Below, piece after piece: positions 1 to 62,355 of a DNA stretch of 62,355 nt (positions are counted from its first letter, which is position 1; the number at the start of each line of letters is the position of its first letter). Under the pieces are notes generated by a model. It searched no databases, was not told the origin of the DNA, and was given only the letters and a program-made list of their open reading frames with translations. Location of the stretch: contig JAFVBL010000010.1 of the NCBI GenBank assembly GCA_017479985.1, positions 1 to 62,355 on the forward strand, written 5' to 3'. The stretch is from Alphaproteobacteria bacterium. Lineage in GTDB: Bacteria > Pseudomonadota > Alphaproteobacteria > RF32 > CAG-239. The position numbers were made by a program, and so were the translations under genes.

Positions 1-178
1 CGAGGGATTTCACAGGAAAATGAAGCTGATACAAAGGCGAGCGTATGGATTTAGAAATTTTGAAAATTATCGCTTGCGTGTTAGGATTTTATGTGCTTAA
101 ACTTTAATTACGAGGTCAACCTGATGACTTTTACTTTTTATAATTTTTTACTCTTGCCCCCATCTTTGACGATGAACC
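1..178 (+). mobile_element. ISL3-family insertion sequence, 3' end of transposase plus right end (cut by window start)
   Basis: 1-100 translates as EGFHRKMKLIQRRAYGFRNFENYRLRVRILCA*, the conserved ISL3 C-terminal motif. The end GATGAACC at 171-178 recurs reverse-complemented at 28184, 28239 and 28444. Confidence 0.85.
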
Positions 179-246
179 CAAAAAAGACGGGAGCCGGAAT
201 CCAGACGAAAAACAAAGCAAATCCAGAAAATACCGAGGCTCCCGAA

Positions 247-323
247 TGGTACGCGCTGAGGGATTCGAACCCTCGACCCACTGATTAAGAGTCAGTTGCT
301 CTAGCCAACTGAGCTAAGCACGC
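247..323 (-). tRNA. tRNA-Lys (anticodon CTT)
   Basis: The minus strand folds as a cloverleaf: GCGTGCT acceptor, anticodon arm ACTGA-CTCTTAA-TCAGT, T-loop TTCGAAT, encoded CCA. Confidence 0.97.
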
Positions 324-481
324 ATATGCGTCAAACATCACTTGTATAATGCATTAAAATTTGTTTTGCAACATTTTTTTTTATAAAAGTAAAAATTTTT
401 CGCAAAAAGAAATTTTTTTATATAAATTTTTATAAATTCAATATATAAATAAGGCAGTTTAATTTATCAAAAGGACAAAAA

Positions 482-1456
482 ATGGTTGAAAATAAAGCAA
501 ATGCGGCGGATAAACCGCAAAAGAAAAAATCTAAATTGAAAAAAACATTTAAATGGCTGGTCAGTGCAATTGTTTTGTTGGTGGTACTGATTCTTGCCGG
601 TGCATATTGGGCTTGGAACTATTTTGATTGGAAGTCAAAAGTTCGCCAGATGGTGCATATCTACGGCTCGCAGGTGGTCGGAACAGATGTCAATATCGGC
701 AGAATCGATATTTCGCTTAAAGACGGACGCGGTTCGGTCAGTGATATTACGGTCGGCAATCCGAAAGGGTACAGTAAGGATTTGATTATCAATCTCGGTA
801 CGGTGGCGGTAAAAGTCGATACCGATTCGGTTATGAAGGCTTTGAAGGAAACAGCACAAAAAACAGGTCCGAAAGTAAAAACAATCATTATCGATGAAGT
901 GCGCGTCAATAAACCGGAGGTCACGTATGAGTTGATGAATCTTAATAAAAACAATGCGAATGACATATTGGCAAATATCAAACAAAATACAGCATCTTCC
1001 GCACAAAAATCCGAACCGAAACCACAAGATGAAAATGCCGTGCAATATAATGTTGCCGTGAAAAAAGTTGTGGTGGAAAACGGAACGGCAACTGTTGCTG
1101 CCGGTTTACTCGGTGTTTCAAAGTCACTGAGTGTGCCGTTGCCGACAATTACCATCAATAACTTGGGAACAGAGAAACAGGGAATCAGTATTGAAAACGG
1201 ATTGGCACGGCTGTTTCAGGAAATCTTGAAAAATACGGTGGGTGCAGTGGCAAAGGTCGATTTGAGCGATTTATTGAGCGGAGTCGGTGATTTGGCAAAC
1301 GGTGCGGTTGATGCCGCCAAAGGAGTCGCAGGCGCGGCGGCGGATACTGCCGGTAAAGCTGCCGGTGCGGCAACAGATGCGGCAGGTGCGGCTGTCAACG
1401 GCGTGACCGACGGAGTCAAAGGAATTGCCAACGGAGTCGGCGGATTATTTAAATAA
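482..1456 (+). CDS. AsmA-like membrane-anchored protein with Ala/Gly-rich C-terminal tail
   Basis: N-terminal TM helix after a Lys-rich stretch; beta-rich body (GTDVNIGRIDISLKDGRGSVSDITVGNPKGY); low-complexity GAAADTAGKAAGAA tail; RBS AAAGGA. Confidence 0.65.
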   Translation: MVENKANAADKPQKKKSKLKKTFKWLVSAIVLLVVLILAGAYWAWNYFDWKSKVRQMVHIYGSQVVGTDVNIGRIDISLKDGRGSVSDITVGNPKGYSKDLIINLGTVAVKVDTDSVMKALKETAQKTGPKVKTIIIDEVRVNKPEVTYELMNLNKNNANDILANIKQNTASSAQKSEPKPQDENAVQYNVAVKKVVVENGTATVAAGLLGVSKSLSVPLPTITINNLGTEKQGISIENGLARLFQEILKNTVGAVAKVDLSDLLSGVGDLANGAVDAAKGVAGAAADTAGKAAGAATDAAGAAVNGVTDGVKGIANGVGGLFK

Positions 1457-1473
1457 CAGTTGCAATAAATAAC

Positions 1474-1511
1474 AAAAAAAAGACCGCTCGATGCTTTTTC
1501 GGGCGGTTTTT
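1474..1511 (+). terminator. Bidirectional intrinsic terminator
   Basis: A8-GACCGCTCGA...TCGGGCGGTTTTT hairpin between convergent genes. Confidence 0.7.
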
Positions 1512-1572
1512 ATCTTAATTTAAAGAAGTTAAAAGCAAGAAAAAGTTTTCTACCTTTTTATATTGGTCTGTT

Positions 1573-2181
1573 TTATGCAGATAAAAGTTCCTGATGTCTT
1601 TGCAAATAGGTTATAAGAGTAGTGCGGCTGACACCGATAATTTGTGCAATTTCTCGCTTACTGTAATTTTGCAATAACATAAAAGAAATGTTTTGTTTTT
1701 GTTTGTCAAGTTTATAGGTTTTATTTAAATGTCCGAGTGGGCGACCGAGTTTATGTCCTTCTTTTTGTAAACGAGACAAAGCTTCTTTTGTACGTTGAGA
1801 AATCAATTTGCGTTCAATTTCAGCAGAAAGAGCAAATGCAAAAGCTAAAACTTTAGATTGAATATCGTCATCTAATCGATAACTGTCTTTAATTGTCCAA
1901 ATTCGCACACCTTTGCTTGAGCATATATTCAAAATACTCATAATTTGGAGTAAATTACGTCCGAAACGAGATATTTCTGAAGCAAGAATCATATCTCCAG
2001 CTTGAATATTTTGTAGCAGAATACCTAATCTGCGTTTTTTATAATCAATTGAACCGTTTGCGATTTCTTTAATCCATCTGTCAATTTTTATTTTGTTTTG
2101 CTGACAAAATTTATGGATTTCAAATTGTTGATTTTTTGTATTTTGTTTATCAGTACTAACACGAATATATCCGTATATCAT
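1573..2181 (-). CDS. Serine recombinase/DNA invertase, Mpi-like
   Basis: MIYGYIRVSTDKQ (catalytic Ser), SEISRFGRN, KVLAFAFALSAEIERKLISQRTKEAL, GRP and a C-terminal HTH. These motifs closely follow Bacteroides Mpi-family invertases. RBS GAAAGGA. Confidence 0.92.
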   Translation of the reverse strand: MIYGYIRVSTDKQNTKNQQFEIHKFCQQNKIKIDRWIKEIANGSIDYKKRRLGILLQNIQAGDMILASEISRFGRNLLQIMSILNICSSKGVRIWTIKDSYRLDDDIQSKVLAFAFALSAEIERKLISQRTKEALSRLQKEGHKLGRPLGHLNKTYKLDKQKQNISFMLLQNYSKREIAQIIGVSRTTLITYLQRHQELLSA

Positions 2182-2219
2182 TATCTTGTTCCTTTCTGTA
2201 ACTGTTAAATGAGGTTTAG

Positions 2220-2421
2220 AAAAAACGTCCGTTTTTATTGAACAAGATTAATAAAATTTCACCTCTTATTCTAGCATAATAATGATTTTTGTCAATGCTT
2301 TTTATAAATATTGTATCAGTATGAAAATATTATAAATTTGTCTATGTACATATAATGTAAAGAACAGCGCCTGCAATACGTAATTTCTCTGCGGTGTGTT
2401 CAATAAAAACGGACGTTTTTT
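2220..2421. promoter_or_regulatory. Invertible DNA segment: perfect 25-bp inverted repeats (2220-2244 and 2397-2421) around a 152-bp spacer
   Basis: AAAAAACGTCCGTTTTTATTGAACA at 2220-2244 and its exact reverse complement at 2397-2421, next to a serine invertase. The core AAACGTCCGT resembles the Mpi-site consensus ARACGTWCGT. Confidence 0.9.
2268..2295 (-). promoter_or_regulatory. Sigma70 promoter inside the invertible segment, pointing at the invertase in this orientation
   Basis: Minus strand TTGACA (2295-2290), 16-nt spacer, TAGAAT (2273-2268), with extended -10 TGn. Confidence 0.8.
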
Positions 2422-2451
2422 TTGAACACACCGCAAATAAGGAGAAAAATT

Positions 2452-3147
2452 ATGATTAGTTATGAGGACGCATTGAAAAAATTTGAAGGCGAAACAATTG
2501 AAATTACGCCGACAGATAAAAAAAGAATCTGCATTCCGATTCATAATCACGTTGGTTCACAAGAAGTTGAATTTACCAGTTGGGATGGTTCTAAACAAAA
2601 AACTGTCGGTTACAAATTTGTAAATCAGACAGATGGTTCAGAACAGGTTGCTGCGGCAAAGGACGGTGTTTTGATGCTGTATGAAGGCAAAACACCGGAT
2701 GGTAAAATGCGTTCAGAAGCAGTTAGGGAATATTTGGATAAGCATCCTTTAGCTGCAAAGACAGCCAGTGGAGTGGAAAAACTTGTAGGTTTTCTGAACA
2801 CGATTGCTATAGGAGATAAAGGTCAATCAGATGTTTATTCGACTGATTTAGGTTTTGTAGCTAAAAAGATTCTGGGCGCACCGGCAAAAGAAGATATTAA
2901 GCCAGGACAGATGATTGTCGGTCAAAAAGTCAGTGCAACATTACAAGCTTTCAGAGTTGGTCCAGGTGTCGAGTTTGAAGGAGCTCCGGGTACGGCTTCT
3001 ACGCAAAAAGCCGGAAAAGACGGTGCTTATATTATCAAAGACGACAGTGGTGCCAGAATGATTCAGACTGCCGAATTTAATCAAGCCTATATGATTACAA
3101 AAAATCCGATAACGATGGGCAGAGACAGCAAAGGACCGCGTGAATAA
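2452..3147 (+). CDS. Hypothetical cytoplasmic protein (231 aa), probable target of the invertible promoter
   Basis: AAGGAG RBS at 2439-2444, ATG at 2452, terminator directly after. No signal peptide or TM. The C-terminal GAYIIKDDSGARMIQTAEFNQAY is weakly reminiscent of PGDYG-type motifs. Confidence 0.75.
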   Translation: MISYEDALKKFEGETIEITPTDKKRICIPIHNHVGSQEVEFTSWDGSKQKTVGYKFVNQTDGSEQVAAAKDGVLMLYEGKTPDGKMRSEAVREYLDKHPLAAKTASGVEKLVGFLNTIAIGDKGQSDVYSTDLGFVAKKILGAPAKEDIKPGQMIVGQKVSATLQAFRVGPGVEFEGAPGTASTQKAGKDGAYIIKDDSGARMIQTAEFNQAYMITKNPITMGRDSKGPRE

Positions 3148-3166
3148 TCTAAACGGTCGAAAGTTG

Positions 3167-3196
3167 AAAAGCAGGAGATTTTTCTCCTGCTTTTTT
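3167..3196 (+). terminator. Intrinsic terminator
   Basis: AAAAGCAGGAGA-tttt-TCTCCTGC-TTTTTT. Confidence 0.85.
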
Positions 3197-3248
3197 GTGT
3201 GGAATCGGTATTTTTTCTCTTTGTTAAAAAATTTTGCTGAAAAACACG

Positions 3249-3548
3249 GTCATTCTGAGGAAGTGAAACGACCGAAGAATATCCTTAGCTGCCGTGCGTC
3301 CTTTCGCAGAAAGAAAAAATGACGACAGTACACTGTATGGCAGGAGATTCTTTGCCTGCGGCTCAGAATGATGTGACTTTTTAAGGAGATTCTTTGCCTG
3401 CGGCTCAGTATGACCGTGTTTTGTTCTGCACGGGGGCTTCGGTTCGGACTACGTCCGCCCAAGAATGACTGTTTTTTCTTCGGGGGATTGTTCGAGGACG
3501 TCTTCGACTCCTCGTTTATGCAAGAGCGGCAATCAATACAAGAATGAG
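3249..3548. repeat. Cluster of REP-like palindromic repeats
   Basis: GGAGATTCTTTGCCTGCGGCTCAG(A/T)ATGA at 3343 and 3385, an inverted partner GTCATTCTGAG...GAAGAATATCC at 3249, and two further units ending AAGAATGA at about 3468 and 3547. Confidence 0.7.
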
Positions 3549-3577
3549 TGTTTTGCTTTTGAAGCGACGTATTAAAT

Positions 3578-4885
3578 TTATATCTTACACAATACCGGAC
3601 TTAAAAGTGCCGATTGTTTGCCGCAGATTGATACAGCCGAACGAATTGCCTTTTCGGCACGGGCAAATTGTTCCTCCGTTTGATAATGCACTATTGCCAA
3701 CGGTGTTTGCGCATCAACATAATCACCGATTTGAGCAAAGTTTGTGTAACCGGTTGCCAAATCAAGTGCTTGCGATGGGGTACTTCGTCCGCCGCAGAGT
3801 TCAATAATACTCAGGCCGACGGCACGGGCATCGACGGCACCGATATAGCCGTTTTTTGCCGCATATATCGGCTTTGTGTGTGCGGCGTGCGGCAAATATT
3901 CTTCATATTTTTCGGCAAAGTCTGTCGGACCTCCGAGAGCCGCAACCATTTGAGCAAATTTTTCAAGTGCCGCACCGGAAGATAATTTTTCCGTTATCAG
4001 ATTGTTTGCTTCCGATAAATTGTTGCAGCGCCGGCAAAGCACCAGAATTTCGGCGCACAGTTCACGTGTGACTTTATCTAAACGCGGATTGATGTTTTTG
4101 CCTTGCAGATATTCCACAGATTCGCGTACTTCAACGGCGTTTCCGGCGGCAAATCCCAAAACCTGATTCATATCGGTCAGCACGGCGCGTGCCTTTGTGC
4201 CGGCACCGTTTGACACATCTATAATGGATTGAGCCAAAGCTTTGGCATCTTCAAAACTTTTCATAAACGCACCGTTGCCGCATTTTAGGTCCATAACCAG
4301 ATATTCCAAACCGGCGGCGAGTTTTTTTGAGAGAATTGACGCCGTAATCAGCGGAATCGACTCAACGGTGCCGCAGACATCGCGAATCGCATAGATTTTT
4401 TTGTCTGCCGGTGCCAGATTGCCGGTTTGCCCGATGATGGCGCAACCGACTTTTTTTACTGTTTTACGGAAAAGTTCATTATCCGCTTGTGTGTTATAAT
4501 TCGGAATTGCCTCAAGTTTATCAATCGTACCGCCGGTATGCCCGAGACCGCGTCCGGCAATCATCGGCACGTATACATCGCAGGCAGCCAGAATCGGTGC
4601 CAGCATCAGACTGACTTTATCTCCGACACCGCCGCTTGAATGTTTATCGACAATCGGCTTGTCAAAACCGTCCCAACGCAAGACATCTCCCGAGTCGCGC
4701 ATTGCCAATGTCAAATCAATGGTTTCGCGTTTGTTCAATCCGTTTAAGAAAACGGCCATTGTCATTGCCGCAACTTGTGTATCATCGACCGTGCGGGAAG
4801 ATATGCCGCCTATAAATTCACGGATTTGTTCGGCGGATAAGACACCTTTATCGCGTTTAATGCGAATAATTTCCTGTGGTAACAT
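3578..4885 (-). CDS. deoA: Thymidine phosphorylase
   Basis: DKHSSGGVGDK, GRGLGHTGGTIDKLE, RDVCGTVESIPLITASILSKK and MDLKCGNGAFM motifs. Confidence 0.95.
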   Translation of the reverse strand: MLPQEIIRIKRDKGVLSAEQIREFIGGISSRTVDDTQVAAMTMAVFLNGLNKRETIDLTLAMRDSGDVLRWDGFDKPIVDKHSSGGVGDKVSLMLAPILAACDVYVPMIAGRGLGHTGGTIDKLEAIPNYNTQADNELFRKTVKKVGCAIIGQTGNLAPADKKIYAIRDVCGTVESIPLITASILSKKLAAGLEYLVMDLKCGNGAFMKSFEDAKALAQSIIDVSNGAGTKARAVLTDMNQVLGFAAGNAVEVRESVEYLQGKNINPRLDKVTRELCAEILVLCRRCNNLSEANNLITEKLSSGAALEKFAQMVAALGGPTDFAEKYEEYLPHAAHTKPIYAAKNGYIGAVDARAVGLSIIELCGGRSTPSQALDLATGYTNFAQIGDYVDAQTPLAIVHYQTEEQFARAEKAIRSAVSICGKQSALLSPVLCKI

Positions 4886-4888
4886 AGG

Positions 4889-5686
4889 TTATTCCTTTTC
4901 TAAAAATTCGGTTATCAAGAAGCTGAGTTTTTCGGCGGCAATACCGACTTGATGCAATACATCTTCGTGATTCGGTTTATGCGGACTTAAGCCTGTGCAT
5001 AGGTTTGAAATAACCGATATTCCGGCAACTTTAAGCCTTAGATGAACGGCGGAAATTACTTCCGGCACCGTTGACATACCGACGGCATCGGCTCCGAGTA
5101 ATTGCAACATTTTGACTTCAGCCGGCGTTTCATAATTCGGTCCGACAAGAAGTGCGTATATGCCCTGTGCAAGAGGGATATTTTTTGTTTGTGCGATTTG
5201 TAAAATTTTTTGACGCATTTCGATATTATAAGCTTCGCTCATATCCGGAAAATACGGCTCGTCGTGCGGACCGATTAGAGGATTTTGTCCGCTCAAATTC
5301 AGGTGGTCGGTTATCAGCATCAGACTGCCGGCCGGCATATCCGTTTTGAGCGAACCGGCGGCATTGGTCACAATCAGACGCTGTGTCCCCAGTCGCTTGA
5401 GCAGGCGGATGATTTCATAAATCAACTGCGGTTTTATACCTTCATATAAGTGAAAACGTCCTTGCAGACATAATATATTATGCTTGCCGATTGTGCCGAT
5501 GTAAAAGCAACCGTTGTGACCGGCAACCGTGGTTTGCGGAAAGTCGGGAATTTCAGTGTATGCGATTTTTTGCGCGTTATGCAATGCCGCAACAATTCCG
5601 CCCAAGCCCGAACCGAGAATGACGGCGGTGTCCGGTACAAAATCACCTAAGCGATTTTTTAAGTATTCATACGATTTTTCAAGCAT
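4889..5686 (-). CDS. punA: Purine nucleoside phosphorylase (PNP/MTAP family)
   Basis: ILGSGLG, QGRFHLYEG, TNAAGSL, GPNYETPAE and GADAVGMST motifs; start moved to ATG 5686 behind a GGAGG RBS. Confidence 0.93.
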   Translation of the reverse strand: MLEKSYEYLKNRLGDFVPDTAVILGSGLGGIVAALHNAQKIAYTEIPDFPQTTVAGHNGCFYIGTIGKHNILCLQGRFHLYEGIKPQLIYEIIRLLKRLGTQRLIVTNAAGSLKTDMPAGSLMLITDHLNLSGQNPLIGPHDEPYFPDMSEAYNIEMRQKILQIAQTKNIPLAQGIYALLVGPNYETPAEVKMLQLLGADAVGMSTVPEVISAVHLRLKVAGISVISNLCTGLSPHKPNHEDVLHQVGIAAEKLSFLITEFLEKE

Positions 5687-6080
5687 TTTTAACCTCCTTT
5701 GCCGCAAAAGCATCAGGTAAAAGCTGTTTTAAGGTATAAGTTTTGATATTGCCGCTGAGGTTTGCACTGTGAATCAGCGTGTCCGGTGTTCCGAACTCGG
5801 CAATTTTCTGCAGGCAGTTACCGCACGGTAAAATATTTTCGGTATCGGCAACAATCAGAATCTCGGCAATTTGTTTTTCTCCGCCGGCAATCATCGCCGC
5901 AATTGCACCGGCTTCGGCACAGGTACCGCACGGATAAGATACGTTTTCGACATTGCAACCGCCGAATATTTTTCCGCCCGAGCTTAAAACGGCGGCACCT
6001 ACTTTAAACTTTGAATACGGCGCATAAGCGTTGCTGCGGCATTGCACCGCGATTGAATACAGCTGTGTTATATCTTCCAT
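5679..6080 (-). CDS. cdd: Cytidine deaminase
   Basis: AYAPYSKFKVGAA, GCNVEN, CAE and PCGNC zinc motifs. Confidence 0.95.
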   Translation of the reverse strand: MEDITQLYSIAVQCRSNAYAPYSKFKVGAAVLSSGGKIFGGCNVENVSYPCGTCAEAGAIAAMIAGGEKQIAEILIVADTENILPCGNCLQKIAEFGTPDTLIHSANLSGNIKTYTLKQLLPDAFAAKEVKNA

Positions 6081-6173
6081 ATTTTTTTACCCTTGTTTAT
6101 AAAAATGTGTTGATTTATTCTATGAATATTATACATTAAAAGTCAAGAGTGTCTTAAAAGGAGTGACGCATTT

Positions 6174-9100
6174 ATGAAGAAAATAATTCTGATATCTTTG
6201 GGTGTGGTCGTGCTGTTGATTGCCGGCTTAAGCACATACGTTTCTTTGATTGATTGGAATGCACATAAAGAACAGTTGGCGGCACAGTTCTCCTCGGTTG
6301 TCGGTGAAAATATAGATTTTGCCGGTAATTTGGACGTATCTCTTTTTCCGCATCCGAAAATGTCGGCAAAATCCGTATCTGTTTTGAGCAGAAAAGACGG
6401 TAAGGTCTTGGCAAAACTCGATAAGATGGATATGGCGGTGACACTTTCTTCTCTTTTGCACGGTGCGCCCGATGTTCAGTCTTTGTCGGTTGACGGTGCG
6501 GAAGTGTGGATTATTTTTGACCAAGAGGGTAAAAGTAATTGGCAACGCACGGAAGCGCAGGATTATTATGATAATGAAGTGCGGGTTCAGATTTTGAATT
6601 TGCGGCGCTCGGTGGTGCATCTGGAACATCAGAAGTATGGTGTTAATATTGAACTCCGCGATTTTTCAACCGAAATTCAGGCAGAAACTCTGCAAAGCGG
6701 ACCGTATCAGATACAGGGCAATTTTGTGTATGGCAATGAGCGGTACGGATTGGGGCTGAGTATTGACAGTCTGGCACAATTTGATGATGTCGGTTTTCAG
6801 GTACGTCTGATACATCCGGCAACCGAAGCGTCTTTCTTTTATAACGGTACGTATAATAAACAATCAACGGCGATGAAAGGTAAATTTTCCGGTGAGTTTA
6901 TGCGTATGGCCGATACGGTTAATATTTTTGCGGGCAAGGACGTTCTTGAGGAGCAATACAATAAGCCGATGCAATTTTCGGCGGAAGACATAGCATTTAC
7001 GGGTAATCGCGCCGATTTTTCCAGACTCGCCGTCAAATTTGAGCCGTATTTCGTCGGTGCGGGTGATGTATCGGTGCCGCTGGATTTTCGTAAGTCGGAT
7101 AAAAATGTTTTCAGCCTGAAATATCAGGTTGCCGATGCCGATGTACGACCGGTGATTGTTTGGCTTCAAGAACATTTTATGCAATATCACGATAAAGAAT
7201 ATGAGCCGAAAAGCACTTGGGAAGGAAGTTTTGATGTTACCGCAGGCAGAATGACGGTCAGTGATAATGTTTCGGGTGTTTGTGAAACGGTCAGTACAAA
7301 GGGCGTGTGGAAAAACAATGTGTTGTCAGTCGATGACTTTTTTGCCGAATGTGCCGGAAAAACCCAAATAACCGTTTCCGGTCAGATGAAAGCGGAAGAA
7401 GGGCAACCGCAAATTGTTTGCGCACTGAATGCTGAAAGTAAAAACTTGCGTACGTTTTTGAGCGCAATGAATGTGGAAATCAAAGCGCCGTCTTCGGCGG
7501 CGTATCTGAATACGGATTTTAGCGCGGATATGCTTTTGTCTCCGGTGGAAGGCAATTTGAAAAATGTCAGTTTGAATATGGACGAATTTAAATTGACCGG
7601 ACAAGCGGCAGCGCAATTTGATGAACAACGATATGAATTGCAGATTCAGGCAGATAAGCTGAATTTGGATACTTATGTTTTTCCGCTCGAACAAGATGCA
7701 CCGAATGATATTTTATCTGTATTACGGCACGACGCGGAGATGCTGGCAAAATGGAAAGATTATAAAATTGAGGCAGCGGCGGAAATAGAAAATGCAATAT
7801 TCCGCGGTGTATCGGCACAAAATATGTTGTTTAATGTATCATACGAAAATGATGAATTGGCAATTATGAAGTTTCAGACGGAAAATATTATGGATACGGC
7901 TTTGCAGTTTTCGGGACTTATTAAAAATATCAGTCAGGAGCAACCGTATATTGATGTGCTGACGTTCAATCTGAAATCACAGAATTTGAATAATTTTGCG
8001 GAAAAATATGAAATTGCTTTGCCTAAATGGGATATTTTCAGCCAGAAGAATTTTACGGTTGTCGGCGAACTCAGCGGCAGTTTTAATGAAATTAAAGCAA
8101 GAACGGATATTCAGGCGGATAATAATAAATTTAATTATGACGGTACATTGAAAAATGTAAATAAAGAAATTCAATTTGACGGAATGGCGGAAATGAAAAC
8201 TCAAAAGTTGGAAAATCTGTTGCCGAAATTGAATTTTAATCTGAAAAACTCAAAAGTATTCCGCGGAGTATTTAATGGAAAATCTCATATATACGGTAAT
8301 GTCGGTAAGTTTCGGTTGGATAACTTTGGGATGTTTCTCGGTCCGGTTAAATATGTCGGCAGCGTTGAAGTGACACGCAATAAAAACGGTTATGCAATCA
8401 AAGGAGATACCGCTGTTTCCGAGCTGAATATCGAACGCTTGCTGAATGTACAGAAAACAAAAACGTCGGAAGCAATTTTGAAGGCGGAAGATACCTTTTG
8501 GGCGCGTCCGAATTTCGGTCGGGCAACGTTTGATTTTTCGGCATATAAAAATTTGGAACTTGACTTGAAACTTTCTTGTACCAAAGGGGTTTTCGGTAAT
8601 TCTGTTATTCAAGATTTTGCCGGCCGCGTTCTTAATGCGTCAGATGAATTAAGCGTGAAATATGCGTCGTTTAGGGCAGGTGACAGCAATGTATCCGGTG
8701 ATGTAACCGTATCGTACGGCAAATCTCCGCGTATGCGCGGTAATATATCAGTTGATAATATTCCTGTTGTGAAAAAAGGCGGAAGTGTTTATAAAATTTC
8801 AAGTGATAAAGTACGTCTGAGCAGTGAGTTTGAAACATCTGCCGCATCTATGGAAGATATGATTGCTTCTTTATCCGGCAAAATCAAACTTAAAACACAG
8901 GCAATAGAAGTGACGGGAATTGATTTGGGGGCGATTGAAACAGATTTGAAAGACCGTAAATATTCCAAAGGTCTGTTTCAAATGATGCAGAACAACTTAA
9001 AGAGCGGTCAAACCGCGTTTAGGCCGATAGATGTGACGTTGAATGCACAAAACGGTGTGGTGACATTAGGTGATATTCTGCTGGAAAATGATGCGGATAA

Positions 9101-10376
9101 TCTGGCTTTGAGCGGAGAAATCAATCTCAAAGATTGGCGAATCAATACAAAATCAACGGTCAACTATAAGAATTTGACGGATATAGCGCCTTATACTTTT
9201 GCTTTTACGGGTGCATTGAATAATCCGGTATTAGATGTTTCGGTTGAAAATATTGCGCGTAAATATGATGAACATTGGCAGAAAATCGCTGAAAAAGAAC
9301 AAGCTCAAAAAGATGAAGCTGCGCGGATTTTGAATGAAAAAATGGAACAGGCGCAAAGCTTGGTTTCGGCACTTTCCGATAGACATACGGCAGTTGTGGC
9401 GCGTTTGGAGGAATATAACGGCAAAAATCTGGCGGCAGAAACCGATGAACATTATCAAAATCAAAACACGCGATTAGATGAAATCGGACGCACGATTCAG
9501 GAAATGCAAATCAAAGCGCGGAAATCCGATTTTTCGGACAATGATGTTGCGGAAATTCGTGAGCAGACAGCAAAATCGGAAGAAGAACTGAATGATATAA
9601 GCTCAAAACTGGAACTGTATTTTACAGATGATTTGGAACAGGCGTTGAAATCTTTGCGGGAAAAAACGGAACAAACTCAAGCTGAACACAGTGGTGTTTA
9701 TGAAGAGTTCGGGCAAATGCTGAAAGACGATGAACTTGTGTTGAGCAAAATCGGTGCAGAACAATATATAACCGATAATTCGGAAATTCAGCAATATAAA
9801 ACACGTATGGATGAACTGAATATTTCCGTATCCCAGAAAATAAAGGATTTTGAAGAAAAATTTAAGCAAACGTCTGCGATGGAGGCGGATAAAGAAAAAT
9901 TGGCGGCGGTACACGCGTTGATTCCTGTGCCTGATGCGTTGGCGGAAGAATATAAAGAAATGAAGGAAATTCGTGCCAAAACAGCAGAGTTATTGCTCGG
10001 GATTATCAATCAGAGGCAGGAAGTTTATCGTTTGGAACAGCTTGCGGCCGAGAAAAAACGGCAGAAAGAAGCCGCTGAAAATGCTGGTAATTTATTGGCG
10101 GAAGAAACACCGTTCGCAAGTCCGAAAGCAGAAGAAAATATTGAAAAAACAAAGCCTGAAACTGTTGTTAATGAAGAAGAAAATATGCAAGACGGTTATA
10201 TGATGCTGCGTCCGATTGAGGATAATCGTCCGGTTTCCGGTGTGCGCGGCGGAATTATTTTACGCTCATACGGCGGAAATGAGGCTTCGGCAAATGATGA
10301 AACAAGACCGTCAACGGTTTTGAAACCGGCGGACGGTCCGGTATCAAAGGCAACCGGAACCATCATCGTCAGATAA
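6174..10376 (+). CDS. Large AsmA-family protein with C-terminal coiled-coil extension
   Basis: N-terminal TM then IDWNAHKEQLAAQFSSVVG (AsmA start); AsmA-like C-terminal region (GQTAFRPIDVTLNAQNGVV); about 300 aa of Glu/Lys/Gln-rich helical tail. Confidence 0.8.
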   Translation: MKKIILISLGVVVLLIAGLSTYVSLIDWNAHKEQLAAQFSSVVGENIDFAGNLDVSLFPHPKMSAKSVSVLSRKDGKVLAKLDKMDMAVTLSSLLHGAPDVQSLSVDGAEVWIIFDQEGKSNWQRTEAQDYYDNEVRVQILNLRRSVVHLEHQKYGVNIELRDFSTEIQAETLQSGPYQIQGNFVYGNERYGLGLSIDSLAQFDDVGFQVRLIHPATEASFFYNGTYNKQSTAMKGKFSGEFMRMADTVNIFAGKDVLEEQYNKPMQFSAEDIAFTGNRADFSRLAVKFEPYFVGAGDVSVPLDFRKSDKNVFSLKYQVADADVRPVIVWLQEHFMQYHDKEYEPKSTWEGSFDVTAGRMTVSDNVSGVCETVSTKGVWKNNVLSVDDFFAECAGKTQITVSGQMKAEEGQPQIVCALNAESKNLRTFLSAMNVEIKAPSSAAYLNTDFSADMLLSPVEGNLKNVSLNMDEFKLTGQAAAQFDEQRYELQIQADKLNLDTYVFPLEQDAPNDILSVLRHDAEMLAKWKDYKIEAAAEIENAIFRGVSAQNMLFNVSYENDELAIMKFQTENIMDTALQFSGLIKNISQEQPYIDVLTFNLKSQNLNNFAEKYEIALPKWDIFSQKNFTVVGELSGSFNEIKARTDIQADNNKFNYDGTLKNVNKEIQFDGMAEMKTQKLENLLPKLNFNLKNSKVFRGVFNGKSHIYGNVGKFRLDNFGMFLGPVKYVGSVEVTRNKNGYAIKGDTAVSELNIERLLNVQKTKTSEAILKAEDTFWARPNFGRATFDFSAYKNLELDLKLSCTKGVFGNSVIQDFAGRVLNASDELSVKYASFRAGDSNVSGDVTVSYGKSPRMRGNISVDNIPVVKKGGSVYKISSDKVRLSSEFETSAASMEDMIASLSGKIKLKTQAIEVTGIDLGAIETDLKDRKYSKGLFQMMQNNLKSGQTAFRPIDVTLNAQNGVVTLGDILLENDADNLALSGEINLKDWRINTKSTVNYKNLTDIAPYTFAFTGALNNPVLDVSVENIARKYDEHWQKIAEKEQAQKDEAARILNEKMEQAQSLVSALSDRHTAVVARLEEYNGKNLAAETDEHYQNQNTRLDEIGRTIQEMQIKARKSDFSDNDVAEIREQTAKSEEELNDISSKLELYFTDDLEQALKSLREKTEQTQAEHSGVYEEFGQMLKDDELVLSKIGAEQYITDNSEIQQYKTRMDELNISVSQKIKDFEEKFKQTSAMEADKEKLAAVHALIPVPDALAEEYKEMKEIRAKTAELLLGIINQRQEVYRLEQLAAEKKRQKEAAENAGNLLAEETPFASPKAEENIEKTKPETVVNEEENMQDGYMMLRPIEDNRPVSGVRGGIILRSYGGNEASANDETRPSTVLKPADGPVSKATGTIIVR

Positions 10377-10412
10377 GTTTACCAAAATTTTTAATTAAAA
10401 ACGGAGAAAAAA

Positions 10413-11303
10413 ATGAATAGAAAACCAGAAGTTTGTGTTTTGCCTGTTGCAGGTTTGTCAACACGCAATTTGCCGACAACCAAAGTTTTACATAAAGGAT
10501 TTATGACCTTGGATAATAAGCCGGTTATTCAATATGCGGTGGATTGCTGCGCCGAAGCCGGAATAAATGAAATTGTGTTTATTTACAGCGACGATGCCTG
10601 TAAGCATATGTTTGAAAAATATTTTTCGCCGGCACCGGAATTAGAGACGCATTTGGCAAAAAAGAAAAAAGACGATTTGTTGGCACGTGTTAAAGAAATT
10701 ATACCGGCGGGTATGAAATTTTCTTTTGCCTGCCAAAGTGCGCCGAAGGGCAACGGACACGCCGTTTTGATGGCCAAAGAAATTATCGGTAAACGCGATT
10801 TTGCCGTGATGTGGGTTGATGATGTGTATATCAATTTGCGCGGGGACGGTGTATTGAAACAATTGTGTGACGTGTATGCGCAAAACGGCGGAATTGTGGA
10901 GAATATTATGGAATTTCCGCGTGAAGAAATGGTGCGTTACGGCGCTTTGGTCGGTGCAAAACGCGACGGCAATGTGGTACGTGCAAGCGGTATGGTGGAA
11001 AAGCCTAAATTGGAAGAAGTGCCGTCTAATTACGCCTCAATGGGTCCGTATATTATTCCGAACGAAGTGCTTGATATTTTGCCGGAAGTTACCAAAGGTA
11101 CAAACGGTGAGATTAACCTGACCGATGCGCTTAATCTGGCTGCAATGCGCGGTATGCCGATTTATGGCGTGTTGGCCAAGGGATTGCGTTTTGATTGCGG
11201 TACGAATTTTGATTTGCAAAAGGCAAATATTAAACTCAGCCTGATGAACAGCGGTGAACTTCGTTCTTATACGCGCAATTTGCTGGATACAATGGATATT
11301 TAA
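10413..11303 (+). CDS. galU: UTP--glucose-1-phosphate uridylyltransferase (divergent)
   Basis: VLPVAGLSTRNLPTTK, KPVIQYAV, PKGNGHAV, MVEKP, GEINLTDAL and RFDCG motifs. Confidence 0.85.
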   Translation: MNRKPEVCVLPVAGLSTRNLPTTKVLHKGFMTLDNKPVIQYAVDCCAEAGINEIVFIYSDDACKHMFEKYFSPAPELETHLAKKKKDDLLARVKEIIPAGMKFSFACQSAPKGNGHAVLMAKEIIGKRDFAVMWVDDVYINLRGDGVLKQLCDVYAQNGGIVENIMEFPREEMVRYGALVGAKRDGNVVRASGMVEKPKLEEVPSNYASMGPYIIPNEVLDILPEVTKGTNGEINLTDALNLAAMRGMPIYGVLAKGLRFDCGTNFDLQKANIKLSLMNSGELRSYTRNLLDTMDI

Positions 11304-11319
11304 AATATTTGCGTTAACA

Positions 11320-11360
11320 AAAACTTCCCGAAAATTTATATTCTGGAAGTTTTTTTTTTG
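11320..11360 (+). terminator. Bidirectional terminator between galU and the convergent gene
   Basis: AAAAACTTCC...GGAAGTTTTTTTTTT hairpin. Confidence 0.6.
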
Positions 11361-11372
11361 GTTTTTGTATTT

Positions 11373-11996
11373 TTATTCCGCTTGAGGTTCTTGATTTTCC
11401 TGCGGTTCGTCCGTCGGATTGATTTCAACATCTTTAAGTTTAAAGTAGCCGAAATCTTCGTCACACGGAATTGTAAATTCCATACGAGAATTCGGAGCCA
11501 ATTGTAAAGCTTCGGCACTGCCTTCGTATATCGGTTGTCCCGCCGGATTGAAGAATGTTACCGAAATGCGCAATTTTTCGATATCCTGCTGACCGCGATA
11601 TTCCAAAATGCCGCACGCCGCAATATCACACTTCCGCATTTCATAAACTTTTAAACCGTCTTTGTTGTAAGTATTCGGATCTGCTTGTGCAACTTCGGTT
11701 TCTTCAGCTTCAGATGATGTGTCGAACACACACGACATCGGGGATATCAAATACAGCAAAAATACACACAAAATTGCCAGTGCCGTGCGCGGAATACGCT
11801 TGCCTTTAACAACAACATATTGTCCTTTCAGGTATTTGACATAAAGACGTTTGAGCAAAATGAAAACGGCTTTTATAAAAGCCCATACTTCGCGTATAGA
11901 ATCCTTGTATTGTTTTAAACGCAGCATTTTGAAAATGTTTTTGAAATGTTCAAATGCATTTGTCGGTGTTTCGATGTTGTCATTGATTTCACTCAT
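11373..11996 (-). CDS. Membrane-anchored protein with FxLYD-like C-terminal domain
   Basis: One TM helix, then LEYRGQQDIEKLRISVTFFNPAGQPIYEG...LAPNSRMEF, a FxLYD-type pattern. Confidence 0.6.
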   Translation of the reverse strand: MSEINDNIETPTNAFEHFKNIFKMLRLKQYKDSIREVWAFIKAVFILLKRLYVKYLKGQYVVVKGKRIPRTALAILCVFLLYLISPMSCVFDTSSEAEETEVAQADPNTYNKDGLKVYEMRKCDIAACGILEYRGQQDIEKLRISVTFFNPAGQPIYEGSAEALQLAPNSRMEFTIPCDEDFGYFKLKDVEINPTDEPQENQEPQAE

Positions 11997-12117
11997 ATTC
12001 TCAAATCCTTTTCATAAATTTTTTATCAGTATATTCCCGAATGTCTTGAAAAAGTATTAAAGTTTTCAAAAAATTGCAAAATTTGCGCTGCCGGATGAAA
12101 AATTTGAAAATATATAT

Positions 12118-12173
12118 CAATAAAAAGAAGGACTTTCTCTTTATGCGGAAAAAACGCGTCAGAGAAAGTCCTT
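12118..12173 (-). terminator. Terminator downstream of fadL
   Basis: 13-bp inverted repeat AAGGACTTTCTCT/AGAGAAAGTCCTT followed by a T-tract on the minus strand. Confidence 0.6.
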
Positions 12174-12194
12174 TAAGCAAGAGCCGTTTACAAA

Positions 12195-13442
12195 CTAAAA
12201 TTTGTATTGGTATTGAAGAGCAAACATATTACTGTGATTGTGATATTTTGCCTCTAAGTCGTTATATATCGAATTACGAATACGACCGTGCATCATCGTC
12301 AGGAATGCATAACCGAAGTCAACCTGATGATTGCCTTTGGTGTAACTTGCACCGGCAGAAAGCCAAATGCGGTCGGCATCCGGAATACGATTGGTGCGGA
12401 AGTTGTTGTTTGCTGTCGGTGCTTCGTCCCAAGCCGTACCGACACGGAATGTCCAGTTGTCGTTAGCATAATATTCCTGCCCGAGAGAGAATGTCCAAGA
12501 ATCTTTCCAGCGATATTGAACATCATAGTTGCCGCCGTTAAGCGGAGAGCCGACACCTTTTCCCGGAAATGTATAAAAGCGATGCCATTGAATGTATTTG
12601 GCCGTTGCTTCAGTTGCCCACTTATCGTTCCATTTATGATAACCGGAAAGAATCCAGCTTGCCGGCAATTCAGGGTCAGACATCGTTTCAAAACGCATAA
12701 ATTCAGGGAAACCTGCCATTTGTCCGTATGAGTTCATATATACATACTGTTTTCCGTGTGTATGTTGTGTGCTCTTAAAGCGATAAGATAAGCCGATGCG
12801 CGTATTTTCATCAAATTCATACATTGCACCTAATTGCCAACTTTGCGACCAACCTTTAACGCGGTAATCATTATATCCTATATTCATAAGAGGTCCCATT
12901 TTCTCTGTATTGATATTGCTGGTTAACTGACCTTGAATATAACGCAAAATTGCGCTAGCTCCTAAAGATAAGCCCATATCAAATCTGTATGCGGCAGAAA
13001 AGTTGGTGTCAACCACTTCCAATTCGGATTTACGCACACCGCTTTCCGATTGTGCTACGTGGCTGTCGTGCTTATATTTTGTGGAAAGCCCATACGGCAC
13101 ATAAATACCAGCACCGAAGAACCACTTGTCATTTAAGTTATATTGTCCCATTGCACTCGGCAGAGGTACAAAGTAATCCATTTTATCCGTACCGTATCTG
13201 CTTTTAGCCTTTGCGGCAATTTCGGTTGCGGCGATGCCGAGCTGAAAACCGGAACGTTTTTGCGCCGTCATACCCGCCGGATTAAAACCAAGCGCGGAAA
13301 AGTCATCGCCGACCACACCCATACCTGCAAAAGAACGTCCTAAACCTGTCGCAGAAAATTCATTGAGCTGATAACCTGCCGCGTTGGCGTTTTGAGCGCT
13401 TAAAACTATGGCAAGAGCCGTCATTAAATAAAGTTTTTTCAT
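12195..13442 (-). CDS. fadL: FadL/OmpP1-family outer-membrane transporter
   Basis: Signal peptide, AGYQLNEFSATGLGRSFAG, NPAGM, RTNRIPDADRIW and a C-terminal aromatic YKF. Confidence 0.9.
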   Translation of the reverse strand: MKKLYLMTALAIVLSAQNANAAGYQLNEFSATGLGRSFAGMGVVGDDFSALGFNPAGMTAQKRSGFQLGIAATEIAAKAKSRYGTDKMDYFVPLPSAMGQYNLNDKWFFGAGIYVPYGLSTKYKHDSHVAQSESGVRKSELEVVDTNFSAAYRFDMGLSLGASAILRYIQGQLTSNINTEKMGPLMNIGYNDYRVKGWSQSWQLGAMYEFDENTRIGLSYRFKSTQHTHGKQYVYMNSYGQMAGFPEFMRFETMSDPELPASWILSGYHKWNDKWATEATAKYIQWHRFYTFPGKGVGSPLNGGNYDVQYRWKDSWTFSLGQEYYANDNWTFRVGTAWDEAPTANNNFRTNRIPDADRIWLSAGASYTKGNHQVDFGYAFLTMMHGRIRNSIYNDLEAKYHNHSNMFALQYQYKF

Positions 13443-13696
13443 AAAGTCCTCACTTTTTTAGTTCATACTGGTTTCACGTTATCACCCTTGACAAAACGCG
13501 TAAATATTTATTTTTATGACTTGATAGTTTCCTGAAAGATACTAATTAAATTTTAGGGTATTGTCTCCGTCTTTTTTGCGGTTTTCCTGTGGATAACTTT
13601 TGCGTGTTTCATAAAAATGTGGCACTTTTTAAAAAAAGACATTACGATACAGACAGTTTGAAATTTAAGTTTTTAACGTTTATAAGGATTATAACA

Positions 13697-14653
13697 ATGG
13701 CAACAGTGAATGAAACGGATTTTTCCGATATTTATATTATTCCGGACGGGACAGCGTATATTTGGGGAAAGAAAACACCGAGCGGTCTGATTCCGTGTAT
13801 GCCGGAGGACTATCAGGAATTTTATCAGGCGCTTAAAAATACATACGACGGCTTTAATCCGAGTTATTTGGTCAAATATAAGGGGTATAACTATCGTGTT
13901 GAACGTACGGTTACTTTTGATGGTCAGCAGTTCTGCGCCCGTAAAATGCCGCATTCCATACCGGATATTCATAAACTCGGTGTTGATGAAAGATTATTGC
14001 AATATCTTATTTCTTTGAGCGGTGCTTCGGGGCTGTTGTTGGTGGCGGGTACAACCGGTTCGGGCAAAACGACAACACTTTCTTCGCTTTTAAAAGAATG
14101 GTTGGTGCGTGAAGGCGGTTATGCCTTTACTTTGGAAGACCCGATTGAAATGCCGCTTGACGGAACGTATAAAACTATTCAGGGAGAACTCGGTATTTGC
14201 AAGCAAATGACGCCGCCGAACGGTTCGTGGCCTGACGGTTTGAAATCAATGCTTCGCTCCAAACCGCGCTATGTGTATTTGGGTGAGATTCGTGATCCTG
14301 ATGTGGCGTCGGAGGCATTGCGTGCCGCAATTTCCGGACACTTGGTGCTTTCATCAATTCACGCGGCAACGGTCAGTGATGCGATTCAGTCGGTTGTTAA
14401 ATATGCGGCGGCCAGCGGTATTTCGGAAGAAATGTCGTACGATTTGGTCGGTAACGGTATTTTAGGCGTGTTGCACCAAACGTTGGTCGGTGTGCCGAAA
14501 CGTCCGAAAATAGAATTTGTGTTTGCCAATCCCGATGCTTCAGCCGGTGACCAAGTACGCGGTATTATCAAAAGCGGCAAGCTGAATCTGGCAACAACGA
14601 TTGAAAGTCAGCGTGTTCGTTTGCAACGAGGGATTCCGTTGTTTGATGCATAA
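13697..14653 (+). CDS. PilT/DotB-type secretion ATPase
   Basis: Walker A GTTGSGKTTT, EDPIE Asp box, LRSKPRYVYLGEIRD Walker B, SGHLVLSSIH His box; start placed at ATG 13697. Confidence 0.85.
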   Translation: MATVNETDFSDIYIIPDGTAYIWGKKTPSGLIPCMPEDYQEFYQALKNTYDGFNPSYLVKYKGYNYRVERTVTFDGQQFCARKMPHSIPDIHKLGVDERLLQYLISLSGASGLLLVAGTTGSGKTTTLSSLLKEWLVREGGYAFTLEDPIEMPLDGTYKTIQGELGICKQMTPPNGSWPDGLKSMLRSKPRYVYLGEIRDPDVASEALRAAISGHLVLSSIHAATVSDAIQSVVKYAAASGISEEMSYDLVGNGILGVLHQTLVGVPKRPKIEFVFANPDASAGDQVRGIIKSGKLNLATTIESQRVRLQRGIPLFDA

Positions 14654-14667
14654 GTTGCATAATTTTT

Positions 14668-14704
14668 TGAAGCAGCCGTTTTTTCAAATGGCTGCTTATA
14701 TTTT
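14668..14704 (+). terminator. Intrinsic terminator
   Basis: AAGCAGCCG-tttttcaa-ATGGCTGCTT hairpin followed by an AT-rich tract. Confidence 0.55.
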
Positions 14705-14715
14705 TGGCGGAGCAG

Positions 14716-16086
14716 ATGATGCTTAAGTTGATAAATATGCTCTTATTTATGTTGTTTGTATCTGTGGCGCAGGCGGATTTCAGAGGATATCTGCTTGATG
14801 ATGATTGGTGGAAAACGGCGACGCTTGAAGAAGTACGGCAACAAGTCGGAATGAGCCCGAATTTGAATAAAACCGATGATGTCGGGCGTACGCCTTTGAT
14901 GTATGCCGTTATGCACCGGAAATCGCCCGAGGCTGTGAAGATGCTTTTGGAGAAAAGCGCAAAAGTACGAACAGAAGATGATATGGGAATGACGCCGCTG
15001 TTGTATGCGCTTCGCTATAAAGCCGATACCGAAATCATTGATTTATTGCTGCAACACGGCGCCGATGTCAATACGGTTGCTTATGACGGACGTACGCCGT
15101 TGTATGAGGCGATTTTAAATGATTTTCCGGTGGATACGATTGCTGCCTTGGTGAAGAAAGGGGCTGATGTTAAGGATTGTTGTAATTTGGCCTCAATGCA
15201 CGGAAGTAAACACTCTTTGCTTATGACAACAATACACAAGGCGGAGAAAGGTGATGAGAAATTTGTTCGGATTGCGGAAATATTGCTCGAAAACGGTGCC
15301 GATGCAACCGAAATAACATCAATAAATTATACACCGCTGATTTATGCAATTGAATTACAGACATCGCCAAAAATGATTGACCTTCTTGTAAAATACGGTG
15401 CAGACATCAATAAGCGCGTCAACGGCAATCTGCCCTTAATGAGCGCACTGCGCTTGCCAAACCCTGTGTATGTGTCAAAATTGCTGGCGTATGGTGCCGA
15501 TGTTTCCGGAAATGCCGGTGAAAATGAAACCTTGTTTTGTTATGCGCTAAAGTATGGTGCGCGTACCGAAACAATACAGCATTTTATTGATCACGGTGCG
15601 GAGGTTCAACCGGCAGATGCGACCGGCGGCGTGCCGCTTGTTTGTGCGGCATCTGAGCCGAATAATACACAAGTGATTGAATTGTTGCTGACACACGGTG
15701 CCGAGGTCAATATGCGTGATAAAGGCGGGCATAATGCTTTGGAACGTGCCGCAAATGCGGAAATTGCCGAAATATTGATTCAACACGGTGCAAAAATCGA
15801 TGCTCGCGACAATAGCGGCCGTACGGTATTGATGAAAGTGCAGAGTGCCGAAGTGGTTGATATTCTCATAAAATACGGCGCAGATATCAATGCACGCGAT
15901 AGTGAAGGCAGAACGGTATTGATGTGGCTGACGGTTAATAAAGCCGAACGTCAGGCAATTGAAAAATTGCTGATGCTCGGTGCTGATGTCGGTGCACGGG
16001 ATAATGACGGGAACAGCGTTGCCGATTATGCAGAAAGATATTATCCGGAAATTGGTGAAATGCTTGAAAAATACGGTGCATACTAA
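14716..16086 (+). CDS. Exported ankyrin-repeat protein
   Basis: Signal peptide ending VAQA; about 10 repeats of the G-x-TPL...LL..GADVN type. Confidence 0.92.
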   Translation: MMLKLINMLLFMLFVSVAQADFRGYLLDDDWWKTATLEEVRQQVGMSPNLNKTDDVGRTPLMYAVMHRKSPEAVKMLLEKSAKVRTEDDMGMTPLLYALRYKADTEIIDLLLQHGADVNTVAYDGRTPLYEAILNDFPVDTIAALVKKGADVKDCCNLASMHGSKHSLLMTTIHKAEKGDEKFVRIAEILLENGADATEITSINYTPLIYAIELQTSPKMIDLLVKYGADINKRVNGNLPLMSALRLPNPVYVSKLLAYGADVSGNAGENETLFCYALKYGARTETIQHFIDHGAEVQPADATGGVPLVCAASEPNNTQVIELLLTHGAEVNMRDKGGHNALERAANAEIAEILIQHGAKIDARDNSGRTVLMKVQSAEVVDILIKYGADINARDSEGRTVLMWLTVNKAERQAIEKLLMLGADVGARDNDGNSVADYAERYYPEIGEMLEKYGAY

Positions 16087-16137
16087 AAATCCGCCACGTA
16101 TTTTATGCGGCGGATTTGTGCGGTAAAATACCGAATC

Positions 16138-17022
16138 TTAATATACCAGCTGATATTCGATATATTCCGGATTGGCATAAATAATTTGAATTTTGACGCC
16201 GTTGACGGTAATCATTTTTTTCCACATCGGAATCATTCTGGTTTGTTCTTCGCCGGTGCCGTCTTTAATGACCAAGGCAATTTCTTTGTTTTCAATACCG
16301 CCGTAGGTTATGGAAAAATTAAAGACCGGTTTGGTGGTTTTTTCGACACTGTCGGAATATGATTTGATAACGGCGTTTGCCGGTTTGATGTGAATTCTGT
16401 CTCTGCCGACCAGATAATAACCTCTGTTATTGACCTGTCCGAACATAGGTGCAATGTTGCCGTGATTATCAACCGCCAACACATACGAAGAACGCGGCAA
16501 TTCGAGCAACATAAAATATTCGCCGTTGATACGGACTTCTCCAATCGGTTTTAACGGAGTGTTCGGACCGATTTTAACACCGTCGGCGTGCAAATACACC
16601 ATTGTATCGCGGTCTACGGCATAACGCTCACCGCTGCCGCGACGATATACAATATCATAAGTTGCGGAATCATACATAATCTGCCCTTTAAAAGCGGATA
16701 CCGGCGTATAGCGTTGATATTCGTGAACTTCAACCGTGCGGACATTATCTTCGCCGGCGGCAGCCATCAAATCGTCTTCGCTGTAAAAAGTAACCGGATA
16801 TTTTTGATAATTGCGGAATTTGTTGAGCCAATATTTTTCGTTATCCGGTTTCCAGATATCTTTGCTCTTGAAATCATACCAAGTATCGCTGATGGCATTC
16901 TGCATTCTGGTAACGGGACCGATGTCGGGCGGACAGTCTAAACCGATACATTCGCTTTGTGCCGGTGCAGTCTTGAACAACACTGTAAGTGTCAGCATAG
17001 AAATCAATATTTTTTTCATCAT
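16138..17022 (-). CDS. Exported hypothetical protein
   Basis: 294-aa ORF with signal peptide (MMKKILISMLTLTVLFKTAPA); no recognisable domain. Confidence 0.7.
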   Translation of the reverse strand: MMKKILISMLTLTVLFKTAPAQSECIGLDCPPDIGPVTRMQNAISDTWYDFKSKDIWKPDNEKYWLNKFRNYQKYPVTFYSEDDLMAAAGEDNVRTVEVHEYQRYTPVSAFKGQIMYDSATYDIVYRRGSGERYAVDRDTMVYLHADGVKIGPNTPLKPIGEVRINGEYFMLLELPRSSYVLAVDNHGNIAPMFGQVNNRGYYLVGRDRIHIKPANAVIKSYSDSVEKTTKPVFNFSITYGGIENKEIALVIKDGTGEEQTRMIPMWKKMITVNGVKIQIIYANPEYIEYQLVY

Positions 17023-17112
17023 AAGTAAGCTCTTTTTAATGTTTGTGTATATATACTTTTGATAATATAATATGTGTTTGGTAAAAAAAGTTATAACGAA
17101 AGATAAAAAATA

Positions 17113-17988
17113 ATGGAAAATTTCGGAAATTGTCAGATGGTGAAATTTGAACCTTGCGCGGAAACCGAAGAAAGGTTTGCGGATTTTGCCGAGAATTTTT
17201 TTGAGGTGACGGAAATCAACTATACCGACGACGGGCAGGAACAGCTTATCGGTTATTTGCGGCAGGGTATTGATGAAACACAGATGCTTGATGCGGCAAA
17301 TGCACAGGAAACTGTTTTACCGCCGTATCGTATTGAGGTTTTGGAACGCAAAGATTGGCTTAAAGAAACCGTGATAAAATTTGCACCGGTGGAAACAGAT
17401 GATTTTACGGTTTACGGCATTTTTGAAAATAATGTCGATACACGCGGTAAAATCGGTATTAAGGTATATGCGGCGACGGCATTCGGTTCGGAACATCAAA
17501 CAACCGTCAGTTGTTTGAACGGCATATCCGAAATAAATCGGTTGCAGGCTCATACACCGCAAAAGGTTCTTGATGTCGGCACCGGTTCGGGAATTTTGGC
17601 GATTGCGGCGGCAAAATTGTGGCAAAAGGCGCAAATTGTGGCGGTGGATATTGATGACGAATCGGTGAATGTTACCAAACAAAACGCGGCGGATAATGAT
17701 GTAAACGCGCAAATTACAGCGGCATACAGTGACGGTTACGGTTCCGAAATTGTGCAAAAAAATGCACCGTACGACGTGATTTTTGCCAATATTTTGGCGC
17801 GGCCGTTGATTGCAATGGCGCCGGATATGGCCAAAAATTTGCGAGTCGGCGGTTATGCGGTGATTTCCGGCTTTATTGACGAACAGGTCGACTGGGTTAT
17901 AGGTGAACACGAGAAATACGGTCTGCATCAGGTTAAACTGTATGAAAAAGACCAATGGCGCGCCGCTTTGTTGCAAAGGATTAAGTAA
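17113..17988 (+). CDS. prmA: Ribosomal protein L11 methyltransferase
   Basis: AFGSEHQTT, VLDVGTGSGILAIAAAKL, YDVIFANILA and ISGF motifs. Confidence 0.93.
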   Translation: MENFGNCQMVKFEPCAETEERFADFAENFFEVTEINYTDDGQEQLIGYLRQGIDETQMLDAANAQETVLPPYRIEVLERKDWLKETVIKFAPVETDDFTVYGIFENNVDTRGKIGIKVYAATAFGSEHQTTVSCLNGISEINRLQAHTPQKVLDVGTGSGILAIAAAKLWQKAQIVAVDIDDESVNVTKQNAADNDVNAQITAAYSDGYGSEIVQKNAPYDVIFANILARPLIAMAPDMAKNLRVGGYAVISGFIDEQVDWVIGEHEKYGLHQVKLYEKDQWRAALLQRIK

Positions 17989-19680
17989 ATGAAAATACAG
18001 AAAATTCGTGAAAAAATGAAACAAAACGATATTGACGCTTATGTAATTGCGCACGGCAATCGTTTTATCGGGCAGGATATTTTGCAAAGCGAGCATAAAC
18101 TCAAGACTTTATGCGGTTTTTCCGGTTCTGCAGGAATTGCGGTGGTTACTGCAGATAAGGCGTTTTTATTAGTGGACGGGCGTTATGAATTGCAGGCAAG
18201 GTTTGAAACCAATGCCGATGAAATTACGGTGGTCGATGAGAATCCGCGCTTTAAAAGCGTATGTGATTTGTTGATGCAAAAAAATATAAAGCGTATAGGT
18301 TATGATGCTTGGAATCATTCGGTGGCGGAAATGGAATTTTTAAAGCGCCGTTATCGTGATTTAATATTTATTGATATCGGTGATTGGGTTGAAACGGAAA
18401 GCAATCGGTCGATTGAGGCAAAGGTGCGAGATGTTCGGTTTGCCGGTGTGAGCCGTGAAGAAAAATGCAAAATGGTGACGGCGGAAATTGCTCAACAAAA
18501 TGCGGACTATATGCTGCTGACGTCGGCCGACAGTGTGTCTTGGCTGCTAAATATTTATGCCCGAGATTTGCCTTGTTCGCCGATTGTACGGGCATACGCA
18601 TCAGTGGCAAAAAACGGTGAAATAACACTGTTTTCCAATAATTTGCAAGCAGATTTACCGGTTAAGTCGTGGGCGGATTTTGCGACTTTTCTGCAAACGG
18701 CAGCGGATAAAAAGATTCTTTATGATGCACGAACGGCGCCGGAAAAAATTAAACAAACGGCAAATTCGGCAGCTGTTTTGCTGAAAGTGCCGGATATGTG
18801 TGCAATGCAAAAGGCAGAGAAAAATCCGACCGAGCTGCAAGGTATGATAAATTGCCATATCCGTGACGGTGCGGCGGTGGTCAGGTTTTTGGTTTGGCTT
18901 GATGATAACTGGCGTGGTAAAACAGAGCTTGATGCGGTGGAAAAATTGCATCAATTTCGTGCCGAGCAGGCGTATTTTTTCAGCGAAAGTTTTGAAACAA
19001 TAGTCGGCAGCGGTGCCAACGGTGCGGTTGTGCATTATCAACCGACAGAAGCAAGCAATACCGAACTTAAAGCAAATTCGTTATTGTTGGTTGACAGCGG
19101 CGGACAGTATTTTGACGGCACAACCGATATTACGCGCACAATAGTTATAGGTGAGCCGACAAAAGAAATGATTGCCGATTTTACGGCGGTATTGAAAGCG
19201 CATATTGCGTTGACACGTGTACGTTTTCCGGAAGGTACGGGCGGTATCAAACTCGATACAATGGCGCGCGCCGAGCTATGGCGTATCGGTGCAGATTATA
19301 AGCACGGCACGGGGCACGGCGTGGCGTGTTTCGGTAATGTGCACGAAGGGCCGATAAGTATTTCATCAAACGGAAGCGATTACGGGTTTAAGGCAAATAT
19401 GGTGACTTCAAACGAACCGGGGATATATAAAGAAGGCAAATACGGTATTCGTATTGAAAATCTGCAATATACGGCATCAGTTGCGGGTGCGGAAGGTTTT
19501 TTGGAATTTCGATACCTGACCAAAGTTCCTATTGATAAAAAGCTGATTGATAAATATCTGTTAAGCGGCGACGAGATAGCGTGGCTGAACAAATATCATT
19601 GCGATGTATATGAAAGTTTGGCGCCTTATTTGAATGATGATGAAAAAATATGGCTGAAAGACGCTTGCTCGCCGCTATAA
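17989..19680 (+). CDS. Aminopeptidase P family (M24B) Xaa-Pro peptidase
   Basis: GFSGSAG, DSGGQYFDGTTDITRT, HGTGHGV, SNEPGIY and GIRIEN metal-binding motifs. Confidence 0.93.
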   Translation: MKIQKIREKMKQNDIDAYVIAHGNRFIGQDILQSEHKLKTLCGFSGSAGIAVVTADKAFLLVDGRYELQARFETNADEITVVDENPRFKSVCDLLMQKNIKRIGYDAWNHSVAEMEFLKRRYRDLIFIDIGDWVETESNRSIEAKVRDVRFAGVSREEKCKMVTAEIAQQNADYMLLTSADSVSWLLNIYARDLPCSPIVRAYASVAKNGEITLFSNNLQADLPVKSWADFATFLQTAADKKILYDARTAPEKIKQTANSAAVLLKVPDMCAMQKAEKNPTELQGMINCHIRDGAAVVRFLVWLDDNWRGKTELDAVEKLHQFRAEQAYFFSESFETIVGSGANGAVVHYQPTEASNTELKANSLLLVDSGGQYFDGTTDITRTIVIGEPTKEMIADFTAVLKAHIALTRVRFPEGTGGIKLDTMARAELWRIGADYKHGTGHGVACFGNVHEGPISISSNGSDYGFKANMVTSNEPGIYKEGKYGIRIENLQYTASVAGAEGFLEFRYLTKVPIDKKLIDKYLLSGDEIAWLNKYHCDVYESLAPYLNDDEKIWLKDACSPL

Positions 19681-19695
19681 TCAGCGGAGGGCAAA

Positions 19696-20181
19696 ATGTT
19701 AAAGTTTTTGAGGACGGTATTGGCGGTTTGTTTGCTGTGGCATACACAGGCAAATGCGCAATATATCAATTCGTCGGGAGATAATCCGGCAATCCGAGAA
19801 TATGAGCGCGAAATGCACGAGATGTATCCGAACAGTCCGGAAATGTGGAATCGCGGCATTATGTATATTTTTTATGATGGGCAGAATTGTCCGAAGTGTG
19901 CTGAAATCATTGACATTCTCTATAATATATATAATGTGCGATATGAGGGAGATTACGGTATTTTTGAGGTGGATTATACCGAAGATACGGGTGTCGATTT
20001 TCGGCAGATATACAATTTGACGCAACCGATTTCAGTGGTGTTGGTGCGTGTGCAAAACGGTGAAGCGTGGGGATATGTCAAAATAGATAATCTGTATGAA
20101 TTTGCCGATAATCCGCAACAGTTGGAAGAAATATTTATCAAACAGGCAAATAATTTTACGGTGCCGCAAAATATTATCTAA
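19696..20181 (+). CDS. Exported thioredoxin-like protein
   Basis: Signal peptide; CPKC motif after a beta strand (YIFYDGQNCPKC). Confidence 0.65.
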   Translation: MLKFLRTVLAVCLLWHTQANAQYINSSGDNPAIREYEREMHEMYPNSPEMWNRGIMYIFYDGQNCPKCAEIIDILYNIYNVRYEGDYGIFEVDYTEDTGVDFRQIYNLTQPISVVLVRVQNGEAWGYVKIDNLYEFADNPQQLEEIFIKQANNFTVPQNII

Positions 20182-20238
20182 ATTTTTACCAATTGGCTGT
20201 AAACTGAGCGTTACGAATAATAATGTAACGGCAGGAAG

Positions 20239-21066
20239 ATGACTCAACGGCTGAAATATTTATCACGCATCAAAGATGAGTTTGACACGGTGATTTGCGG
20301 TGTCAACGGGGTTTTTATGCGCGGAGATATCGTAAACCCGACTGCTTTGGATGCGTTGATTAAACTGTATCAGAGCGGCAAAAAGGTGGCACTTGCGTCC
20401 AACACGGGAATGCGTGTGCGCGATTTGTATTATCTTTTAAAACATAATAATGTGCCGATGAATATTTTTTATGCGATGATTACTGCCGGAGAAATCGCAC
20501 ATTTTTATTTGAAAAATAACCGAACAAACGGACAAGCGTATTATAATTTGTCGGGCGGAGAGTCAAAAGCGGCGGCAGGTTTGGATTATATGGCTGCCGA
20601 CAGCTTGGTTATGGCTGACTTTTTGCTGGCGGAAACGCAAAGTTCCGGACTTGAAGCGGTAAAGGTTTTACCGCTTTTGGAACAGGCTCTGCATTTGCAT
20701 TTACCGCTTCTGTGTATCGGTAACAATACCTCTTTGGTCGGGCATAGCGGTGTGATTGAAAGTGTCGGCGCAGTTGCCGAGCAATATGCGATGATGGGCG
20801 GCAAAGTGACGTCGTTCGGTAAACCTGATGTGCGGATTGCATCGTATCTTACGGAAAATATGGGAAAGTTTAAACCGCAATGCTGTTTGGTTATCGGTGA
20901 TTGTATGGCTACCGATATGCGTATGGGCAATGCGTTTGGGGCAAAAACACTGCTTGTCGGCGACGGCGTGCATCAATTAAATGAAGGCAGCGAGCGTCAG
21001 CTTGACGATTTGTCGGTTAATTACGGTTTGAGTGTTGATTATTATACGGAGGCCTTATTATGGTAA
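20239..21066 (+). CDS. HAD-IIA (TIGR01459-like) hydrolase homologue lacking the nucleophile Asp
   Basis: LASN, FGKP and VIGDCMATD motifs are present, but motif I reads VICGVNGV. Confidence 0.8.
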   Translation: MTQRLKYLSRIKDEFDTVICGVNGVFMRGDIVNPTALDALIKLYQSGKKVALASNTGMRVRDLYYLLKHNNVPMNIFYAMITAGEIAHFYLKNNRTNGQAYYNLSGGESKAAAGLDYMAADSLVMADFLLAETQSSGLEAVKVLPLLEQALHLHLPLLCIGNNTSLVGHSGVIESVGAVAEQYAMMGGKVTSFGKPDVRIASYLTENMGKFKPQCCLVIGDCMATDMRMGNAFGAKTLLVGDGVHQLNEGSERQLDDLSVNYGLSVDYYTEALLW

Positions 21067-21596
21067 AACAGGGTCTCGGCAGAACGATGTTTTTGCTCAT
21101 CGGTCTGGTGCTTATTTTCGCGATTCTGCGCTGTCAGATTTGGGAAAATCCGGCAGACAGGCTCAATCGCATTATGGCACAAAAACGTGCGCAATATACC
21201 ATAGATATTCACGCCAAAGAGTTGGACGAATTTTTAAAGTTGCTGCCCGAATATAAAAAGTTCGGCTTTGATAAGGATTTTTATGTGCCGTATCTTGATG
21301 TTTTACCGTCCGGTGCGCTGGATTGGAAAAAACGAATTTGGTTTTTATATCATCATTGGGATGCCAACCGTTTTTATTATGTGCAGCAGCGGTTGATTTA
21401 TTTGTTGCAGGCACTTGAAATCAGGCGTGATGCACAAGCAATCATCGATTTGGTATTGTCCAAGGAGGAAATCGACGATGTCGCCGAACAGATGATTGAA
21501 TTGCAAAAACAACGCATTAAAGCGGCGGAAATGTCTTTTTCGGAGCTGATTTTAATTTCGGCACGCGAAAAGGAATTGAAAAAATTATTGAAGTAA
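21060..21596 (+). CDS. Membrane-anchored hypothetical protein
   Basis: N-terminal TM helix, helical soluble domain; overlaps the previous stop codon. Confidence 0.7.
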   Translation: MVKQGLGRTMFLLIGLVLIFAILRCQIWENPADRLNRIMAQKRAQYTIDIHAKELDEFLKLLPEYKKFGFDKDFYVPYLDVLPSGALDWKKRIWFLYHHWDANRFYYVQQRLIYLLQALEIRRDAQAIIDLVLSKEEIDDVAEQMIELQKQRIKAAEMSFSELILISAREKELKKLLK

Positions 21597-21683
21597 AAGT
21601 ATCCGTAATTTCAGGTTATCCGGTGATTGCAGATATAAATTTTTAAAGCGTATTTTTATTTAATTATTTTAATAAAATTATAA

Positions 21684-23906
<2,223 letters not shown>

Positions 23907-23932
<26 letters not shown>

Positions 23933-24845
23933 TTTGGGAACAAATTCCTGCCGGCTGCGTATTGCCGACAGTCAGGGTAATTTGGTATTCAGAAATGCCG
24001 AAACCGTTAAACTCGGTGAAGGATTATATAAAAATCGTCGCTTTTCCGATGCGGCCGTTGAACGGGCAATGAAGTGTTTGTCGCAATATGCGCAAAATAT
24101 GATTGACTATCGCGTGTTGCGTTATCGGGCAGTGGCGACGGCATCTTGCCGAATTGCCGACAATGGCGCCAAGTTTGTAAAAATGGTTGATGAACTGTGC
24201 GGTGTCAAGCTGGAAATTATCAGTGCGGAAGAAGAGGCTGTGCTGAATTTGAAAGGGGCACGTCTGAACGCCAATCCGAAAATTCCGTATTTGTTGGTTT
24301 ATGATTTGGGCGGCGGTTCAACCGAAATTACGCTGGCAACAAACGAAATCAATCCAAAGGTATTGTATACGATTTCTGTTCCGTGGGGGGCAAGAAATGC
24401 GGCAGAAGCCTTTGATTTGATTGAATACAATCCGGATAACGCGGTGCGTCTCAGAGCCGAAATCAAAAAATATACGCAAGATTTTTTGCATAATGCCGAG
24501 TTTTTAATGTATCAAAATCAGTGCGAATGTATTGCAACTTCAAGTACGCCGTTGCGTCTTGTGAGTATGGTATGGAACACAGAAGGGTATAACAAGGATC
24601 GTGTTGACGGAATGGCGGCGGAAACGCGTTTGATTGACGCACAGATTGCTAAAATCCAGCAAATGTCGTATGAAGAATTGTCGCAAAATCAATATATCGG
24701 CGAAAATCGGGCACCGATAATTGTTGCGGCAACCGTTATTTTTAAGCAAATTTATGATGATTTGCAAATCAAAACACTGACAGCGTCGCTTAAAGGTGCG
24801 CAAGAGGCAATTATAGAGGATTTGGTACGGCAATGGCGAGGTTGA
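23907..24845 (+). CDS. Second Ppx/GppA-family phosphatase
   Basis: AAIDLGTNSCRL, VATASCR, EEEA and DLGGGSTE motifs. Confidence 0.9.
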
Positions 24846-25522
24846 CACAATCGGCAAAACAGGTTCGCGGGCGCAAGATGTTGACCGTGAAAGTTAAAAA
24901 TGCCAAATATAACACAGTTTCTTCAAATCGTTGGCTGCAGCGTCAGCTTAACGATCCGTATGTAGCAGAGGCAAAACGGCAGGGATATCGTTCGCGCGCG
25001 GCGTTTAAACTGATTCAATTAGATGAAAAATATCACTTTTTGGGCAAAGGCAAAACAATTATTGATTTGGGGTGTGCGCCGGGCGGTTGGACACAGGTTG
25101 CAGCGCTCAAAAATAAAGGTACGGGGCAGATTGTCGGAATGGATTTGTTGCCTACCGAACCGATTGAAGGTGCGGTTTTGTTGCAACAGGATTTTACCGC
25201 AGATGAAGCACCGGCAATGATTAAGGCATTGCTCAACGGACCGGCTGATGTGGTAATGAGCGATATGGCAGCCAATACAACCGGTGTACAGAATATTGAC
25301 CATTTGCGCACACTCGGACTGGTTGAAATGGCATACGAATTTGCCAAAGAAGTTTTGGCAGCCGGCGGTATTTTTATAGCCAAAGTCTTTCAGGGCGGTA
25401 CCGAGCAAAAACTTTTGAATGATATGAAACAGCATTTTGATAAGGTTACGCATTATAAGCCCGATGCCAGCCGGCAGGATTCGGTGGAAATGTATGTGGT
25501 GGCACAGGGTTTTAAGGAATAA
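24833..25522 (+). CDS. rlmE: 23S rRNA (U2552-2'-O)-methyltransferase
   Basis: YRSRAAFKL, DLGCAPGGW, SDMAA and KVFQG motifs. Confidence 0.96.
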   Translation: MARLTQSAKQVRGRKMLTVKVKNAKYNTVSSNRWLQRQLNDPYVAEAKRQGYRSRAAFKLIQLDEKYHFLGKGKTIIDLGCAPGGWTQVAALKNKGTGQIVGMDLLPTEPIEGAVLLQQDFTADEAPAMIKALLNGPADVVMSDMAANTTGVQNIDHLRTLGLVEMAYEFAKEVLAAGGIFIAKVFQGGTEQKLLNDMKQHFDKVTHYKPDASRQDSVEMYVVAQGFKE

Positions 25523-25609
25523 TTTACGATTTTCGTAAATTTAATTTGACATCGGCGGTTTTGTAAAATATATATCAATACACGATTTCAAATTTCGGCA
25601 GGAGAAAAT

Positions 25610-26524
25610 ATGCCTCTGGTTTCGGTTATTATTCCCGTTTATAACGTGGAACAGCATCTCAGAAAATGCTTAGACAGCGTACTCGAGCAAACGTTTCGGG
25701 ATATGGAGGTTATATGTGTTAATGACGGTTCGACCGATGGGAGTGCCGCAATTTTGGAAGAATATGCCGCCAAAGATAAGCGTTTTAAGATAATAACTCA
25801 AAAAAATCAAGGATTGTCGGCAGCGCGCAATAACGGTTTGGCGGTTGCGACGGCAAAGCATATAGCCTATGTTGACAGCGATGATTTTGTACATCCTCGG
25901 TTTTTGGAAATATTATATAGTGCGGCAACGGAAAATGATGCCGATGTTGCCGGTTGCAATTTTTGTAAAATCTTTAATGATGCCCAACTGCCGAATTTAT
26001 CGGAAACGCAGCCGAGAGAATATAAGCCGGCACTCAATGTTTTGATGAATCGCAGAAATTTTATTCATTTTAATGTGTGGAATAAACTTTATAAACAAGA
26101 ACTTATCAGCGATATTCCGTTTGTTGACGGGATATACTTCGAAGATTGGGTGTATAATTGTTGTGTGTTTGCCAAAGCACGTAATTTTGTGTGGATTAAC
26201 GAAAAACTTTACGGTTATCGAATTTCGGACAATTCAATTATGCGCAGCAGTTTTACCGGAAAAAAACTTGCGGACTATGTCGAAGGAATCCATTGTGTGC
26301 GTAAATTCTATAAAGAAAAATATCCTCAATTGTGGCCGCTTGTCCGTGATACGCGGATTGCGCGTACCGTTAAAATGATGATGAACAGTGCCAGACGCAG
26401 TCACAATTCAAAACTTATCGCTGATGCCAAAATTGCTTTGAAAAAGCTGTATAACCTTAAACTTATCGGTTATCGCGGTCTGTCTTTGCCCAATAAAATC
26501 AAATTGTTTTATTTTCTGCACTGA
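25610..26524 (+). CDS. Glycosyltransferase family 2
   Basis: VSVIIPVYN, VNDGSTD, NQGLSAARN, VDSDD and FED motifs. Confidence 0.93.
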   Translation: MPLVSVIIPVYNVEQHLRKCLDSVLEQTFRDMEVICVNDGSTDGSAAILEEYAAKDKRFKIITQKNQGLSAARNNGLAVATAKHIAYVDSDDFVHPRFLEILYSAATENDADVAGCNFCKIFNDAQLPNLSETQPREYKPALNVLMNRRNFIHFNVWNKLYKQELISDIPFVDGIYFEDWVYNCCVFAKARNFVWINEKLYGYRISDNSIMRSSFTGKKLADYVEGIHCVRKFYKEKYPQLWPLVRDTRIARTVKMMMNSARRSHNSKLIADAKIALKKLYNLKLIGYRGLSLPNKIKLFYFLH

Positions 26525-26527
26525 ATT

Positions 26528-27310
26528 CTATATTTTAATTTGTTCGATTGATTTTGCCAAGCCGGTTTGAGAATCTGTTTCAATCAAAACGGCGTACAAG
26601 GTTCCTTTACCGTTTGCCGGTATCAGTCTGTCACCGATATAATTACGGCGCAAGCGGTTAATCGGCGCTTGTTTGTCAAAGCCCAAAACCGAATCGTAAC
26701 AACCGCACATTCCGACATCGGTAATATAAGCCGTACCGTTTGGCAAAACACGTGCGTCAGCCGTTGGTATGTGGGTATGTGTGCCGGCAACACACGAAAC
26801 GCGGCCGTCAAGATAATGGCCGAAGGAGAGTTTTTCGGAGGTGGCTTCTGCGTGAATATCCACCAAAATCGCATCAACATTTTTACCGAGCGTGTAGTTT
26901 TTCAAAATGGAATCCGTTGCCTGAATCGGGCAGTCGACAGCCTCCATAAACAAGCGCCCCAAAACTTGCAATACAAGAATTTTCTGACCGGTCGGCAGTT
27001 CAAATACGGTAAAGCCGTGTCCGGGGTTTATCGACGGAATGTTTGCCGGCCGTATAATGACTTTACATTCATCTAAATAGGATACAATCTCCCGTTGATT
27101 TAAGAAATGGTTGCCGGTTACCAGAATATCGGCGCCTTTGTTTAAAAAATCACGGCAGATTCCCGGAGTTACACCAAATCCGTGTGCCGCATTTTCAACG
27201 TTCAGAATGATAACATCAGCCTTGTATGCGGTGCGCAGATGCGATAAATTTTCCAAAACCACCTCCCGACCGGGACGGGCAACAATATCTCCGCAATAAA
27301 TAATTCTCAT
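26528..27310 (-). CDS. ymdB: TIGR00282/YmdB-family metallophosphoesterase
   Basis: GDIV, NVENAAHG, TGNH, DIHAEATSEK, GTHTH and TDVGMCG motifs; start at ATG 27310. Confidence 0.93.
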   Translation of the reverse strand: MRIIYCGDIVARPGREVVLENLSHLRTAYKADVIILNVENAAHGFGVTPGICRDFLNKGADILVTGNHFLNQREIVSYLDECKVIIRPANIPSINPGHGFTVFELPTGQKILVLQVLGRLFMEAVDCPIQATDSILKNYTLGKNVDAILVDIHAEATSEKLSFGHYLDGRVSCVAGTHTHIPTADARVLPNGTAYITDVGMCGCYDSVLGFDKQAPINRLRRNYIGDRLIPANGKGTLYAVLIETDSQTGLAKSIEQIKI

Positions 27311-27451
27311 TTTTGTTCCTTTCGGGTTTAAGTATAACAAAGTCAGCGGAGGTTGCAATAAAAATATGTGCAAATCTTAATTGTTAATTGCAAAAGAAAA
27401 GAAAATTGCTTAAAATCCAAAGAAAAGAAGTTTTTGCAGCAGGAGTGATAA

Positions 27452-27901
27452 ATGTTTGTCAAAATAGTTACGGTTATTGCAATGGTATTGTTTTTACAAG
27501 GTTCAAAAAATGTTTGTGCGCAACAGTTTACGGATGCGGAAAATCAGGAAATGGCGAAACCGATTGCTTTGGTGGAAGGGCTTGAAAATTCGGAAACTGT
27601 TGCTTTGGAAGCATTTGATCCGACAATCAGTTATTATGTGCAAAACTTGAATTTGTCTCCGGATCAATTGGATCAGGCACAGAGAATCAGTGAGGCGGAG
27701 CAGTTGAAAAAAGACGATTTGTTGCGTCAGATAGAAGCGTTGCGCAAAGAAGCGTATAACTTGGAAGCGGGAAGTCTGATAGCATTTGAAGCGATATTGA
27801 CCGATGCACAAAAAGCTACTTTTAGGGAATTGCGTGCGGGTACAGATAGTAATGTGATTGAATCCACCGATGAAAACATCGAAGAGGTGTTAAATAAATA
27901 A
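27452..27901 (+). CDS. Exported helical hypothetical protein (Spy/CpxP-like features)
   Basis: Signal-like N-terminus; LNLSPDQ and ILTDAQKATF LTxxQ-like motifs. Confidence 0.55.
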   Translation: MFVKIVTVIAMVLFLQGSKNVCAQQFTDAENQEMAKPIALVEGLENSETVALEAFDPTISYYVQNLNLSPDQLDQAQRISEAEQLKKDDLLRQIEALRKEAYNLEAGSLIAFEAILTDAQKATFRELRAGTDSNVIESTDENIEEVLNK

Positions 27902-28012
27902 TGTAAAATCAATATATTATAAGAATACACGAAAGAAAGAAAAATTTTTTTATCGGAAATGAAAGATTTTTGTTGCATTCTAAAAAAAATGTATTAAAAG
28001 AGAGTGAGTTAT

Positions 28013-28089
28013 CGGAGTGTAGCTCAGCCTGGTAGAGCGCTACGTTCGGGACGTAGAAGTCGCTGGTCCGAATCCAGTCACTCCGACCA
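28013..28089 (+). tRNA. tRNA-Pro (anticodon CGG)
   Basis: CGGAGTG/CACTCCG acceptor, CTACG-TTCGGGA-CGTAG anticodon arm, encoded CCA; T-loop reads TCCGAAT. Confidence 0.93.
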
Positions 28090-28097
28090 AACTTAAC

Positions 28098-28127
28098 AAG
28101 TCGTCTTTAAGGGCGGCTTTTTCTTTT
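28098..28127 (+). terminator. tRNA-Pro terminator
   Basis: AAGTCGTC-tttaa-GGGCGGCTT followed by a T-tract. Confidence 0.7.
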
Positions 28128-28183
28128 ATTTTCAATAACTTAAGCTGGTCCGTATGATATGTTTTTAAAAATGCTGTTTTTTG

Positions 28184-28498
28184 GGTTCATCGTCAAAGAT
28201 AGGGGCAAGAGTAAAAAATTATAAAAGTTAAAAGTCATGGTTCATCGTCAAAGTTGGGGGCAAGAGTAAAAAATTATAAAAGTTAAAAGTCATCAGGTTG
28301 ACCTCGTAATTAAAGTTTAAGCACATAAAATTCTAACACGCAAGCGATAATTTTCAAAATTTCTAAAACCGTACGCCCGCCTTTGTATCAGTTTCATTTT
28401 CCTGTGAAATCCCTCGGTAATTCCATTTGTTCTGGTAAATCTAGGTTCATCGTCAAAAGTGGGGGCAAGAGTAAAAAATTATAAAAAGTATAAGTCAT
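28184..28498 (-). mobile_element. Three tandem ISL3 right-end fragments (28184-28238, 28239-28443, 28444-28498)
   Basis: Each begins GGTTCATCGTCAAA. The middle copy extends into the transposase 3' end (reverse complement of RFTRTNGITEGFHRKMKLIQRRA...) and matches the window termini. Confidence 0.85.
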
Positions 28499-28518
28499 TC
28501 GTTTAACATTTTATTGTA

Positions 28519-28998
28519 TTAAAATACAGGATCGCAGTAGTTAAATGCACATTCTTGTATGTTAGATTTATCCGGCAACACGCATTTTTCCATACAATTC
28601 TCATATTCTTTATTGTTATTATATGAGTGTATTGAAAACAACGCTAAAACTATCCACAAAATAATATGTCTGTGTATCCACGGATTATATGTTTTATGTT
28701 TAATTGCGATTCCACTTTGCAATATCAATAATAATGGAGCAACTATAATATACACCTTTGCACTGTAAACTAAAACAGTCATAATTACCATAAATATGCC
28801 TTCAATAATACATCCTTGCAAACTGTTTTCTACAATTTTCAAATTATCCGTCAATGCTGTAAGTATAAACACAAAAAGCACAATTAACGTGGATGATATA
28901 AAGATGGTCTTTGCTAAAATGCGGCTGACAAAATTACAGCGTACATTAAGATCAATCATATTTTTTTGCCAATACGCACTCCAATCAATTTTTTGCAT
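28519..28998 (-). CDS. Hypothetical membrane protein (about 3 TM, Cys-rich C-terminus)
   Basis: 159-aa ORF with an AAAGG RBS and hydrophobic helices; AT-rich. Confidence 0.65.
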   Translation of the reverse strand: MQKIDWSAYWQKNMIDLNVRCNFVSRILAKTIFISSTLIVLFVFILTALTDNLKIVENSLQGCIIEGIFMVIMTVLVYSAKVYIIVAPLLLILQSGIAIKHKTYNPWIHRHIILWIVLALFSIHSYNNNKEYENCMEKCVLPDKSNIQECAFNYCDPVF

Positions 28999-29058
28999 AT
29001 TCGTTACCTTTCTGTTTTGATGTTATTATACATATTCTATTTTATTTCTCCTTAAAAT

Positions 29059-29610
29059 TCAATTTATACAACAATGACATAGTGACTTGAGCAATATGGC
29101 TATTGGAGCACCCATCCATAATAAATAAAGAATATGAAGCAAAAATGGTATTACTTCATCCACAAATTTATCCGTCCATTTTTCCAGTATTGATAATGTT
29201 TTTTCTTGGAATAGAATATAAAATCCTAATATGATAGCCATAGGTTTGGAACACCAAATTGTAATCCTCCAAATAACAGATAAGATGTTCTCAATAGCAC
29301 TAAAAATATAATCAATAGCCTGAAGAATGCTCCAAATTGCGTGAGGATACGCTTCAAATAGAAATACCGAAACAAACACTATTATTTCCAAAAGCAAAAA
29401 TATGCCGCAACCGCGAAGTATTCCTTGCCGCGGTATTGTTATGATATTCCGGTAAATTCTGTATAAAATGTTGTTTTCATACTTCCATAGTTTATCCAAT
29501 TCTTCATTTGATGTTATGTCAAAAGAAGATGAAAATATGCCTTTGTTTATTAACTCCTCAGCACGTTTTTGTCTTTGCTCTTGAAAATGTCTTACCATAT
29601 CTGCATACAT
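29059..29610 (-). CDS. Hypothetical membrane protein downstream of the SAM riboswitch
   Basis: AGGGGA RBS then ATG 29610; about 183 aa with 3-4 hydrophobic segments. Confidence 0.6.
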   Translation of the reverse strand: MYADMVRHFQEQRQKRAEELINKGIFSSSFDITSNEELDKLWKYENNILYRIYRNIITIPRQGILRGCGIFLLLEIIVFVSVFLFEAYPHAIWSILQAIDYIFSAIENILSVIWRITIWCSKPMAIILGFYILFQEKTLSILEKWTDKFVDEVIPFLLHILYLLWMGAPIAILLKSLCHCCIN

Positions 29611-29658
29611 AGCAATTCCCCTAAAAGTTGTTATCTCCGTATCAACCTTTAAAGAGGG

Positions 29659-29688
29659 CAAAAAATAAACCCATCGATGACGACGGGC
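29659..29688 (-). terminator. Riboswitch expression-platform terminator
   Basis: Minus strand CCCGTCG-TCAT-CGATGGG followed by TTTATTTTTT. Confidence 0.75.
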
Positions 29689-29698
29689 TTTTCTATCT

Positions 29699-29782
29699 AC
29701 CTATCGTCCAAGCTTTAGCACCGTACATCTTGCCGGTTGCTGTGTGGTCATAGGGCTTGTCCCTCGCACACTCTTTATAGGT
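29699..29782 (-). ncRNA. SAM-I superfamily riboswitch aptamer (SAM-I or SAM-I/IV variant)
   Basis: Minus strand ACCUAU-AAAGAG-UGUG-CGAGGGAC-AAGCCC-UAUGAC-CACAC-AGCAACC...GGUGCU-AAA...GAUAGGU. P1, P2 with kink-turn GA motifs and P3 GCAACC/GGUGC are all recognisable. Confidence 0.85.
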
Positions 29783-29789
29783 TATTTGT

Positions 29790-29818
29790 AATATATCGCA
29801 AAATTTTTCGTTTTGCAA
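29790..29818 (-). promoter_or_regulatory. Sigma70 promoter for the riboswitch leader
   Basis: TTGCAA-17 nt-TATATT; predicted start near 29783, at the 5' end of P1. Confidence 0.65.
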
Positions 29819-30011
29819 GCATAATCGAATTGATGAATGTCAAATTATGGCATTGTATTGCCGACACTATAAAAATCTGTTGCGAAAAAATATTCCCTAA
29901 TTACATAAACTGTACCCCAAAAAGTAGAAATACGACAATATTTGACGCATCTAAAGAATATAGTACAATTCAAACAATGAAACAAATTTTATCAAATTAA
30001 GGAGAAAAGCA

Positions 30012-30362
30012 ATGGCTAAAACAAGAAGAACAAATCCGTATATTGAAAAATGTCAGAAAATAGGGCGTCGCTCTATTTATGATATTATTAAAGATGATTG
30101 TATGGGCATTGATATAAAAGTGTCTTATATCAGACACAATTATACTTATTATGACGGATGCGAAGAGATATTTTTCAGTTCCGGTCACGCAAATTCAAAT
30201 CGTCACCTGCTGAACGAAATCATTTATCAAGTAGTTACCGGTCGAATTTTGCCGACAGTTCTGAAAATTATCAATCAGGCCGTGCGGCATTGGGTTATGC
30301 AAGGGAAAAAAGATGTTTTTAACCTTGAATCCGTTTTAACCGAATATGATTACGCCATTTGA
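30012..30362 (+). CDS. Hypothetical protein
   Basis: 116-aa ORF with a strong AAGGAG RBS. Confidence 0.6.
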   Translation: MAKTRRTNPYIEKCQKIGRRSIYDIIKDDCMGIDIKVSYIRHNYTYYDGCEEIFFSSGHANSNRHLLNEIIYQVVTGRILPTVLKIINQAVRHWVMQGKKDVFNLESVLTEYDYAI

Positions 30363-30459
30363 TAAAAAAGGAGTAAAACAATAAATACCGACGATTATCG
30401 CAAAAGATACGTATGGAGTAAAGCACATCTGATTTAATATTAAAATATATGCGTGCAAA

Positions 30460-31020
30460 CTACGAACCTGATTTTACAATCTCTATCCGATATCTTCTAT
30501 ATTTTTGACCGTTGCTCTCCCACGGAAGCGTAATTATATTCTCCAAAATGCCGCCGTTTTTTTCGATGGCTTTCCAAGAGCCTATATTATTATCTTTGGC
30601 AGCAATCAATAACTTCTTCATACCCAGTTCTTGGGCCTTTAAAATAAGTAATGCCAAACCTTTCGTGGCATATCCCATTTGCCTGAATCTAGGCGTAATA
30701 CCGTATCCGACATTTCCGCCGACATACATCAAAAATTCATTTAATTCCGTTCGCAGAAAGAAAGCTCCGATAAACTGTTTATTATCAACCAGCCAATACG
30801 GAATTTGCGGTACATTCGGATAATACTTACCATTATCCCGCAGCTTCGGTGTCGGATTATAAGGTTTTAAAATTTTTGTTGCCAGATATGTATCAAAATC
30901 TTTTTCAATCTCCGCTATTTCTTCCTGACTTATCGGAGATTTTGAACCAGAATAAAATCCTTCTTTCAGTGCTGCAACATAGCTGCTTTTATATTTTTTA
31001 TCCGGTGTTACCAATTCCAT
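30460..31020 (-). CDS. GNAT-family acetyltransferase
   Basis: YWLVDNKQFIG, GGNVGYGITPRFRQMGYAT and N..SWKAIEKNGG motifs; start at ATG 31020. Confidence 0.9.
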   Translation of the reverse strand: MELVTPDKKYKSSYVAALKEGFYSGSKSPISQEEIAEIEKDFDTYLATKILKPYNPTPKLRDNGKYYPNVPQIPYWLVDNKQFIGAFFLRTELNEFLMYVGGNVGYGITPRFRQMGYATKGLALLILKAQELGMKKLLIAAKDNNIGSWKAIEKNGGILENIITLPWESNGQKYRRYRIEIVKSGS

Positions 31021-31143
31021 AACATCCCCCTTTCGCACACATTGCTCACCCAAATATACAATAACTCGAAAACAATGTAAACAATAAAAAAGCTCGGGGA
31101 CTAACCAAAGGTTAATTCTCGAGCTTCTTTTGTTTCTTGTGTC

Positions 31144-31455
31144 TCAAATAAGAAGAAACGATAGCCCTCCACACAATAAGCCTACGGCCATTGTAGCTAC
31201 CGTTCTGATGAGAGCAGATTTTTTCGATCTGCCGTTGCTCTCTTCTAAGGCGTACACAAAATCCGCCATCATTAAGAAAAGCAATATTGCTAAAATTCCC
31301 ATCAGCCACGCTTCTCTTTTATTTTCAACGAGACTGTCTGTTGAAACAAGCTCTGTGAGAATCGTCGGAACCACTAAAATAATTCCAATCACGTAAACTT
31401 TTTTAAGAATACTCCAATTCTTGAAAAGGTCATTAAATATATTCTTCATATCCAT
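31144..31455 (-). CDS. Small membrane protein (3 TM)
   Basis: 103-aa ORF with three hydrophobic helices. Confidence 0.6.
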   Translation of the reverse strand: MDMKNIFNDLFKNWSILKKVYVIGIILVVPTILTELVSTDSLVENKREAWLMGILAILLFLMMADFVYALEESNGRSKKSALIRTVATMAVGLLCGGLSFLLI

Positions 31456-31720
31456 AACCTAAAATCTGCGGGAAAAGAATATATATTCAAGCCTTCATCC
31501 CTTTTTGAAGACACAAAGAAAATTAATAATTTCTCTGATATAATTCCATCCATAATTTGTATTTTTTAAAACTATTTTAGTATAACACAAAATAAAATTG
31601 TTTACAATAAAAATATCCAAACCTGTAATTGCTTGTAAGCTGATATCCTCGTTCAAATCTCGAATTGATTGTATTGGTATCCATAGCTTGCAGTTTACGA
31701 GCTAAAAATCGGCCAAATTC

Positions 31721-32527
31721 TTACAATTTAAATCTGATGTATGTCCTATCATCAAAACTGACGTTACCTTTTTTCAGACCTTTAGTGGAAAAATATCTCT
31801 TATAGCAAAGAGGATCGGTTGCTATTATGTTAGCAAGTTCTTCTTCTGACTCTTTCAATGTCGGTTTAAGTTCAGGATATCCATCACTAGCTAATACAAT
31901 TTCCGAATTTTCAGGAACTTCAATATTAACAATTTTGGAATGTAATATTTCATCAGGCATTTCCACATTATTAAAAACAGGATAACCAAAATATCCGGGT
32001 TTATTCTCGAATTTACGTTGCAATTTCAAAAATGGCATTATCATTTCTCTGCCTATATCATTTTTAAGTATTTCGCTTTCAGGATTACCATCCCTAATGA
32101 AATCTTCTAAAACCATAGCTCTAGTGCGAGAATTTATATCATCAATGATTTTGTTATTGGTGTATTTTTTTCCATTAACATAAGCCTGACAATCTCCAAT
32201 CATCCATATACATCTTTTTCTCACGTTAAAAATGACAGCAGAAGCACATGCATGAAAAAATTGAGTTGCTGAAAATAGATTTTCTATTTCATTTTGTATT
32301 ATTCTGACACCCTCAGCAAATGTTTCGCTTCCATCTAATTTTTTAAGAGCACTCATTATTATATCGCGAACAACTTGTCCTCCGGTGCGCCCTTCGTGCA
32401 AGTTAGAATCTTTGCTCGTAGCACCATCAATAACTGCTATATAATTCTCAGAAATAAAAATTCCGTCTTCATTATTTGCCTCAATTCCGGTTTTAGAAAT
32501 TGATTTTTGCTCAATTATTTCAACCAT
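31721..32527 (-). CDS. PP2C/PPM-like phosphatase-fold protein
   Basis: NNEDG, AVIDGATSK, MIGDC, LASDGY and FDDRTY metal-binding pattern; markedly AT-rich. Confidence 0.7.
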   Translation of the reverse strand: MVEIIEQKSISKTGIEANNEDGIFISENYIAVIDGATSKDSNLHEGRTGGQVVRDIIMSALKKLDGSETFAEGVRIIQNEIENLFSATQFFHACASAVIFNVRKRCIWMIGDCQAYVNGKKYTNNKIIDDINSRTRAMVLEDFIRDGNPESEILKNDIGREMIMPFLKLQRKFENKPGYFGYPVFNNVEMPDEILHSKIVNIEVPENSEIVLASDGYPELKPTLKESEEELANIIATDPLCYKRYFSTKGLKKGNVSFDDRTYIRFKL

Positions 32528-33111
32528 ATCTTTTCTCCATCATATTTTAGTAAGAACAAGAAATATTATGTATTAATTCCATAGAATGTCAAATAAATCA
32601 TACAAAGTTCGTAAAATTTCCTAAAATGCAGTTTTTAAAAACATAACATTCGAACTCAGTTAAGTGCTTTATTTAAAAAAGAAACAACACTTAAAACTAA
32701 GCACCGCCTGTATTAGTGAAAGAAACTATCCGACAATGTAGTTTTCTATACTTTTCAGAATATATTAAATCAGTGTATATGAAGATATTTATTTGGACTA
32801 CGGGCAATACCAAGTGCAGTATAACATTGCCGCATTTGCTCTGCAAAAGTGTTATGCGCGGAGTTGAACGCAGAGAATATTGAGCATATTTTCAAGTTTA
32901 ATGACAAAGCAGAACACTTTTGCAGGCAAACCCGAAGGGCAAACTTCAAAATTTCATATAAACACCAATTTTCCTCGCACTGTATGCCCAATACAGCCGC
33001 TCAAAAAATCAGTATTTCTCTGAAATTTTGAAGAATTGTGCGGCAAACGTCATATTGCACTTGATATTGCCCAATTTCCAAGCGTTGCTGACCGTAACGA
33101 AAGGAAATGCC

Positions 33112-33378
33112 ATGAAAATAAAGAAATACCAAGATATAACACCAAGCAACAGAACAAATTTTGCAATGGTCTACCATCATGCAGGACGAACATTAACCCA
33201 GATTGAAACACTACTTAAAAACGCTTATGGTAAACCTTTACCGACAAGCCCTCAGAACCGACTTAATCGAATGAAATTTAAACTTGAACAGATGGCTGCT
33301 CGCCATAAACAGCGTGAAGATGAATTAAAATCAGCTTATAAAACAATCAAAAGATATAAATCCGCTCAAGATATTTAA
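33112..33378 (+). CDS. Small basic hypothetical protein
   Basis: AAGGA RBS then ATG 33112; 88 aa. Confidence 0.5.
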   Translation: MKIKKYQDITPSNRTNFAMVYHHAGRTLTQIETLLKNAYGKPLPTSPQNRLNRMKFKLEQMAARHKQREDELKSAYKTIKRYKSAQDI

Positions 33379-34034
33379 TTTTGACTCTTGACTAACATAT
33401 CTTCAAAACTGTTGAAATGAAAGAAAATGTGGTGTTTGGCGTTTTTGATAACCTGCAACTTATCTTTATAAAAATCCTTTTGCGCCTCAGTGTTAAATAT
33501 CAGGTCATTTTCTGCCACAATCGCTTTATCAAACATCGGATTGATGTTGTCTTTCTTTTCTTTATACATTTTTTGAAGGGCAAGCAATTCATTTTCGCAG
33601 CTTTCTATTGTGCGTAAAGATTCCAGTTTGTTATACCTTTCATATTCCTCATCGCTATATACCATATATTTTCTGCGAAATTGGAGATAATTATCCAAGG
33701 TAATATTCTTAAAAACTTGAATTGTGTCTTTTGATATACCAAGCGTTTCATCAAACAGATACGGATTGCCGCAGAGAGCAACCTTTTGACGAACCTTCGG
33801 CAGTTTATCTGCGAATATTGAGGCAACAAAAACACCGGCAGAATAAGCAATCACATATATGTTATCATACTTAGGAAAATCAAAATCTAAATTCAAGTCT
33901 TGATAATTATACAATATCAAAACATCTTTATTGTCATGAAGATTGATAAATTGGTTTTCATCACATCCCCAACCGGCAAAAAAGACGATTAAATCACTTG
34001 ATTTATTATCTTGAAAGAAATACTGCATTTTCAA
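33375..34034 (-). CDS. bioG: Pimeloyl-ACP methyl esterase BioG-like (DUF452) alpha/beta hydrolase
   Basis: LIVFFAGWGCD, YNYQDL, IAYSAGV nucleophile elbow and a C-terminal HHIF. Confidence 0.8.
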   Translation of the reverse strand: MKMQYFFQDNKSSDLIVFFAGWGCDENQFINLHDNKDVLILYNYQDLNLDFDFPKYDNIYVIAYSAGVFVASIFADKLPKVRQKVALCGNPYLFDETLGISKDTIQVFKNITLDNYLQFRRKYMVYSDEEYERYNKLESLRTIESCENELLALQKMYKEKKDNINPMFDKAIVAENDLIFNTEAQKDFYKDKLQVIKNAKHHIFFHFNSFEDMLVKSQN

Positions 34035-34057
34035 ACTCTAAAAAATTATTTGTACGT

Positions 34058-35236
34058 TTATTTCATCTTAATTGCCGATTTCGGGCAAATGTGCGAGCAT
34101 AAAGAACAGCCGACACAGGCCTCTTTATTAACAGCAATGTGTCCGTTAATGAGTGATAACGCACTGTGCTCCGATTCATCGCAAATTGTCACGCACTTGC
34201 CGCATTTAACGCATACATCATCGTTAATATGCGGATAAACCTGAGTTGATTTCGGTAATTTTTCGTGCGCCGATAAATTAACAATGGCTTTATTTTTCAA
34301 ATCTGCCGGACTGTTGAAGCCTTTGCTTTCCAAATAATTCAGCAAACCTTGTTTCATTGCGGCAATGATTCCGTAACCGTTGGCCATAACTTCAGTGCAG
34401 ACCTGAACCGCGTCGGCACCGACCGTCATATATTCTGCCGCATCGTGCCAGTTAGAAATGCCGCCGATACCTAAAATCGGTAAACTGCAGTTCTGGCGGA
34501 TTTGTGCCACGCAACGCAATCCGATGGGCTTTACCGAAATACCGGAATAACCGCCAAATGTTGTTTTTCCGTTCACATTCGGCATCGGCTCAAATGTGTC
34601 CAAATCAATGCCCATCAACGACTGTACGGTATTGATAGCCGAAATACCATTACAACCCGCTTTTTCCACCGCTTTAGCAATGTCAGCAATATTTGTTACA
34701 TTCGGCGAAAGTTTTACAAACACCGGCTTTTTTGCAACTTCCATTACCCAACCGGTAATCATTGCCGATATTTCCGCGCTTGTACCGATTGCCATGCCGA
34801 TGCCTTTTTCCGGCATACCATGCGGACACGAGAAATTTAATTCAAAGGCATCGACTTCGGAATTATTGAACGTGCATACCAATTTTTGCCATTCTTCTTT
34901 AATCACAGGAGCCGTAATACTGGCAATCTGCACTTTTGTCGGGTGTTTTTGTTTCAAAAATTTAATGCCGTCTAACCACTGCTGCACAGTTAAATGACTT
35001 AAGAGTTCAATATTTTCAAAGCCGCAAATTTTATTGCCGATTTTCCACGTGGCATAACGCTGAGAAGCTTCAATCATCTCTAAATCGTCAGGTGTAATGG
35101 TTTTAAGCACCGCTCCGCCCCAACCGAGCGTAAAAGCCTTGTCTATGCTCTCAATTTTTGCTGTCGGCGGTGCGGAAGCCAATATAAACGGGTTTTCAAA
35201 ATCTATTCCGAGAACTTTTGTTTTTAATGTTGCCAT
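34058..35236 (-). CDS. preA: Dihydropyrimidine dehydrogenase subunit PreA
   Basis: NPFILASAPPT, GWGGAVLKT, NIEL, ELNFSCPHGM, GGYSG..VKPI and two C-terminal 4Fe-4S motifs. Confidence 0.92.
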   Translation of the reverse strand: MATLKTKVLGIDFENPFILASAPPTAKIESIDKAFTLGWGGAVLKTITPDDLEMIEASQRYATWKIGNKICGFENIELLSHLTVQQWLDGIKFLKQKHPTKVQIASITAPVIKEEWQKLVCTFNNSEVDAFELNFSCPHGMPEKGIGMAIGTSAEISAMITGWVMEVAKKPVFVKLSPNVTNIADIAKAVEKAGCNGISAINTVQSLMGIDLDTFEPMPNVNGKTTFGGYSGISVKPIGLRCVAQIRQNCSLPILGIGGISNWHDAAEYMTVGADAVQVCTEVMANGYGIIAAMKQGLLNYLESKGFNSPADLKNKAIVNLSAHEKLPKSTQVYPHINDDVCVKCGKCVTICDESEHSALSLINGHIAVNKEACVGCSLCSHICPKSAIKMK

Positions 35237-35252
35237 AATCTACTCCGCATAA

Positions 35253-35675
35253 TTAATTCACAATTTTAGCGATTTCTTCAGTAATATCTTCGCCACCAAA
35301 TACAACAATATTTTTGGCGATAACCATAGAAAATCCTTTTTTCTTCGCCTCAGATGCCACCGTTTGAGTGATATTGTCGCTTACTATCTTTAGTTCTTGT
35401 TGGTACTGTAAAGCAATATCTCTTTTCTTCAAAACAAATTCAGCATTGTATTTCTGTAATAATGCTTGTTGTCTTTCTTTATCTTGTTCCGTATTTACCT
35501 CATTTTGTGCATTTTGTAACCACAAATTCAGTTCTTCAATTTTAGAGGCTTGGGTTTCTCTTAAAGCTTTTACTTGCGCGGAAGAATTCACAATTGCCTG
35601 CACATCAACCACCGCAATACCATTTGTATTAGATTGTTGACTTGTTTTAGCCTTTGCATTAGTCTGATTTTTCAT
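35253..35675 (-). CDS. OmpH/Skp-family protein without an evident signal peptide
   Basis: IAVVDVQAIV, long helical hairpin, KKGFSMVIAKNIVVFGGEDITEEI. Confidence 0.8.
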   Translation of the reverse strand: MKNQTNAKAKTSQQSNTNGIAVVDVQAIVNSSAQVKALRETQASKIEELNLWLQNAQNEVNTEQDKERQQALLQKYNAEFVLKKRDIALQYQQELKIVSDNITQTVASEAKKKGFSMVIAKNIVVFGGEDITEEIAKIVN

Positions 35676-35688
35676 CTTTATACCTTTC

Positions 35689-38600
35689 TTAAAATTGTTT
35701 AGCAGCCACTTTCATATATCTGAACATTAGCTTATTATATACGCTTGCAGGCATATCCAAGAATTTGACCGTGGCGTAATGTTTATCAATACCGATTACC
35801 TTGCAATGAATATCTGCCTTAACATCATCAAACATCACATTCAATACCTGTTCATCACCGAGCTGCCAATTATCTTTATTAACAATAACGGCACTATTAC
35901 GTGTTAATTCCATAATTTTAACATTGGAAACAATACTGCTGTCTTTCCAAACATCGTATTTAGCAATAGATGCTTCCGGCATAATATAAACATTTTCATA
36001 ACCGTAGTAATCCTTAGCTTTTTGCCGCAGTTCTGTTTCTTTCAGGCCCAAGCGCACGAAACTGTTTTCATCGCTGAATGTATTGACTAATTTATCCCAG
36101 TCATAATGAACCACCGGCGCCCTTGTATGGAATTTGATCTTTTCATTCATATTCAAACCGAAACTACCGGTCTTTTGCGTATAAAGCTGAACATTAGCTG
36201 GCACCAAACGGCGATAATCATTATCAACCACCGCTAAATATCTGTTGCTGTCGATATTGCGGTTGCCGTTTCTGATTTCCGCATAATTTGTGATATACGC
36301 GTCATGAACGGTTAAATTTGTGTCGCGCGTGTTGATGTAAGCATTATCCGCAAACAGCGTGTCAAACTCAACGCCGCGTTCCGTATCAACATAATCATTC
36401 ACGGAAATAACCGCATTTTTAGCTCTGAAATCATAATCATAGATATAACCTTCAGAATTTTTGAAACGTGACGGAATATTCTCGACCACACGCTGTTCCT
36501 CGTAATCATTGCGTTGTGGGTTATCCACCAATTCGTTAACAACATCCGAATCAACACCCAAAATATCAAGTGTTATTGCATCTCCTTCGCCGTAGGTGTT
36601 AATACCCTTAGCTTCGTAAACTGTGCCATTGCCGCCGAATTGTTCGTCAGAATAAGTTGTTCCGGTTTGCTTGTAACCGTCCGGATTTTCTTTGGCGGAA
36701 ACATTAGAATCCGGTGCTTTGGCTGAGTTGGCATAGATATTGTCTGCCATCAAAGTCACATCGGCCAAACGGCTGCCGTCCGGATAATATTGAGTGTTTT
36801 CGCCATGATTACCGCGAACCGTCAATGTATAAATCTTCAAGTTTGAATCGCTGCGTTCCGGATTATCTACCGCATCAAGCACACGAACAATCACGTAATT
36901 CGGTACCACCGCTTTTTCCGGTGTCACCGGATCAGCCGTATATTCCAAATCATCGTGCGGATACAGTATATCAGTAAATGGTGCTGATGAACCTTCAGCC
37001 GATACCGGCATTCCCAAATCCATAATAGTCAGATTTTGAGCTTTTTGCGTTATACGCAAGCCTTTACCTGCTGTTATTTCTTTGATTGCCGCATCAGATA
37101 CCAAATCCAAATCAATTGTGCCGCGTTTGGAAATAATCTGATAAATTTGGGTTTCATTCGCTGAATTAGCCTTACCGCTGACATATAAATCATTTTCTGC
37201 TTCAAAGCTGATTGAAGATTGCGGATTTGAGGCTGTATCTTGCAGATAAGTCAATTTTCTATCTTCTGAACCAATCGCGTTGCTTGCAATAATGGAAATA
37301 TTCTGACCATTAACATTAACATCGTCAGTATCAGTAGCATTCAAAACTGAATAACCGGTAAAGTAAGCCTCGTCATCAGGTGTCGGACGAGTATCAGCCT
37401 GTTTCCAATCTGCCGCCGTCAAGATGATATTGCCATCTGCTGTGATATTCTGAACATTCAAGTCAGAATCTTTGGCACGTAAATTAAGCAGACGACTATC
37501 CGTCTTATTGTTGTTTGTTGCCTGCGCGCTGACAACACCGCTGACATTAACATTAACCGAATCCGTCCAATCGCGGGTAGAGGCATCAATCGTAAAGCCA
37601 GGACGCGCGTTGTCAGTATATCCGATATTGCCGTCGATGGTATTCATCGTCAAATTACCATTTGCGGCCAACAATGTTTTATATGATTGTTCTTCCGAGC
37701 CAAAGTTTGCATTTTGGTGCTTGCTGCCGGAAGTATCTGTAATACCATTCAAAACATTGCCGTTTTGCTGATTGATAATAATGTTACCGCCCGAAGTCTC
37801 AACATAATTATCATTATCGCTTGCATATTCGCCGATAGTTAAATCAGAATCACGATTATTGATAACAATGTCTTTCTTTTCAGCCAAAACTTTGCCCTCA
37901 ATCGTCAGTCCGTCAGCGCCGCTGTTGTTCAGCTCAATATTGCCGTCCGTGTTGTCAATACGTCCTGTCGTAGTAATAAGTGCGCCGTCTTTGGAAGTAT
38001 TGCTTACCGTTGTCCTACCTTTTGCGTTGGTAACATTTCCGGCAATTTTGAATGCACCGTCATTATTGTTATCAAGCGTGATTGCACCGTTTTCCGCGGT
38101 AATAACACCGGTTTCGGCAACTTCAAATTCGCCGGAGCCGTTATTTTCTACCGTAATATTACCATTATCGGCATTTTCAACCAAGCCGCTGATTAAGAGA
38201 GCAGATGACGTATTTGTATTATTAATGCTTATGTCGCCAGATCCCGTGCTGCGGATAGCTGAGCTCTCTGTTACCAATATATTACCGTGTTCATTAGTGA
38301 TGGCAGTGTTTCCACCTGCATTCTCTATCGTTCCGGCAATCTGTGCTCCTTTAGCACCGGTGTTGGTAATGGAAGTATTACCGCTTACCCAATTTTTTAT
38401 TTGTCCGAGCAGGCTCAATTTGCCATCGCCGGAGTTGGCAATCTCAATATCGCCTGCCGCGTTGTTATCAATAGCAGCATCGGCAGTTAAGGTCAAATCG
38501 CCGTTGATGTTTTCGATTGTTACATATCCGCCGCTGTTGTCAATATCGCCGCTGATTACGGCAGATGTACCGGAAGCAGCAATCGTTATATCACCGCCGA

Positions 38601-41600
38601 TATTATTAACCGAGCCGATTACCTGTAAGGAACCACCGCTGTTGGTAATGGTTGTTGAACCATTATGATTGCTTATTTGTGCCGTGGCACTAAATTCTGC
38701 TCCGCCGTTACCGGAGTTGGCGATTGATATATTCCCCTTATCATCGGTAATATTGTCGGTTATGGTCAATTTCCCGCCTGCGTTGCTAACGGTAATATTG
38801 CCTTCTTTGGTCAATATTTGACCTGCAAGGGTTATTCCTTTATCGGTCGCCGTGTTGGATACGGATATTGAACCTTTATTGTCCGTAATCTTGCTGTCTG
38901 CCGTCAAAGTCAATGTACCTGCCGTATCGGAAACGGTAATATCGCCTTCTTTAGCCGATATTTCGCTTCGTATCTCAGCACCGTCAACACTTGAATTTTT
39001 AATTTCAATATTGCCTTTTTCATCTGCTATATTGGCATTTATATTCAATGCTCCGGCGTTAGAATTGCTGACCGTGACATCACCGGCTTTAGCCAGAATA
39101 GTCCCGCTAATGTTTGCGGATGAACCGCTGTTTGCGATGTTTATATTACCTTTGGTATTTTCAATGCTTGAACTTGCAGATAATGCGCCTTTAGTATTTG
39201 TAACTGCAATGTTTCCGGATTCATCGGTAATTACCGAGCTTATTATAAGACCGGCTCCCGCATTATTTATTGCGATATTACCTTTTTTATTCTCGATTTT
39301 TCCGCCGATTTGAGCAACACCGCCGTTTGCATTTTGATTGACAATGGTTGTATTGCCTTCCGTATTCGTGATTGTACCGGTATAAATTAACAAACCGCTT
39401 GAAGAATTTGACGCAATATCAACATTGCCTTTAGTTTGTTCAAAAGTACTGCTAATGGTCATATTTCCGCCATTTTCATTGTTGGTAATATTTATATCAC
39501 CGTTGGTGGTTGAAATTTTTCCGCCGATTTCTGCCGTACCGTGATTGTTAGTGATAAAGATACTTCCGTTTTCCGTATTTGATATATCAGCAATGGAAGT
39601 TAATTTATTACTGCTGTCTTCAACATAGATATTGCCTATTCTTGCAGAAATTTTATGTGCCAATAATAATTCGCTTGAAGCCTCATTATTATTTGTTATC
39701 TTAATAGCTTTGACGATATTATTATCAGATGTATCGACTTTTCCCGAACCATAAGTTTTAATATCGGATTGAATATCTAATTTGCCGGTACCGCTGTTTA
39801 GAATAGATATCATCCCTTCGGCATCGTGGTTTAACAAATTGTGGTCGATAGCAGCCGATATTGTCATATCGCCATTATTGTTTGTTATTGTAATATCACC
39901 TGTTTCATCTGATATTGTACCGCCTAAGTTCGCAGTTTTGCCGTTATTTGTTATCTCAATACTACCTTTATGAGCTTTCACATTTCCGGCTAAAGTCATT
40001 GTGCTGTTAATACTTTGAGTAGCATTATCGGTAATTGAGATATTTCCTTTTTTATTGTCTAAAACAGATGTTTCAGTAAGGTTCAAGCCTTCTGATGCAA
40101 TTGTAATATTGCCGTTTATTTTAGATGTTATTGCACTTGAAATTTCTGTTTGACCTTTACTATTTATTGCAATATAATCCGCAGCATTATTTGTGGAATT
40201 TGTAATATTACCTGTTATATCTAATTTTCCTGTTCCGTTATTTTCTATGCTGATATTTCTGCCATAGTTATCAATATAGCCTGCAATATTAGCATTTCCA
40301 TTATTAACAATGATTCTTGTTACACCGCCGTCATATATTGAATTTATAACATCATTTTCAGAATTTGTTTGTTTATTTATATCAAGTCCGTTCTTTGCTG
40401 TTATTTGTAATTGTCCGAATGTTTCGGAATTAGCCGAACCTGATATAATGTTATTTTTAATAACACCGTCTAATACAAGTTTACCTGTTGATGTTACATA
40501 AGTTTCTGCATTGTTTTGAGTTTCGGCAGAAGCTGTTTTTGTGCCGTTTGTATAAACTCCGCCAACGCTTTTTTGGTTTGTAATATTAGAAACGATTAAC
40601 GGTTTATTTGTTTTATTTTCTATTTCGATTTTTTGGTAACCGTCATAAGTCTTAATTGTTCCTGTTACAGAATTATTATTGGAAGTAATGCTTACTTTCC
40701 CTCTATCTGCTTGGTTTACACCGTTTACTTCATCATTTATATTAAATAAATATATTTGACCGTCTTTATAAAGAGCTTTTACATTGTTATCAGTATTAGT
40801 ATAAGGTGTATTTCCGAGATTTATAAGGATATTTTCGCCTGTTACAGGATCAAAACTGAGGTTACTTAGCATATCATCAGTAATAGTCAGTTTTAAGTCT
40901 GCATTATAACCGGCAGTAACATTACCTTTTATGTCCGTAGTATTTGCTTTAATATTAACCGAATTACCTGCAAAGATACTGTCATTCGCTTTCAAACCAA
41001 TAGTATTATTTGAAGTTAAATTAACATCACCTTTTGTAGAAACAAGATTAATTGCTCCTGAAATATTATTTGTATTTATCGCATTAGCAATTATAGAACC
41101 TGAATCATTAAATACATCGAAAATGCTGCCGGTTTTAACAGCACCGTTAAATGTGATATCTGATGCCAAAGCAGGGTTAAGTATATCTTGAGTTTTCGCA
41201 AACGGATTAAAGATGTCATAGAAGTTATTAACCGTAATACCTGAAATTCCGTTTGAGGAAGCTGAACTTGAAATATAGTGAGCACCTTCTTTTCCTACGG
41301 TGTCAAATTTTCCCAGACCCGCAAATTTATAAATATATGCACCGGCACCGTTTACAGCTTGATTTGTTCCGTCACCTGCAAATTCAGAGAAGTTTTTGCC
41401 GCCGATAATCAAGCCGCTTTGCGAACTACCCGCCATATCAATATCATTAAATATCAACGAGCGTGTAGAATAGTTATCTATCTTAACACCTTGAGATGCT
41501 ACATCCAATGTTCCAGAACCTTTGAATTGACTGGTGTCGTTGTATATACCCTCAATAAGAATATGAGCATCTTTTGCTTGCATATCATTAAACACGACTG

Positions 41601-44600
41601 CATATTTTTCAGATGATACACCGAATTCAGATGCCGGAGTATTTGAAATTGTTGTTTTTTCATTTGTCCACGCTGTAATGTCCGCTGTTAAATCCGTTTT
41701 CATTTGATTAGCAGCAGTTAGTTTATCTGTATACGGTTTTAGTTGTTCTTCTAATGCTGTAATCTGATTATTTAATTGTGTAATTTCATCACAAATTTGT
41801 TTACCGTCTGCGGTTGTCGGATTTGATACGGATATATACTTATTGCCGTCTAAACTTGTATAAGTAGTATAACCGCTCTTTTCAGCAGTACCGAATTTAC
41901 CGTTAACTGTATCATAGGCAGCTTTTACAGTAGCTTCTTTCTTTGCATCTAAAGTATAGTCTGCCAAGAAATCTGCAATAGTTATTTTTGTTTCGCTTTC
42001 ATTTAATTTAGTTTGGTAAGCATTTAACAATGCAGTATATTCAGCTTCGGTTAATTTACTGTCTCCTTCACCTACAATTTGTGATTTTAAATCATTTTGA
42101 ACAATAGTGTTAAAGTCACTATTTCCGTCTGAATCGGTTACATTATTTTTAAATGTATAGCCGCCTTCTGCTAAAGTATTTAATTCTGTGACAATTGCCT
42201 CTGTATTTGTTTTTTCAGTTTCATAAGTGGCTTTAGCCGCATTTAAATCAACTATTTCAGCATTAATTTTTTCTAATTCAGCATCTGCATTATCTATTTT
42301 AATCTGAATATTAGCCAGTTTTTTGTCTTTTATTTGCTGCCCGTCAAGAGCTTCGCCGCCTGTTAAAGTATAATCGCCGGCACTAAAACCTGATAATGTA
42401 TTCGTATCAACATCACCGTCTTTATTTATCTTCATATACTTGCTGTTGCCTTGACCTGCAACGATTTTACCATTTACGGTTAATGTATTATTTGTAGATA
42501 TATCAGTTTTTGAATATGTTTTTGAATTTCTGATAGGAATTCCAAGGAAACCATAAGATGTTGTTTTCCATTTAATTGTCGAATCGCTGCTTCCGCCGCC
42601 TGATGAATAACTTATTTCAACATCTTTGTTTGAAGTAATATCGGCATTGGATGAGATATTCAAAGCATTTGTTATTTTCTTAGTTATTTTACCGTCTTCA
42701 CTTGTTGTTGCTATAGCTGCATTTGCTTCTGAATACGTATATTGCGTTAAGTTGTTTGTTGAATTATTCATAAAATTAACATCAACAAGATTGCCGCCCT
42801 GCAATGAGCCGTCATTTTGCAAAGTATTATTAATCTTCAAATCAATATATGATTCTGCTACAGGGTCTCTAAATCCGAAGTGATTTGATTCAGCTACAGC
42901 ACGAGCTTTCAATTCGTTGTCAGAATCAAAATTTATTGTAAGTTTATCATTACCTGCAACTATTGATTTATTATCAACAGTTATTTTATTGTTATTAGTA
43001 ACATTTAACCAGTTTTTACTTCTTGGCATAGCAGTAAAACCGCTTACGGCAGAGTCTGTTTTTTGTCTGAATGCAGAAGAAGTTTTTGCCTCAATTTTTG
43101 CCTCATTATCAGCATGTAATTTTGAATTTTTAATTTCAATTTCACTTGTCTGATTTAAGTTATTCGTCAATTTCATTTCATTTTCAGCAATAAATCCGCC
43201 GCCTCTGCCGACATAATCAACCCAGTCATTATTTGCTGATTTTATGCTTGATAAAGTTTTTAATTCAATGTCATTGGCATTTATTGTTGTATCTTGTACA
43301 GATAATTTAGCACCTGATGTGTATGTATTTGTTGATGTGTTATCCATAACGGCAACAAAACCGCCGCCGCCCATAGATGCGGTATCTTTTACAGTTGTGT
43401 TATTTTGAACATCATAAGATACTTTACTATTTGAATTGATATTTGAATTTATAATATTAGTAATCGTTGTTGCAGTCAGTTCTGTGGTTGTATCATTTTG
43501 GCTGATATTAATAAAACCGCCTGAACCGTCGTGTGAAGTTGTATCAAATGTATTGTTAGACACATTTGATATATTCAGATTATTATTTGCAATATTTTTG
43601 TCAGAATTGTAATTTTTGATATTAAGTGTAGATGTTCCGTTCATCTTATTTGAAGCTTTTGTATCACTGGCATTAATTATGCCGCCTGAACCTGATGATT
43701 TTGACATAACAGAATTTCTGTTTGTAGTAAAGGCAATATCAGCATTATTCGCATTGAATTCACCACCGATATTACCGGTTGTGTTTGCGGTTGCCTCCGC
43801 ATTTATACGAACTTTTTGTCCACCGCCGACTAAACCGCCAAAGTTAAATGAACTCATATCTGATTTAACTTCCGCATTATGAGTTGCATTTATTACCGCC
43901 TTGCCAATAATAGTATTGCTGCCTGCAATATCTACATTAAGATTACTTGTATCTTTTGCATCTGTACTTGCAAGGTTAACTCCGATACCTACAGTTGCTT
44001 TTACAGCTCCTGCTGTTGCATCTGCCACAGAATCTAAATAAGAATTAATATCAAGCGATGATGCCCTATGGTCTTTTGCCATCAAGATTGTATTTGACTC
44101 TGCTGTATTTTCTGCTTTTGCAGTTGTTTCAGCAACAAAACCGACTAATGATACATGAACATTATTTATTTCGGATTTTGCCTCTATACCTTTAGAGCCT
44201 GTTTTCTTTGCGGTTTCTATTGTAGTCTTGCCGCTGTTATTTATCACTACATCTGATGCAATCTTGCTGCCGTCTTTCTCGCCATAAATACCTGACGTGA
44301 ATTTTGCATTCATTTTTGCACCGGAACTGTCGCCTGAATATATATCGTTTAATTTAACCGCAGTTACATTGGCTTTTGAAAAGGCTGACATAGTATCATA
44401 ATCAGTAACAATATCAATACCGTTTGCTTTTATTGTTCCTTCAACATTCTCCATAACAGCTTTGGAAATTACACTTGCTTCAACTTCGTTTTTAGAAACC
44501 GACACCATACTTGAACCTGAAACGGTTACTGTTGATTTTGTTGAACTTAAATCAGTATTTGTTGTTGAATGAATATTTAATTTACCTGCTGTATCAATAT

Positions 44601-47600
44601 CCGTTTTACCTATAATTTGTGCTGAAGTATTATTGCTGTCTTTGTTTTCAGACAAATCAACCGCAACAATTCCACCACCTGTTACAACAACATTTGTTGC
44701 ATCAATTACGGATTTATTTGTAGATGTTGAAACGACATCAATTCCTGATGCAGCTTTGACAGTTGTATTATTATTTGATGAACCTATTTGTGCAATAGTT
44801 TCAGAAGTGTTGTTATAAGTTGAACCTCCGCCGGAGAAAGTTAAACCTGATACATCAACTTTTGTAGTCGTTATATCAACATTAGAATTATTAACTGCAT
44901 TAACAGAAATCTTGCCTGATGTACTTTCAACCGTTCCGCCTGCAATTTCTGCAACAGCATTGTTAGATAGTTGAACATTTCTAACGGCTACACTGCCTGT
45001 TCCGAGTCCTGCGGTTACATCAACATTTCTAAGGGTTAATTTATCATCTGCTCCTTTACCTTTTAATTTGCTTTCAGCTTTTACATTAATATCATTTGCT
45101 GCTTTTAAATTACCTTTAACTCTTGCAACAGCTCCTGTTTCAACCTTAGATGAACTGTCTGTTCTGAAATTTCTTTCACCCTCATCTGTATTTTGGTTAT
45201 ATATAGTTTTAACTCTTGTATCAGCATCTTTTATCCCGCTTTCCTTTTCTGAATCGGTATAATCCAAGTGTTTACCGAGTTTTATGGAAACTACATCCCC
45301 TGCAATACCGACTAAACCTGCGGCTACACCAACATTGGTATTATCTAAACCGCCGACTTGTTTTGCACTAATATCGGCACTTCCAACATCTATCTGACCG
45401 CCGCCATTTGTTTTAACATCAGCACTTGCAAGATTATCGGAATAGTATAAATTGATATTAGCTCCAAGAGCTGCACCTATACCTACAGCAGCACCAAAGC
45501 CCATTGTATTATCGGCAAATGTATTATCTTCTGCTTTTACGGTAAGTTTACCTGATGATTTTATTGATTTTGCTTGTGCATCAACTGTTGCAACAGTATC
45601 TGTTCCGATTTCATTTACAAGAGCATTCGCAAGTAAATTCGCACCGATACCTGCTGCTCCGATACCAACATTGTAATTCGTAATTCTTCTGTCTGAAAAT
45701 GCCTGAGCTGTTATAGAATTTGAACTGCCGACAGAAGTATTATAAATTTTTGAAGTAACATCATTTTCATATATATTATAAATTACATTTGCAATAGCGG
45801 CTGCTCCGATACCTGCTCCGCTTGCGGCTATACCGTAATTTTTCAAGATATCTTTTTTATCTTTATTGGTATTTAATGTAATTTTACCTGCATTTTTAAT
45901 ATTTGAATCAGAAATATTTGTTTCAACATCTGATATCATATTATTTATGATAACATTTGTAATTACACCTGCACCTTCACCTGCAAATGACAAACCTGCT
46001 ATCCAATTATTTGAATTTGTAACAGAATTTGCATTCAATGTAACATCTTTTAGTGTATCAATAGTTGAATTTTCATCAATTATAGATTTTGTTGTTGTAT
46101 CATAAGTATTTTTGATAGCCAAACCTTGCAGAGCAGCACCTTCGCCCGCAACGGCTACACCGGCCATAATATCTCTTGTTTTGATATCTGTATCGGATTG
46201 CAGGGTAATTGCGGCATCATTAACAGTTGATTTTGTAATTTGAGCAATAGTTTCACCTTCGTATTTATTAACAAGAGGATTTACATTTATTGCAGCACCT
46301 TCACCTGCTCCTGATGCTGACACAACAATATGAGATGCATTCATATCTTCATTTGCAGTCATATTTAAAGTGCCTGCTTTAACTTTTGAACTGTCGATTT
46401 TTGCGTGGTTATTATCATCTATGTTATTGACGATAACATTAACACTTCCTGCAGCATTATTTGCACCGCCGCCTGAAACAACTATTTGATTGTTGTCTTT
46501 TTTATTCAATGCAGAAATATTTATAGTATTTGCAACTTTAATATCTGAACCGTTTGAAATAAGAGCAGATGTGTTACTATCATCATTTGTTACAAGAACA
46601 GTCGCACCAACGGCAGCTGTACTTGAAGCGCCTATTTGACCTGCAATAATATTTTTAACAGAATAATCTTCTGCCATAATATTCATATTATTTGAGGTTA
46701 AATCAGAATTTATAATTTTAGCGGATACGGTATTATCAATAGTTTTTACTAAAACAGCTCCTGAAATAGCAGCATTCGCACCTGCTGATAAGTTATAAAA
46801 CATATTCCAGTTGCCAAAATCATTGTCATAATTTATACCCGAATAATTGCCGTCAGAATCTTTTTTCATTAAGTTGTCTTGATAAGAATCTGATGTTATA
46901 TCATCTCTATCGTATTTTCCTGAACTATTTTTTGTCCCACCGATAGAATTTGCTGAAAGAGCGGAAACTGATGTTGTACCGCCGGCTTTCACAATATTTT
47001 CAGCAGTTTCATTTCCGATATAAGCATTTACGGTTTTGCCTATATAATCAACATTTATAGAACCACCCAATGCAACTGCAGCATCAGCACTTGCAATAGC
47101 AAGAGTACCGCCTCTGTTATAAATCGTTGTTTCGCTATCAGCCGCAACGGTTAGATTCCCTGTAGTTTCAAGGTTACCTTCTGCTTTTGCGATTGTAGAA
47201 TCCTTTATAACATTAACTGCAACATTGGCAGCTGCAGAACCGAGTCCGCCTGTTGAAGCTGCTACGGCAGCCGGTATCATACTAATATATTCCGAACTGT
47301 CTGCCCCAATACCGATACTGCCTGATTTTAATATCTTTGAATCTTTAGATAATTCTGAAGTTATTTCGTTACCATAATGATTTGCGATAATATTTGCTCC
47401 GATTGCTCCGCCATTTTTAGCAACAGCTCCCAATGCGGTAATTCCCTGATTTTTATTATCATAAATTGAATTAATCTTTATAGAACCGTCAGAACTTAAT
47501 TCTGAACCGTTTATTACGGCAGCATTGACTGTAGATTTTAGAACACTTACAATTCCGTTAGCAGTTATAGCAACAGTTGTACCGCCGCCTGTTTGAACAC

Positions 47601-50600
47601 CTAAATTAGCCGCTAAGAATTTTCTGTCATCGCTTGCATCTGCCTTAACCTCAATAGAATTTGATTTTTCTATTTTTGAGTTATCTATTTTTGCATTTAT
47701 TTTACTGTTATCTACTTCAATTATAGAGCCGATACCTACACCTACACTATTTTCCGCAGTAGAAACATCAACACTTCCTGTTAAATCTCTGCCGGTTATT
47801 TCTGATTTTGCATCAACTTTTATATCACCTGATGAAGATATTTTTGCGTTGTCCTTTAATTGAGCTGTCACAGTATTTTCAATCAAGTCAATTCCCAAAG
47901 CACCGTCTATTGTAAATGAAGATTGTGCTCCTGTTACAGCAGCCCCTGCTACCGCAATAGAATTAATCTCTTGAGCTAAAGCAGAATTAACTGTAACATT
48001 TTTCAAATTCACTAAACTTTGAGAATTTGTAATTTCAGAAATAACAGTTTGTTTTAATAAATTCAAATTACCTGCAACACCTGCACCTAAACCGAATGTT
48101 GCATTTGGAGCTTTTGCAAAACCTAAATCACCGCCGACATTCCACGCTGTTGTGTCAGCTTTTGAATCTAACCTAACATCAATATCACCCGTTGCATTTT
48201 CGGCATTTTTAACAGTTGTATTATTTATTATTGACTTTGTTTCATCTTTCAATACATTTGTGCTGAATGAACCGCCAACCGCAACCTTTGCACCTGACTC
48301 ATCATTACTTGCTATTCCGACACCAACCGCAGCTTCAATAATAGTGTGGTCATTATCTGCTGTTACATTTAATGATTTCGCATTATTTGAAGTAAATGAA
48401 ATCGTTGAACCGTCAATTTTTGATATAGCTCCGCCCTTATCAGAATAAACATTAACGGCAGCACCGCCGCCGACTGAACCTGATTTTGCGATTCCGCCTG
48501 TAACATTCAGCATAAAGTTTTCTCTATCAGCTGCGGCATTTAATTCTTCTCCGACATTCAATGTTGAGTTAATAATTTCAGTTGTAATAACAGACTTATC
48601 ATTAACAACACTTACCGAACCTGCAAGAGCAAGAGAGAAATTGCCGGAAGCCCCCTGAGGATTAGCTCCGCCTTCTGCTAATTGATTTGCTCCGCCTGCT
48701 TGACCTGCGGCATTTTGAGCACCTTCAGCATTTGGATTATTCTCGTTAAATAATTTATTTAATCCTAAAACATCTTCTTCGTCAGCATTTGCATCATCTA
48801 AAATATCCATCCAGTTTCCGAAATTTTGCATTTCCTGACCTTCATTACCGGCAGGAGGATTAGCATTATTCGCTGCCTGAACTTCGGTATCTGGCGATAC
48901 ACCGCCTGCAAAAGCACCTGCTGCCGTTACAAAAATATCTCGAGTATAAGACTCTGATTTTGCCGCAATTGTATCGGCAGTGAGTGTTGAATTTTCAACC
49001 GAAGTTTTTACATTTCTATCAATTGCCTGAACAACAACACTTGCACCAACTGCTGCTCCTGCTGATGTTGTTCCTTGTCCTTCTCCTGATTGTTTTGTTA
49101 ATGAACCGTTTATTGCAACTGCTGTAACATGGTCTTTTACATCTCTTGCATCTGCTAATACAACTTCATCATCATCGTTTAAGAACTCTAACCCTGTTGC
49201 TCCCATATCAGAGCCTTTGTTAGTAAATTGAACATTTGCTTTGCCTGAGTCGATAGTGATTTCAGCAGCTTCTAATTCTGAATGATTTTTGACGGCAGAG
49301 GATGTCGTTCCATGAACATTCTGTACCGTTACCGCACCTGTTAAGCCGAAAGTTTCAGCTTTTCCGCCCGGAGTTATCAAATTTAAATATGACTGTTCTG
49401 CTGCGGTATTTAATTCTATATCACCGCTTTGAGCAGTAAGTTTAGAATTATCAACAGTTATTCTTGCATTATTTGTAAAATTCTGAACGAGAACAGAGCC
49501 GCCTGCTCCTGAGCCTGACTCATGATTCCATTTGTTAAATTCTGACCCTGCTAAAGACTTAATTTCATCAATTAAACCGTTAAAATTGACAAAATCAACT
49601 GCATCATGAGCTGAAACCGATACAACAGAATCCATTATAACATTACCTGTATTAGAAGTTATTGATGAATTTGTAATATTGATATCAGAATTATTTTCTA
49701 ACTGCGAATAAATTACGGCAGCAGAAATTGAAGCCTTATCACCTGCACTTGATGCCACACCGAAGTTATTATAAAAACCAAAAATACCTGCTTCGGGCAG
49801 CATTAATTCACTTGAATTATTGCTTGTTACATCGTGAAAACCAAAATTCCAATCGTCATTTGCACTAAAACCAAAATTCATTCCCAAGGTAAGGTATTTA
49901 TTTGAAATACCAAAAGTACCTTGTTGTGCAGGTAGCTCAACTATAGAATCAATTTTTGTATCTTCTTCTGATGTTAATTCCGCATTTATAATATCAACTT
50001 TGTTATTATTCGTTTGTTTATTTACAACAAGAGAAAAAGCTCCGCCCCATTTTGCAGATTCTTCTGCATAAGCATCAGCCTCATTTGCTGTTAAATCAAC
50101 AGTATGAGCTTTAATATCTATATTTTTTCCGCTTACTGTTGAATTATCAATAATTACATTATTGGTTGTCTTGGCATCATTCCATACAACAGCCGCACCG
50201 GATTGAAAATTTGCAGTTTCAAGGACATTCTTTGATTCAGGATGAATTTGAGTTCCAACATTCCTTGCTTTGTTCGTGAATTTTGTTGCAAAATCTTTTA
50301 GCGTAAACGTATGTATTTGGTCATATCCTGTAGCCACTCTGCCTAATAAGTCAAAAGGTTTTTTATACCACTTATCAGGCGCAATATATTCTGTATTATA
50401 TCCTAAAGGATCAGTTATTTCCGCATCTACCCAGTTACTTACATCGTTAATATTATAAGCATTTAAAGTAACATCTTCTGCTGCACTAATGCTACTCTCG
50501 TTCTTAACCTCAATTGAACTTTTGATGTCAGTTGCATTCAAAATTCCTGCTAACGAAAATGCAGAACCTCCCTGACCGCCTTCTTGGGACATATCAACCC

Positions 50601-62355: not shown

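What the first reader, a model, noticed from the sequence alone, without database searches (positions are those of the whole stretch)
1573..3196. Mpi-like invertase with an invertible promoter that toggles between the invertase itself and an unknown cytoplasmic protein
Seen: perfect 25-bp inverted repeats (2220-2244, 2397-2421) enclose 152 bp carrying one strong promoter (TTGACA-16-TGnTAGAAT). In the assembled state it fires leftward into the invertase, whose ATG is only 38 nt outside the left repeat, leaving little room for its own promoter. Flipped, it would start about 16 nt before the right repeat and read the RBS/ATG of the 231-aa gene at 2452. Known: Bacteroides Mpi inverts promoters at ARACGTWCGT repeats, mostly for capsule loci; the core here is AAACGTCCGT. 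Inference: a compact, self-regulating switch in an alphaproteobacterium, where the OFF state makes recombinase and so biases flipping. The target is a non-surface protein of unknown function, which is atypical for such switches.
Basis: partly seen in the sequence, partly recalled or inferred. Interest (0 to 1): 0.88.

Follow-up and report, generated by a model that had tools for sequence, protein, structure and literature searches.

The report
Invertible promoter shared by invertase and cargo
An uncultured gut alphaproteobacterium carries a Bacteroides-type DNA-flipping enzyme next to a 182-bp flippable segment. Its single strong promoter now points at the enzyme's own gene. Once flipped, it would switch on a conserved 231-aa protein of unknown fold and function. 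This is a known kind of switch in an unusual layout with an unusual cargo.

Summary
Perfect 25-bp inverted repeats (2220-2244 / 2397-2421) are the longest in the 1.18-Mb genome and occur only here. Each arm is a 26-bp dyad site around an asymmetric centre (TC at 2228-2229, GA at 2412-2413), as a serine invertase needs. The segment holds one consensus promoter (TTGACA-16-TGcTAGAAT, minus strand), 86 nt from the ATG of an intact Mpi-family invertase. That invertase scores 279 bits against the NCBIfam cut-off of 272. Flipped, the promoter would lie 78 nt before the 231-aa gene.

Comparative evidence is strong. Sister loci with targets 85-91% identical have the same layout. Their promoter faces the invertase in four loci and the target in two or three. 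One interior is the exact reverse complement of the others, broken at the site centres. A second switch type in front of the same gene family assembles a split promoter only after an in-silico flip.

At least three invertase lineages guard this gene family. The promoter-to-invertase state also masks the target's ribosome-binding site. The proposed self-regulating bias is untested, and most assemblies sit in the supposedly unstable state. The target has a confident predicted fold with no PDB match and no family hit.

The parts
1573..2181 (-). Mpi-family serine DNA invertase, 202 aa, intact
   Evidence: Pfam Resolvase domain, 3.5e-30. NCBIfam NF009949 at 279.4 bits against a cut-off of 272. Catalytic Y5, R7, S9, R72 and R75 align with Tn3 and gamma-delta resolvase and Gin. 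C-terminal helix-turn-helix at 163-195.
2188..2196 (-). Shine-Dalgarno region of the invertase (GAAAGGAAC)
   Evidence: Read from the sequence. It can pair with 2240-2248 inside the segment in the assembled state.
2216..2241 (.). Left crossover site, a 26-bp dyad: TTAGAAAAAACG-TC-CGTTTTTATTGA, centre TC at 2228-2229
   Evidence: Read from the sequence. Its half-sites match those of the right site.
2220..2244 (.). Left arm of the perfect 25-bp inverted repeat
2230..2411 (.). Invertible segment between the two central dinucleotides (182 bp; 184 bp centre to centre)
   Evidence: Homologous segments are found in both orientations in the sister clade.
2268..2295 (-). Sigma-70 promoter TTGACA-16-TGcTAGAAT, now facing the invertase (-10 ends 86 nt from its ATG)
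2384..2390 (+). Anti-Shine-Dalgarno TTTCTCT at the inner end of the segment
   Evidence: It pairs with AAGGAGAAA (2439-2447) only in the assembled state. The equivalent motifs TTATCCTCCC and TTATCCCCTG occur in L023, L024 and L048.
2390..2435 (+). Orientation-dependent extended palindrome around the right site (14-bp stem, -29 kcal/mol; -11 kcal/mol after the flip)
2397..2421 (.). Right arm of the perfect 25-bp inverted repeat
2400..2425 (.). Right crossover site, a 26-bp dyad: TCAATAAAAACG-GA-CGTTTTTTTTGA, centre GA at 2412-2413
   Evidence: Read from the sequence.
2439..2444 (+). Shine-Dalgarno AAGGAG of the target gene
2452..3147 (+). Target gene: 231-aa protein of a family confined mostly to uncultured gut and rumen Alphaproteobacteria. 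No signal peptide was seen by eye in the N-terminus (no predictor was run). Function unknown.
   Evidence: No hit in Pfam, NCBIfam, PHROGs or PADLOC. 41 clusters of homologues. AlphaFold2 pLDDT 91.3. No PDB fold match.
3167..3194 (+). Terminator-like hairpin (12-bp stem followed by a T run) ending a monocistronic target unit
   Evidence: Inverted repeat I5; sequence.

Best explanation
This is a site-specific inversion switch (an inverton) run by the adjacent Mpi-family serine invertase.

**Proposed mechanism.** Invertase dimers bind the two 26-bp dyad sites and synapse. They cut at the 2-bp centres (TC and GA, which are inverted relative to each other) and invert the 182 bp between them. That segment carries the only consensus promoter of the intergenic region.

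**Assembled state.** The promoter transcribes through the left site into the invertase gene. The 231-aa gene has no promoter. Its ribosome-binding site is also masked by an anti-SD and hairpin that exist only in this orientation, so it is doubly OFF.

**Flipped state.** The promoter lies 78 nt upstream of the 231-aa gene. The anti-SD has moved away and the gene is ON. The invertase then has no recognisable promoter.

**Shown.** The sequence anatomy, the family membership and intact catalytic residues of the invertase, and both orientations of homologous switches in the sister clade.

**Inferred.** Inversion in this species, transcription of the invertase from the segment promoter, and any effect of that on switching rates. 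The cargo's function is unknown. Recurrent capture by three invertase lineages suggests that its expression is alternately useful and costly.
For: **Anatomy**
- The repeat is unique and the longest in the genome.
- Both arms are dyad sites with asymmetric, mutually inverted centres.
- The segment holds a single strong promoter.
- The invertase is intact.

**Sister clade (targets 85-91% identical)**
- These loci have the order invertase(-), site, segment of about 120-130 bp with one TTGACA-17-TGnTATAA(A/G) promoter, site, RBS-target(+).
- The promoter faces the invertase in L023, L024, L048 and L003. It faces the target in L050/L051 and L025.
- The interior of L050 aligns to L023, L024 and L048 only as a reverse complement (scores 50-62 against 8-10). 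Both outer flanks keep their orientation, and the break falls at the central AA/TT.

**Second switch type**
- In L004, L028, L031, L034 and L035, an in-silico flip at the predicted centres creates TTGATT or TTGACA-17-TGnCATACT/CATAAT/CATATT, 38-41 nt before the target ATG. By eye, L049 does the same (TTGACA-17-TGcCATTAT; sequence).
- L030 appears to be the natural ON form. Its upstream region aligns to the L004 interior better as a reverse complement (49 against 26), and it carries the assembled TTGATT-17-CATACT promoter.

**Linkage and RNA**
- Invertase-target linkage recurs with three invertase lineages that are 47-61% identical to each other. Switch types are interspersed on the target tree.
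- The RBS is masked only in the promoter-to-invertase state, both in the window and in L023, L024 and L048.
- The same genome has a second Mpi-like invertase with its own switch at C28. Mpi-family genes are abundant in the genus.
Against:
- The only other assembly of this species (L043) shows the same orientation.
- The window's segment is not clearly homologous to the sister-clade segments in either orientation (scores 24 against 13), so those inversions are evidence by analogy.
- The window's invertase is only 54-56% identical to the sister-clade enzymes.
- The core has C where the remembered Mpi consensus has W.
- The transcription start and the promoter's activity in this organism are predictions.
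- Weak TATAAT-containing sites exist on both strands inside the segment, so expression need not be strictly all-or-none.
Confidence: 0.78

Rival explanations
1. The switch is a fossil, or effectively locked. The sites and invertase are present, but the segment no longer inverts in this species, and the promoter is now simply the invertase's own fixed promoter. The 231-aa gene would then be silent or expressed only weakly.
For: Both available assemblies of the species have the same orientation. Locked variants of the family exist. L012, L052-54 and L055-60 have fixed promoters and no invertase. L025 has a promoter facing the target and no invertase within 1.9 kb.
Against: The two arms are identical over 25 bp in an AT-rich non-coding region. 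The invertase ORF is intact with all catalytic residues. The target ORF is intact and 90% identical to its relatives, which is unexpected for a permanently silenced gene. An assembly reports only the majority orientation.
Confidence: 0.12
2. The two dyad sites serve mainly as operators. The invertase binds them to repress the promoter between them, in resolvase-style autoregulation, and inversion is incidental or absent.
For: The sites flank the promoter that reads into the invertase gene. Serine resolvases of the Tn3 family repress their own promoters at res sites (established knowledge). The left site lies on the invertase leader.
Against: This does not explain why the interior is inverted between L050 and L048, L023 and L024. 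It does not explain the split promoters that form only after inversion. It does not explain the orientation-specific anti-SD. Autoregulation could coexist with inversion rather than replace it.
Confidence: 0.05
3. The 202-bp unit from 2220 to 2421 is a miniature inverted-repeat transposable element (MITE) that landed between two genes.
For: It has terminal inverted repeats of 25 bp, a short AT-rich interior and a MITE-like size.
Against: It is single-copy in the genome even at 3 mismatches. The repeats have no flanking direct repeat. The repeat core is a dyad with a 2-bp asymmetric centre, typical of serine-invertase sites. An invertase gene lies 38 nt away. Equivalent sites and segments sit at the same place before the same gene in many genomes.
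Confidence: 0.02

Closest known systems
Bacteroides fragilis Mpi (Ssr2/FinA) and the invertible promoters of its capsular polysaccharide loci
   Same: The enzyme family is the same (NF009949 over its cut-off). Both use short invertible promoter segments of about 150-230 bp bounded by inverted repeats with an ACG-NN-CGT core. Both give ON/OFF control of the downstream gene. Mpi deletion locks the promoters in B. fragilis (PMC10403206).
   Different: Mpi is a global enzyme acting on many dispersed promoters. Here the site occurs only twice in the genome, so the enzyme is local and dedicated. The host is an alphaproteobacterium with sigma-70-type -35/-10 promoters rather than the Bacteroides -33/-7 type. 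The cargo is a soluble protein of unknown function rather than a glycan locus. The promoter faces the invertase gene in the other state. The central dinucleotide is TC, against W-containing TA/TT in the remembered consensus.
Recombinase-proximal invertible promoters of E. coli: fimS (FimB/FimE), hyxS (FimX) and ipuS (IpuA/IpuB)
   Same: The switch lies directly beside its recombinase gene. In hyxS and ipuS the cargo includes a cytoplasmic LuxR-type regulator, so a non-surface target has precedent (PMC6083910). FimE expression depends on switch orientation ('orientational control', cited in PMC2845655), so coupling recombinase supply to switch state also has precedent.
   Different: Those switches use tyrosine recombinases with 7-9 bp repeats. 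FimE coupling acts through the fate of its transcript in fimS, not through the invertible promoter transcribing the recombinase. Here one promoter is proposed to serve each of two divergent genes in turn.
Local invertase plus invertible promoter cassettes of gut Bacteroidales (e.g. those regulating resistance genes on ICEs)
   Same: An invertase gene sits immediately next to an invertible promoter that controls variable downstream cargo. The same switch module is found in front of different cargo (PMC8748976). Here the type-B module serves a glycosyltransferase operon at C28 and the 231-aa family elsewhere.
   Different: Per PMC8748976, those invertases were rooted on a tree with Bacteroidales tyrosine integrases, and the promoter lies downstream of the invertase gene. 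Here the invertases are serine recombinases. The genes are divergent and share the promoter.
Salmonella Hin/hix and phage Gin/gix inversion systems
   Same: All are serine invertases with 26-bp dyad sites and a 2-bp asymmetric crossover centre. The window enzyme aligns with Gin over 190 residues (4m6f). Hin inverts a promoter.
   Different: hin lies inside its roughly 1-kb segment and needs a Fis-bound enhancer. Here the gene is outside a 182-bp segment, which is too short for that arrangement. No enhancer was sought or found.

Membership tests
Mpi-family serine DNA invertase (NCBIfam NF009949) | Full-length match to the family HMM at or above the curated cut-off | tested here: met
   279.4 bits against a cut-off of 272, covering 1-198 of 203 positions. 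The six-frame genome search gave 278.9 bits.
Mpi-family serine DNA invertase (NCBIfam NF009949) | Serine-recombinase catalytic residues and a C-terminal helix-turn-helix | tested here: met
   Y5, R7, S9, R72 and R75 align with Y6, R8, S10, R68 and R71 of Tn3 and gamma-delta resolvase and with Gin. E39 stands in place of D36. Helix-turn-helix matches at 163-195.
Mpi-family serine DNA invertase (NCBIfam NF009949) | Acts as a 'master' enzyme on many dispersed invertible promoters | tested here: not met
   The site occurs only at the two adjacent places in the 83%-complete genome, even with 3 mismatches. A looser AAACGNNCGTTT scan finds only unpaired single hits elsewhere. It therefore works like a local, dedicated invertase.
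Mpi-family serine DNA invertase (NCBIfam NF009949) | Repeat core ARACGTWCGT | tested here: inconclusive
   The core here is AAACGTCCGT, which matches 9 of 10 positions and has C at W. The consensus is from memory. It was absent from the searched papers, and Coyne 2003 is not held. A relative's switch (L022) has the exact AAACGTACGT twice.
Invertible promoter (inverton) | Inverted repeats bracketing a short segment that holds a promoter, with a gene start just outside | tested here: met
Invertible promoter (inverton) | Both orientations present in one population | not testable with these tools
The only second assembly of the species has the same orientation.
Invertible promoter (inverton) | Homologous switches found in both orientations with unchanged flanks | tested here: met
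   L050/L051 against L023, L024 and L048. L030 against L004. These are sister-clade loci, not the window's own species.
MITE / IS-derived element | Multiple copies and target-site duplication | tested here: not met
   Single-copy in the genome, with no flanking direct repeat.
Hin/Gin-type enhancer-dependent invertase system | Invertase gene inside the segment and a Fis-bound enhancer | tested here: not met
   The invertase gene lies outside a 182-bp segment. Enhancer binding was not tested.

The most novel reading that the evidence does not exclude
The 231-aa protein belongs to a family whose expression is under unusually strong selection for heritable ON/OFF control. At least three Mpi-family invertase lineages have been recruited independently in front of near-identical copies.

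The shared-promoter design would make a feedback switch. The invertase is transcribed only while the cargo is OFF, and the cargo's RBS is masked at the same time. Commitment to ON would therefore remove the enzyme and make ON semi-permanent. That would be a ratchet-like bet-hedging device for an intracellular function rather than a surface function.

That function may be tied to the large adenosine-deaminase or P-loop proteins that neighbour or are fused to this domain in relatives.
Probability: 0.25. Interest if true: 0.75.

Novelty: new variant of a known kind. Interest (0 to 1): 0.55.

Why it matters
Invertible promoters are well known, and Mpi-family genes are already annotated in alphaproteobacterial MAGs. 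The switch as such is therefore not new. Three things add to the picture.

1. **Layout.** One promoter, or in a second type one -35 element, is shared between the recombinase and its cargo, with an orientation-specific anti-SD lock. This couples enzyme supply to switch state. I found no published example of this for serine invertases.

2. **Cargo.** The cargo is a soluble, confidently folded protein with no known relative in PDB, Pfam or PADLOC. Its gene has been placed under inversion control again and again, with rapid turnover of the switch type. Something about this protein is strongly condition-dependent in gut Alphaproteobacteria that nobody has cultured.

3. **Detection.** The imperfect-repeat switches of the sister clades would probably be missed by detectors that rely on long, near-perfect inverted repeats. 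If so, the window's perfect repeat is a useful entry point to a larger hidden family.

Tried and rejected
- **Exact-pattern scan.** A scan of genome contigs for the repeat core found nothing. The site sequence is specific to this species.
- **A wrong first reading.** I first read L023, L024 and L003 as 'promoter facing the target'. This was wrong, because TTGTCAA is the reverse complement of TTGACAA. A rescan that also accepted TATAAA and TATAAG as -10 hexamers showed a TTGACA-17-TGnTATAA(A/G) promoter facing the invertase.
- **Nearest invertase relatives.** The closest relatives (62% identical; P0043 and P0049) have no recognisable paired sites next to them and gave no help.
- **Contig ends near the switch.** Contigs L003, L011, L030 and L051 end near the switch. 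I considered this as evidence for mixed orientations and set it aside. The break points do not fall exactly where a de Bruijn branch from inversion would put them.
- **Within-species orientation differences.** Multi-sample clusters P0021 (8 contigs shown), P0018 (3) and P0026 (6) were each uniform.
- **Cargo function.**
  - Pfam, NCBIfam, PHROGs and PADLOC gave no hit.
  - A PDB sequence profile search gave nothing.
  - Foldseek against PDB gave no match with E below 0.1.
  - BFVD gave only weak uncharacterised phage proteins with TM of 0.27 or less.
  - hhalign against the 894-aa neighbour was not significant, at 2.6% probability.
- **MITE and operator-only readings.** Both were rejected; see the rival explanations.
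Full report
**1. Observation**

The repeat finder reports arms 2214-2244 and 2397-2427, 31 nt at 94% complementarity. The inner 25 bp (2220-2244 / 2397-2421) are perfect, with 152 bp between them. The 25-mer occurs nowhere else in the 1,179,752-bp, 43-contig assembly, even with three mismatches allowed.

A scan of the whole genome for perfect inverted repeats with a 30-600 bp spacer gave 94 pairs of 12 bp, 32 of 13, 12 of 14 and 3 of 15. Beyond that there were five outliers, of which this is the longest. The repeat is therefore far beyond chance.

The promoter scan finds one near-consensus site in the segment: TTGACA-16-TAGAAT with an upstream TG, on the minus strand at 2295..2268, matching 11 of 12. 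The only other strong match, TTAACA-17-GATAAT at 2208..2180, has its -10 overlapping the invertase ATG and cannot serve that gene.

**2. Anatomy of the sites**

Each arm is a 26-bp dyad around a 2-bp centre:
- left site: TTAGAAAAAACG-TC-CGTTTTTATTGA (2216-2241)
- right site: TCAATAAAAACG-GA-CGTTTTTTTTGA (2400-2425)

The centres TC and GA are reverse complements of each other. Two sites in inverted orientation must look like this if a serine recombinase makes 2-bp staggered cuts (an established property of Hin/Gin-type sites). The centre-to-centre distance is 184 bp.

**3. The enzyme**

ORF 1573-2181 (-) has a Resolvase domain (3.5e-30). It scores 279.4 bits on NCBIfam NF009949, 'master DNA invertase Mpi family', against a cut-off of 272. 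It aligns with Tn3 and gamma-delta resolvase and with Gin, with the catalytic Tyr, Arg, Ser and two Arg residues conserved.

Its nearest relatives outside its own cluster are only 62% identical.

Family matches are found in 16 of 18 other genomes of the same genus, and the strongest Mpi-type hits are frequent there, with up to 10 matches in one genome of about 1.5 Mb. None of 12 genomes from other families of the class reaches the cut-off, and only 1 of 14 control genomes does.

The same genome has a second copy at C28:21110-21706, 49.5% identical.

**4. Is it a switch?**

The only other assembly of this species, L043 from another sample, has the same orientation. I therefore turned to relatives of the 231-aa protein. 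There are 41 clusters, and where a record is named it is an uncultured gut or rumen alphaproteobacterial MAG.

*The invertase is a frequent neighbour.* A divergent invertase sits next to the gene in at least twelve distinct lineages.

*Sister clade A'.* This comprises L023, L024, L048, L003 and L050/L051, with targets 85-91% identical to the window's.
- The layout is the same: invertase(-), dyad site, a segment of about 120-130 bp, dyad site, RBS, target(+).
- The segment holds one TTGACA-17-TGnTATAA(A/G) promoter.
- The promoter faces the invertase in L023, L024, L048 and L003. It faces the target in L050/L051 and L025.
- The L050 interior aligns with L023, L024 and L048 only as a reverse complement (scores 50-62 against 8-10). 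The outer flanks on both sides keep their orientation, and the junctions fall at the central AA/TT.
- This is what repeated site-specific inversion leaves behind.

*Type B.* This comprises L004, L028, L031, L034, L035 and L049, whose invertases are 73-85% identical to each other and 47-50% to the window's.
- The promoter is split. The -10 (TGnCATACT, CATAAT or CATATT) is fixed outside the target-proximal site. A good -35 arrives only after an in-silico flip at the predicted centres, giving TTGATT or TTGACA at 17 nt in five scored loci, 38-41 nt before the ATG. L049 shows the same by eye.
- L030 appears to carry that assembled ON form naturally. Its interior aligns to that of L004 better as a reverse complement, 49 against 26.

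*Variants without an adjacent invertase.*
- L022 has two sites with exact AAACGTACGT cores but no invertase within 3 kb.
- L012, L052-54 and L055-60 have fixed promoters and no sites.

**5. Turnover of the switch**

The window's invertase is a third lineage. It is 54-56% identical to the A' enzymes, 61% to that of L018, and 47-50% to type B. Its target, however, is 90% identical to that of L048 (type A') and 87% to that of L049 (type B).

On a maximum-likelihood tree of the targets, the switch types are interspersed. Type B needs at least four changes and type A' at least two. L012 (constitutive) and L022 (two sites) have nearly identical targets. The gene has therefore been put under inversion control repeatedly, by different modules.

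The type-B module also serves other cargo. In the window's own genome it stands before a glycosyltransferase and Glf-like operon at C28.

**6. A second lock**

In the assembled state, the 96 nt before and into the target fold to -33 kcal/mol. A 14-bp-stem hairpin (2390-2435, -29 kcal/mol) brings TTTCTCT (2384-2390) onto the SD AAGGAGAAA (2439-2447). After the flip the same span folds to -14.5 kcal/mol with the SD free.

L023, L024 and L048 carry a CCUCC-like motif (TTATCCTCCC or TTATCCCCTG) at the same inner end of the segment. It pairs with the SD in the same state. In L050 this pairing appears only after an in-silico flip back. This conserved, orientation-specific feature is hard to explain unless the segment inverts and the gene is its cargo.

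**7. The 'toggle' and self-regulation**

The promoter facing the invertase is conserved in the window and in clade A'. In the window there are only 34-38 nt between the left site and the ATG, with no usable promoter. It is therefore reasonable that the invertase is transcribed from the segment promoter in this state and poorly, or not at all, in the other. This remains an inference.

The simple prediction from it is that OFF is short-lived and ON is absorbing. That does not fit the data: 6 of 8-9 assemblies of the window and A' types sit in the promoter-to-invertase state. A 9-bp stem (2183-2191 with 2240-2248) can cover the invertase's SD-ATG spacer in exactly that state. Invertase output may therefore be damped, or ON may be counter-selected. 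I treat the feedback idea as open.

**8. The cargo**

- I saw no signal peptide or hydrophobic segment in the N-terminus (read by eye; no predictor was run).
- The gene is followed by a terminator-like hairpin (3167-3194) and is monocistronic here.
- It has no match in Pfam, NCBIfam, PHROGs or PADLOC.
- AlphaFold2 with 24 homologues gives pLDDT 91.3 and pTM 0.77. The model has two beta-rich parts joined by a helical hairpin.
- Foldseek finds nothing in the PDB with E below 0.1, and only weak uncharacterised phage proteins in BFVD.
- An exhaustive profile search finds 93 representatives. In some, the domain is fused behind an adenosine deaminase (P0214), a calcineurin-like phosphoesterase (P0216), or RamC_N plus VRP3 domains (P0200).
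- In relatives the gene is often followed by an 844-aa adenosine-deaminase protein or an 894-aa Zeta-toxin-like P-loop protein. None of these is a known defence protein in PADLOC.
- Function is unknown. My best guess, at low confidence, is an intracellular binding module that works with nucleotide-modifying enzymes and is costly to express.

**9. Comparison with known systems**

It works like the B. fragilis Mpi promoter invertons and belongs to that enzyme family by the HMM test. It fails the 'master' feature, because its sites are unique and local.

Recombinase-proximal invertible promoters with cytoplasmic regulators as cargo are known in E. coli (hyxS and ipuS, PMC6083910). Orientation-dependent recombinase supply is known for FimE. 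Local invertase-promoter cassettes with exchangeable cargo are known in Bacteroidales (PMC8748976).

I did not find, in the papers searched, a serine-invertase switch whose invertible promoter alternately serves the recombinase and the cargo, or one combined with an orientation-specific anti-SD.

Earlier notes of this scan report many Mpi-type switches in gut Alphaproteobacteria. I used them as leads only.

**10. Verdict**

This is a new variant of a known kind, of moderate interest.

Noticed in passing
own genome G000, contig C28:20852-21109 (switch), 21110-21706 (+) invertase, 17158-20851 (-) operon: The genome has a second Mpi-like invertase, 49.5% identical to the window's and scoring 271 bits, just under the family cut-off. 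It has a type-B split-promoter switch: GGCATAAAACC-AA-CGTTTAAATCAACC and AAACAAACG-TT-CTATTAAAATGACC. The switch faces a divergent operon with a glycosyltransferase-like ORF and a Glf-like ORF (named from their N-terminal sequences only). As assembled, the -35 TTGATT sits next to the operon, so it appears ON.
   Followed up: partly
own genome G000, C28:20309-20851 (-): The first ORF after the C28 switch (180 aa) gives a weak match (E 2e-9) to positions 52-198 of the Mpi-family model. It may be a resolvase-like protein lacking the catalytic N-terminus.
   Followed up: no
window 2183-2191 and 2240-2248: A 9-bp inverted repeat (ATCTTGTTC / GAACAAGAT) links the inner end of the segment to the invertase's SD-ATG spacer. 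In the assembled state the invertase leader folds so that this region is paired. After the flip it is not.
   Followed up: partly
L022:2700-3000 (record titled Lachnospiraceae bacterium, contig CAVBCV010000024.1): This target homologue (85% identical) is preceded by two sites with exact AAACGTACGT cores and a palindromic TA centre, plus a TTGCTT-17-CACAAT split promoter. No invertase lies within 3 kb. The Lachnospiraceae label is probably a binning error, because the nearly identical L012 and all other relatives are alphaproteobacterial.
   Followed up: partly
L004:3880-3900: A third, degenerate site-like sequence (TTTTATCGTCTATTA) lies inside the L004 segment. It differs by one base deletion from the left site of that locus, and may be a remnant or an extra crossover site.
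   Followed up: no
P0214, P0216, P0200 (distant relatives of the target); L052:1667-2493, L004:5462-8146: The target-like domain is fused behind adenosine-deaminase, metallophosphatase, or RamC_N plus VRP3 domains in large proteins. The stand-alone gene is often followed by an 844-aa adenosine-deaminase protein or an 894-aa Zeta-toxin-like P-loop protein. None matches PADLOC.
   Followed up: partly
L024:3001-3678: Translation of the target homologue from its ATG stops after 39 aa, although tblastn aligns residues 1-222. The adjacent invertase is also short (181 aa). This may be a decaying copy or an assembly error.
   Followed up: no
window 3171-3190, 3340-3359, 3384-3400: Three copies of a short GC-containing motif (GCAGGAGATT..CTGC / AGGAGATTCTTTGCCTG) lie downstream of the target. 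The first copy forms the terminator-like hairpin. The others may be a small dispersed palindromic repeat.
   Followed up: no
The genome search, same-genus genomes G001-G018: Matches to the Mpi-family model are found in 16 of 18 other genomes of the genus, with up to 10 matches in one genome of about 1.5 Mb. None of 12 genomes from other families of the class reaches the cut-off. The lineage has an expanded invertase repertoire.
   Followed up: partly

What the first reader, a model, noticed from the sequence alone, without database searches (positions are those of the whole stretch)
28519..29818. SAM-I-type riboswitch controlling two unknown membrane proteins in an alphaproteobacterium
Seen: promoter (TTGCAA-17-TATATT), an aptamer starting at the predicted +1, an intrinsic terminator 11 nt after P1, then RBS and ORFs 29610-29059 and 28998-28519. 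Equivalents of the SAM-contacting U7, G11, A45, U57 and U88 are present; position 8 is A rather than C and P4 is minimal. Known: SAM-I riboswitches usually regulate Met/SAM synthesis or transport, mainly in Firmicutes, while alphaproteobacteria typically use SAM-II/SAM-SAH. Inference: either a new SAM- or sulfur-linked membrane function, or an imported riboswitch captured by unrelated genes.
Basis: partly seen in the sequence, partly recalled or inferred. Interest (0 to 1): 0.72.

Follow-up and report, generated by a model that had tools for sequence, protein, structure and literature searches.

The report
SAM riboswitch driving orphan accessory genes
A genuine SAM-sensing RNA switch of the kind typical of Gram-positive bacteria sits in an uncultured rumen alphaproteobacterium; it and its copies in sister species control about a dozen families of small unknown proteins instead of methionine genes, so why these genes should respond to SAM is an open question.

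Summary
Window 29783-29698 (-) matches Rfam SAM-I (RF00162) at 58.7 bits (cut-off 44.4). A promoter-like site lies just upstream, a 10-bp terminator plus U6 just downstream, and then two membrane-protein ORFs. NCBI titles label the carriers as ruminant-gut Alphaproteobacteria MAGs. SAM-I is rare in this class (3 of 350 other genomes) and patchy in the genus (5 of 25).

New here:
- The same leader occurs as 35 distinct copies in front of about 12 unrelated cargo types. Almost all are orphans: the ORF1 family, a 157-aa family 'FamB', a 184-aa family 'FamC', an HNH protein and a ~45-aa protein. One is an ArgE/DapE-type deacylase.
- Every ORF1 relative examined (5 of 5) sits behind it, and so do FamB relatives down to 39% identity. 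A one-off accidental capture is therefore unlikely.
- The aptamer keeps P1-P3, the P2 internal loop, the pseudoknot and the SAM-contact bases, but P4 is reduced to a 4-nt linker. The 'long P4' that Infernal draws in relatives is the antiterminator.
- A conserved 13-bp long-range helix and an SD-sequestering hairpin suggest a second, translational layer.

Cargo function is unknown. The locus lies in a low-GC variable region beside tRNA-Pro and IS remnants. I rate it a new variant of a known kind with an unusual regulon.

The parts
29790..29818 (-). Promoter-like site TTGCAA-17-TATATT; the -10 box ends 7 nt before the aptamer
   Evidence: Consensus scan, 9/12. Promoter-like boxes lie at the same distance in most related leaders although the upstream sequence is not conserved. 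Function is inferred.
29698..29783 (-). SAM-I aptamer. P1 is ACCUAU 29782-29777 with AUAGGU 29704-29699. P2a is 29771-29767 with 29746-29742. P2b is 29763-29761 with 29755-29753. P3 is 29741-29734 with 29723-29717. P4 is replaced by the linker GACG 29708-29705.
   Evidence: RF00162 58.7 bits. Helices are 93-100% paired in 20 leaders, with G-C to A-U changes in P2a. P1 shows double compensatory changes in L061/L062 (CUCAU/AUGAG) and L066 (UCCUAU/AUGGGA).
29709..29759 (-). Pseudoknot PK-1: P2 loop CAAG (29759-29756) pairs with J3/4 CUUG (29712-29709)
   Evidence: Perfect 4-bp complementarity, invariant in all 20 aligned leaders. No covariation, so it is consistent with the structure but not proven.
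29679..29708 (-). Antiterminator: GACGAUAGG (29708-29700) pairs with CCCGUCGUC (29687-29679). It excludes both P1 and the terminator.
   Evidence: 92% of cells paired in 20 leaders, with 2 pairs changed on both sides. Infernal mis-reads this helix as a long P4 in L002-4, L006-7, L017, L019 and L025.
29660..29690 (-). Intrinsic terminator: AAGCCCGUCG-UCAU-CGAUGGGUUU, then A + U6
   Evidence: Scan hit. 99% paired in 20 leaders. A hairpin of -7.5 to -16 kcal/mol followed by U6-U8 is present in about 29 leaders. Compensatory AGCC/GGCU (L019, L011b, L063) and AAUCC/GGAUU (L060, L067) changes support it over an alternative P1 register.
29644..29783 (-). Long-range helix P0: 5' end AACCUAUAAAGAG (29783-29771) pairs with CUCUUUAAAGGUU (29656-29644) just after the U-run. 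It is incompatible with the folded aptamer.
   Evidence: 91% paired in 20 leaders. Duplex of -10 to -17 kcal/mol in all intact leaders. Compensatory changes occur in L014b (G1-C) and L066 (U2-A). It is part of the predicted MFE fold of L005, L015 and L021.
29618..29659 (-). SD-sequestering hairpin: anti-SD GCCCUCUUUAAAGGUUG (29659-29643) pairs with CAACUUUUAGGGG (29630-29618). The anti-SD strand overlaps the P0 3' strand.
   Evidence: In the MFE fold of the window leader. SD 71% paired in the aptamer/terminator state against 0% in the antiterminator/P0 state; the same trend holds in most of the 20 leaders. L078 keeps this part but lacks the terminator. Inferred.
29059..29610 (-). ORF1: 183-aa orphan membrane protein. 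It has a soluble helical N-terminus, the invariant motif YRI(Y/F)RNIITIPRQGIxRGC, about 3 TM segments, and a conserved W..D.FV.E.IP before the last TM.
   Evidence: Only 6 clusters in 5.8 billion proteins and 4 representatives in 1.84 billion. No Pfam, NCBIfam, PADLOC, PHROG or PDB match.
28519..28998 (-). ORF2: 159-aa orphan membrane protein with a Cys-rich C-terminus; own weak RBS; same operon by position
   Evidence: One other cluster, 79% identical. No family match. Not present behind ORF1 in relatives.
28013..28498 (.). Boundary of the variable region: tRNA-Pro(CGG) 28013-28089 (+), then IS (ISL3-type) end remnants up to about 28498
Evidence: ARAGORN. GC falls from 0.40-0.47 to 0.33 after 28 kb. 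Synteny with G003 and G013 ends at the tRNA-Pro.

Best explanation
This is a working SAM-I-class OFF riboswitch, in a variant without P4.

SAM present. Transcription starts at about 29783. The aptamer (P1, kinked P2, P3, P2-loop/J3-4 pseudoknot) is complete by about 29699. When SAM is bound, P1 holds, the downstream hairpin 29690-29667 plus U6 forms, and RNA polymerase terminates.

SAM scarce. The P1 3' strand pairs instead with the terminator's 5' arm (antiterminator), and transcription runs into ORF1-ORF2.

Second layer (inferred). In read-through RNA the freed 5' end (AACCUAUAAAGAG) pairs with the segment just after the U-run (helix P0). That segment is also the anti-Shine-Dalgarno strand, so the SD is open only in the SAM-free fold and is sequestered in any transcript that leaks through with SAM bound.

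Spread and cargo. The whole 5'-UTR is a portable module. In this genus of ruminant-gut Alphaproteobacteria it has been placed in front of about a dozen unrelated, mostly orphan cargo genes lying in variable, low-GC regions. The ORF1-ORF2 operon is therefore most likely an accessory, lineage-specific function switched on by SAM or methionine scarcity, not a methionine-biosynthesis function. The riboswitch class was probably acquired horizontally and then spread inside the lineage.

Shown: the sequence and structure match, the conservation and the distribution. Inferred: SAM binding, termination, the translational layer and the role of the cargo.
For: - RF00162 scores 58.7 bits. Related classes score lower or not at all: RF01725 27.8 bits against 41.1, RF00634 none.
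- All helices of the OFF fold (93-100% paired) and of the ON fold (91-92%) are conserved in 20 leaders and in about 29 leaders taken one by one.
- Compensatory changes occur in P1, P2a, the terminator, the antiterminator and P0.
- ON and OFF folds are near iso-energetic, and both appear as MFE folds among the relatives.
- The SD is mostly paired in the OFF fold and less so in the ON fold.
- L078 keeps the aptamer, anti-SD and SD but has no terminator hairpin.
- There are 35 distinct leaders with varied cargo.
- ORF1 relatives lie behind the leader in 5 of 5 cases examined.
- FamB lies behind it at 58%, 52% and 39% identity.
- Patchy distribution: 5/25 in the genus and 3/350 elsewhere in the class. 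By my reading of the translations (not run against a family library), the other two full hits precede metX plus a PLP enzyme, and metN-metI.
- GC drop, tRNA-Pro, IS remnants and a synteny break.
Against: - No experiment. SAM binding, termination and SD occlusion are all inferred.
- Loss of P4 could weaken or alter ligand binding.
- The leaders are closely related, so most pairs never vary. Whole-structure covariation is only modestly above the controls.
- In several leaders the SD stays partly paired in the modelled ON fold.
- An ArgE/DapE-type M20 deacylase behind the same leader fits a classical methionine-salvage regulon. The orphans could therefore be unrecognised parts of sulfur or methionine metabolism.
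- The promoter match alone is at chance level.
Confidence: 0.62

Rival explanations
1. The cargo is a still unrecognised part of methionine, SAM or sulfur economy. ORF1 and ORF2 would be small membrane components of an uptake or export system, FamB and FamC salvage enzymes or binding proteins, and the leader controls a normal, if exotic, S-box regulon.
For: - SAM-I elsewhere controls methionine and cysteine metabolism and transport, and unknown genes under it are usually assigned there (PMC3766115).
- The same leader precedes an ArgE/DapE-type M20 deacylase in L017 and L021, which could release methionine from an N-acyl form.
- With the few queries tried, the 83%-complete genome shows no MetX-like or MetI-like gene, so uptake needs are plausible.
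- The ORF1-leader and FamB-leader links are old (down to 39% identity), as expected for a functional tie to SAM.
Against: - No similarity to any transporter, enzyme or binding-protein family by sequence. FamB also has none by fold, and ORF1 could not be fold-tested because its model was too poor.
- The cargo includes an HNH-motif protein and ~45-aa peptides.
- Presence is patchy within the genus, and the loci sit in variable low-GC regions.
- Three TM segments in about 180 aa is small for a transporter.
Confidence: 0.22
2. The true aptamer is the four-way-junction register that Infernal picks in several relatives. There the 'antiterminator' is a long P4, and P1 closes with AUGGGUU (29674-29668), directly followed by the U-run. 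The SAM-bound aptamer itself would then act as the terminator, or the RNA has two SAM-binding registers.
For: - Infernal scores this register slightly higher in 8 leaders (61-66 bits against 56-61 bits).
- In L078 the P1 3' strand is followed directly by CUUUUUU.
- The P1 3' strand and the terminator 3' arm are near-duplicates (CGAU(A/G)GGU).
Against: - In L019, L011b, L063 and L075 the 3' arm changed to GGCUU with a compensating AAGCC in the terminator 5' arm. The P1 5' strand stayed AACC, which breaks this P1 but keeps the terminator. L060 and L067 do the same with AAUCC/GGAUU.
- The resemblance of the strands is an automatic consequence of a P1 / antiterminator / terminator relay.
- A branched structure is a poor intrinsic terminator (general knowledge).
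Confidence: 0.1
3. The element is a decayed or re-purposed aptamer. After losing P4 it no longer senses SAM. Either it acts as a constitutive attenuator or RNA-stability element, or it senses a related compound such as SAH or a SAM analogue.
For: - P4 is missing and position 8 is A, not C.
- The cargo is unrelated to methionine.
- Clearly decayed copies exist: L024, L064, L071 and L014b.
Against: - About 30 copies keep every core nucleotide, the pseudoknot and both alternative folds under apparent purifying selection. Decayed copies look obviously different.
- The score is well above the curated threshold.
- The SAM-contact positions match the consensus.
Confidence: 0.06

Closest known systems
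Classical S-box / SAM-I leaders of Bacillota (e.g. B. subtilis yitJ, T. tengcongensis metF; Rfam RF00162)
   Same: Same aptamer core: P1-P3, an internal loop in P2 at the kink-turn position, the PK-1 pseudoknot and the SAM-contact bases. Same OFF logic with a P1 / antiterminator / terminator relay.
   Different: - P4 is reduced to a 4-nt linker.
- An extra long-range 5'-end/anti-SD helix and an SD hairpin are present.
- The host is an alphaproteobacterium.
- The regulon is a set of orphan accessory genes instead of met, cys or SAM genes.
SAM-IV (RF00634) and SAM-I/IV (RF01725), the other members of the SAM-I clan
   Same: Like SAM-IV, it has no P4 inside the junction. It belongs to the same ligand-pocket clan.
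   Different: - It keeps the divided P2a/P2b and PK-1, which SAM-I/IV lacks.
- No matching Rfam model supports SAM-IV's PK-2/P5 (features as described in PMC6890682).
- RF01725 scores 27.8 against 41.1, and RF00634 gives no hit.
SAM-II (RF00521), the usual alphaproteobacterial SAM riboswitch
   Same: Same ligand and the same host class.
   Different: Unrelated fold. It is absent from all 16 genomes of this genus that were searched but present in 3 of 9 genomes of other families of the class.
Riboswitches that act at two levels (e.g. E. coli lysC, translation plus RNA decay; recalled from memory, not checked here)
   Same: One aptamer governs two successive steps of expression.
   Different: Here the two proposed steps are intrinsic termination and SD sequestration, linked by a 5'-end/anti-SD helix. 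This is untested.
Multi-copy terminator-type leader RNAs reported by earlier agents of this scan in gut and rumen Alphaproteobacteria (unchecked notes)
   Same: Same kind of host. A portable leader with its own promoter and a switchable terminator sits in front of variable accessory genes.
   Different: Those leaders match no Rfam family and their trigger is unknown. This one has a recognisable SAM-I aptamer, so its trigger can be named and tested.

Membership tests
SAM-I riboswitch (RF00162) | Covariance-model score at or above the curated gathering score | tested here: met
   58.7 bits against 44.4, full-length match. Relatives score 55.7-66.4 bits.
SAM-I riboswitch (RF00162) | P1, P2 (split by an internal loop at the kink-turn position) and P3 around a junction | tested here: met
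   Helices are 93-100% paired in 20 leaders, and the CGA / UAUGAC internal loop matches the consensus GA and UGA.
SAM-I riboswitch (RF00162) | P4 helix inside the four-way junction | tested here: inconclusive
   In the register supported by covariation, P4 is replaced by GACG; 18 model positions are deleted. In the alternative register the antiterminator occupies the P4 position. Hence I file it as a variant of SAM-I.
SAM-I riboswitch (RF00162) | Pseudoknot between the P2 loop and J3/4 | tested here: met
   CAAG/CUUG give 4 perfect pairs in 20/20 leaders. They are invariant, so there is no covariation.
SAM-I riboswitch (RF00162) | Conserved ligand-contact nucleotides (U7, G11, A45, U57/G58, U88 equivalents) | tested here: met
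   They align to the consensus AAGAG, GCAACC and GGUGC and to the A-U pairs of P1. They are invariant in the relatives.
SAM-I riboswitch (RF00162) | Selective binding of SAM over SAH | not testable with these tools
   Needs in-line probing, ITC or equilibrium dialysis.
SAM-I riboswitch (RF00162) | Usual genetic context: methionine, cysteine or SAM synthesis or transport (typical, not defining) | tested here: not met
   The cargo is ORF1, ORF2, FamB, FamC, HNH and small peptides with no family match. Only the M20 deacylase could fit.
SAM-I/IV (RF01725) | CM score at or above gathering; undivided P2 without PK-1; P4 outside the junction | tested here: not met
   27.8 bits against 41.1. P2 is divided and PK-1 is present. 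Features as described in PMC6890682.
SAM-IV (RF00634) | CM score at or above gathering; PK-2 and P5 | tested here: not met
   No match at E <= 10 in the whole genome.
Intrinsic (Rho-independent) terminator | G+C-rich hairpin immediately followed by a U-run | tested here: met
   10 pairs, 5 of them G-C, then AUUUUUU. Conserved with compensatory changes. Actual termination was not tested.

The most novel reading that the evidence does not exclude
The SAM-I leader is a portable 'SAM-scarcity trigger' wired to conflict-type cassettes. The candidates are small membrane proteins (ORF1, ORF2), an HNH nuclease with a small partner peptide, and two-gene orphan pairs (FamB plus a 214-aa protein; FamC plus FamC2). 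A fall in SAM would derepress toxic, defensive or competitive effectors. The fall could come from methionine starvation or from a phage SAM-degrading enzyme. A riboswitch would then serve as the sensor of an immune or competition system rather than of a biosynthetic pathway.
Probability: 0.15. Interest if true: 0.9.

Novelty: new variant of a known kind. Interest (0 to 1): 0.66.

Why it matters
Riboswitch regulons are normally used to assign function: a gene behind a SAM riboswitch is taken to be a methionine or SAM gene. Here a well-recognisable SAM-I aptamer has been copied in front of about a dozen orphan gene families in one uncultured gut lineage. One of them, FamB, has a confident predicted structure with no match in PDB or BFVD.

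Two outcomes are possible. Either these families are an unknown branch of SAM or sulfur biology, or a metabolite riboswitch has been recruited as a general starvation or stress trigger for accessory genes. Both would be new, and both are directly testable because the ligand is known.

Two further points:
- The P4-less architecture and the 5'-end/anti-SD helix add a compact natural design that couples termination and translation control.
- This is a clear case of spread of a 'Gram-positive' riboswitch class inside Alphaproteobacteria.

Tried and rejected
- **Phage origin:** the leader core pattern has 0 matches in 2.9 million viral contigs, and the cargo has no meaningful PHROG hits.
- **Known defence systems:** PADLOC gives only noise for the cargo. 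The single suggestive context is weak: a riboswitch-less FamB beside an IetA-like AAA+ ATPase and GmrSD.
- **Protein families:** Pfam, NCBIfam and PDB-sequence searches of ORF1, ORF2, FamB and FamC found nothing.
- **ORF1 structure:** AlphaFold2 on 7 sequences gave pLDDT 60 and pTM 0.24, too poor for a fold search.
- **FamB structure:** the model is good (pLDDT 87) but has no Foldseek match in PDB or BFVD.
- **Mobile-element reading of the 13-nt inverted repeat:** I considered that the repeat flanking aptamer and terminator marks a MITE-like element. I rejected this because homology continues through the SD and the repeat is explained by RNA pairing.
- **Bacillota as donor:** three unclassified MAGs (L018, L020, L024) carry a sister form with a longer P3. 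They have no T-box and only 1-2 SAM-I each, plus a TolC-like gene (read by eye), so they are not typical Bacillota. The donor remains unknown.
- **Island limits by synteny:** order is kept up to tRNA-Pro in G003 and G013, and then nothing of window 28-35.7 kb follows. The right border is therefore undefined.
- **L061/L062 cargo:** the 145-aa protein is not demonstrably FamB.
Full report
**Observation**

- Rfam/Infernal finds a full-length SAM-I match (RF00162) at 29783-29698: 58.7 bits against a gathering score of 44.4, E 4.9e-11.
- It is the only SAM-I hit in the 1.18-Mb, 83%-complete genome.
- The alignment shows the conserved AAGAG, GCAACC and GGUGC blocks that carry the SAM-contact bases. 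It also shows A for C at position 8 and a deletion of 18 consensus P4 positions.
- A TTGCAA-17-TATATT site ends 7 nt before the aptamer. A 10-pair hairpin (5 G-C pairs) followed by AUUUUUU lies at 29690-29660.
- The promoter match alone is at chance level (14 found, 11.2 expected). However, promoter-like boxes lie at the same distance in most relatives, although the upstream sequence is otherwise unrelated.
- ORF1 (29610-29059, 183 aa) and ORF2 (28998-28519, 159 aa) follow. Both have TM-like segments by hydropathy.

**Host**

All sister genomes whose records name a group are titled Alphaproteobacteria bacterium, uncultured Rhodospirillaceae, Proteobacteria or Azospirillum sp. They come from rumen or ruminant-gut MAG projects.

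- Within the genus, 5 of 25 genomes have a SAM-I match. None of 16 genomes from other families sampled first has one.
- In an even sample of the class, 3 of 350 other genomes have a match, one of them below threshold.
- By my reading of the translations, the two full hits precede a homoserine O-acetyltransferase-like gene plus a PLP enzyme (L031) and a metN-metI-like pair (L032). That is classical cargo.
- SAM-II is absent from the 16 genomes of the genus searched and present in 3 of 9 genomes of other families.

**The leader is a family**

Four lines of evidence give 35 distinct leaders:
- ORF1 homologues fetched with their contigs;
- the genus hits;
- an exact-pattern scan of the aptamer core in 185,579 species genomes, which found 18 stretches;
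- the same scan in JGI metagenomes, which found 20 stretches.

The viral collection holds none. Homology starts sharply at the predicted +1 and runs through aptamer, terminator, a conserved CUCUUUAxAGGUU block and, in many copies, the SD.

**Which register is the aptamer?**

Infernal draws an ~86-nt aptamer without P4 in the window and in 9 relatives. In 8 others it draws a ~115-120-nt aptamer with a long P4.

The 'long P4' is the helix ACGAUAGG/CCUAUCGU. Its 5' arm contains the short register's P1 3' strand, and its 3' arm is the 5' arm of the terminator. It is therefore the antiterminator of a classical P1 / antiterminator / terminator relay.

Covariation decides between the two registers:
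- In L019, L011b, L063 and L075 the terminator 3' arm became GAUAGGCUU, with a compensating AAGCC in its 5' arm. The P1 5' strand stayed AACC.
- L060 and L067 do the same with AAUCC/GGAUU.
- These changes keep the terminator and break the long-register P1.
- P1 of the short register co-varies in L061/L062 (CUCAU/AUGAG) and L066 (UCCUAU/AUGGGA).

On the 20-leader alignment, P1, P2a, P2b, the pseudoknot CAAG/CUUG, P3 and the terminator are 93-100% paired. The antiterminator is 92% paired. The sequences are close relatives, so most pairs never vary and the global covariation signal is modest.

The RNA is thus a SAM-I core in which P4 is replaced by a 4-nt linker. It keeps the divided P2 and PK-1, which set it apart from SAM-I/IV, and it lacks a SAM-IV match (features as described in PMC6890682). 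RF01725 scores 27.8 bits against 41.1, and RF00634 finds nothing.

**A second layer**

The 13 nt at the 5' end (AACCUAUAAAGAG, which is the P1 5' strand plus J1/2) are complementary to the block right after the U-run.
- This helix (P0) is 91% paired in 20 leaders.
- It gives -10 to -17 kcal/mol in every intact leader.
- It shows compensatory changes in L014b (A-U to G-C) and L066 (A-U to U-A).

The same downstream block pairs with the SD region. In the window this is GCCCUCUUUAAAGGUUG with CAACUUUUAGGGG; in ORF1-type relatives it is a 12-bp CUCUCUUUAAAG/CUUUAAGGAGAG.

Unconstrained folding gives two outcomes. The window and L002 fold as P2/P3 (P1 open) plus terminator plus SD hairpin. L005, L015 and L021 fold as antiterminator plus an extended P0 with a free SD. 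The energies are similar, about -56 kcal/mol.

With the two states imposed, the window's SD is 71% paired in the OFF fold and 0% in the ON fold. Most leaders show the same direction, though not all.

L078 has lost the antiterminator and terminator but keeps the aptamer, anti-SD and SD. This argues that the translational part can stand alone.

I therefore propose the following. With SAM, transcription terminates, and any read-through RNA has its SD occluded. Without SAM, the antiterminator forms and the 5' end captures the anti-SD. This layer is inferred only.

**Cargo**

ORF1 is an orphan.
- It has 6 clusters among 5.8 billion proteins and 4 representatives among 1.84 billion by profile search.
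- All five distinct ORF1 genes whose upstream DNA I could read lie behind this leader.
- It has an invariant juxtamembrane motif, YRI(Y/F)RNIITIPRQGIxRGC, and about 3 TM segments.

ORF2 has a single other cluster and is not found behind ORF1 elsewhere. In L003, L006 and L007 the second gene is FamB.

FamB has 42 clusters.
- It follows the leader directly in L011b, L015, L019 and L025.
- It also does so in more distant members at 58% (L058), 52% (L056) and 39% identity (L063; hhalign probability 99.9%).
- Only the most distant one examined (40%) lacks the leader. It sits behind an IetA-like AAA+ ATPase next to GmrSD.

Other first genes behind the leader are:
- FamC (184 aa, often followed by a ~196-aa protein of similar layout that I call FamC2);
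- an ArgE/DapE-type M20 deacylase (L017 and L021);
- a 231-aa protein with an HNH motif (PF13391, 20.2 bits against a cut-off of 21, so borderline);
- a ~45-aa 'MWY..LPTPY' peptide;
- several singletons.

Consecutive riboswitch-gene cassettes occur on one strand in L011, L014 and L010/L015.

None of ORF1, ORF2, FamB or FamC matches Pfam, NCBIfam, PADLOC or PHROGs. ORF1 and FamB also gave nothing against PDB sequences. The ORF1 model is poor (pLDDT 60). The FamB model is confident (pLDDT 87, pTM 0.85) but has no Foldseek match in PDB or BFVD.

**Genomic setting**

- GC falls from 0.40-0.47 to 0.33-0.35 between 28 and 34 kb.
- tRNA-Pro(CGG) lies at 28013-28089.
- In G003 and G013 the order ymdB - LTXXQ - tRNA-Pro is kept, but none of the window's genes from 28.1 to 35.7 kb is found in the ~8.5-9 kb of DNA held after their tRNA-Pro.
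- The operon therefore sits in a variable region, whose right border I could not define.
- The genome itself has no FamB, FamC or HNH copy, and no MetX- or MetI-like hit with the queries used.
- It does have a short, divergent MetK.

**Interpretation**

The RNA part is a new architectural variant of a known class, and its mechanism is well supported in silico.

The deep and repeated association with ORF1 and FamB argues against an accidental one-off capture. The breadth and nature of the cargo, its patchiness and its location argue against a classical methionine regulon. The M20 deacylase keeps that reading alive (22%).

I favour an accessory regulon switched on by SAM scarcity. Whether it serves salvage, competition or defence is open. 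The boldest reading is a riboswitch acting as sensor for conflict cassettes, at about 15%. A library search found no paper combining 'SAM riboswitch' with 'phage defense' or 'SAM lyase' among the ten top-ranked papers listed.

Earlier notes of this scan report other multi-copy terminator-type leaders before accessory genes in the same kind of bacteria. That fits a lineage habit of modular RNA leaders, but I did not test those notes.

Noticed in passing
Own genome, contig C1:36345-37385 (-), outside the window: The genus has a short (~333-aa), very divergent MetK. Pfam scores are N 76.5, M 28.9 (just under its cut-off) and C 50.8 bits, while other families of the class score over 200 bits on the C domain. 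The key motifs GHPDK, GDQG and GITGRK are present.
   Followed up: partly
Own genome, contig C42:45836-46000 (+), outside the window: Sub-threshold T-box-like match (RF00230, 42.7 bits, gathering score 93, E 1.9e-8). A T-box would be unusual in an alphaproteobacterium.
   Followed up: no
L078:5124-5283 (-): A leader variant with no antiterminator or terminator hairpin. The P1 3' strand runs straight into CUUUUUU, then the anti-SD block and the SD, in front of a FamC2-type gene.
   Followed up: partly
L024, L064, L071, L014:4128-4287: Decayed or interrupted copies of the aptamer: P3 mutated, or a large insertion after AGCAACCGG. The leader family therefore also undergoes loss.
   Followed up: no
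L011:2540-2620 (-): Small 'MWY..LPTPY' ORF between two consecutive riboswitch cassettes. An A8 run splits the frame, and one A fewer would give the ~44-aa form seen intact in L036 and L079.
   Followed up: partly
FamB, e.g. L015:6959-7426 (-): A 157-aa soluble protein family (42 clusters, all unnamed) with a confident AlphaFold2 model (pLDDT 87, pTM 0.85) and no Foldseek match in PDB or BFVD. Possibly an undescribed fold.
   Followed up: yes
window 30460-31053 (-); L004:1815-2942: A GNAT (Acetyltransf_3) gene lies just upstream of the leader, on the same strand, in the window and in G017. There it is joined by a chloramphenicol-acetyltransferase-family gene (PF00302, 153 bits). A GNAT also lies near the riboswitch-less FamB in L054.
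   Followed up: partly
L018, L020, L024 (genomes G376-G378): A sister form of the leader with a longer P3 occurs in three unclassified ruminant-gut MAGs. L018 carries genes that look TolC-, MurT- and GatD-like (read by eye). The genomes have no T-box, and their nearest relatives do not overlap the window's relatives. Possible cross-lineage transfer; their taxonomy is unresolved.
   Followed up: partly
window 27452-28089 against L081 and L083: The gene order ymdB - LTXXQ-motif protein - tRNA-Pro(CGG) is conserved in G003 and G013. Synteny with the window ends at the tRNA, which marks a variable site.
   Followed up: partly
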